Positions 1 through 32,000 of a stretch of DNA of 32,000 bases are shown here, piece by piece. How positions within the stretch are numbered: position 1 is the stretch's first letter; every line of letters starts with the position of its first letter. The translations under genes were made by a program, and so were the position numbers. The stretch comes from Pseudodesulfovibrio piezophilus C1TLV30 (GTDB lineage: Bacteria; Desulfobacterota; Desulfovibrionia; Desulfovibrionales; Desulfovibrionaceae): assembly GCF_000341895.1 (NCBI RefSeq), contig NC_020409.1:1260001-1292000 (forward strand), written 5' to 3'. Below the pieces are notes generated by a model, which saw nothing but the letters and a program-made list of their open reading frames with translations, made no database searches and had not been told where the DNA came from.

Positions 1-1
1 A

Positions 2-433
2 CCAGCGGACCCGAAGTTCCCCATTGTACTCACTACCTACAGCCTCACCGAACACTGGTGTGGCGGTGGTGAAACCCGCAATGTCCCCAACCTGCTCGAA
101 GCCGAGCCACAGCTCTACGTGGAAATGAGCCCGGAACTGGCAGAGGAAAAGGACATCAAGAATGGGGAGGTTATCATTGTCGAGAGTATCCGAGGTAAGG
201 TTGAAGCCGTTGCCATGGTCACTGTCCGCATGCGCCCGTTAAAGGTTCACGGTCGAATCATCCATGAAATAGGTATGCCCTACTGCTTTGGCTGGACCAC
301 TCCGGGAAGCGGCGACTCCACTAACAGGCTGACACCTTCAGTGGGTGATCCCAACACGACCATTCCGGAATACAAGGCGAGTTGCGTGAATATTCGCAAG
401 GCGAAAAAAACCACAGAGCTGGCCACCCCATAA
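2..433 (+). CDS. fdhA: Formate dehydrogenase catalytic (molybdo/tungstopterin) subunit, C-terminal fragment; the 5' end lies outside the window
   Basis: The frame is open from position 2 to TAA at 431-433. Translation reads PADPKFPIVLTTYSLTEHWCGGGETRNVPNLLEAEPQLYVEMSPELAEEKDIKNGEVIIVESIRGK..., typical of the C-terminal molybdopterin dinucleotide-binding domain of FDH alpha subunits. It is followed 16 nt later by fdhB. Confidence 0.9.
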   Translation, partial: PADPKFPIVLTTYSLTEHWCGGGETRNVPNLLEAEPQLYVEMSPELAEEKDIKNGEVIIVESIRGKVEAVAMVTVRMRPLKVHGRIIHEIGMPYCFGWTTPGSGDSTNRLTPSVGDPNTTIPEYKASCVNIRKAKKTTELATP

Positions 434-448
434 GATAAGGAGAACATC

Positions 449-1183
449 ATGTCCAAAACAATACTGATAGACACCTCTCGCTGCACGGCATGTCGCGGGT
501 GTCAGATAGCATGCAAGGAATGGCATGAACTGCCAGCCAACAAAACCTACCAAGTCGGCTGGGGAAGCCATCAAAATCCGCAAGACCTGAACCCCAACAA
601 CTATAAACTCGTGCGTTTCAGTGAACACCTCGACAACGGCGTGGTCCGCTGGAACTTCTTCCCCGATCAATGCCGCCATTGTGACATCGCACCATGCAAA
701 GAAACCGGTGATATGTATATTGAGGAAGCCATCGTCCAGGATGAGCAGACTGGAGCCATTGTCTACACTGCCAATACCAAGGGATTCACCAAGGAACAGT
801 TTGAGGAAATTCGGGAATCGTGCCCATATAATATCCCCAGACGCCATGAAGAAACCGGGATAATGGCCAAGTGTACCATGTGCAATGACCGCATCCATAG
901 TGGGATGCCGCCGGTTTGCGTCAAGTCCTGCCCGACAGGAGCCATGCAGTTTGGCGACCGGGAAGAAATGCTCAAACTCGCCGAATCTCGCCTGGCCACA
1001 CTCAAAAAGGAATGGCCCGACGCCATGCTGGCTGATCCTGATTCAGTCAACGTCATCTACCTGCTGATAGACACAGCTGAGAATTATCACAAATATGCCG
1101 TGGCACAGGCTGAGATGACTCCCATGTCCAAACAACAATTCCTGGCTACCCTGGCACGCCCCTTCAAGGCAATGAAAGGCTAA
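449..1183 (+). CDS. fdhB: Formate dehydrogenase iron-sulfur (4Fe-4S ferredoxin-type) beta subunit
   Basis: SD AAGGAG lies upstream of the ATG. Cys clusters CTACRGCQIAC, CRHC..APC, CPYN and CTMC...CVKSCP are present. Overall it resembles Desulfovibrio FdhB (TSRCTACRGCQIACKEW..., FFPDQCRHC). Confidence 0.9.
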   Translation: MSKTILIDTSRCTACRGCQIACKEWHELPANKTYQVGWGSHQNPQDLNPNNYKLVRFSEHLDNGVVRWNFFPDQCRHCDIAPCKETGDMYIEEAIVQDEQTGAIVYTANTKGFTKEQFEEIRESCPYNIPRRHEETGIMAKCTMCNDRIHSGMPPVCVKSCPTGAMQFGDREEMLKLAESRLATLKKEWPDAMLADPDSVNVIYLLIDTAENYHKYAVAQAEMTPMSKQQFLATLARPFKAMKG

Positions 1184-1200
1184 AACCTCAACTCATCCCA

Positions 1201-1230
1201 GGCGGGACACCTTCCGTATGGTGTCCCGCC
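1201..1230 (+). other. Intercistronic stem-loop between fdhB and fdhE (10-bp perfect stem GGCGGGACAC/GTGTCCCGCC, 10-nt loop, no U-tract)
   Basis: Read directly from the sequence ggcgggacac-cttccgtatg-gtgtcccgcc, 18 nt after the fdhB stop. Confidence 0.5.
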
Positions 1231-1252
1231 CATAAAGGTGCGGAGCAATCAT

Positions 1253-2161
1253 ATGGAAACGACATCCCCCATGAAGCAAATTCAATCCACGCTTGAAACC
1301 GTCAGGACGCGTGATTCTGCCTACAGTGAAATGACAAACCACTTTGCATTACTCTTTGAAGAAAAAGAAAAAGTGCGCAATGAACTGCTCGCAACAACTC
1401 TCCAGACGCTTGATATTGGTGATACGGATATGCGGGAAGGAATCCATCTATTGAAGAAGCGCACTCTCAGCCCTTGGACTGATGCGTTCAAATATGCGGC
1501 GAACAGACTGTTACCCGTTCTGGCTGAAGTTCTCCAACAGGAGAAGGAGACTGATAAAAAAATACAAGCCCATCTCATGGACACACAAAACATCCTCAAA
1601 CTCACCCAGGCAAGAGTGAACGATTCCATGAAGGAATTCGAGAACACCGCCGAAGAATTGAGCATCCCTTCTTCTATTCTTTCTTATTATATCGAAAGCA
1701 TTTCTTCTCCTGTTTTTTGTGCCGTTGTCTCCTCTTTGCAGAAATCCCTTTCCACCCAAACGTGGGAATACGGCCACTGTCCCGTCTGCGACTCCTCCCC
1801 AACCATTTCACAACTCAGCCCGAATACCTCATCATCCGAATACTTGGTTGGTGGTGGTGGGAAAAAATACCTGCACTGCTCTCTCTGTGGTCACGATTGG
1901 CATTACAAACGAAACGCCTGCGCAGCCTGTGGCAACGAAGACAGCGAAACCCGTGAAATCCTTTCTCCAGACGAAATGAAACGCGAACGGATTGAAGTCT
2001 GTCATAAATGCGACAGGTATATGCTCACTATCGACATGCGCGAATGTGCATCTCTCCCACACCTCGACACACTTCAAATGGGACTCATTCATCTGGACAT
2101 TATTGCACAGGAAAGGGCGTTAACTCCCATAGCACAGACCCTCTGGAATACCATCAGATAG
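1253..2161 (+). CDS. fdhE: Formate dehydrogenase accessory protein FdhE
   Basis: Four CxxC pairs sit in the C-terminal half (HCPVCDS, HCSLCGH, CAACGN, CHKCDR), characteristic of the FdhE rubredoxin-like domains. I prefer ATG 1253 (GGAG 7 nt upstream) over the track GTG at 1238. Confidence 0.85.
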   Translation: METTSPMKQIQSTLETVRTRDSAYSEMTNHFALLFEEKEKVRNELLATTLQTLDIGDTDMREGIHLLKKRTLSPWTDAFKYAANRLLPVLAEVLQQEKETDKKIQAHLMDTQNILKLTQARVNDSMKEFENTAEELSIPSSILSYYIESISSPVFCAVVSSLQKSLSTQTWEYGHCPVCDSSPTISQLSPNTSSSEYLVGGGGKKYLHCSLCGHDWHYKRNACAACGNEDSETREILSPDEMKRERIEVCHKCDRYMLTIDMRECASLPHLDTLQMGLIHLDIIAQERALTPIAQTLWNTIR

Positions 2162-2169
2162 GCACCCCA

Positions 2170-2958
2170 ATGACGCATTCCCCTCTTCGCATTCCGACCA
2201 TCAATCCAAGTTCAGCCAGCAGCTCGATTCCCACAGGCGCGACAGGGTACCCCGAATGTACGCGCACTTTCCAACGTCTGACCCAAGGAAAATTTATCCC
2301 TCAAGAGGATACGATAGCAGTCGAGGCCGACCTGACCATCCAACTTGGTAATCAACCGGAAATAACTCTAGCCAGAACCCCTGGCGATGACTTGAACCTG
2401 ATCATGGGCCACCTTTTCTGCAACTCCTTGCTTGAGACAGTTGAGGGAGTGGCCAACATCGACTTTTGTCATCAAGCCCCCTCTCATGCAACAGTGTCAC
2501 TCGATGGCAGTATCCCAATCCATAGTCTTTTCAAACAACGCCCTCCTTTCCGTATCCACCCGCAACACTTGTTTGAACTCAAAAATGAATTTGAACACCA
2601 GCAGAATCTCTTCAAGCATACCGGCTCCAATCATGCAGCTGCACTCTTTTCGATCACAGGCCATCTGCTTGCTTTTGGAGAGGATGTCGGCAGACACAAC
2701 GCCTTTGACAAAGCCATTGGTCGAGCCTTGATCGAAGGAACCTTGGGACAGGTAGGCATCGCCATGCTTTCCTCTCGAATCGCCAGGGAGCTTGCCGCCA
2801 AAGCTGTACGAGCAAATATTCCTGTCCTGTGCGGCTTTTCAGCAGCAACAAGTTCAGGCGTCAACTGCGCAGAAGAAAATAATATTACCCTTGTCGGCAG
2901 ACTCAGGAGCAACTCTTTTAATATATATGCCAATGCATGGCGCATTCAAGATGATTGA
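2170..2958 (+). CDS. fdhD: Formate dehydrogenase accessory sulfurtransferase FdhD
   Basis: It has the conserved GRHNAFDKAIG motif and the C-terminal ...VGRLR segment typical of FdhD. ATG 2170 gives 262 aa and avoids the 150-nt overlap with fdhE implied by the track start at 2008. Confidence 0.85.
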   Translation: MTHSPLRIPTINPSSASSSIPTGATGYPECTRTFQRLTQGKFIPQEDTIAVEADLTIQLGNQPEITLARTPGDDLNLIMGHLFCNSLLETVEGVANIDFCHQAPSHATVSLDGSIPIHSLFKQRPPFRIHPQHLFELKNEFEHQQNLFKHTGSNHAAALFSITGHLLAFGEDVGRHNAFDKAIGRALIEGTLGQVGIAMLSSRIARELAAKAVRANIPVLCGFSAATSSGVNCAEENNITLVGRLRSNSFNIYANAWRIQDD

Positions 2959-3296
2959 CCGATGAGCATTGTGTTCTCAGGAAGAAGACATATTGAACGA
3001 ATGTGCCCCCGCGCTCTTCCACACTCCGAAGCGCCTCCTGATGGATCCCACCTCAACAGGTTGGAAACAGACCCGTTCATTCCGACTTCCAAAAATCTTT
3101 CTTTATCTCCACTCATAACTCTATAGGGTTATTCCTGCTGACCAGACCATATTCGAGTGAAAATGAGAGTTCTTCATTAGGAAAAGGAATGCAGAAATAT
3201 AAGATAGTCCCCTGCCAACTCCTACTCTCTATTCCCGCCTTTGATTTTTTCCAATAGAAGACTCCATCCCTGAGACGAGATCTTCCCTTCACCACA

Positions 3297-3336
3297 AAAA
3301 GCGCCTGCCACTCATAAGAGTGACAGGCGCTTTTGC
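3297..3336 (-). terminator. Rho-independent terminator downstream of the RRM protein gene (A/T runs on both sides, so possibly bidirectional)
   Basis: AGCGCCTGCCAC / GTGACAGGCGCT forms an 11/12-bp stem with the 8-nt loop tcataaga. It is flanked by AAAA (plus strand, upstream) and TTTT (downstream), and lies about 27 nt past the stop at 3359. Confidence 0.7.
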
Positions 3337-3358
3337 TAATAAAGGGAAGAACTAAAAA

Positions 3359-3622
3359 CTACCAACGAGGGCGTTCTTCGCGGGGCTTGGCAACGTTCAC
3401 TTTGATGTTGCGGCCACCAAGGTCTTTTCCGTCAAGGGCATCAACAGCGTCACCTGCGCCATTGTCATCCATCTCGACAAAACCAAAACCACGAGGACGG
3501 CCGGTTTCACGATCCTCGATGAGTTTCACAGAAAGCACTTCACCAAATTCAGCAAAAGCTGCGCGAACTTCATCTTCAGTAGTGCTCCAAGACAGATTGC
3601 CGACATAAAGATTCTTAGACAT
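3359..3622 (-). CDS. RRM-type (RNP-1/RNP-2) glycine-poor RNA-binding protein, 87 aa
   Basis: RNP-2 is LYVGNL and RNP-1 is RGFGFVEM. SD GGAGAA lies upstream of the ATG, and a terminator follows. Confidence 0.9.
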   Translation of the reverse strand: MSKNLYVGNLSWSTTEDEVRAAFAEFGEVLSVKLIEDRETGRPRGFGFVEMDDNGAGDAVDALDGKDLGGRNIKVNVAKPREERPRW

Positions 3623-3663
3623 TCAAATTCTCCAAAAAGTGATAATGTATAGCGCCTATGCGC

Positions 3664-3704
3664 CAAAAAAAGGGAGCCGTGTGTACAAGATGCACGCACG
3701 GCTC
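3664..3704 (-). terminator. Strong intrinsic-terminator-like hairpin plus U7 tract on the minus strand; either the HPP gene terminator or a leader attenuator of the RRM gene
   Basis: The stem pairs 3672-3683 with 3693-3704 (GGAGCCGTGTGT / ACGCACGGCTCC; 12 bp including one G-U), with a 9-nt loop. On the minus strand it is followed by TTTTTTT (A-run 3664-3670 on plus). It lies only about 40 nt upstream of the RRM start codon and about 210 nt downstream of the HPP stop. Confidence 0.6.
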
Positions 3705-3913
3705 CTTCGATAGACTTGTTTCAATTCAAACCAGTGCAGGTCACAATTCGACCGCACCTCCACGGGCGCGACTGGTGTTGAAGAAATCAATCCGTCACTT
3801 TTCAAATAAAGTCAAGTCCTATTGACTTAACGGAAGATCCCTGGCTGAGGGGAAAATATATCTTTGAGTTGTAAAAATATGACGAACAAGGGACTTTCAT
3901 ACGTGTAACAGCT

Positions 3914-4435
3914 TCACAGCGACTTCGGGTACACCCTGTCAGGGGCAATTCTGTTCACGACCAAGGCCACGAAAAGCAGGCATGCGGCACCTGTCGCGAC
4001 CGGGAACAAAGCATACATATATCCAAGCTTGTGAATGCCGGGCCCGCCAATGACGGCGATCAAAGCAGTCGCCCCTCCTGGTGGGTGCAAGGTATCAGTC
4101 ATTTGCATGAGAGCTATTGCCGTAGCGACTGCCAGCGGTGCTGCGAGCCATATCTCTCCCAGAAAAAGCTGAAATGCGGCAACACCAACCAAAGCAGAAA
4201 GACAGTGGCCTCCCATCAAATTCCTAGGTTGAGCGAGCGGACTGTCGATTGCCGCGTATATGAGCACGGCTGACGCGCCAAAGGAACCAATGACTAACGT
4301 CAGACCAAGCCCTTCCAATGCAAATCGGGAAACCAAGGAGACAAGAGCGATGCCGAGAAATGCTCCCAACCACGACCAGAAAATCTGAGTTTTTGGAGTA
4401 CGACTTTGCCCTTTCAGAAAATTGTAAACGTTCAT
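3914..4435 (-). CDS. HPP-family integral membrane protein
   Basis: The signature HPPGGATALIAV is present, with about 4-5 hydrophobic helices over 173 aa. Confidence 0.85.
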   Translation of the reverse strand: MNVYNFLKGQSRTPKTQIFWSWLGAFLGIALVSLVSRFALEGLGLTLVIGSFGASAVLIYAAIDSPLAQPRNLMGGHCLSALVGVAAFQLFLGEIWLAAPLAVATAIALMQMTDTLHPPGGATALIAVIGGPGIHKLGYMYALFPVATGAACLLFVALVVNRIAPDRVYPKSL

Positions 4436-4493
4436 GAGACCTCCATACGAGTATACAATCGTTCAAGGTTGGCACGCTCTTCTTTTACTCTCC

Positions 4494-4507
4494 ATGACTT
4501 AAGTCAA
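4494..4507. promoter_or_regulatory. CRP/FNR-family-like palindrome ATGAC-TTAA-GTCAA in the divergent HPP/fprA promoter region
   Basis: TGACTTAAGTCA (4495-4506) is a perfect 12-bp palindrome with TGAC-N4-GTCA geometry (compare the FNR/Dnr consensus TTGAT/C-N4-(A/G)TCAA). A TATGAT -10-like hexamer lies about 50 nt downstream, towards fprA. Confidence 0.35.
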
Positions 4508-4588
4508 CTTTGCAAAAATAATGAAATGATGGAACTTTTCTACTGAGACTGGTATGATTTACCTCACTATCAAAATAAAGGAGCAATC

Positions 4589-5776
4589 ATGAGATTCCAA
4601 ATAACGGACACCGTATCCTGGGTCGGAAAAATAGATTGGGAATTACAAAAATTCCACGGTGAAGAGTATTCCACTTTCAAAGGATCATCCTATAACTCAT
4701 ATCTTATTCAGGACGAAAAAACGGTTCTGATAGATACTGTCTATGGTCCATTTGGAAAAGAGTTTATCGAAAACCTGGAGAATGAAATCGATCTTGGCAG
4801 TATCGACTACGTGATTGCCAATCATGCAGAGGTCGACCATAGCGGGGCACTTCCTGAACTGATGCGCCGGATCCCCAATGTCCCGATCTATTGCACTCAA
4901 CAAGCCACCAAATCCCTGAAGGGATACTACCATCAAGACTGGAACTTCCAGGTAGTCAAAACTGGTGACACGCTCTCTCTTGGCGAAAGAACATTGAATT
5001 TCATCTCGGCACCGATGCTTCACTGGCCAGACTCCATGTTCACCTATCTGGACAAGGAAAACATGCTCTTCAGTAATGATGCCTTTGGGCATCACCTTGC
5101 TTCAGACACGATGTTCAATGATCTGGTCGATCAGGACGAACTCTTCAAAGAGTGCATCAAATATTACGCGAACATACTGACTCCATTCAGCAAGATGGTT
5201 ACGAAAAAAATTAATGAGATTGTGGGATTCGGACTTCCTGTTGACTTTATATTACCCAGCCATGGAGTAATATGGCGTGACGATCCATTGCAAATTGTGC
5301 ACAAATATCTGGAATGGGCTGATGACTACCAAGAAAATCAGATCACGATCATTTACGATACCATGTGGAACAGCACGCGAGACATGGCGGAAGCCATAGC
5401 ACGAGGCATCCGCTCAGTCTGCCCAGACGGAGTCATAAAAATCCTTCATACAGGACAACGAGATAAAAATGACATCATCACTGAAGTATTCCGCTCAAAA
5501 TTGGTGGTGGCTGGCTGCTCCACCATCAACAAGGGAATCCTTTCAAGCATGGCGGGCATTCTCGAAATGATCCATGGACTGGGTTTCAAAGGAAAAAAAG
5601 GGGCGGCATTCGGTTCCTATGGCTGGTCAGGAGAGAGCACAGATATTTTGACCAAATCCCTGGGAAATGCCGGATTTGAAATGATTGGCGAAGGCATCAA
5701 GGCAACTTGGAAGCCTGACCAGGAAGCAATCAGGAAGTGTGAGGCTTACGGCAGACAACTTGGCAAGGAAGTATAA
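4589..5776 (+). CDS. fprA: Class A flavodiiron protein (rubredoxin:oxygen oxidoreductase / NO reductase type; metallo-beta-lactamase-like plus flavodoxin domains)
   Basis: SD AAGGAG is present. The di-iron ligand motif is NHAEVDHSGALPEL (HxExDH), the start WVGKIDWELQKFHG is typical of flavodiiron proteins, and the C-terminal flavodoxin-like segment reads ITIIYDTMWNSTRDMAEAI. Length is 395 aa. Confidence 0.9.
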   Translation: MRFQITDTVSWVGKIDWELQKFHGEEYSTFKGSSYNSYLIQDEKTVLIDTVYGPFGKEFIENLENEIDLGSIDYVIANHAEVDHSGALPELMRRIPNVPIYCTQQATKSLKGYYHQDWNFQVVKTGDTLSLGERTLNFISAPMLHWPDSMFTYLDKENMLFSNDAFGHHLASDTMFNDLVDQDELFKECIKYYANILTPFSKMVTKKINEIVGFGLPVDFILPSHGVIWRDDPLQIVHKYLEWADDYQENQITIIYDTMWNSTRDMAEAIARGIRSVCPDGVIKILHTGQRDKNDIITEVFRSKLVVAGCSTINKGILSSMAGILEMIHGLGFKGKKGAAFGSYGWSGESTDILTKSLGNAGFEMIGEGIKATWKPDQEAIRKCEAYGRQLGKEV

Positions 5777-5861
5777 ATATTCCTTCAAAATTGAAGAGTA
5801 TTCCTGAAAAGGGGAAAAAGGTATCGTCTCTTTCTTAAAAAACGAACGTTTTTTTGACATT

Positions 5862-5903
5862 GAGCCTCACATGCCAGGCTAGTATGCCCGGCCTGTGAGG
5901 CTC
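5862..5903. terminator. Hairpin between the convergent fprA and DUF438 genes (10-bp perfect stem GAGCCTCACA/TGTGAGGCTC, 22-nt loop)
   Basis: Read directly from the sequence. A/T-rich runs (aaaaaacgaacgttttttt) lie just upstream. Its position between two convergent stops fits a shared terminator, but the loop is long and the U-tract is poor. Confidence 0.5.
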
Positions 5904-5931
5904 TCATATCTCGAAAAACATCATTTCCCTT

Positions 5932-7404
5932 CTATTCCCAGTCCAGTAGCCTTTGCTGCCCTTGCAACCCTCTTATGTGTGTGACATCCTGGGCCACTTC
6001 CAGGCATCCGGCATATTCGCCATCTCTTTGTCGGATCGCATAAAAACGGATGTGAATGAAACTCCCCTTCATTTCAATCCAGAATTCAGCCATATCCCGC
6101 TCTCCTGAACGGAATTTTTCCAATATTTTTTCAACCATATACACGCTTTGAGAAGGATGACATCTCGAAACCTCACGACCAAGGATACCTTCGCTGCGGG
6201 GAAAGATACGATGCTCTGTCTGAGAAAAATACGCCACCCGATCTTGTGCATCGACAAAAGAAAGATCAATGGGGAGCGACTGCAAAATGGCGTCAACCAC
6301 TTCCGGGCGCAATTTTCCGGCACTGAGATAAACGAGGTCTTCTCCTCCCTGAGGAGGCGTCCCTGTGTCATATTCCTCAGCCTTCCATTCGTCGCCTGGA
6401 GTGACCCAGGCAAAACCGATCTCTTCTTCCCCTCGGCGAACTCTTGCCCAATCCTCCTCCGAAAAGGTCTCATATGCCATGGGAAACAGGATCTGTTCTT
6501 CCTTGTAAACAAGATCACGTATAGCGATAGTCAGTTCGGTAATCAGAGAAACCGAGACATCCCGGTCCCCATCATTCAGTGCCCCAAGCACCTGTTTAAA
6601 AAGCCCTCTGATATCATCATGGATGGCCCACATGACCTGTGGAGGAGCCGTCAGTCCGTAGGATTCCATCAATGGAAAGAGTTGATTCTCCTTGCGCTCA
6701 TAGTGACGGATGAGAGCGGAAAGGTCTTCCACCGCCAGAATCACCCCACTTCGTGCAGCGGAAAACGTCAAATCATCAGACATGCGCTCTGCTGCATTGT
6801 GCAGATGTGCGGCTCTGCTCTCTGCCTCCCGGTTTTCTGCCTGCAGAGTATGAAGAGGATGCCCCGGCATCATTTCAGGGATACCCGAACTCAGGGAAGA
6901 ATCAAACAACTCCACATGTAGATTACACAATTTCTTGATCTCAGCCTCATCAATGCCGTCGGCGACCAAAGCCTGTTCCATAGCCCCGACCTCAACAGGA
7001 GAAACATCTTTCAAAATGTCATGGAATTCAGACCGAACAGCATCCAGGCTCTCCCCCTGATGGATTCGCGTCACAATATCCTTGAACGCCTTGATACGCT
7101 CCTCCCGAGTCAAACGAAGCTCCCCCCTTTCTCGGCCTCCAGGATTCACCACGACGACAGAATCGTTACTATGCAGATAAATTTGCCCGACAATTCCCAG
7201 CAGAAGCTCATCGGGAGCAAGGCCGCCCAAGAAAGCAGCCTGCGAAATAGATGTCACTTTCGCTAGAGTTTTGCGCAAAATAGGACTTTTCAATTGACTG
7301 AATTGAGGAGATTGCTCCGTGAGAAAATCAAGTAGAAAGGGATACGTATCAAGCAGGCCACCAATTTTTGTTTTCAGGGATACTTCCACGGTTATACCTC
7401 TCAT
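5932..7404 (-). CDS. Multidomain DUF1858 (ScdA_N-like) / hemerythrin HHE cation-binding / DUF438 / PAS protein
   Basis: The N-terminus LLDTYPFLLDFL...LKSPILRKTLAKVTSISQAA is DUF1858-like. The central His/Glu repeats (HPLHTLQAENRE, IRHYERKENQLFPLME, WAIHDDIR) are hemerythrin-like. The C-terminus ...VAYFSQTEHRIFPRSEGILGREVSRCHP...FIHIRFYAIRQRDGEYAGCLEVAQDVT is PAS-like, as in DUF438 proteins. An alternative GTG start at 7389 has a better SD (AGAGG). Confidence 0.8.
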   Translation of the reverse strand: MRGITVEVSLKTKIGGLLDTYPFLLDFLTEQSPQFSQLKSPILRKTLAKVTSISQAAFLGGLAPDELLLGIVGQIYLHSNDSVVVVNPGGRERGELRLTREERIKAFKDIVTRIHQGESLDAVRSEFHDILKDVSPVEVGAMEQALVADGIDEAEIKKLCNLHVELFDSSLSSGIPEMMPGHPLHTLQAENREAESRAAHLHNAAERMSDDLTFSAARSGVILAVEDLSALIRHYERKENQLFPLMESYGLTAPPQVMWAIHDDIRGLFKQVLGALNDGDRDVSVSLITELTIAIRDLVYKEEQILFPMAYETFSEEDWARVRRGEEEIGFAWVTPGDEWKAEEYDTGTPPQGGEDLVYLSAGKLRPEVVDAILQSLPIDLSFVDAQDRVAYFSQTEHRIFPRSEGILGREVSRCHPSQSVYMVEKILEKFRSGERDMAEFWIEMKGSFIHIRFYAIRQRDGEYAGCLEVAQDVTHIRGLQGQQRLLDWE

Positions 7405-7423
7405 GGGTTACAAAGTGCTCTCT

Positions 7424-7437
7424 ATGACTGACATCAT
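7424..7437. promoter_or_regulatory. Second CRP/FNR-like site ATGAC-TGAC-ATCAT just upstream of the DUF438/hemerythrin gene
   Basis: It has the same xTGAC-N4-xTCAx geometry as the 4494-4507 site, with 4 of 5 symmetric positions. Its centre is only 26 nt (ATG 7404) or 41 nt (GTG 7389) from the candidate start codons. Confidence 0.25.
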
Positions 7438-8062
7438 TACTCTACCATACAAAAACAATCGACCACGGAAAAGGTTCTAGATTCCCTGTCTCTCCCATAC
7501 AATTCCAATGAGACTATTTAAAGGATGAAGATCGAAGCGAGAAAAGAGGGAATCATCAAGACACAGACTTTTTCCCTTCTCAAGCCCTGACCTGACAATG
7601 TACAATAGGATTCTCCCTACACACTATCAAGGCTCTCTGTACAAACGGGAACAGCCTGCCCATGTCATCCGACATTGCTTGATATGAACACAAACCTCAC
7701 GAAAAATCTGGACACCTTAACAAGCCCACGGTAGGCATATTTGATACGAAATATGTGGAATGAACTTTATGAAGTACTGTGCACAAAGGTCTGACCACAG
7801 CAACCGTGGCCCAATAAAAGGGACACCAGCATAACTCGATTTCAAGGAATAGGCGTGTCTGAGATTAGCAATTGATAATATCCATACCATGGAGTAACGT
7901 GTTGCCTCAGTATGCGACAGAGAATGGCGCAAAGATTATTTTGGCTCCCGCATCATGGGCAGAATTCGCTCATGTGCGCAGTCTCATCACTCAAAAAAGA
8001 ATCAATAGATAAAAAAAAGCCTAATGCCCAACAATACCCTTGAGGCGCGTCAGGGACATTGC

Positions 8063-9622
8063 ATGGGAGTATCCCTGCAATGTTTTTTTCTCATCCTCAT
8101 TCTGTCCCTTTTCCTGCCGCTTGCCAACGCGGCCCATGCCCAGGCTCCCCAACCGTTCACACGTCAACTCGTGGTGGACAAGGCTCTCCAACTGAGCCAA
8201 TCGCCCTTTATCCCCTCACAAAAGAAAGTACCAGACTCACTTCTGAAGCTCGATTACGATGCTTGGCGGGACATTCGGTACATTCCGGAAAAGGCACTAT
8301 GGCGTCAGGAAGAACTGCCTTTTCAGCTTCAGTTTTTTCACCCTGGTATGTTTTATGACCAATTAGTGAATATCAACATAGTCGATAATGGAGTCACCAC
8401 ACCGCTCCCCTTTGATACCAGCGCTTTTGACTATGGAAGTAATCATACTCTGCCGGAACAGATACCGTCAGACTTCGGTTTTGCAGGGTTTCGTGTACAT
8501 GGTCCGATTAACACTCCGTCCTATTTCGACGAAATAGCTGTCTTTTTGGGAGCCAGCTATTTCCGGGCCGTGGCCAAAGGCCAGGTCTACGGAATCTCAG
8601 CGCGCGGGCTGGCCATAGATACGGCCCTCCCCAAGGGAGAGGAATTCCCGACTTTCCGCGAATTCTGGATAGAAAAACCCGCCCGCAATAGCGCAAGTCT
8701 GACGATCCACGCCTTGTTGGATAGCCAGAGCCTGACCGGAGCTTATACCTTCGTGATCCGTGGTGGTAAAACAACGACCATGGATGTGACTTCCACTTTG
8801 TTCTTACGGGTGCCAGTGCAAAAAATCGGCATAGGCCCACTGACCAGCATGTTCCTGTTCGGTGAAAATACCAGTCCTCGGGAATTGGACGATTTCCGTC
8901 CTGAAGTGCATGATTCGGACGGACTGCTGATCAAGAATGAATCGGGTGAATGGTTTTGGCGACCTTTGACCAACCCGAAAGCTCTTGAGGTCAACATTTT
9001 CAAATCCGACAATGTTAAAGGATTTGGCCTCCTGCAACGCGACCATGACTTTGCCAATTATCAAGACCTTGAGGCCCGTTCCGAAAAACGTCCCTCCCTC
9101 TGGGTGGAACCACACGGCAAATGGGGACGAGGCCATGTGGAATTGGTCAGCATCCCATCAGAGCAGGAAATCCATGACAATATAGTGGCTTATTGGGTTC
9201 CTGAAGACACTCTCGCGCTCAAGACCCCACAGACATATGAGTATACCCTCCGCTGGTACGCCGGGAGATTCACCCACCCACCTCTGGGCTATGTGCTTGC
9301 GACTCGAACCGGAGCCGCCGAGGGAGGTGGGCGCAGATATATCATCGATTTTTCAGGGAAAGCACTGAGTATTCTTACGCCTCCGGCAAATGTCGAGGGA
9401 GTCATCACTTGCGGAGAAGGAGCCTCTGTGGTTGAACAACATCTGGAAAAGAATCGCTACACTGGAGGATGGCGCCTTTCCTTTGTTGTGCGATCCGACA
9501 AGGAGCCTTCTGCCATTGAGAGAGTTCTGCCCACACGCCAGGCACCAATTGATCTGCGTGTTTTTCTCCGCCTTGATGAAACAACTCTGACAGAAACCTG
9601 GAACTATGCCTACCAGCCCTGA
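8063..9622 (+). CDS. opgG: Periplasmic glucan biosynthesis protein OpgG/MdoG (ORF open from 8024; ATG 8063 preferred)
   Basis: The Sec-type signal peptide is MGVSLQCFFLILILSLFLPLANAAHAQA. MdoG-family segments include FQLQFFHPG, GFAGFRVH, FREFWIEKP, SLWVEP and HDNIVAYW. Confidence 0.85.
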   Translation: MGVSLQCFFLILILSLFLPLANAAHAQAPQPFTRQLVVDKALQLSQSPFIPSQKKVPDSLLKLDYDAWRDIRYIPEKALWRQEELPFQLQFFHPGMFYDQLVNINIVDNGVTTPLPFDTSAFDYGSNHTLPEQIPSDFGFAGFRVHGPINTPSYFDEIAVFLGASYFRAVAKGQVYGISARGLAIDTALPKGEEFPTFREFWIEKPARNSASLTIHALLDSQSLTGAYTFVIRGGKTTTMDVTSTLFLRVPVQKIGIGPLTSMFLFGENTSPRELDDFRPEVHDSDGLLIKNESGEWFWRPLTNPKALEVNIFKSDNVKGFGLLQRDHDFANYQDLEARSEKRPSLWVEPHGKWGRGHVELVSIPSEQEIHDNIVAYWVPEDTLALKTPQTYEYTLRWYAGRFTHPPLGYVLATRTGAAEGGGRRYIIDFSGKALSILTPPANVEGVITCGEGASVVEQHLEKNRYTGGWRLSFVVRSDKEPSAIERVLPTRQAPIDLRVFLRLDETTLTETWNYAYQP

Positions 9623-9980
9623 TACCGGCACAGCAAAGAGTTCTTCCTGCCGTGAACAGACGGCCCGTCGCCTCCTCATTTACCTGGAGAGGTTCCCCAT
9701 GAGCACGGAAGACCGCCTGGAGTTGGCGCTGGAGGTTTTGCGAAGCCTTCCAGTGGACTCCACCCCGGACCAGGCTCTGGCCGCATTGTGGCCCAGGTTG
9801 CCACAGGTTGCTCCTGATGCTTTCCCTCCGGCATATCCCTGTATTAAGCGGGGCCATATGCCCAGCCAATATCTCGGCCGCCCCCGCACTGGCTTCATCG
9901 GCTTTGCCGCTCGCTGGGGATGGCTGCTTTTCATCATCATGCTCCTTGGACTGACCCTTTTACTCAACAATATGCCGTGA
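9606..9980 (+). CDS. Hypothetical small membrane-anchored protein wedged between opgG and opgH
   Basis: This 124-codon ORF starts (ATG 9606) inside the last codons of opgG, and its TGA (9978-9980) lies 2 nt before the opgH ATG (9983). It fills an otherwise unexplained 360-nt gap. The C-terminal hydrophobic helix is WGWLLFIIMLLGLTLLL. An alternative start is ATG 9699 (MSTEDRLE). I recognise no family. Confidence 0.5.
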   Translation: MPTSPDTGTAKSSSCREQTARRLLIYLERFPMSTEDRLELALEVLRSLPVDSTPDQALAALWPRLPQVAPDAFPPAYPCIKRGHMPSQYLGRPRTGFIGFAARWGWLLFIIMLLGLTLLLNNMP

Positions 9981-9982
9981 GT

Positions 9983-12097
9983 ATGACTCTGAACCATGAA
10001 AAGAAGAGAACCTGGCGAGGATCGGCCAGAAAACGCCGACTTGTTCTCGGTCTGCTTATCCTGATCCCATCAGCATTCTCCAGTTCTTATGTTGCCTCAG
10101 TCCTGCCACATAAGGGTGGAACCCCGCTGGAACTGGCTATTGTGATTGTTTATTCAATTCTTTTCGCCTGGATTTCAGTGGGATTCTGGACAGCTGTTAT
10201 GGGCTGCTTCACCCTGTTACGTCGCTATGACCGGTTTGCCGTCAGTCACGCCCTTTCCACGTCAGAACTCAAGCCCTCCACTGTTCGCACAGCAGTCTTA
10301 TTTCCCATTTGCAACGAGGATACCCCCCGTGTAATGGCCGGGATCAAGAGCACATATCTCTCACTTCAAAAGATGGACGGGGGTGAAAATTTTGATATCC
10401 ACATCCTGAGCGATTCACAGGGGGCGGACAAATGGATGGAGGAAGAGGCGGCTTGGGTCGACCTGGTGGAAGAGCTTGGAGCACAAGGGCACATATTCTA
10501 TCGACACAGAAAGGTGAACCTGAAACGTAAAAGTGGCAATGTCGCAGAGTTTTGCCGCCGTCATGGTCAACTATACACTTACATGGCGGTATTCGACGCT
10601 GACAGCGTCATGAGTGGACAGTCGCTCAAAGGTATGGTTCGCATAATGGAGCTGAATGAACGAATCGGCATTCTGCAAACCGCTCCGGCCTGTTTCGGGC
10701 GCAATACCCTGCTCGGACGATTGCAACAATTCGCCAACAGGGTTTACGGTCCCATGTTTGCGGCAGGACTCCACTTCTGGCAATTGGGGGACGCTCAATA
10801 CTGGGGACATAACGCCCTCATTCGCATCGAACCATTCATGCGCCATTGTGGCCTCCCCAGACTTCCCGGAAAGCCTCCCAAGGGAGGCGACATTCTCAGC
10901 CATGATTTCGTGGAGGCAGCACTCATGCGCCGAGCTGGATGGGGAGTATGGTTGGCTTTCGATCTCCAGGGCAGCTGGGAAGAATGTCCACCCAACCTTC
11001 TGTCGGAGCTGAAAAGAGACCGTCGCTGGTGCCAGGGAAACTTACAACATTTACGGCTGCTGTTCACCGAAGGACTGTTCCCGGCACACCGCATTCTCTT
11101 TCTCAATGGTGCCATGAGTTACGCTTCGGCTCTGCTCTGGTTTCTGTTTCTCATGCTTTCTTCAGCCGAAGCAGTTGTCGAAGCCATTGTCGGTCCTGTC
11201 TACTTTTCAACAGGCAAAACACTCTTTCCCAATTGGCCTGTATGGCAACCGTCGTGGGCCATGATCCTGTTAGCCACAACCGGTGTGCTCCTCTTTCTGC
11301 CAAAGGTTCTCAGTTTTCTCTTGCTCATCTTCAAGACCCGTCAGGCTCAACTGTTCGGAGGAGTGTTCCGCCTCCTTATCAGTATACTCCTGGAAGTTGT
11401 CTTTTCAGCGCTTTTGGCACCTATTCGCATGTTGTTTCATAGTAAATTCGTTTGCATGATCCTCTTGGGGAAAAAAATCGGATGGGGCACGCAGCAGCGG
11501 GACGACAAAAAAACTCCCTGGCTTGACGCACTTCGTTTCCATGGTGGGGGCACTTTCTTCGGTCTTCTCTGGGGAGGCATTGTCTGGCTCTACTCACCTG
11601 AATTTTTCTGGTGGATAAGCCCCATTGTCATTCCCATAGTCCTCTCTGTGCCGCTTTCCGTCATAACAAGTCGACGAGACCTGGGACAATGGCTGCGGAA
11701 AAAACGTTTATTGCTCATCCCCGAAGAAACTGAGCCTGCCCCAGAAATCATTCAGGTCAGCCGCTTCACCCAAGAAATGGAAGAAGCACCTGTCTTTCTC
11801 GACCTCCCACGTGAAGCAGGATTCCTTCGAGCCATCATCGACCCGCGAATCAACGCTTTGCGCCGCTCCCTACTGACCCGTCATACTCGACAAGTCGGTC
11901 CGGCGGAAATTTCTCGCCGGAATCAACTAACCCAAAAAGTCTTGCAACACGGACCGAGTATTCTTACTCCGGCACAACAACTCATCCTTTTGCGTGACCC
12001 TGACTCCCTCCTTCAACTCCACCAATACGCCTGGGCGCTCGATAAACATGTTTTTCAAGAACGCTGGTTAAGGAACTCAGCACGTTCAAGACCATAA
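9983..12097 (+). CDS. opgH: Glucans biosynthesis glucosyltransferase H (OpgH/MdoH, GT2 family, polytopic membrane protein)
   Basis: The first TM region RKRRLVLGLLILIPS...VLPHKGG parallels that of known OpgH proteins. GT2 motifs include VLFPICNED, FDADSVM, WGHNALIR, ILSHDFVEAALMRRAGW and RDRRWCQGNLQH. I prefer ATG 9983 over the track start at 9920. Confidence 0.9.
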   Translation: MTLNHEKKRTWRGSARKRRLVLGLLILIPSAFSSSYVASVLPHKGGTPLELAIVIVYSILFAWISVGFWTAVMGCFTLLRRYDRFAVSHALSTSELKPSTVRTAVLFPICNEDTPRVMAGIKSTYLSLQKMDGGENFDIHILSDSQGADKWMEEEAAWVDLVEELGAQGHIFYRHRKVNLKRKSGNVAEFCRRHGQLYTYMAVFDADSVMSGQSLKGMVRIMELNERIGILQTAPACFGRNTLLGRLQQFANRVYGPMFAAGLHFWQLGDAQYWGHNALIRIEPFMRHCGLPRLPGKPPKGGDILSHDFVEAALMRRAGWGVWLAFDLQGSWEECPPNLLSELKRDRRWCQGNLQHLRLLFTEGLFPAHRILFLNGAMSYASALLWFLFLMLSSAEAVVEAIVGPVYFSTGKTLFPNWPVWQPSWAMILLATTGVLLFLPKVLSFLLLIFKTRQAQLFGGVFRLLISILLEVVFSALLAPIRMLFHSKFVCMILLGKKIGWGTQQRDDKKTPWLDALRFHGGGTFFGLLWGGIVWLYSPEFFWWISPIVIPIVLSVPLSVITSRRDLGQWLRKKRLLLIPEETEPAPEIIQVSRFTQEMEEAPVFLDLPREAGFLRAIIDPRINALRRSLLTRHTRQVGPAEISRRNQLTQKVLQHGPSILTPAQQLILLRDPDSLLQLHQYAWALDKHVFQERWLRNSARSRP

Positions 12098-12514
12098 ATA
12101 GACATGAGTGGGGTCAGCGGGGCCAGGAGGGAAACAAGCATTTCACCATGACCCCACCCCAAAAAACACAACTTGGATATCTCAACAGTCAGCTTCTCTG
12201 GTTTTTATTTACAAGTAAACCTGCATAAGCTAACCGTAATCACCGCTTATGGGGTTAGCGTGCAGTGTCTAACAAGACGCATACGTATTAGATGCGATGT
12301 GGCATCATCCGATCAGTTCGTCGTGAAATTCTTGCCAAGGATATGCTCCACTGTAATTTTATCAAAAAAACGCCTCTCTATAAATTTACTTGCAAATGTC
12401 TCATTTCAGGTGTCTTAAGCACCTCGACTGTTCCTCTCTGTAGCTTTTTTGGGGGAAAGAATACCATGAACAGACAATCAGTTCGCCATTTAACAACCTC
12501 CGCAGTATGAATGA

Positions 12515-14701
12515 ATGGTGTGTAATTCGATGAACTTTTCTTTTCGTCCACTTTATGTGTTGATCTATGCCCTTGCCATGCTCTCTCTTTTGGGCCTCCC
12601 CTGCTCTGCTGCCAGCAAAATAATGATTAATGAAGTCTTTGTGGACGGTTCCTCCAACTACCCGGACTGGATTGAATTATTCAATGCCGGAGATACTTCA
12701 TCCTCCTTGGGCGGGTACCGTCTCTCGGACGACCTGGACGATACGGGATGGGCCATTCCCGAAACATTCTCGATTGCTCCCGGTCAATACAAAGTTTTCA
12801 TATGTGACAAACGAAATGCATATGACCATACCAACTTCAGGTTGAAAAGTATCGCAGGCCAAGTGTATCTCCTGACCCCCTCTGGAGAGCTTGCAGATCA
12901 AATCGAATATGACAGCCTTCCACGCTTTTCATCCATAGGGCGCTATCCTGATGGGAAACCTCAATGGTTCGTCCATTCCACTCCAACAATGGAAAGCAAA
13001 AACACACAAAGCCGAACACCTGTTGCTCACACTGGTACAGCTGACTCTCTCCATATCTCACATACCAGCGGTCTCTATGACAAACCATTTATGCTAACCA
13101 TGCAGCCTCCCCCCGGAACCAAGGTTCGTTATACTTTGGACGGAAGTATCCCCACCATGGAATCCAGGCTCTACGCCAATGCTCTAAAAATTGATTCCAC
13201 AACCATAATCCGTATAGCCGTCATCACGTCGGATCACACTCTCAGCACGCCTGAAACTCGATCCTACTTCATAGGTGAATCCACCGAACTTCCGCTCATA
13301 TCTCTCGTCACTGACCCAAAGAACCTGTGGGATCCTGAAATTGGTATCTACGCAGAGGGAGATTCCGTAACCGAAGCTGGAACACAATCACACAATTGGC
13401 AGCGCAAATGGCGGCGTCCTGTTCACATCGACTTCATGACCAAGACAGAACAGTGGAGTATTGACGGGAATTGCCGAATTTTCGGCGGAGCTTCACGAGG
13501 GAGGCCACAAAAGTCCTTCGCAGTCTATGCAGATGACAAAAACACCCCATATGGCATTGAGCACCGCCTTTTTCCTGATACAGACCGAGAACGATATGCA
13601 GGATTCATACTACGCAATGGAGGAGATGCCTGGCTGCGAACTCAATTCAGAGATGCTTTTCAGCAAGCCTTAATTCAGGACCGAGCAGAGGTCGAATCCA
13701 TGCGATATCGTCCGGTTCTTGTTTTTATCAATGGCACATACTGGGGAGTTTACGGATTGCGAGAAGCCATGATCAAAAAGAATCTGCTCGCCGGGCGAGA
13801 CCTCCCTCTACAGCCGGTCAAAATCTTGAATAACAGGGGGATATCTTCAAAAAAAGGGCCTTTTTCCGACTTCAAGTCGGTTCCTGTCCAAGGTGAGTAT
13901 CGCCCGTCCCTTCCCTCTTTGGACATAGATTCTTACCTTGATTATCTCGCAATAGAACTCTATTCTGGAAACATTGACTGGCCTGACGGCAACATCAAAG
14001 TCTGGCGTCCTCTCACCACCCCCAAGAGCACATGGAGGTGGATTCTTTATGATCTCGACAGAGGATTCAACGGAAAACGAGGAAAATCCGCACAGGAAGA
14101 TCCCTTTGTAGAACTATTAAGAAGGCCTGGCCCTCGTGGACTGCATTTTTCAGACTTAATAAAAAATGACCTGTTTGTCCGGGATTTCTGCTCTCGACTT
14201 ACTGTACATATACTCACGACATTCCGACCGGAGCGTGCTCTGTCAATTCTTAATCGCATGGTGCGAATGCTCAGGCCTGAAATGGAACGGCATTGGGAAA
14301 GATGGCATTGGTCCTGGCAACTCGACAGGCTCTTCATGAATATGGATAGATGGGAAGAGTATCTGGCAACTCTCCGTCAATTCTGTGAGCAACGCCCCTC
14401 TGCCATGATGAGAATCATGGATAAACATTTTAAGACAGGAACACCACTCCCGACTTCCTTGACGATCATGAAGCAAGGGAAAGGTCGCATCATGGCTGAA
14501 GGGCTGGTTCTGCCAGATGGGAAACTGACAGGTTTAATTCCAGAAAACATCAAAATCCGAATTGAAGCCCAACCAGCACCGGGTTATATCTTTGCGGGTT
14601 GGGAAAACGCCCCACGCAGTACAGATCCCTATAAGATTCTTGAGGCGGGTACATCGGTAACAGATCGCGCCCTCTTTTCACCAATTGATAATGAAGAGTA
14701 A
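12515..14701 (+). CDS. Secreted multidomain CotH-family atypical kinase (signal peptide / lamin-tail domain / chitobiase-Fn3-associated-like domain / CotH kinase domain / C-terminal InlB-B-repeat-like domain)
   Basis: The signal peptide is MNFSFRPLYVLIYALAMLSLLGLPCSAAS (alternative ATG 12530). The LTD-like segment is IMINEVFVDGSSNYPDWIELFN...LGGYRLSDD. KVRYTLDGSIPT is typical of the CHB_HEX_C-like domain. The CotH core includes KSFAVY, FILRNGGDAWLRTQFRD, VFINGTYWGVYGLRE, NIDWPDGNIKVWRP and WRWILYDLD. The C-terminal EAQPAPGYIFAGWEN is repeat-like. Confidence 0.85.
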   Translation: MVCNSMNFSFRPLYVLIYALAMLSLLGLPCSAASKIMINEVFVDGSSNYPDWIELFNAGDTSSSLGGYRLSDDLDDTGWAIPETFSIAPGQYKVFICDKRNAYDHTNFRLKSIAGQVYLLTPSGELADQIEYDSLPRFSSIGRYPDGKPQWFVHSTPTMESKNTQSRTPVAHTGTADSLHISHTSGLYDKPFMLTMQPPPGTKVRYTLDGSIPTMESRLYANALKIDSTTIIRIAVITSDHTLSTPETRSYFIGESTELPLISLVTDPKNLWDPEIGIYAEGDSVTEAGTQSHNWQRKWRRPVHIDFMTKTEQWSIDGNCRIFGGASRGRPQKSFAVYADDKNTPYGIEHRLFPDTDRERYAGFILRNGGDAWLRTQFRDAFQQALIQDRAEVESMRYRPVLVFINGTYWGVYGLREAMIKKNLLAGRDLPLQPVKILNNRGISSKKGPFSDFKSVPVQGEYRPSLPSLDIDSYLDYLAIELYSGNIDWPDGNIKVWRPLTTPKSTWRWILYDLDRGFNGKRGKSAQEDPFVELLRRPGPRGLHFSDLIKNDLFVRDFCSRLTVHILTTFRPERALSILNRMVRMLRPEMERHWERWHWSWQLDRLFMNMDRWEEYLATLRQFCEQRPSAMMRIMDKHFKTGTPLPTSLTIMKQGKGRIMAEGLVLPDGKLTGLIPENIKIRIEAQPAPGYIFAGWENAPRSTDPYKILEAGTSVTDRALFSPIDNEE

Positions 14702-14707
14702 TTTTTT

Positions 14708-15640
14708 ATGACAGACACACTGACGTTCAATACCGGGAAAAAAAGGCTTGCAGGTTGCCTGATAGCCGCTTTATCTACCACCTCATCGGTAGTCATAAGC
14801 AAATCGATAACCCATAACAACCTGAGCCAATTGCAAAGTAGCCTCCCTATTGCATTGGCTGTCGGCCTCTGCCTGGGAATTCTCTATTATTATGCCATGG
14901 CGCAAATTCTGCCACGGCTGCATAGAGATCATCATGGAGAACTCTGGGCCGGACTCTCCTGGTTCAACCTTGCAACCATTAGTCTATGGGGAATCCTTCT
15001 GCCCTTGCCGACATACTACATCGATTTCGGTATAGGCTTTATCTTCACAGGGGGGTGTGCCCGCCTCATTGGTTCGGTGTATACCATTTTTGGGACGTCT
15101 CTTTCAAATCGTAAACGTTTTGCAAATACATTCGTCATGTTGGCTCTGACTATCATGCTTGTTATTTCAGTGGTCAAAGCCTCATTGGCTCTCTCCCTGG
15201 GACTGGTCGGCGCATTATCCATTGTTCGTTTCAGAACAGCCATCAAGGAACCTGAGGAACTTGCTTTTCTCTTCTTTACTGTAGCCATCGGACTCGGATT
15301 CGGTGCGGAAAAATTCGGCGTCACCCTTGCTGCATTCTGGGCTATCTGCGTTGGTTTTATTTTCTTTTGCAAAATCAGGACATCCAACACCATGGATAAT
15401 GCCTACATGGTCACGATATATGGCCCTAAAGAGGGGTTACTGAATTCGGTTCACACATTCCTGGATGAACATAACCTGACCTATGAGTTCACTCGGCTTG
15501 AGACAAGTGACACCTCGAACCATGTCAGTTTCCTTGTCGAAATGAAAAACAGCAATGTCCTTAATATCCTCGGCCAAAAATTCCAGGACGACAACCCGCA
15601 AACCAACGTCTCCATCATTCAGGCTCGGAGCCTTTTTTGA
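14708..15640 (+). CDS. DUF4956-family polytopic membrane protein with an extended N-terminal TM region and a C-terminal soluble alpha/beta domain
   Basis: The family signature is SLGLVGALSIVRFRTAIKEPEELAFLFFTVAIGLGFGA. There are about 6-7 hydrophobic helices, then about 85 soluble residues (YMVTIYGPKEG...FLVEMKN...). It starts 6 nt after the CotH stop, and its stop overlaps the next start (TGATG). Confidence 0.8.
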   Translation: MTDTLTFNTGKKRLAGCLIAALSTTSSVVISKSITHNNLSQLQSSLPIALAVGLCLGILYYYAMAQILPRLHRDHHGELWAGLSWFNLATISLWGILLPLPTYYIDFGIGFIFTGGCARLIGSVYTIFGTSLSNRKRFANTFVMLALTIMLVISVVKASLALSLGLVGALSIVRFRTAIKEPEELAFLFFTVAIGLGFGAEKFGVTLAAFWAICVGFIFFCKIRTSNTMDNAYMVTIYGPKEGLLNSVHTFLDEHNLTYEFTRLETSDTSNHVSFLVEMKNSNVLNILGQKFQDDNPQTNVSIIQARSLF

Positions 15641-16314
15641 TGATCGACGCGACTGACGGGACGTCTTCCTACCGATACGAGCGCAAATTCACGATTCCAC
15701 TGCCTGCCGTTCGTAACTTGGCCTCCATATTACGAACCAGCAGATTTGGATTTCGAGAAATATATTCAACTCGGTATGTCAATAATATCTATTATGATAC
15801 ACCATTATTCAAATTTTATGGCGAAAATATGGAAGGTCTTTCAGAACGAAAGAAAATTCGTATCCGCTGGTATGGTGCTTCAGAATTACCGAGTGCATGC
15901 CGATTCGAAATCAAACATAAAAAAGGGCTTGTCGGCTTCAAGGATGTAGTTCCCGCAACATGCGCCTTCAACAGTTCATGCGGGATGCCAAGTCTCATCA
16001 ATGTCACTGTCCCGGACAAGTTCCTTCATGAAACTGTCGGCCTTTTCCCAACTTTGATGAATAGATATCAACGCCGATATTTTCTCTCGATGGATGGAAA
16101 GTTTCGGGCGACCATCGACTACGAACTCTCATACAGCCACCCAAGTACAGCCCACCGAGGCGGAATAGGGTACTTTGACAATGAAGCTGTCTTGGAACTG
16201 AAATACGATCATGAATTTGACATGGATGCAGCACAGGTTTCCAAAGAAATCCCTTTTTCTTTTTCCAAAAAATCGAAATATGTTACAGGGGTCAACATAG
16301 TCTATGGGTGTTAA
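15640..16314 (+). CDS. VTC-domain protein (Vtc4-like polyphosphate polymerase / triphosphate tunnel metalloenzyme fold), cytoplasmic
   Basis: It has YRYERKF near the N-terminus, NNIYYDTP, ERKKIRIRWYG, FEIKHKKG, RRYF..DGKFRATIDYEL and LELKYD, the pattern of alternating charged beta-strands seen in bacterial VTC (PF09359-type) proteins. ATG 15640 overlaps the upstream TGA. Confidence 0.8.
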   Translation: MIDATDGTSSYRYERKFTIPLPAVRNLASILRTSRFGFREIYSTRYVNNIYYDTPLFKFYGENMEGLSERKKIRIRWYGASELPSACRFEIKHKKGLVGFKDVVPATCAFNSSCGMPSLINVTVPDKFLHETVGLFPTLMNRYQRRYFLSMDGKFRATIDYELSYSHPSTAHRGGIGYFDNEAVLELKYDHEFDMDAAQVSKEIPFSFSKKSKYVTGVNIVYGC

Positions 16315-16600
16315 GCTATGCGTGAAAAATAATCCTGGATGTACGATTCAGGTAATTCGAAGCAATATGGACACATGACGACGGCAGCATCAAAGCCGCA
16401 CTTCTGGACATGCTGAGTCAATTCGATGCTCTCCCGGACGTCCATACCTCCAGTCCCAGCAAACAGCGTAAACCGTCCTTTTGCATACTCGGCAACAAAG
16501 GAAAATGTTGTTTTTTTAAAGCTCAAAAAAAATACCCTTGTCAAGCTTCTTCCTTTTCAAAGTGGCGATCCATTTTATGACCACCGCACAAGTATGATTT
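16311..16600 (-). pseudogene. Truncated and decayed dihydrodipicolinate synthase / N-acetylneuraminate lyase family (DapA/NanA) gene remnant
   Basis: The 77-aa ORF (16311-16544) reads ...AKGRFTLFAGTGGMDVRESIELTQHVQKCGFDAAVVMCPYCFELPESYIQDYFSRIA. It aligns by eye with E. coli DapA residues ~70-125 ([23 protein letters not shown]...[21 protein letters not shown]). It stops before the catalytic YNVP/Lys regions. Upstream (16545-16600), a frame-shifted, stop-interrupted CGGHKMDRHFEKEEA resembles the GTTGE..L..EE segment. The stop shares the TTAA at 16311-16314 with the convergent VTC gene stop. Confidence 0.6.
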
Positions 16601-16761
16601 CATAAGTCTGGAAGACTGCTCTCAAAAATTTATCAGAATAATCCTTTAAAATCAAATAAATAACCCAAAACAGTCTCTAATCTGCCCGCTAAAATCATGC
16701 TGATTGCTTTGGACCTGGAACTCACATAAATTTCCGACTGAACACGCTCTGCCAACTCTGC

Positions 16762-17172
16762 ATGACAGAGTCAAAAGACTCATTGCAATGTCACGGTCCT
16801 GAGAAAATAATGATTCATGATATCAAATATATACTACGGCTGGCAGCTTCAGTGCTGTTCGTTTTTCATCTTGTTCAAGCCTCCCCGTGGTATGAATCGA
16901 CTTCTCTCCATCCATTAGGAAAAGTTTCTGGAGAAACCTTTCTCTTGGCTCCCTCTCTCCTTGAACAAGCCTTAAACCCCACCGATTTTACTTCAAAACC
17001 ACACTTTGAATCCACTGATACCGTTTATGAAAAAGCTCTGAACCACGAGCAAACAGCAATCAATTTTGGCGGGACACTGCTCTGTTTTTCTTCCGAAGCC
17101 AACACCCGCTTCACCCAATATTTACGACTGGCCCCGATAACGAGCCGCGCACCTCCATATTCCAAGGTTTAA
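16762..17172 (+). CDS. Hypothetical protein with an N-terminal signal/anchor-like helix (alternative start ATG 16810)
   Basis: The ORF has the hydrophobic segment ILRLAASVLFVFHLVQASPW. I recognise no family and the SD is weak. It lies upstream of a small TM ORF and a strong terminator, which suggests a transcribed unit. Confidence 0.35.
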   Translation: MTESKDSLQCHGPEKIMIHDIKYILRLAASVLFVFHLVQASPWYESTSLHPLGKVSGETFLLAPSLLEQALNPTDFTSKPHFESTDTVYEKALNHEQTAINFGGTLLCFSSEANTRFTQYLRLAPITSRAPPYSKV

Positions 17173-17244
17173 ATAAGAGTTCCTGTTTTTTGCCACAAAC
17201 CCATTTGTGGCGAACCTTATCTCCTTTTGAACAATGGAAGTTGT

Positions 17245-17415
17245 ATGAAAAAGAATACTCCCGTCTTGTCTGATACCGAAGAAGTGCTAACTCAATCTCC
17301 TGAAATTGATTACGAACCCAAACCGCTTTCCCTGCGTAATCAAATCATCTGGACTGTAAAGATAACAGCCATAGCTGCTCTTTTCTTTGCCATCCTTTGG
17401 GTATGCGAGAGCTAA
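17245..17415 (+). CDS. Hypothetical small tail-anchored membrane protein (56 aa)
   Basis: ATG 17245 is preceded by GGAAG. The acidic N-terminal half is followed by a single C-terminal TM helix IIWTVKITAIAALFFAILWV. A terminator lies 40 nt downstream. Confidence 0.35.
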   Translation: MKKNTPVLSDTEEVLTQSPEIDYEPKPLSLRNQIIWTVKITAIAALFFAILWVCES

Positions 17416-17453
17416 CCACCTGACTTAATACCATCTACCAGGCACATTGACAT

Positions 17454-17508
17454 GGCCTGATGTGACCGGGAGCCCCTCTCCCTCATCACATCAGGCCTTT
17501 CATTTTTT
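17454..17508 (+). terminator. Rho-independent terminator (12-bp perfect stem GGCCTGATGTGA/TCACATCAGGCC, 20-nt loop, T-rich tail TTTCATTTTTT)
   Basis: Read directly from the sequence. It overlaps and argues against the minus-strand track ORF 17412-17594. Confidence 0.75.
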
Positions 17509-17617
17509 GCGAGGTCTGGATGAAAATGAATATTGCCAGCCAACACATCATAATTTATTGTTAATGAAGCAAAATGTATTCTGAGAATCTTCACAAGACT
17601 GAAAAGGTTGAACCGGA

Positions 17618-19588
17618 ATGGGTATAGCTACTGATATTATTCTGCTCGTTGTTGTTGCTTTTTTCTGTGGCATGCTTGTTCAGAGATTAGGGCAACCCTT
17701 GATTCTGGGGTATATTCTGGCTGGTATTGTCCTCGGTCCTCATACCGGGGGATACACGGTTTCAGGAATCCATGAAATAGAACTCCTTGCCGAGATAGGC
17801 ATAGCCTTATTGCTCTTTGCTCTCGGTTTGGAATTCTCCCTTAAGGACCTCAAACCGGTGAAGATGGTTGCGCTCCTGGGAACTCCTCTTCAAATGGTTC
17901 TCACGATTGGGCTAGGGTATGGCGCGGGGCAATTAATAGGATTGGACTGGAAAGCCTCTCTCTGGATGGGAGCTCTTGTTTCCCTCTCAAGCACGATGGT
18001 CATTCTCAAGACATTGATGAATCAGGGGTGGTTAGGCACGCTTTCCAGCAAAGTCATGATCGGAATGCTTATTGTTCAAGATCTGGCTGTGGTCCCCATG
18101 ATGATTATCCTTCCACAGTTGAACGACCCTGTAGTGGGGCTACCGAATCTTGGCTTTGCCGCGATCAAAGCCGTGGGATTTCTTCTGGGAATGATCCTTT
18201 TGGGGACGCGGTTGCTTCCATGGCTCCTCGCCCACATCGCCCGAATCGGGTCAAGAGAACTCTTTTTACTGGGTATAGCGGCAATTGGCCTCGGTGTCGG
18301 CTATCTTACCTATCTTGCGGGACTTTCATTTGCCTTTGGCGCATTTGCTGCGGGAATGGTCTTAAGTGAATCTGATTATGGGCATCAGGCACTCAGTGAC
18401 ATCGTTCCCCTGCGGGATATTTTCGGCCTGTTGTTCTTTGCGACAGTTGGGATGCTCTTTGATCCGGCTTTTCTCTTGAATCATTTCAAGGAAGTCCTTT
18501 GGCTTCTCGCTGTCGTCTGTATCGGCAAAGGACTTATTTTTTCATCTGTTTCGCTTCTTTTTCGCTACAAAAATGTCGTCCCCCTTGCGATAGGTCTCGG
18601 GCTTTTTCAGGTTGGTGAATTTTCATTCGTCCTGGCCCGTCTCGGTGTTTCGACCGGCTCCATAGACAATGAACTCTATTCCCTCATACTGACTGTCGCT
18701 ATCATATCCATGGCTTTGACTCCCCTTGTTTCAGGACTCACGGCCAAGATATACGCCCTTCGCAAACACTGGTTTCGCCATGAGAATCTAGAATCGACCA
18801 ATATCCCGGAACAAGGATTACGAAATCATGTTGTTATTCTGGGAGGAGGACGCGTCGGGCTGCAAGTCGCACAAATACTTAATCGCATGGACATGAACCA
18901 TGTTGTTGTCGAATTAGACCAAAGACGCTTTGAAAAAGCGAAAAAATCAGGAATTCCAGCTGTCTATGGTGACGCCGGACAAGAAATTGTCCTTGATGCC
19001 GCTGGTATAAAATCAGCATCACTCCTCGTCGTGACCGTTCCTGATCTCGTGACGACCCGATGCATTGTTCAGAGTGCCAGAAAAAACAACAAAAACCTTG
19101 AAATAATTGCCCGTTCATCCAACCACGATAACTTCCATGAGATGAAAGAATTGGGAGTTTCCGAGGCCGTACTGCCAGAACTGGAAGCAAGCCTGGAGAT
19201 GGCTCGCCAATCCCTGCTGCGACTGAAAGTCTCCCCCATGGAAATCCAGCGCCACACCGACAATGTGCGTCAGGAACTGTATTCTGTCCTCTGTGATTCG
19301 AGTGACGACTATCGGGAACTGTGCCAATTACGAGGAGTCGAACAGCATTTCGATTTACAATGGGTCAAACTTTCAAGCGATAGCCCTCTGGCCAATCGGT
19401 CCATTGGGGAAAGCAACATACGAAAAAAAACAGGAGCTTCCGTTGTTGGGATAGTACGAGATGGCGACCTGAAAACAAATCCCGATGCTGATTATGTTCT
19501 ACTGCCTGGAGATCAAATAGCCATAATCGGTGGAGATGAAGAAAGAAGAGCTTTTTTTCAAAAATCGGAACAGCAACAATACACATAA
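17618..19588 (+). CDS. CPA2-family monovalent cation:proton antiporter with C-terminal RCK (TrkA-N and TrkA-C) domains (KefB/YbaL-like)
   Basis: The N-terminus ...[31 protein letters not shown] is typical of the Na_H_Exchanger domain, with about 12 TM helices. The Rossmann motif is [17 protein letters not shown], and the TrkA-C-like segment is [22 protein letters not shown]...[11 protein letters not shown]. Confidence 0.9.
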
Positions 19589-19819
19589 CCACATAATCAT
19601 CACAAGGTTAAAAACAGATCAAGAATGAGAACTCTGCACCAGGACAAAAGTGCATGGCCATCGTGTACCAGCTGCGTCTTGAACTCAATTCGAGTTTGAA
19701 AGAAAAACACTTCTGTTCTCGTTGAAAACAACGGGCTCAAAGACTATCATGACTCCATGCATGAATTCTCCTGGGCCATATATTTCGAATGAACCGAGAA
19801 GCACTTCACCGAGGGTGTC

Positions 19820-19993
19820 ATGATTATCAACATTGTCGTAGGTATTCTTTCTTTTGTCGTAGGCCTCCTGATTGTCATCATATTTCGTAGAAACAAACAA
19901 TCAAAGAGGACACGACACTCATTGAACCGATTTAATTTCGACAAGCAAAAAGAGTATGAAAAGGATGGCCGAAAATATCCCTTTTCATATTAA
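19820..19993 (+). CDS. Possible small membrane protein (57 aa), below the ORF-track length cutoff
   Basis: Translation is MIINIVVGILSFVVGLLIVIIFRRNKQSKRTRHSLNRFNFDKQKEYEKDGRKYPFSY: one clean N-terminal TM helix followed by a Lys/Arg-rich tail (positive-inside). GAGGG lies 4 nt upstream of the ATG. It sits in a 780-nt otherwise unassigned gap and competes with two featureless antisense track ORFs. Confidence 0.35.
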   Translation: MIINIVVGILSFVVGLLIVIIFRRNKQSKRTRHSLNRFNFDKQKEYEKDGRKYPFSY

Positions 19994-20284
19994 TACCACA
20001 CCTTAGGGAAAGACCTTCAAACCAATATCCAGTAGGAGAATCAAACTCCGGTACTTCCTTTTGGAGTTGTACATCTTAAATGGCAAAAGATCTTTTCCAG
20101 CCACCTCTCAACTGATAACGGCAAAGCTACGTCACAAGGTATCACACGATTTTCCCATGAAATAATTGAACGACCATCCTTCTTTACCAGGCACTCTTTC
20201 CAACTTATTTATTTGGACTATTCCTTTTTCACAACGAGGAAACAATTACTGTCCCTGTATCTCGATACCCAATGGGATGGGCTG

Positions 20285-20302
20285 TTAACCCTCCATTAAC
20301 CC
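20285..20302 (+). promoter_or_regulatory. Tandem direct repeat TTAACCC-N4-TTAACCC (11-bp period) overlapping the -35 position of a candidate promoter of the RND operon; candidate OmpR-family response-regulator box
   Basis: The repeats are at 20285-20291 and 20296-20302. A TATTAT -10-like hexamer at 20318-20323 is 15 nt downstream of the second repeat, and the adaptor ATG is at 20397. An OmpR-type RR/HK pair is encoded right after the pump. Confidence 0.3.
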
Positions 20303-20396
20303 AACACTTTGGTATGGTATTATAAGTAAGCGTGGAAACCGGTCCAATCCGGAGCGACACACGCCAAAAATGAATATCAACGGAGCAGGAGTAACT

Positions 20397-21566
20397 ATGT
20401 CTCAATATATCAAATTTACCTTTGTCGCCATCATGGCTTCATTGTGTGTCCTCACCGGGTGCGTCAATGATGCTGAGGTTCAGGCAGACAGCCACAAGGC
20501 ACAACCACCAGAAGTGGAAGTCACCACAATCACAACCAGTGCATATCAAAATACGACGGAACTCCCTGGGCGTATTGTCGCCAGAAGAGTGGCACAGGTT
20601 CGTGCCCGCGTGGCAGGCATCATCCTGAGCCGTGATTTTGAGGAAGGAAGTGAGGTCAAGCAGGGACAGCCCTTATTCCATATCGATCCTGCCCAGTTTG
20701 TGGCCACACAAGCACAGGCTCAAGCTGAGCTTGCCAAGGCAGAAGCCAACATGGTTGACCTCGAAGCCATTGCGGAACGGTACAACCGATTGATCAAAAC
20801 AAAGTCGATCAGCCAGCAGGAATATGATACGGCCGTCAACAATTACAGAGCAGCCAAGGCAAGCAAGACAGCAGCCGAAGCAGCGGTCAGAACAGCCACA
20901 TTGAATCTGAGCTACGCCACAGTCAAAGCCCCCATCTCGGGTAGAATAGGCCGTGCGCTGGTGACCGAAGGGGCTTTGGTGGGAGAAGGCGAAGCAACTC
21001 ACTTGGCGACAATCCAGCAGTTGAACCCCATCTACGCTGACATTAATCAACCGGTTTCAGAGTATCTCAAGCTCAAGGCCGCAATGAATGATGCTGTCAG
21101 CACTACGAAAAAGGCGGAAGTCACTCTTTCCCTTGAAGATATCGATTATTCAGTCAGTGGAAAGCTGCTGTTCTCGGACATTACGGTTGACCAGGAAACC
21201 AGCCAGGTCTCATTTCGGAGCGAATTTCCCAATCCAGACAGAATGCTGCTTCCAGGTATGTTCGTACGAATCAAGATCAATCTTGGTCAAAATACCCAGA
21301 CCATTTTCATTCCTCAACGCGCAGTCCAACTTGGGTCTGATGGTGCAGCACGAGTCTTGATTGTTGATGAACAGAATACAGCACAACAACGAGTCGTGAA
21401 GACCGGCCTGATGCATGCTGGGAACTGGCAAATCCTGGAAGGCCTTCAGCCTGGCGAACGAATCATCGTCAACGGTGTAGACAAGGTCAAATCCGGCATG
21501 ATCGTCACTCCGAAAAGTCAAGTTCCGTCCTCATCAAATTCAACCAATTCCAATAAAGTTCAATAA
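20397..21566 (+). CDS. RND efflux periplasmic adaptor (membrane fusion) lipoprotein, AcrA/MexA family
   Basis: AGGAG lies 6 nt upstream of ATG 20397. The lipobox is LCVLTGC. The sequence has ELPGRIVARRVAQVRARVAGII, FHIDP, a coiled-coil region, YATVKAPISGRIGR and PGMFVRIKI. Confidence 0.9.
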   Translation: MSQYIKFTFVAIMASLCVLTGCVNDAEVQADSHKAQPPEVEVTTITTSAYQNTTELPGRIVARRVAQVRARVAGIILSRDFEEGSEVKQGQPLFHIDPAQFVATQAQAQAELAKAEANMVDLEAIAERYNRLIKTKSISQQEYDTAVNNYRAAKASKTAAEAAVRTATLNLSYATVKAPISGRIGRALVTEGALVGEGEATHLATIQQLNPIYADINQPVSEYLKLKAAMNDAVSTTKKAEVTLSLEDIDYSVSGKLLFSDITVDQETSQVSFRSEFPNPDRMLLPGMFVRIKINLGQNTQTIFIPQRAVQLGSDGAARVLIVDEQNTAQQRVVKTGLMHAGNWQILEGLQPGERIIVNGVDKVKSGMIVTPKSQVPSSSNSTNSNKVQ

Positions 21567-21589
21567 GATAGGCTAAACGGTATACAATC

Positions 21590-24500
21590 ATGTCACGATT
21601 TTTCATAGAACGACCCAATTTTGCTTGGGTTATCGCAATTTTCATCACCATGGCGGGTATTTTAGCCATTCCAACAATGGCCATGGAAAAATACCCGCAG
21701 GTTGCCCCTCCCCAGATCAGCATTTCGGCGACATATCCCGGAGCTTCGGCAACAACCATGAACGACTCTGTTGTCAGTTTGATTGAAGAGGAACTCAACG
21801 GAGCGAAAGGACTGCTCTATTACGAGTCAACCAGTAGCTCCACAGGATCGGCCAGTATTTCCGTGACCTTCAAGCCGGGTACTGATCCTGATATGGCTCA
21901 AGTGGATGTACAGAATCGTATCAAAAAAGCTGAATCACGCCTGCCGCAAGAAGTCACAGACCAAGGCCTGGAAGTTGAACAGGCCAACTCGGGCTTCTTG
22001 ATGGTTTACACCCTGAAGTACAAGGAAACTGGTGACAATGATGACCCGCAGCGTTTGGCGGATATCATGGCCAGAAATGTTAACAATGAAGTTCGACGTG
22101 TCGATGGTGTCGGCACACTCCAATTCTTTGCTTCAGAAAGCGCTATGCGCGTTTGGGTGGACCCACAAAAACTGCTCAGTTACGACCTGTCAATCACTGA
22201 CGTCAACAATGCCATTGCCGCCCAGAATGTTCAGGTGCCTGCAGGCAGTTTCGGCGGACGTCCCGTTGCATCCGAACAGGAAATCATGGCGACTTTCACC
22301 GTTCAGGGCATGCTTGAAACACCTGAGGAATTCGGCAGAATTCTTCTGCGCGGTAATATAGGTGGTTCCAGTGTCCACTTATCCGACGTGGCACGAATTG
22401 AGATCGGCCCCGAGTCCTATAATATTGTCTCGCGGCTTGACGGCATCCCCACAGCAGCGGCTGCCGTGCAGCTGGCTCCCGGAGCCAATGCTCTGGATAC
22501 TGTTCTTCGCGTCAGAGCCAGATTGGATGAGCTGAGCAAAACACTGCCAGAGGATGTGGAGTTCTCCATTCCGTTCGACTCCTCCAAATTCGTTGACGCG
22601 GCTATCGAGAAGGTTGTTCACACACTGATCGAAGCTGTTGTCCTCGTCTTTCTGGTCATGTTCCTCTTTCTGCAAAATTTCCGATATACCCTCATTCCTT
22701 CCATCGTTGTCCCTGTCTGCGTGCTGGGCACATTTGGAGTCATGTCGGTTTTAGGCTTTTCCATAAACATGATGACCATGTTCGGCATGGTCCTCGCCAT
22801 CGGAATTCTCGTTGATGACGCTATTGTTGTCGTGGAAAATGTCGAACGGATCATGTCAACGGAAGGATTGCCTCCCAAGGAAGCGACCATTAAGGCCATG
22901 GGACAAATTTCAGGAGCGATTATCGGTATCACGCTGGTGCTTTCCGCTGTCTTCTTTCCACTTGCCTTCATGAGTGGGTCTGTTGGTGTCATCTATCGAC
23001 AGTTTGCCATTTCGGTCGCCACATCCATTCTGATCTCCGGCTTCCTCGCACTCACCATGACCCCTGCCCTCTGCGCAACCATTTTAAAACCTGTTTCGAA
23101 AGGACATCATGAAGCGCAAGCCGGCTTTTTTGGCTGGTTCAACCATCTTTTCGATCGGTTGGGAAAACGCTATGAATGGATTACAGGAAAGCTTGTCTCT
23201 CGAACCGCACGCTGCATGGTCATATACGCAGCACTGCTGACGGCTCTCGGTTTTGCCTACCTGAATCTCCCTGAATCCTTTGTTCCGGCAGAAGACCAGG
23301 GAAACATGTACGTCACAGTCCAATTGCCGCCTGGAGCAACCTATTCCCGCACTCTTTCAGTCACTGAAGGCATTGAATCCTATCTCAAGTCCAGGCCGGC
23401 TATCAATTCGTCAATCACAGTCATCGGCTTCAGCTTCTCCGGCCGTGGACAAAATGCCGCGCTTGGTATTCCCAGTTTCAAGGACTGGTCCGAACGCGGG
23501 GAGGGTCAGTCAGCGCAGGATGAAGTCACTATGGCGAACCGTGTCCTGAGCAAAAATACGGATGGAAGTATCTTCGCCGTCAATCCACCGCCAGTTGATG
23601 GACTTGGTGAGACAGGTGGGTTTGCCTTGCGCCTTCAGGACAGAGGAGGAGTTGGTCGCGAAAAACTCTCGGCCGCTTTGGGCATGGTGCTCGCCCAGGC
23701 CAATGCTTCACCAGTCATAGCCTATGCAAGACCGCAGGGATTGCCCGACGCCCCTCAGGTCAAATTGAAAATCGACAGAGAAAAGGCCGAAACCCTCGGT
23801 GTCAGTTTCTCAGACATAAAAACAGTTCTCTCCAGTGCCTATGGTTCCAGCATGGTTGCTGACTATGTTGATACAGGACGTGTACAACGCGTGGTGGTCC
23901 AAGCGAGTGGAGAAAGCAGACAAAGCCCTGAAAGCCTCAACAATCTCTACGTACCGAATGAAACAGGAGAACAGGTTCCCCTGATGTCCCTGATTAACCT
24001 CAAGTGGGAAGTCGGCCCTGTGCAAATCGTCCGGTACAATGGATACAATGCATTCAAGATCATGGGAGATGCCGCACCAGGATACAGCTCAGGTGAGGTC
24101 ATGGCAGAGATGGAAAGGATCATGGAGAACCTTCCCCAAGGGGTAGGCTATGAATGGACCGGGCTTTCCTACCAGGAACAATTCGCAGGAGCACAGGCTC
24201 CAAAATTGTTTTCGCTGGCCCTTGTCGTGGTCTTTCTCTTGCTCGTCGCTCTTTATGAGAACTGGGCAATCCCGATGTCCGTCATGCTCATCGTCCCCAT
24301 CGGGGCATTGGGAGCTGTGGCAGCGGTCACTGTCATGAACATGTCCAATGATGTGTACTTCAAGGTGGGACTGATCACTATCATTGGTTTGGCGGCCAAG
24401 AATGCCATTTTGATTGTCGAAGTCGCTAAACAGTACTACGCAGAAGGATTCTCCCTCCAGGAATCTGCCGTCAAAAGCGCCCGCCTGCGCTTTCGGCCTA

Positions 24501-24739
24501 TTATCATGACTTCCATGGCTTTCATACTCGGCGTCATTCCCCTGGCTGTCGCCAGTGGCGCAGGTGCCGCGAGTCAGCAGGCCATTGGGACCGGAGTTAT
24601 TGGTGGAATGCTCAGCGCCACAGTGCTTGGCATTCTCTTTGCCCCCGTGTTTTTTGTCTGGGTTCTTTCCGGCGTACAATTCCTGAATAAAAGGAAAAAT
24701 ACGAAACAGGAACCCGCTCAAGTGACAAAGCATGACTGA
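21590..24739 (+). CDS. RND multidrug efflux inner-membrane transporter, AcrB/MexB (HAE1) family, 1049 aa
   Basis: It starts MSRFFIERPNFAWVIAIFITMAGILAI and contains VLAIGILVDDAIVVVENVER and GLAAKNAILIVE. Length and the 12-TM pattern are canonical. Confidence 0.95.
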   Translation: MSRFFIERPNFAWVIAIFITMAGILAIPTMAMEKYPQVAPPQISISATYPGASATTMNDSVVSLIEEELNGAKGLLYYESTSSSTGSASISVTFKPGTDPDMAQVDVQNRIKKAESRLPQEVTDQGLEVEQANSGFLMVYTLKYKETGDNDDPQRLADIMARNVNNEVRRVDGVGTLQFFASESAMRVWVDPQKLLSYDLSITDVNNAIAAQNVQVPAGSFGGRPVASEQEIMATFTVQGMLETPEEFGRILLRGNIGGSSVHLSDVARIEIGPESYNIVSRLDGIPTAAAAVQLAPGANALDTVLRVRARLDELSKTLPEDVEFSIPFDSSKFVDAAIEKVVHTLIEAVVLVFLVMFLFLQNFRYTLIPSIVVPVCVLGTFGVMSVLGFSINMMTMFGMVLAIGILVDDAIVVVENVERIMSTEGLPPKEATIKAMGQISGAIIGITLVLSAVFFPLAFMSGSVGVIYRQFAISVATSILISGFLALTMTPALCATILKPVSKGHHEAQAGFFGWFNHLFDRLGKRYEWITGKLVSRTARCMVIYAALLTALGFAYLNLPESFVPAEDQGNMYVTVQLPPGATYSRTLSVTEGIESYLKSRPAINSSITVIGFSFSGRGQNAALGIPSFKDWSERGEGQSAQDEVTMANRVLSKNTDGSIFAVNPPPVDGLGETGGFALRLQDRGGVGREKLSAALGMVLAQANASPVIAYARPQGLPDAPQVKLKIDREKAETLGVSFSDIKTVLSSAYGSSMVADYVDTGRVQRVVVQASGESRQSPESLNNLYVPNETGEQVPLMSLINLKWEVGPVQIVRYNGYNAFKIMGDAAPGYSSGEVMAEMERIMENLPQGVGYEWTGLSYQEQFAGAQAPKLFSLALVVVFLLLVALYENWAIPMSVMLIVPIGALGAVAAVTVMNMSNDVYFKVGLITIIGLAAKNAILIVEVAKQYYAEGFSLQESAVKSARLRFRPIIMTSMAFILGVIPLAVASGAGAASQQAIGTGVIGGMLSATVLGILFAPVFFVWVLSGVQFLNKRKNTKQEPAQVTKHD

Positions 24740-24853
24740 GAGCTTCCCAGCATCAACTCACAACGGGCCGCACGCTCGGGCATTTGAAATCATTGGCAGA
24801 TTCGAAACAGAGTCTGTATGGTTGAGTGAGGAGCACCAAAGAGGAGAACGAAC

Positions 24854-25534
24854 ATGAATGTGCATGTTTTACTTGTCGAGGACGACTTTGACCTCGCAGC
24901 CTCAATGATTGAGTATCTGGAATTGGAAAACATCATATGTGACCATGCCTCAAATGGAGTGCATGGTGTCCAGCTTGCCAGGGAAAATCAATACGATGTG
25001 CTCCTGCTCGATATAATGCTTCCTCTGATGGATGGCTACGGAGTCTGTGAAGTCGTCCGCCGTGAAGGCTCGGATATCCCCATACTCATGCTGACAGCTC
25101 GCGACACCTTGGATGACAAAATCGCAGGATTCGCTGCCGGGACTGACGACTATCTGGTCAAGCCGTTCGCCATGAAGGAATTGCTCTTCCGCATCCGCGC
25201 GTTGGCCAAACGGCGAAGCAGCCAACCCCGGCGGTATGTCATCGACGATCTGGAGGTTAACACGGAAACACGCCAGGCTCGCCGTGGCGATATCGAGTTG
25301 CACTTAGCACCCAAAGAGTGGGATTTACTGGCATATATGGCCAAGGTAAGCCCGGAAGTGGCTGTACGCGAACAGATGATTCGCGCTGTTTGGGGAGAAA
25401 CTCCTCCCGAGAGCAACAGCCTCAAAGTGCATATGCATAAATTGCGAGAAAAAGTGGATAAACCCTTTTCCACATCTCTCATCCAGACTATCCCCGGAGT
25501 GGGTTTTGTTCTCAGACACCAAACTGATGCATAG
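24854..25534 (+). CDS. OmpR/PhoB-family response regulator
   Basis: The receiver domain has VLLVEDD, DVLLLDIMLP (phospho-acceptor Asp), ILMLTARD and DDYLVKPF. The winged-helix C-terminus reads LAPKEWDLLAYMA...VHMHKLREKV...IQTIPGVGFVL. Confidence 0.9.
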   Translation: MNVHVLLVEDDFDLAASMIEYLELENIICDHASNGVHGVQLARENQYDVLLLDIMLPLMDGYGVCEVVRREGSDIPILMLTARDTLDDKIAGFAAGTDDYLVKPFAMKELLFRIRALAKRRSSQPRRYVIDDLEVNTETRQARRGDIELHLAPKEWDLLAYMAKVSPEVAVREQMIRAVWGETPPESNSLKVHMHKLREKVDKPFSTSLIQTIPGVGFVLRHQTDA

Positions 25535-26822
25535 CAACAGCCTCAGGCGGTTCATCATCATCGCTGTGGCGGTGACATGTACAATTCTTGTTGTCTCATA
25601 CTCTTTTCTGCTTCGCTTCTACCTGACTCGTGGCCTGCATATTGACTCGGAATTTCGCCTCGAAGCGGAAGCGAGGCAGTATCTCGATAAATGGACGATC
25701 ACCCCAACAACCCCACTTCCCAAAACAGCGACCATTACCGCCTACCTCGGCTATGAGATGCTTCCATCAGATATTCGGGCAGCCTGCCCCAAGGAAAAGC
25801 TGGTGCCCGGAGACTTCATGCCACTGGAGCTTGACCGCCCATTCTATCACATCCATACCATACTACGTCCGGACGGACGTGTGGTCTATTTCATATTCAA
25901 ATTCGACAAGGATCAAAAGCCGACACCTTCCAGCAAACAATTTTTCACATTCTACTTTCATCTTCCCATCGTTATCGGAGTCATCACCATCAGCCTGATC
26001 ATCTTGCTGGCTGCATATCTCCTCAAACGACTGGCTCATCCGGTAGAAAATCTGCGGAACTGGGCAATGCAACTGGAAATGGAGAACCTGGAGGACGACC
26101 CGCCACCGTTGACTTATGTGGAACTTAACCAACTGGCGGAACTCTTCAGAAGCAACCTGCGCCGACTCAATGAGGGAGTAATCAGAGAAAGACAATTTCA
26201 ACAATATGCCAGTCATGAGCTTCGGACTCCCATAGCCATTCTCACGAATAACCTGGAACTGATGGAACGCCTGGGCATCCATGAACACCCGTGTTTTGCA
26301 TCATCCTTTGCCCGGATGGAAAAAACAGTCAAAAGAATGCTCCACCTGACAAACACCCTGCTCTGGGTGTGCGGCGAAGCAAAAACTCGGCTCCCAGATG
26401 AGATACTCAAGCTCGATTCCCTCATCTCGAATGTGATCGAAGAAAACTCCTACCTCCTCATCGGCAAGGATATATTTCTTGATATCCGCATGGAACCAGT
26501 CGTCATGCAAGCACCCAAGACTGTCGTTCACATTATTTTCAGCAATCTTATCAGGAACGCTTTTCAACATACGACAAAAGGCGCTGTCAAAATATTCCTG
26601 GAAAACGGTACCTGCATGATCATTAATGATAAGAATTCAGAAAATCCCCAATGTGAAGTCGGTTTTGGCCTCGGCCTTCAACTCACACAACAACTCACGG
26701 ACCATCTGGGATTTAGTATTGAAATAATCGATGAAGTCGACCAGTACGCCGTCAGTGTTCAATTTCCATTTCATCAAAATCGCCGTGAGAGTGTGGGCAC
26801 GTCCGGTCGGTCGTCTTCCTGA
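25527..26822 (+). CDS. Sensor histidine kinase (two TM helices flanking a ~130-aa periplasmic domain; HisKA plus HATPase_c)
   Basis: ATG 25527 overlaps the RR stop (ATGCATAG). The H-box is ASHELRTPIAIL, the N-box is NLIRNAFQHT, and the G-box-like segment is GFGLGLQL. TM1 is FIIIAVAVTCTILVVSYSFLL and TM2 is LPIVIGVITISLIILLAAYLL. Confidence 0.85.
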   Translation: MHSNSLRRFIIIAVAVTCTILVVSYSFLLRFYLTRGLHIDSEFRLEAEARQYLDKWTITPTTPLPKTATITAYLGYEMLPSDIRAACPKEKLVPGDFMPLELDRPFYHIHTILRPDGRVVYFIFKFDKDQKPTPSSKQFFTFYFHLPIVIGVITISLIILLAAYLLKRLAHPVENLRNWAMQLEMENLEDDPPPLTYVELNQLAELFRSNLRRLNEGVIRERQFQQYASHELRTPIAILTNNLELMERLGIHEHPCFASSFARMEKTVKRMLHLTNTLLWVCGEAKTRLPDEILKLDSLISNVIEENSYLLIGKDIFLDIRMEPVVMQAPKTVVHIIFSNLIRNAFQHTTKGAVKIFLENGTCMIINDKNSENPQCEVGFGLGLQLTQQLTDHLGFSIEIIDEVDQYAVSVQFPFHQNRRESVGTSGRSSS

Positions 26823-26916
26823 TTGACACCAAATGAAAACCATTGCGCTCTTCTTCAAAACAGGAAAGAGGCAATACCACGGCACGTTTGGACGTTACTT
26901 CAGAGAGAAAACAGCG

Positions 26917-27684
26917 CTATTCATCAGAAAAATACTTGCTCGGAGTCTTTCCCAATGCCCGTTTGAATACGGCAATAAAAGCACTGGGGTTATCATACCC
27001 CATTTCCATCGCCACGGTCGTCACCTGCTCCTTCTCGGCAAGCAATGTCAGTGACTTCAATATTCGTATCTGCTGCTTCCATTGCCCGAAAGTCATTGCC
27101 GTCTCGCTCAGGAACAACCGGGTCAGGGTTCTTCTGGTCAACCCGATCTCCCTTCCCCATTCTTCCAAAGTCCGTTTGTCCCCCGGATTTTCATCCAGAT
27201 GTCCATAAATGGCCTTGAGCCTGGGATCCTTTGGGATAGGCAAATTCAACGGAGTAATATCCATTTGCTGAATGTGATCGATCAACACAGCGATAAGCCG
27301 CTCCTCGGGACCGTTCAACGGGTATAATCGCGGCATTTTCGATGCAGCCAAGATCAACTCCTTGAAGAGAGGAGAGACAGAAACCACGCAACAATCCTCA
27401 GGGGTATTTGAACAAAATTCAGGACGGAAATAGAGAGATCGCATTGAGATATGGTTTGAGACAATCACTTTGTGATTCAATCGAGGGGGAACCCAGACTG
27501 CTCTGAAAGGGGGAACAACCCAAATTCCCTTGTGGGTTTCGACAGTCATCACTCCCAGGCTTGCATACAGAAGCTGTGCCCGCGAATGGTTGTGAAAATC
27601 AAGAATCTCTCCGGAAAAATATTCAGCTGCCAAAGCAACCAACGGACGTGGAGTTTCCATAATATCGTCAGATTCAGGCTCCAT
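26917..27684 (-). CDS. AraC/XylS-family transcriptional regulator with an N-terminal cupin-type ligand-binding domain
   Basis: The cupin-like N-terminus reads HNHSRAQLLYASLGVMTVET...WVVPPFRAVWVPP. The C-terminal double HTH reads LEEWGREIGLTRRTLTRLF...ETAMTFGQW...MEMGYDNPSAFIAVFKRALGKTPSKYF. Confidence 0.85.
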   Translation of the reverse strand: MEPESDDIMETPRPLVALAAEYFSGEILDFHNHSRAQLLYASLGVMTVETHKGIWVVPPFRAVWVPPRLNHKVIVSNHISMRSLYFRPEFCSNTPEDCCVVSVSPLFKELILAASKMPRLYPLNGPEERLIAVLIDHIQQMDITPLNLPIPKDPRLKAIYGHLDENPGDKRTLEEWGREIGLTRRTLTRLFLSETAMTFGQWKQQIRILKSLTLLAEKEQVTTVAMEMGYDNPSAFIAVFKRALGKTPSKYFSDE

Positions 27685-27735
27685 GAGGCCATCCTTGTCT
27701 CATTTGAGGTATAAGTTGTCTCTCTGCGGCTAGTT

Positions 27736-27754
27736 GATAATGATTTTCAATATT
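27736..27754. promoter_or_regulatory. Fur-box-like operator about 50 nt upstream of the AraC-type regulator gene
   Basis: GATAATGATTTTCAATATT matches the classical 19-bp consensus GATAATGATAATCATTATC at 15/19 positions by my count. It lies in the divergent region shared with the TonB-dependent receptor. Confidence 0.55.
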
Positions 27755-27975
27755 AGTGTCAAGCCACCTTAAGGAGAGGGTAAGTAAAATTCAGGCGGTG
27801 CACTATAGTAATGAGAATATGAAGAAGATTTTGAATAATGCGTTAAGAGCATATTCACCATTCTTTCTTTATAAAACTAATAACCAAATACAATTACCAT
27901 GGAATTGAAGCTGGTTATTCATACTCAGCCCCCTTTTACTGCTTCCACCTTCCTTTATTCCACTTTCCATATTCT

Positions 27976-28010
27976 GTTTCTAAAAAATATTGTGGAAGTT
28001 TTTTAGAAAC
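27976..28010. repeat. Perfect 12-bp inverted repeat GTTTCTAAAAAA-N11-TTTTTTAGAAAC about 65 nt upstream of the receptor start codon
   Basis: The arms are 27976-27987 and 27999-28010, read directly. The spacer tattgtggaag contains GTGGAAG, which is complementary to CTTCCAC about 45 nt upstream. The repeat is certain; its function is unknown. Confidence 0.6.
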
Positions 28011-28074
28011 AATTGTCTGAGTGCTCTTTTAAAAGAAAATACAATATCTGGGAAATCCTCTATAGGAGAGATTT

Positions 28075-30162
28075 GTGTCAAATACACACCAAACTCAAAA
28101 TAAAAGGTATGTTCTGTACCTTGGGGTCATGCTCCTTGTCCTATTCATAGGCCAGCAGGCACGGGCTGAAGATGATGAAGCATTGTCACTTGAACCAATT
28201 GTCGTCAGCGCTTCGGCTTTGAAAGTGGACACTCCAACGCAGGAAACGCCAAAATCCGTTTCCGTTATTACAGAAGAAGAATTGCAGCTTCACGCACCGC
28301 AAAAGCTGGATGAAACACTCAGATACACTTCTGGTGTGACTTCTCAGCCATATGGTTCTGACAATGACACGGATTGGTTTAAAATCCGTGGTTTTGATGC
28401 AGCCACGTATCTTGATGGCAATAGGCTCTTCAGGGATGGCTATTACACATGGCTCCTGGAACCATATGGACTAGAGCAGGTCGAAGTCGTCAAAGGCTCA
28501 TCCTCCATCCTTTTCGGAGAATCCCCTCCAGGTGGTGCAGTCAATGCTGTACAGAAAAAACCGTCAGACATTCCTCATGGGGAGATTCGGCTTCAGGCAG
28601 GAACCAACAATCACAAGGCCGTTTCATTTGATGTCTCTGATTCCATAAATGAAGATGGGACGATGCGTGTCCGTGTTGTCGGCATGTTCAAGGATGAAGA
28701 CGGAGAACTGGATGGAACGGAAAATACCCGGCACTACATTGCTCCGAGTCTGACCATCGACGCGACGGAGAAAACACACCTGACGCTGATGGCCACGCTG
28801 CTCAAGGATGACGGCGTACCCACCAACCCGTTTTTCCCGGCGGCGGGAACGCTTATTAATAGTCCTCACGGAACTATTGACCCATCTACCAATCTGGGTG
28901 AACCGGATTATGACAAATACGAACGGACCCAGATTTCCTTAGGTTACCTGCTTGAGCATGAACTGAACAAAGTCTGGACGGTGTCACAAAACTTTAATTA
29001 CGGATATAATAAACTGTTCTTGCGCAGTTCATATGCGTTCCCGAATTCAAATCCCAGTTCGACCACAGTTTCTCGTGGCATTGTCTTCCGTGATGGGGAA
29101 AACAAGAGTTTCACCGTCGACAACAAGGCCGTGGCCAAATGGGAAACCAATCGCATGAAGCATACGGCTCTGATGGGAATTGATCTCCAATATCACAAGA
29201 CAGAGGGAGACGAGCAGGATAACTACGCCTTTGGAACCATCAACCCGTATCATCCGGTATATGGCAGTTATACGCCGCTCGATCCGGCCAACAACATCGA
29301 CCGGGACATCACCAAGTCCCAGGCAAGTGCTTATTCACAGTATCAACTGAAGCTCGACGAAAAATGGGTCGGCATTGTTGGTGGCCGTTACGACTGGGTC
29401 AAAACGAAAAATATCAGTGAAAAGAACTCACAGGATGAAGCTCGAACAGACAAGGAATTCTCCTTCAATACAGGGTTGATGTACCTGGCTGACAATGGAC
29501 TGTCTCCGTATGTCAGTTATTCCCAATCCTTTGAGGTTCTGAGTACCATTGATCCGACAACCGGAGAGCTGTACAAGCCTCTCGAAGGCGAACAAATTGA
29601 AGTAGGAGTCAAATATACTCCCGATTTCATGGATGGATATATCAATGTCGCGCTCTTCGACATCACGCAGAAAAATGCGCTGGTAACCAACCCGAGCACA
29701 TTTGTCGCAACCCAAACAGGTGAAGTGACTTCACAGGGTATCGAAATCGAAGGCGTAGGACAGATCACCAAAAGCTTCAAACTGACCGCCAACTACACGT
29801 TCACCGACGCGAAAACCGATGATACCGGTGGCAAGGGAACAAAACAGGCAGGCTTGATCCCAAGACATACCGCATCTGCATGGCTGGATTACGATGCCAC
29901 TGACATCGGTCTTGCAGGCCTGACAATAGGCAACGGCATTCGCTACATAGGCGAGTCTAAGGACAGCCCGGCCAGCAGTGATCTGACAGTTCCCAGTGCA
30001 ACCCTGTGGGATGCCATGGTCGCATATGAAATAGACAAGAACTGGGGCGTCCAGTTGAATGTCAACAATATCCTGGACAGAGTTTATATCGCATCGAGTG
30101 ATTATTATTGTTACTATGGACAATCTCGTTCAGCGCTTCTCAGTGTGAATTATCACTGGTAA
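28075..30162 (+). CDS. TonB-dependent siderophore outer-membrane receptor (FhuA/FhuE/FoxA-like), no N-terminal signalling extension
   Basis: The GTG start is preceded by AGGAGAG. The signal peptide ends QQARA. The TonB-box-like segment is LEPIVVSA and the plug segments are SVSVITEEEL...RYTSGV, FKIRGF and VEVVKGSSSILFGESPPGG. The C-terminal beta-barrel ends ...LLSVNYHW (terminal aromatic residue). Confidence 0.9.
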   Translation: MSNTHQTQNKRYVLYLGVMLLVLFIGQQARAEDDEALSLEPIVVSASALKVDTPTQETPKSVSVITEEELQLHAPQKLDETLRYTSGVTSQPYGSDNDTDWFKIRGFDAATYLDGNRLFRDGYYTWLLEPYGLEQVEVVKGSSSILFGESPPGGAVNAVQKKPSDIPHGEIRLQAGTNNHKAVSFDVSDSINEDGTMRVRVVGMFKDEDGELDGTENTRHYIAPSLTIDATEKTHLTLMATLLKDDGVPTNPFFPAAGTLINSPHGTIDPSTNLGEPDYDKYERTQISLGYLLEHELNKVWTVSQNFNYGYNKLFLRSSYAFPNSNPSSTTVSRGIVFRDGENKSFTVDNKAVAKWETNRMKHTALMGIDLQYHKTEGDEQDNYAFGTINPYHPVYGSYTPLDPANNIDRDITKSQASAYSQYQLKLDEKWVGIVGGRYDWVKTKNISEKNSQDEARTDKEFSFNTGLMYLADNGLSPYVSYSQSFEVLSTIDPTTGELYKPLEGEQIEVGVKYTPDFMDGYINVALFDITQKNALVTNPSTFVATQTGEVTSQGIEIEGVGQITKSFKLTANYTFTDAKTDDTGGKGTKQAGLIPRHTASAWLDYDATDIGLAGLTIGNGIRYIGESKDSPASSDLTVPSATLWDAMVAYEIDKNWGVQLNVNNILDRVYIASSDYYCYYGQSRSALLSVNYHW

Positions 30163-30169
30163 AAAAGAT

Positions 30170-30209
30170 GATTCCCCACCTTCCATGAAGGGTGGGTGGG
30201 GAATCTTTT
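30170..30209 (+). terminator. Rho-independent terminator/attenuator between the receptor and the ABC transporter genes
   Basis: GATTCCCCACC / GGTGGGGAATC forms an 11-bp perfect stem with a 14-nt loop, followed by TTTTC. It starts 8 nt after the receptor stop. Confidence 0.7.
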
Positions 30210-30237
30210 CTCTCATTTCTTTCTCGGGGAGGGGGAT

Positions 30238-31023
30238 ATGTTTGCTTTATTGGATGTAAAAATGGTGCGGGATGCTCGTACCATCCTCTCTATCGAGCAC
30301 CTGAATGTTCCGACAGACCAATTAACTGTGATCCTGGGCCATAACGGCTCGGGAAAATCCACGTTGGCAAGCCTGCTTTCAGGGCAGCAACAGCCGGATT
30401 CAGGAAAAATCTGCCTCAATGGCCGTGAGTTGGCATCGTTTCGGGCAAAGGAGCTGGCAAAAGAAATCGCTTTCCTGCCACAAAAACTCCCTGCATCGGT
30501 AGGGCTGACGGTTCGGGAACTCGTTCGCCTCGGCCGCTTCCCATGGCGAGGAACATTCGGTCGATGGGATGCTGAAGATGAACATGTCATTGATGACGCA
30601 ATCGAAAAAACCGGTGTAACCCCATTCGCCCAAACCCTGGCAGATCAACTTTCCGGAGGAGAGCGGCAACGAGCATGGGTCTCCATGCTCCTCGCCCAAC
30701 AATCCCCTGTTTTGATACTTGATGAACCGACCTCGGCATTGGATATTCATCATCAATATCAGTTGATGGCTCTCCTTGCTCGATTGAATAGAGATCAAAA
30801 TTTCGGAATCATAGTCATTTTACATGATCTCAATCTGGCACTGCGATATGCTTCACGCATCATCGCGCTCAAGGCCGGAAAAATCGCATTTGAAGGCCCG
30901 GTGGATGTCCTGTTGAATGAACAAAAGTTATCGGAACTCTATCACTCGCGAATTCACCTGATAGACCACCCGGCTCCTTTGCCGGACTCAAAAACAAATA
31001 AAGTAGCCATTATATGCGAATAA
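30238..31023 (+). CDS. fhuC: Iron-siderophore ABC transporter ATP-binding protein (FhuC/FecE family)
   Basis: Walker A is GHNGSGKST, the signature is LSGGERQRA, Walker B is ILDEPTSALD, and the H-loop is ILHDLN. I prefer ATG 30238 because the track GTG at 30196 lies inside the terminator stem. Confidence 0.9.
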   Translation: MFALLDVKMVRDARTILSIEHLNVPTDQLTVILGHNGSGKSTLASLLSGQQQPDSGKICLNGRELASFRAKELAKEIAFLPQKLPASVGLTVRELVRLGRFPWRGTFGRWDAEDEHVIDDAIEKTGVTPFAQTLADQLSGGERQRAWVSMLLAQQSPVLILDEPTSALDIHHQYQLMALLARLNRDQNFGIIVILHDLNLALRYASRIIALKAGKIAFEGPVDVLLNEQKLSELYHSRIHLIDHPAPLPDSKTNKVAIICE

Positions 31024-31943
31024 TATACTTTTTTCTCCTCATGGGGACCATCGCTCTCGGCTTTGGAGGACTCTTTCCAACCAACGGGACGGCAGCACCG
31101 CAGGAAATGGGAAGCGCAACTCCCGATTCATTTGCAACGACTCCCGAACGCGTGGTTGTTCTCAATTGGGATTTATTGGAACAGGTGCTGGAACTCGGAG
31201 TCACGCCAGTGGGGGCACCCAATCTGGAAGGCTACAAAAATTGGGTCGTGATCCCGAAGCTCCCCGACTCAATTCAGGACATCGGGACTCGGGCAGAACC
31301 AAACCTCGAAAAAATAACGCAACTGAAGCCGGACGTCATTCTTGCCGCGTCTCCCCAAAAGGACTTGCTGGAAGTTCTGGAACGCATAGCGCCGGTTGTC
31401 TATCTACCGAATTTCAGGGAACAGGATCAGGCCGGACCGGTAGCCCTTGAGCATTTCAGAACACTGGCCACGCTCCTGGCCAGAAAAGAAACGGCACAAA
31501 AAAAGATACAGGCGATGACAGACCGTTTCAGAGAATTGAAAACACAACTCTCTCAAGCGTTCCCTGCACCCATTCGCGTAGTCCCCATGCGTTTTTCGAG
31601 CACCACATCTGTTTTCATCTATAGCCGAAACTCAACAGCACAGTATGTTCTCGAGCAACTCGGATTGACAGCGGCACTCCCTCTTCCACCAACACCGTGG
31701 GGAATAGCGCAAAAGCGTCTCAAGGACCTTCAACATATTACCGATGCGTATGTTCTCTATGTCCTCCCTTTCCCTGATGAAAAAAAACTGAAACAATCCG
31801 TGCTGTGGAGGGCCATGCCCTTTGTCCACAAGGGGCATGTCAACTCTGTTCGTCCTGTCTGGAACTATGGCGGTGCAATGTCACTTCTCTATATGGCTGA
31901 AGAATTTACCCGAAGCCTCATGGAAATGGTACCTGAACAGTGA
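31014..31943 (+). CDS. fhuD: Periplasmic iron-siderophore binding protein (FhuD / cluster A-II SBP family)
   Basis: The start overlaps the ATPase stop. The signal peptide is MRIIYFFLLMGTIALGFG. RVVVLNWDLLEQVLELGVTPVG and NLEKITQLKPDVILA are typical of Peripla_BP_2 proteins. Confidence 0.8.
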   Translation: MRIIYFFLLMGTIALGFGGLFPTNGTAAPQEMGSATPDSFATTPERVVVLNWDLLEQVLELGVTPVGAPNLEGYKNWVVIPKLPDSIQDIGTRAEPNLEKITQLKPDVILAASPQKDLLEVLERIAPVVYLPNFREQDQAGPVALEHFRTLATLLARKETAQKKIQAMTDRFRELKTQLSQAFPAPIRVVPMRFSSTTSVFIYSRNSTAQYVLEQLGLTAALPLPPTPWGIAQKRLKDLQHITDAYVLYVLPFPDEKKLKQSVLWRAMPFVHKGHVNSVRPVWNYGGAMSLLYMAEEFTRSLMEMVPEQ

Positions 31944-32000
31944 AAACCCGCCACCTCACAGGACTCGCTATCGTTGCCTTGTTACTCGCTATTGTCAGTC
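31940..32000 (+). CDS. Probable start of the iron-siderophore ABC permease (FhuB/FecCD family), truncated by the window end
   Basis: The GTG overlaps the SBP stop (GTGA). Translation VKTRHLTGLAIVALLLAIVS is a basic N-terminus followed by a TM helix, as expected for FecCD permeases. Only 20 codons are visible. Confidence 0.45.
   Translation, partial: MKTRHLTGLAIVALLLAIVS

Follow-up and report, generated by a model that had tools for sequence, protein, structure and literature searches.

The CotH, DUF4956 and VTC genes at positions 12515–16314 of the Pseudodesulfovibrio piezophilus window (the whole 32-kb stretch of DNA analysed) make up a single operon and a conserved functional unit. Sequence features show its products to be predicted occupants of three compartments: the VTC enzyme of the cytoplasm, the DUF4956 protein of the inner membrane and the CotH protein, by export, of the periplasm or cell surface. 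We tentatively favour, with a probability of about 40%, the reading that polyphosphate (polyP) made in the cytoplasm would be exported to this kinase.

The three genes are co-directional and tightly packed in the list of open reading frames, and all lie on the + strand, as do the features given below. Gene 1 (12515–14701; alternative ATG at 12530) encodes a predicted exported, multidomain CotH-family kinase of 728 aa, gene 2 (14708–15640) a DUF4956 membrane protein of 310 aa and gene 3 (15640–16314; alternative TTG start at 15637) a Vtc4-like protein of 224 aa. Reading of the junctions confirmed the spacings from which the original prediction had proposed a single operon, namely a 6-nt gap between genes 1 and 2 (TAA-tttttt-ATG) and a 1-nt overlap between genes 2 and 3 (TGATG). 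The 417-nt interval between opgH and the CotH gene (12098..12514) probably contains the operon's own promoter, and the unrelated genes found upstream of the triad in four relatives argue for autonomous expression. A sigma-70 consensus scan gave no + strand sites in 12098..12514 and overall did no better than with shuffled sequences.

Searching 185,579 species genomes with a VTC profile yielded 80 loci, of which 60 carry DUF4956, 60 a CotH kinase and 55 both. DUF4956 is always on the same strand as VTC (60/60) and CotH nearly so (66/68), the median gap between VTC and DUF4956 being 14 bp. This strong conservation confirms that the arrangement is far beyond chance. Six gene orders occur (C, CotH; D, DUF4956; V, VTC): CDV (20), DCV (15), VDC (13), DVC (4) and two further ones that carry an extra CotH. 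The triad is found in at least 10 phyla, among them Bacteroidota, Desulfobacterota, Nitrospinota, Planctomycetota, Verrucomicrobiota, Chloroflexota, Spirochaetota, Omnitrophota and Ignavibacteriota, and linkage kept through shuffled gene orders indicates selection for co-function. In the reciprocal search from DUF4956, VTC adjoined it every time (4/4) and CotH at 3/4. By HMM search both partners are missing at 15/80 VTC loci, mostly from Saprospiraceae, suggesting that the VTC enzyme can work alone; two of these loci nevertheless have a neighbour of VTC that BLAST clustering assigns to the CotH cluster. In the four Desulfovibrionales relatives (L001, P. thermohalotolerans, P. hydrargyri and Desulfovibrio sp. 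UCD-KL4C) the syntenic part is the triad alone, in the same gene order and with unrelated flanks.

Gene 3 is, by sequence, a stand-alone Vtc4-like triphosphate-tunnel enzyme of predicted cytoplasmic location. It matches VTC (PF09359, E=2.3e-22) and is without hydrophobic segments (Kyte–Doolittle maximum 0.9), as expected of the soluble protein originally proposed. The NCBI label of the P. piezophilus protein to which it is 100% identical is 'polyphosphate polymerase domain-containing protein'. The best Foldseek matches of its AlphaFold model (pLDDT 87) are the tunnel domains of yeast Vtc3, Vtc2 and Vtc4 (E about 1e-9, TMq 0.61–0.70); other triphosphate-tunnel enzymes among the matches, ygiF, SaTTM and CyaB, are hydrolases or cyclases. 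In the alignment R74/R76, K92, R145 and R156 correspond to Vtc4 R264/R266, K281, R361 and R373, E186 (ELKY) corresponds to E426 (LEVK) by motif inspection only, and K213 lies in an SKY motif matching SKF of Vtc4, which is replaced by SIF in inactive Vtc2. Among 24 homologues none of these residues varies. The published catalytically dead Vtc4 mutant is R264A/R266A/E426N (PMC9911596), and gene 3 keeps the equivalents of every residue mutated in it (R74/R76/E186).

Gene 2 matches DUF4956 (PF16316, E=3.3e-16) and contains both motifs that had been quoted for it, GALSIVRFRT and FLFFTVAIGLG. Its AlphaFold model (pLDDT 83) agrees with the polytopic protein proposed, having eight helices followed by a C-terminal domain. 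Three of these helices (aa 10–97) are N-terminal additions that, in the sequences aligned, are confined to Desulfovibrionales; the remaining five make up a conserved core (aa 102–223). Residues invariant across 40 homologues are S133-N134-R135, K157, A161-L170, S171, I172, R174, R176, K180, P182, E183, E184 and L185. The C-terminal beta-alpha-beta-beta-alpha-beta domain (15401..15625; aa 232–306) is ACT/PII-like and matches the ACT-domain proteins 1zpv and 3ibw in the PDB (Foldseek, E 4e-3 to 1e-2, TM(target) 0.63–0.75). Applied to the eight helices, the positive-inside rule predicts this domain to be cytoplasmic; the basic loops lie on the same side, the invariant basic and acidic loops and the ACT-like domain being predicted to face the cytoplasm. 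The membrane part has no solved match in a Foldseek search of the PDB, and 24/40 DUF4956 members give weak Pfam matches to MgtC (PF02308). Homology of DUF4956 to the channel-forming transmembrane subunits of yeast VTC was considered and rejected, the protein being weakly MgtC-like with an ACT-like tail.

Significant Pfam matches for all three families are completed by gene 1, which matches CotH (PF08757, E=6.7e-33), LTD (PF00932, 2.7e-16), CHB_HEX_C_1 (2.6e-11) and Fn3_assoc. A heuristic reading of its N-terminus, MVCNSMNFSFRPLYVLIYALAMLSLLGLPCSA/AS, predicts a Sec signal peptide (12515..12610; aa 1–32), with one basic residue, a hydrophobic core whose 19-aa Kyte–Doolittle maximum of 2.0 falls at residue 15, and a cleavage-type motif C-S-A after which cleavage would occur. 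Non-catalytic domains follow at 12605..13243, a lamin-tail domain (aa 31–132) and a CHB_HEX_C/Fn3-associated domain (aa 184–245; Pfam), and the kinase core occupies 13448..14434 (about aa 312–640; K333/S334, D488, N493, D513). A profile of the kinase region finds B. cereus CotH (5jd9) with E=1.1e-27. In an alignment that includes this protein and 65 triad-linked CotH sequences, D488 pairs with B. cereus D224 and B. subtilis D228, N493 with B. cereus N229, and D513 with B. cereus D247 and B. subtilis D251. Gene 1 thus keeps the canonical CotH catalytic residues K333, D488, N493 and D513; mutating D228 and D251 inactivates B. subtilis CotH (PMC7821199).

Triad loci in other phyla often encode further enzymes of phosphate chemistry. 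An exported calcineurin-like metallophosphoesterase occurs at 26 loci (Pfam Metallophos in 13/16 members) and a family-I inorganic pyrophosphatase at 10, with a lipoprotein signal in 10/10; one or both are encoded at 28/65 triad loci. Their presence near the triad indirectly supports phosphoanhydride chemistry outside the cytoplasm. A looser link of the triad to glycan biosynthesis clusters recurs outside the four relatives, GT1, GT2, epimerase or Wzy genes being present at 27/65 triad loci. The exported phosphatases and most glycan contexts belong to other phyla and are absent from the P. piezophilus window and close relatives.

The gene triad is not new: it was noticed before, in descriptions of 2020 and 2025, and its mechanism has never been explained. 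The cotH, polyP-polymerase and DUF4956 genes are accessory genes of Gram-positive pel loci, contiguous with pel (PMC7112168), and have been deleted singly in S. intermedius, where the DUF4956 and CotH mutants had mild aggregation and Pel-level phenotypes and none was reported for the VTC gene (PMC12345266).

In the export reading, the Vtc4-like enzyme would work on the cytoplasmic side of the membrane, building a phosphoanhydride chain from ATP gamma-phosphates. DUF4956, as an oligomer, would accept the growing chain through conserved loops that face the cytoplasm (SLSNR, RFRxAIKEPEEL) and pass it outward, an exit that the inside-negative membrane potential would favour. Outside, without ATP, the CotH enzyme would take phosphoryl groups from the chain or attach the chain to an extracytoplasmic polymer. 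The target class would most likely be a surface or periplasmic glycan, as the kinase has carbohydrate-associated domains and glycan clusters recur around the triad; a protein could also be the target, and in P. piezophilus the target would not be encoded beside the operon. We count against export that DUF4956 resembles only MgtC, a regulatory protein and not a channel, that the best 150 family representatives and the 80 loci include no VTC–DUF4956 fusion, that the S. intermedius phenotypes are absent or mild, that the exported phosphatases and most glycan contexts belong to other phyla, and that the HMM search finds neither partner at 15/80 VTC loci. We know of no CotH kinase that uses polyP; those characterised use ATP. 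If the reading is true, the triad may supply phosphate-bond energy to enzymes working where ATP is absent.

The weak MgtC matches and the ACT-like domain also fit a cytoplasmic module for phosphate, ATP or Mg2+ homeostasis or signalling, which we consider unlikely. DUF4956 would then be an MgtC-like regulator whose ACT-like domain senses a ligand, the VTC protein would make or hydrolyse polyP or triphosphate inside the cell with no export, and the CotH protein would be co-regulated and either receive its phosphoryl donor from elsewhere or be no kinase in vivo. Consistent with this are the ties of MgtC to ATP synthase and PhoR control in work cited by PMC12345266, the hydrolase or cyclase activity of the other tunnel enzymes, and clades in which VTC lacks its partners. 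However, such a module leaves unexplained both the exported kinase locked to VTC and DUF4956 across more than 10 phyla and shuffled orders and the exported pyrophosphatase and metallophosphoesterase that join the cluster, and the VTC protein most resembles polymerases of the Vtc4 type, with the Lys missing from inactive Vtc2. Less likely still is that the same synthesis and export would end in a surface coat, CotH being not a polyP-consuming kinase but a transferase or anchor. The chain would then become covalently bound to a glycan or protein at the cell surface and serve as an anionic coat or matrix component. The evidence up to the export step is shared, and binding-type domains on the CotH protein (LTD and CHB_HEX_C here, a beta-helix in other phyla), a location in clusters of matrix or capsule type, and altered aggregation on deletion accord with a coat, which the exported metallophosphoesterase could trim; yet the D-N-D kinase constellation of gene 1 suits the transfer of single phosphoryl groups no less well, and we know of no polyP-transferase activity for the CotH fold.

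That the triad decorates osmoregulated periplasmic glucans (OPGs) we regard as very improbable. Both opgG (8024–9622) and opgH (9920–12097) lie upstream on the same strand, opgH directly so, OPGs bear phosphate-containing substituents in some bacteria, and the triad is generally associated with glycan synthases; but 417 nt separate it from opgH, its neighbours in the four relatives are not opgGH, and no OpgG or OpgH homologue was found in the 80 survey loci. The original prediction thus stands in its families, operon and topology, the last as judged from sequence and model, and the conservation that it wanted surveyed proved strong. It needs correction in that the triad had been noticed before, that DUF4956 shares no descent with the yeast VTC transmembrane subunits, and that the adjacency behind its opgGH-based alternative is missing in the four relatives.

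Among known systems, the pel-locus triad of S. intermedius (SIR_1594/1593/1592) clusters the same three families, with a CotH protein predicted to be secreted and a membrane protein with an intracellular ACT domain. P. piezophilus differs in being a sulfate reducer of Gram-negative type, and its 32-kb window contains no pel genes; contrary to a published remark, the synteny thus does occur away from pel loci. Its CotH protein has LTD and CHB_HEX_C instead of FN3, its DUF4956 protein has the three extra helices, and the DUF4832 glycoside hydrolase is absent. The yeast and trypanosomatid VTC complex (catalytic Vtc4 with Vtc1/2/3/5) shares with gene 3 the tunnel-domain fold, the catalytic residues, a cytoplasm-facing enzyme and a genetic tie to a membrane protein; in yeast, which offers the precedent for the export reading, cytosolic polyP synthesis is coupled to translocation through a basic-lined channel (PMC9911596). 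In contrast, gene 3 is a lone domain without SPX sensor or fused transmembrane region, its partner has no relation to the Vtc transmembrane domains with their three helices, the destination would be the periplasm or surface and not the vacuole, and the linked exported kinase has no eukaryotic counterpart in that system.

Like MgtC/SapB/YhiD proteins, DUF4956 has a membrane domain of helices and, after it, a cytoplasmic domain of ACT-like fold, and JGI names some members 'YhiD'; however, the matches do not reach Pfam thresholds, DUF4956 carries a near-invariant motif of its own (SLSNR...ALSLGLVGALSIVRFRxAIKEPEEL), and MgtC does not share the partnership with VTC and CotH. The Bacillus spore-coat CotH proteins belong to the same Pfam family and share the catalytic Asp, the Asn and the metal-binding Asp, but are single-domain kinases that act on CotB and CotG in the mother cell with ATP available, whereas the gene 1 protein, twice as long, has binding domains as well as a signal peptide and belongs to a Gram-negative host that does not form spores. 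CotH is distantly related to the Fam20-type secretory-pathway kinases (PMC7821199). Like the triad CotH protein as predicted, the animal kinases act outside the cytosol, their ATP being imported into the Golgi lumen. One of them, Fam20B, phosphorylates a sugar. To our knowledge the bacterial periplasm has no ATP supply, and polyP would, if the export reading is true, fill that place.

The three genes lie in the same direction, gene 1 (CotH) at window 12515-14701 (+), gene 2 (DUF4956) at 14708-15640 (+) and gene 3 (VTC) at 15640-16314 (+), each defined by its open reading frame (ORF) and a Pfam match. Genes 1 and 2 are separated by six nucleotides (TAA-tttttt-ATG) and genes 2 and 3 overlap by one (TGATG), exactly the junctions read in the original prediction. 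The family assignments made there also held on profile searching, with gene 1 matching CotH (PF08757; E=6.7e-33, 115 bits against a cutoff of 23.8), gene 2 DUF4956 (PF16316; E=3.3e-16, 59.9 bits against a cutoff of 30.6) and gene 3 VTC (PF09359; E=2.3e-22). The products of genes 2 and 3 match, at 100% identity, the P. piezophilus proteins named 'DUF4956 domain-containing protein' and 'polyphosphate polymerase domain-containing protein', respectively. An NCBIfam search of the three proteins returned no informative model, and PADLOC returned no match for the triad, which is therefore not a known defence system.

We determined how widely this arrangement occurs by scanning one genome per species (185,579 genomes) with the VTC profile. 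This yielded at least 590 confirmed loci, the best 80 of which were analysed with ±10 kb of flanking sequence, calling DUF4956 and CotH by iterated HMMs built within these 80 loci. DUF4956 was present at 60/80, a CotH kinase at 60/80 and both partners at 55/80 loci, and at 40/52 of those with at least 4 kb on each side; the CotH counts are lower bounds, since the first iterated kinase-core HMM did not span the whole domain in most of the proteins from Bacteroidota. The partners lie on the same strand as VTC (DUF4956 60/60, CotH 66/68), and the median VTC–DUF4956 gap is 14 bp, these two genes being the tightest pair of the triad. Linkage outlasts gene rearrangement (CotH-DUF-VTC 20, DUF-CotH-VTC 15, VTC-DUF-CotH 13, DUF-VTC-CotH 4, with an extra CotH gene in three loci), identifying the triad as a functional module, and the surveyed triads span at least 10 phyla. 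Starting in reverse from four diverse DUF4956 proteins, we found VTC adjacent in 4/4 cases and CotH in 3/4, the fourth lying at a contig end. This confirms the original observation and shows the triad to be a real, ancient and widespread module.

The survey also contained ten Saprospiraceae loci (L018, L029, L036, L043, L049, L053, L073, L074, L077 and L080) with a short VTC protein (∼210 aa) and neither DUF4956 nor CotH, in a conserved GT1-GT1(or c15)-RibBA-VTC arrangement adjoining a PorP/SprF gene; the VTC enzyme thus has a partner-free mode too. In Flavobacteriaceae, some of the 'CotH-cluster' proteins encoded upstream of VTC were rejected as beta-helix proteins lacking a Pfam CotH match.

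Closer to P. piezophilus, the CotH-DUF4956-VTC order is kept in a Desulfovibrionales metagenome-assembled genome (L001), P. thermohalotolerans, P. hydrargyri and Desulfovibrio sp. UCD-KL4C, with different flanks in each. In the window the triad is flanked by opgG and opgH upstream and by a Kef-type antiporter gene downstream, the remaining genes having anaerobe housekeeping and transport functions. G+C content across the triad region (12000-17000) is 0.42-0.49, against 0.50-0.55 in the adjoining opgGH region (8000-12000), which, together with the different genomic place in each of the four relatives, suggests that the triad moves as a cassette. Two small ORFs in this region had no Pfam match: a 124-aa ORF (9606-9980, +) that runs from the last part of opgG into the first part of opgH, has a hydrophobic segment at its C-terminus and could be either a wrongly called N-terminus of opgH or a small membrane protein, and a 136-aa ORF downstream of the triad (16762-17172, +) with a hydrophobic N-terminus. 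A scan for promoter and terminator consensus sites was uninformative, site counts being at or below those of shuffled sequence.

Gene 3 encodes a single-domain protein of 224 aa without a hydrophobic segment. Its AlphaFold model (pLDDT 87) gave twelve top Foldseek matches that were all yeast Vtc2/3/4 (E 7e-10 to 9e-9, TMq 0.61-0.70), further triphosphate-tunnel enzymes ranking after them. In a profile alignment to 3g3q, R74, R76, K92, R145 and R156 correspond to Vtc4 R264, R266, K281, R361 and R373, while motif matching, as distinct from side-chain superposition, equates E186 (ELKY) with Vtc4 E426 (LEVK) and K213 (SKY) with K458 (SKF), a motif that reads SIF in inactive Vtc2. All these equivalents of Vtc4 catalytic residues, E186 and K213 included, are invariant across 24 bacterial homologues, and the R264A/R266A/E426N mutant of Vtc4 is catalytically impaired (PMC9911596). 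By profile, tunnel fold and catalytic residues gene 3 is a candidate Vtc4-type polyphosphate (polyP) polymerase. A VTC-profile search at E<=1e-3 gave 10,542 families at 50% identity, which may include eukaryotic VTC proteins; the best 150 representatives are all stand-alone proteins of 219-277 aa. Natural VTC–DUF4956 fusions, sought as a sign of physical coupling, were absent from these 150 representatives and from the 80 survey loci. Two candidates were discarded, a 527-aa DUF4956 protein (L048) whose N-terminal domain is 3-keto-disaccharide-hydrolase-like and a 315-aa VTC protein (L055) that proved to be an ORF-start artefact.

The DUF4956 profile was matched by all 40 aligned homologues of gene 2, and the family comprises at least 8,000 clusters. 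Its core is a five-helix unit of ∼226 aa with near-invariant SLSNR, K157 and ALSLGLVGALSIVRFRxAIKEPEEL. The AlphaFold model of gene 2 (pLDDT 83) has eight helices followed by a C-terminal beta-alpha-beta-beta-alpha-beta domain that matched ACT and PII-like proteins in Foldseek; the membrane part had no match among solved structures, the yeast VTC channel included. The three extra N-terminal transmembrane helices (aa 1-100, window 14708-15010) are confined within the alignment to Desulfovibrionales (Pseudodesulfovibrio, Humidesulfovibrio, Desulfovibrio, Desulfobaculum and Desulfoplanes), the ∼226-aa form elsewhere being without them. The positive-inside rule predicts a cytoplasmic position for the two charged loops and for the ACT-like domain.

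Gene 1 begins with a predicted Sec-type signal, read from the sequence as MVCNSMNFSFRPLYVLIYALAMLSLLGLPCSA/AS, and its N-terminal part carries a lamin-tail domain and a CHB_HEX_C/Fn3-associated domain (Pfam). Searched directly against PDB sequences with phmmer, the protein had no match; a 10-sequence profile of the kinase region was needed to match the B. cereus CotH structure 5jd9 (E=1.1e-27). In alignment, D488, N493 and D513 pair with B. cereus D224, N229 and D247, and K333-S334 with the Lys-Ser of the nucleotide-binding strand. Gene 1 therefore keeps the complete set of CotH family residues, namely the catalytic Asp, the Asn five residues on, the metal-binding Asp and Lys-Ser. B. cereus D224 and D247 are equivalent to D228 and D251 of B. 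subtilis CotH, where D228Q and D251A abolish kinase activity (PMC7821199). Gene 1 is thus a CotH-family kinase candidate. At the D488 column, which is Asp in the window protein and in Bacillus CotH, 54/67 triad-linked survey proteins have His (motif HG..WHN.RFY), including those at all ten loci with a pyrophosphatase gene; these proteins may be a subfamily with its own mechanism, or the alignment may be shifted by one residue.

In other phyla the triad repeatedly has two kinds of neighbour. Genes for glycan biosynthesis (GT1, GT2, epimerase/dehydratase, Wzy, flippase) occur in at least 27/65 triad loci and were seen again at loci reached via DUF4956. A locus in Desulfoplanes formicivorans (L087, 2141-2797) has a YrbL-PhoP_reg gene (PF10707, kinase-like) directly after DUF4956-VTC, together with polysaccharide deacetylase, Wzy_C and GT4 genes, and is another glycan-cluster context inside Desulfovibrionales. 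On an abundant metagenomic contig (L085, ENA ERZ27315525 k141_665705, 3502-5949), a DUF4956-CotH-VTC triad directly follows a family-B DNA polymerase gene, and genes for GT10, GT2 and a methyltransferase are close by. A neighbour family of ∼290-330 aa without earlier annotation, found in 26 survey loci (e.g. L017:6387-7271, + and L004:3709-4605, +), is a calcineurin-like metallophosphoesterase: its members share invariant GH/GD/GNHD/H motifs and begin with a signal or lipoprotein sequence, and 13/16 match Pfam Metallophos, the family's first representative having no Pfam match. A family-I inorganic pyrophosphatase gene lies beside the triad in ten loci (L010, L013, L015, L017, L034, L037, L038, L041, L056 and L067, e.g. 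L067:3572-4180, +); there is none in the window. All ten pyrophosphatases begin with a lipoprotein-type signal, for example MKGTAILLFFLVCSC, and are therefore expected to be exported. One or both phosphatase genes are present in 28/65 triad loci. A pyrophosphatase outside the cytoplasm would be of use only where pyrophosphate, or a longer phosphoanhydride, also reaches that side.

The reading that these data support best, to which we assign a probability of about 0.4, is that a Vtc4-like enzyme makes polyP, DUF4956 exports it and the exported CotH protein uses it. Gene 3 would use ATP to synthesize polyP at the membrane; DUF4956, probably oligomeric and organized by its ACT-like domains, would take the chain at its conserved cytoplasmic loops and conduct it outward. 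The CotH enzyme would then phosphorylate an extracytoplasmic polymer with polyP or attach polyP to it, a glycan being the most plausible target. On general bioenergetic grounds, a polyanion would be helped outward by the inside-negative membrane potential, which has the same polarity as at the yeast vacuole. The analysis establishes the linkage of the genes, the compartments of their products and the conservation of catalytic residues; polymerase activity, translocation, use as a donor and the target are inferences. The original prediction of polyP synthesis and export coupled to an extracytoplasmic kinase has gained indirect support and is attractive and testable, if unproven. More tentatively, the triad may constitute a second, Vtc4-type bacterial polyP route, whose product is not stored in the cytoplasm but threaded through an MgtC-like DUF4956 pore as phosphoryl donor for exported CotH kinases, with the exported pyrophosphatase and metallophosphoesterase clearing end products.

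We consider a polyP coat at the surface, anchored by CotH, unlikely, the kinase residues of gene 1 being complete. A cytoplasmic MgtC-like homeostasis or signalling module that exports nothing would account for the ACT-like domain of gene 2 and for the sub-threshold MgtC (PF02308) matches (E<=1, best 2.9e-4) in 24/40 DUF4956 homologues; gene 2 itself had no hit to this profile. Such a module would leave the exported pyrophosphatases unexplained and is also unlikely. The original prediction had also allowed, from the position directly after opgGH, that the kinase modifies osmoregulated periplasmic glucans (OPG) or other envelope glycans. A gap of 417 nt separates opgH from the triad and the adjacency is missing in all four relatives, so synteny rejects the opgGH link and OPG-specific decoration is very unlikely. 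The remaining probability belongs to functions of the triad not yet imagined.

We know of no ATP in the periplasm, and the supply of phosphoryl-transfer energy to enzymes outside the bacterial cytoplasm is consequently an open problem. A VTC enzyme whose gene stays with those for a membrane protein and an exported kinase in many phyla offers a concrete, testable answer. The second, Vtc4-type route would be an ATP-independent supply line of energy and phosphate for glycan or protein phosphorylation in the periplasm and on the surface, and would provide a first molecular function for the DUF4956/MgtC-like membrane fold. If the polyP-export reading is true, VTC-type synthesis-coupled polyP translocation would extend from eukaryotic organelles to bacteria, and the very large DUF4956 family would have a function. 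The reading would also explain puzzling accessory genes of pel biofilm loci (streptococci, clostridia, bifidobacteria) and of Clostridium perfringens NELoc-2, and would lead one to expect surface polymers that are phosphorylated or decorated with polyP. If it is false, the triad is still a widespread conserved module worth knockout study. An ATP/ADP antiporter gene flanks the zetaproteobacterial stalk-formation cluster, with which the giant SH3-CotH protein Sfz6 is associated (PMC8250860), and may represent another way of giving an exported CotH kinase a phosphoryl donor.

The gene set itself was already described before this analysis. Whitfield et al. (PLoS Pathog 2020, PMC7112168) reported that in streptococci and clostridia pelDEADAFG adjoins the accessory genes cotH, 'poly-phosphate polymerase', DUF4956 and DUF4832, bifidobacteria having the same set without DUF4832; in C. 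perfringens NELoc-2 the trio adjoins a chitin-synthase-like gene (PMC2879425). In S. intermedius, aggregation in artificial sputum fell to about half when DUF4956 (SIR_1592) or CotH (SIR_1594) was deleted, and the two deletions shifted the Pel level in opposite directions; no effect of deleting the VTC gene was reported (2025 mBio, PMC12345266). The authors noted that the genes may be connected with phosphate metabolism, offered no mechanism and found no synteny outside pel loci, a remark that the window and our survey show to be too narrow. A literature search, with most subscription journals outside it, found no test of a bacterial VTC protein, no proposal of polyP export to a CotH kinase and no paper joining CotH with 'triphosphate tunnel'. 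New here are the occurrence in a Gram-negative bacterium away from pel, how broadly the triad is conserved, the exported phosphatases that accompany it and an explicit mechanism.

In comparison with the eukaryotic VTC complex, where an SPX sensor and a C-terminal three-helix transmembrane domain are fused to the tunnel domain, gene 3 lacks both additions. The eukaryotic complex has Vtc1-type channel subunits, whereas the triad has DUF4956, for which we detected no homology to these: the gene 2 model gave no Foldseek match to chains of 7ytj, 8i6v or 9umg and gene 2 no match to Pfam DUF202. The ACT-like C-terminal domain of gene 2 resembles the architecture of the MgtC family. The Pel-associated set differs from the window triad in being contiguous with pelDEADAFG and a DUF4832 gene, families that had no member among the scanned window ORFs of at least 150 aa; what the two have in common is a cotH, a polyP-polymerase and a DUF4956 gene in one cluster.
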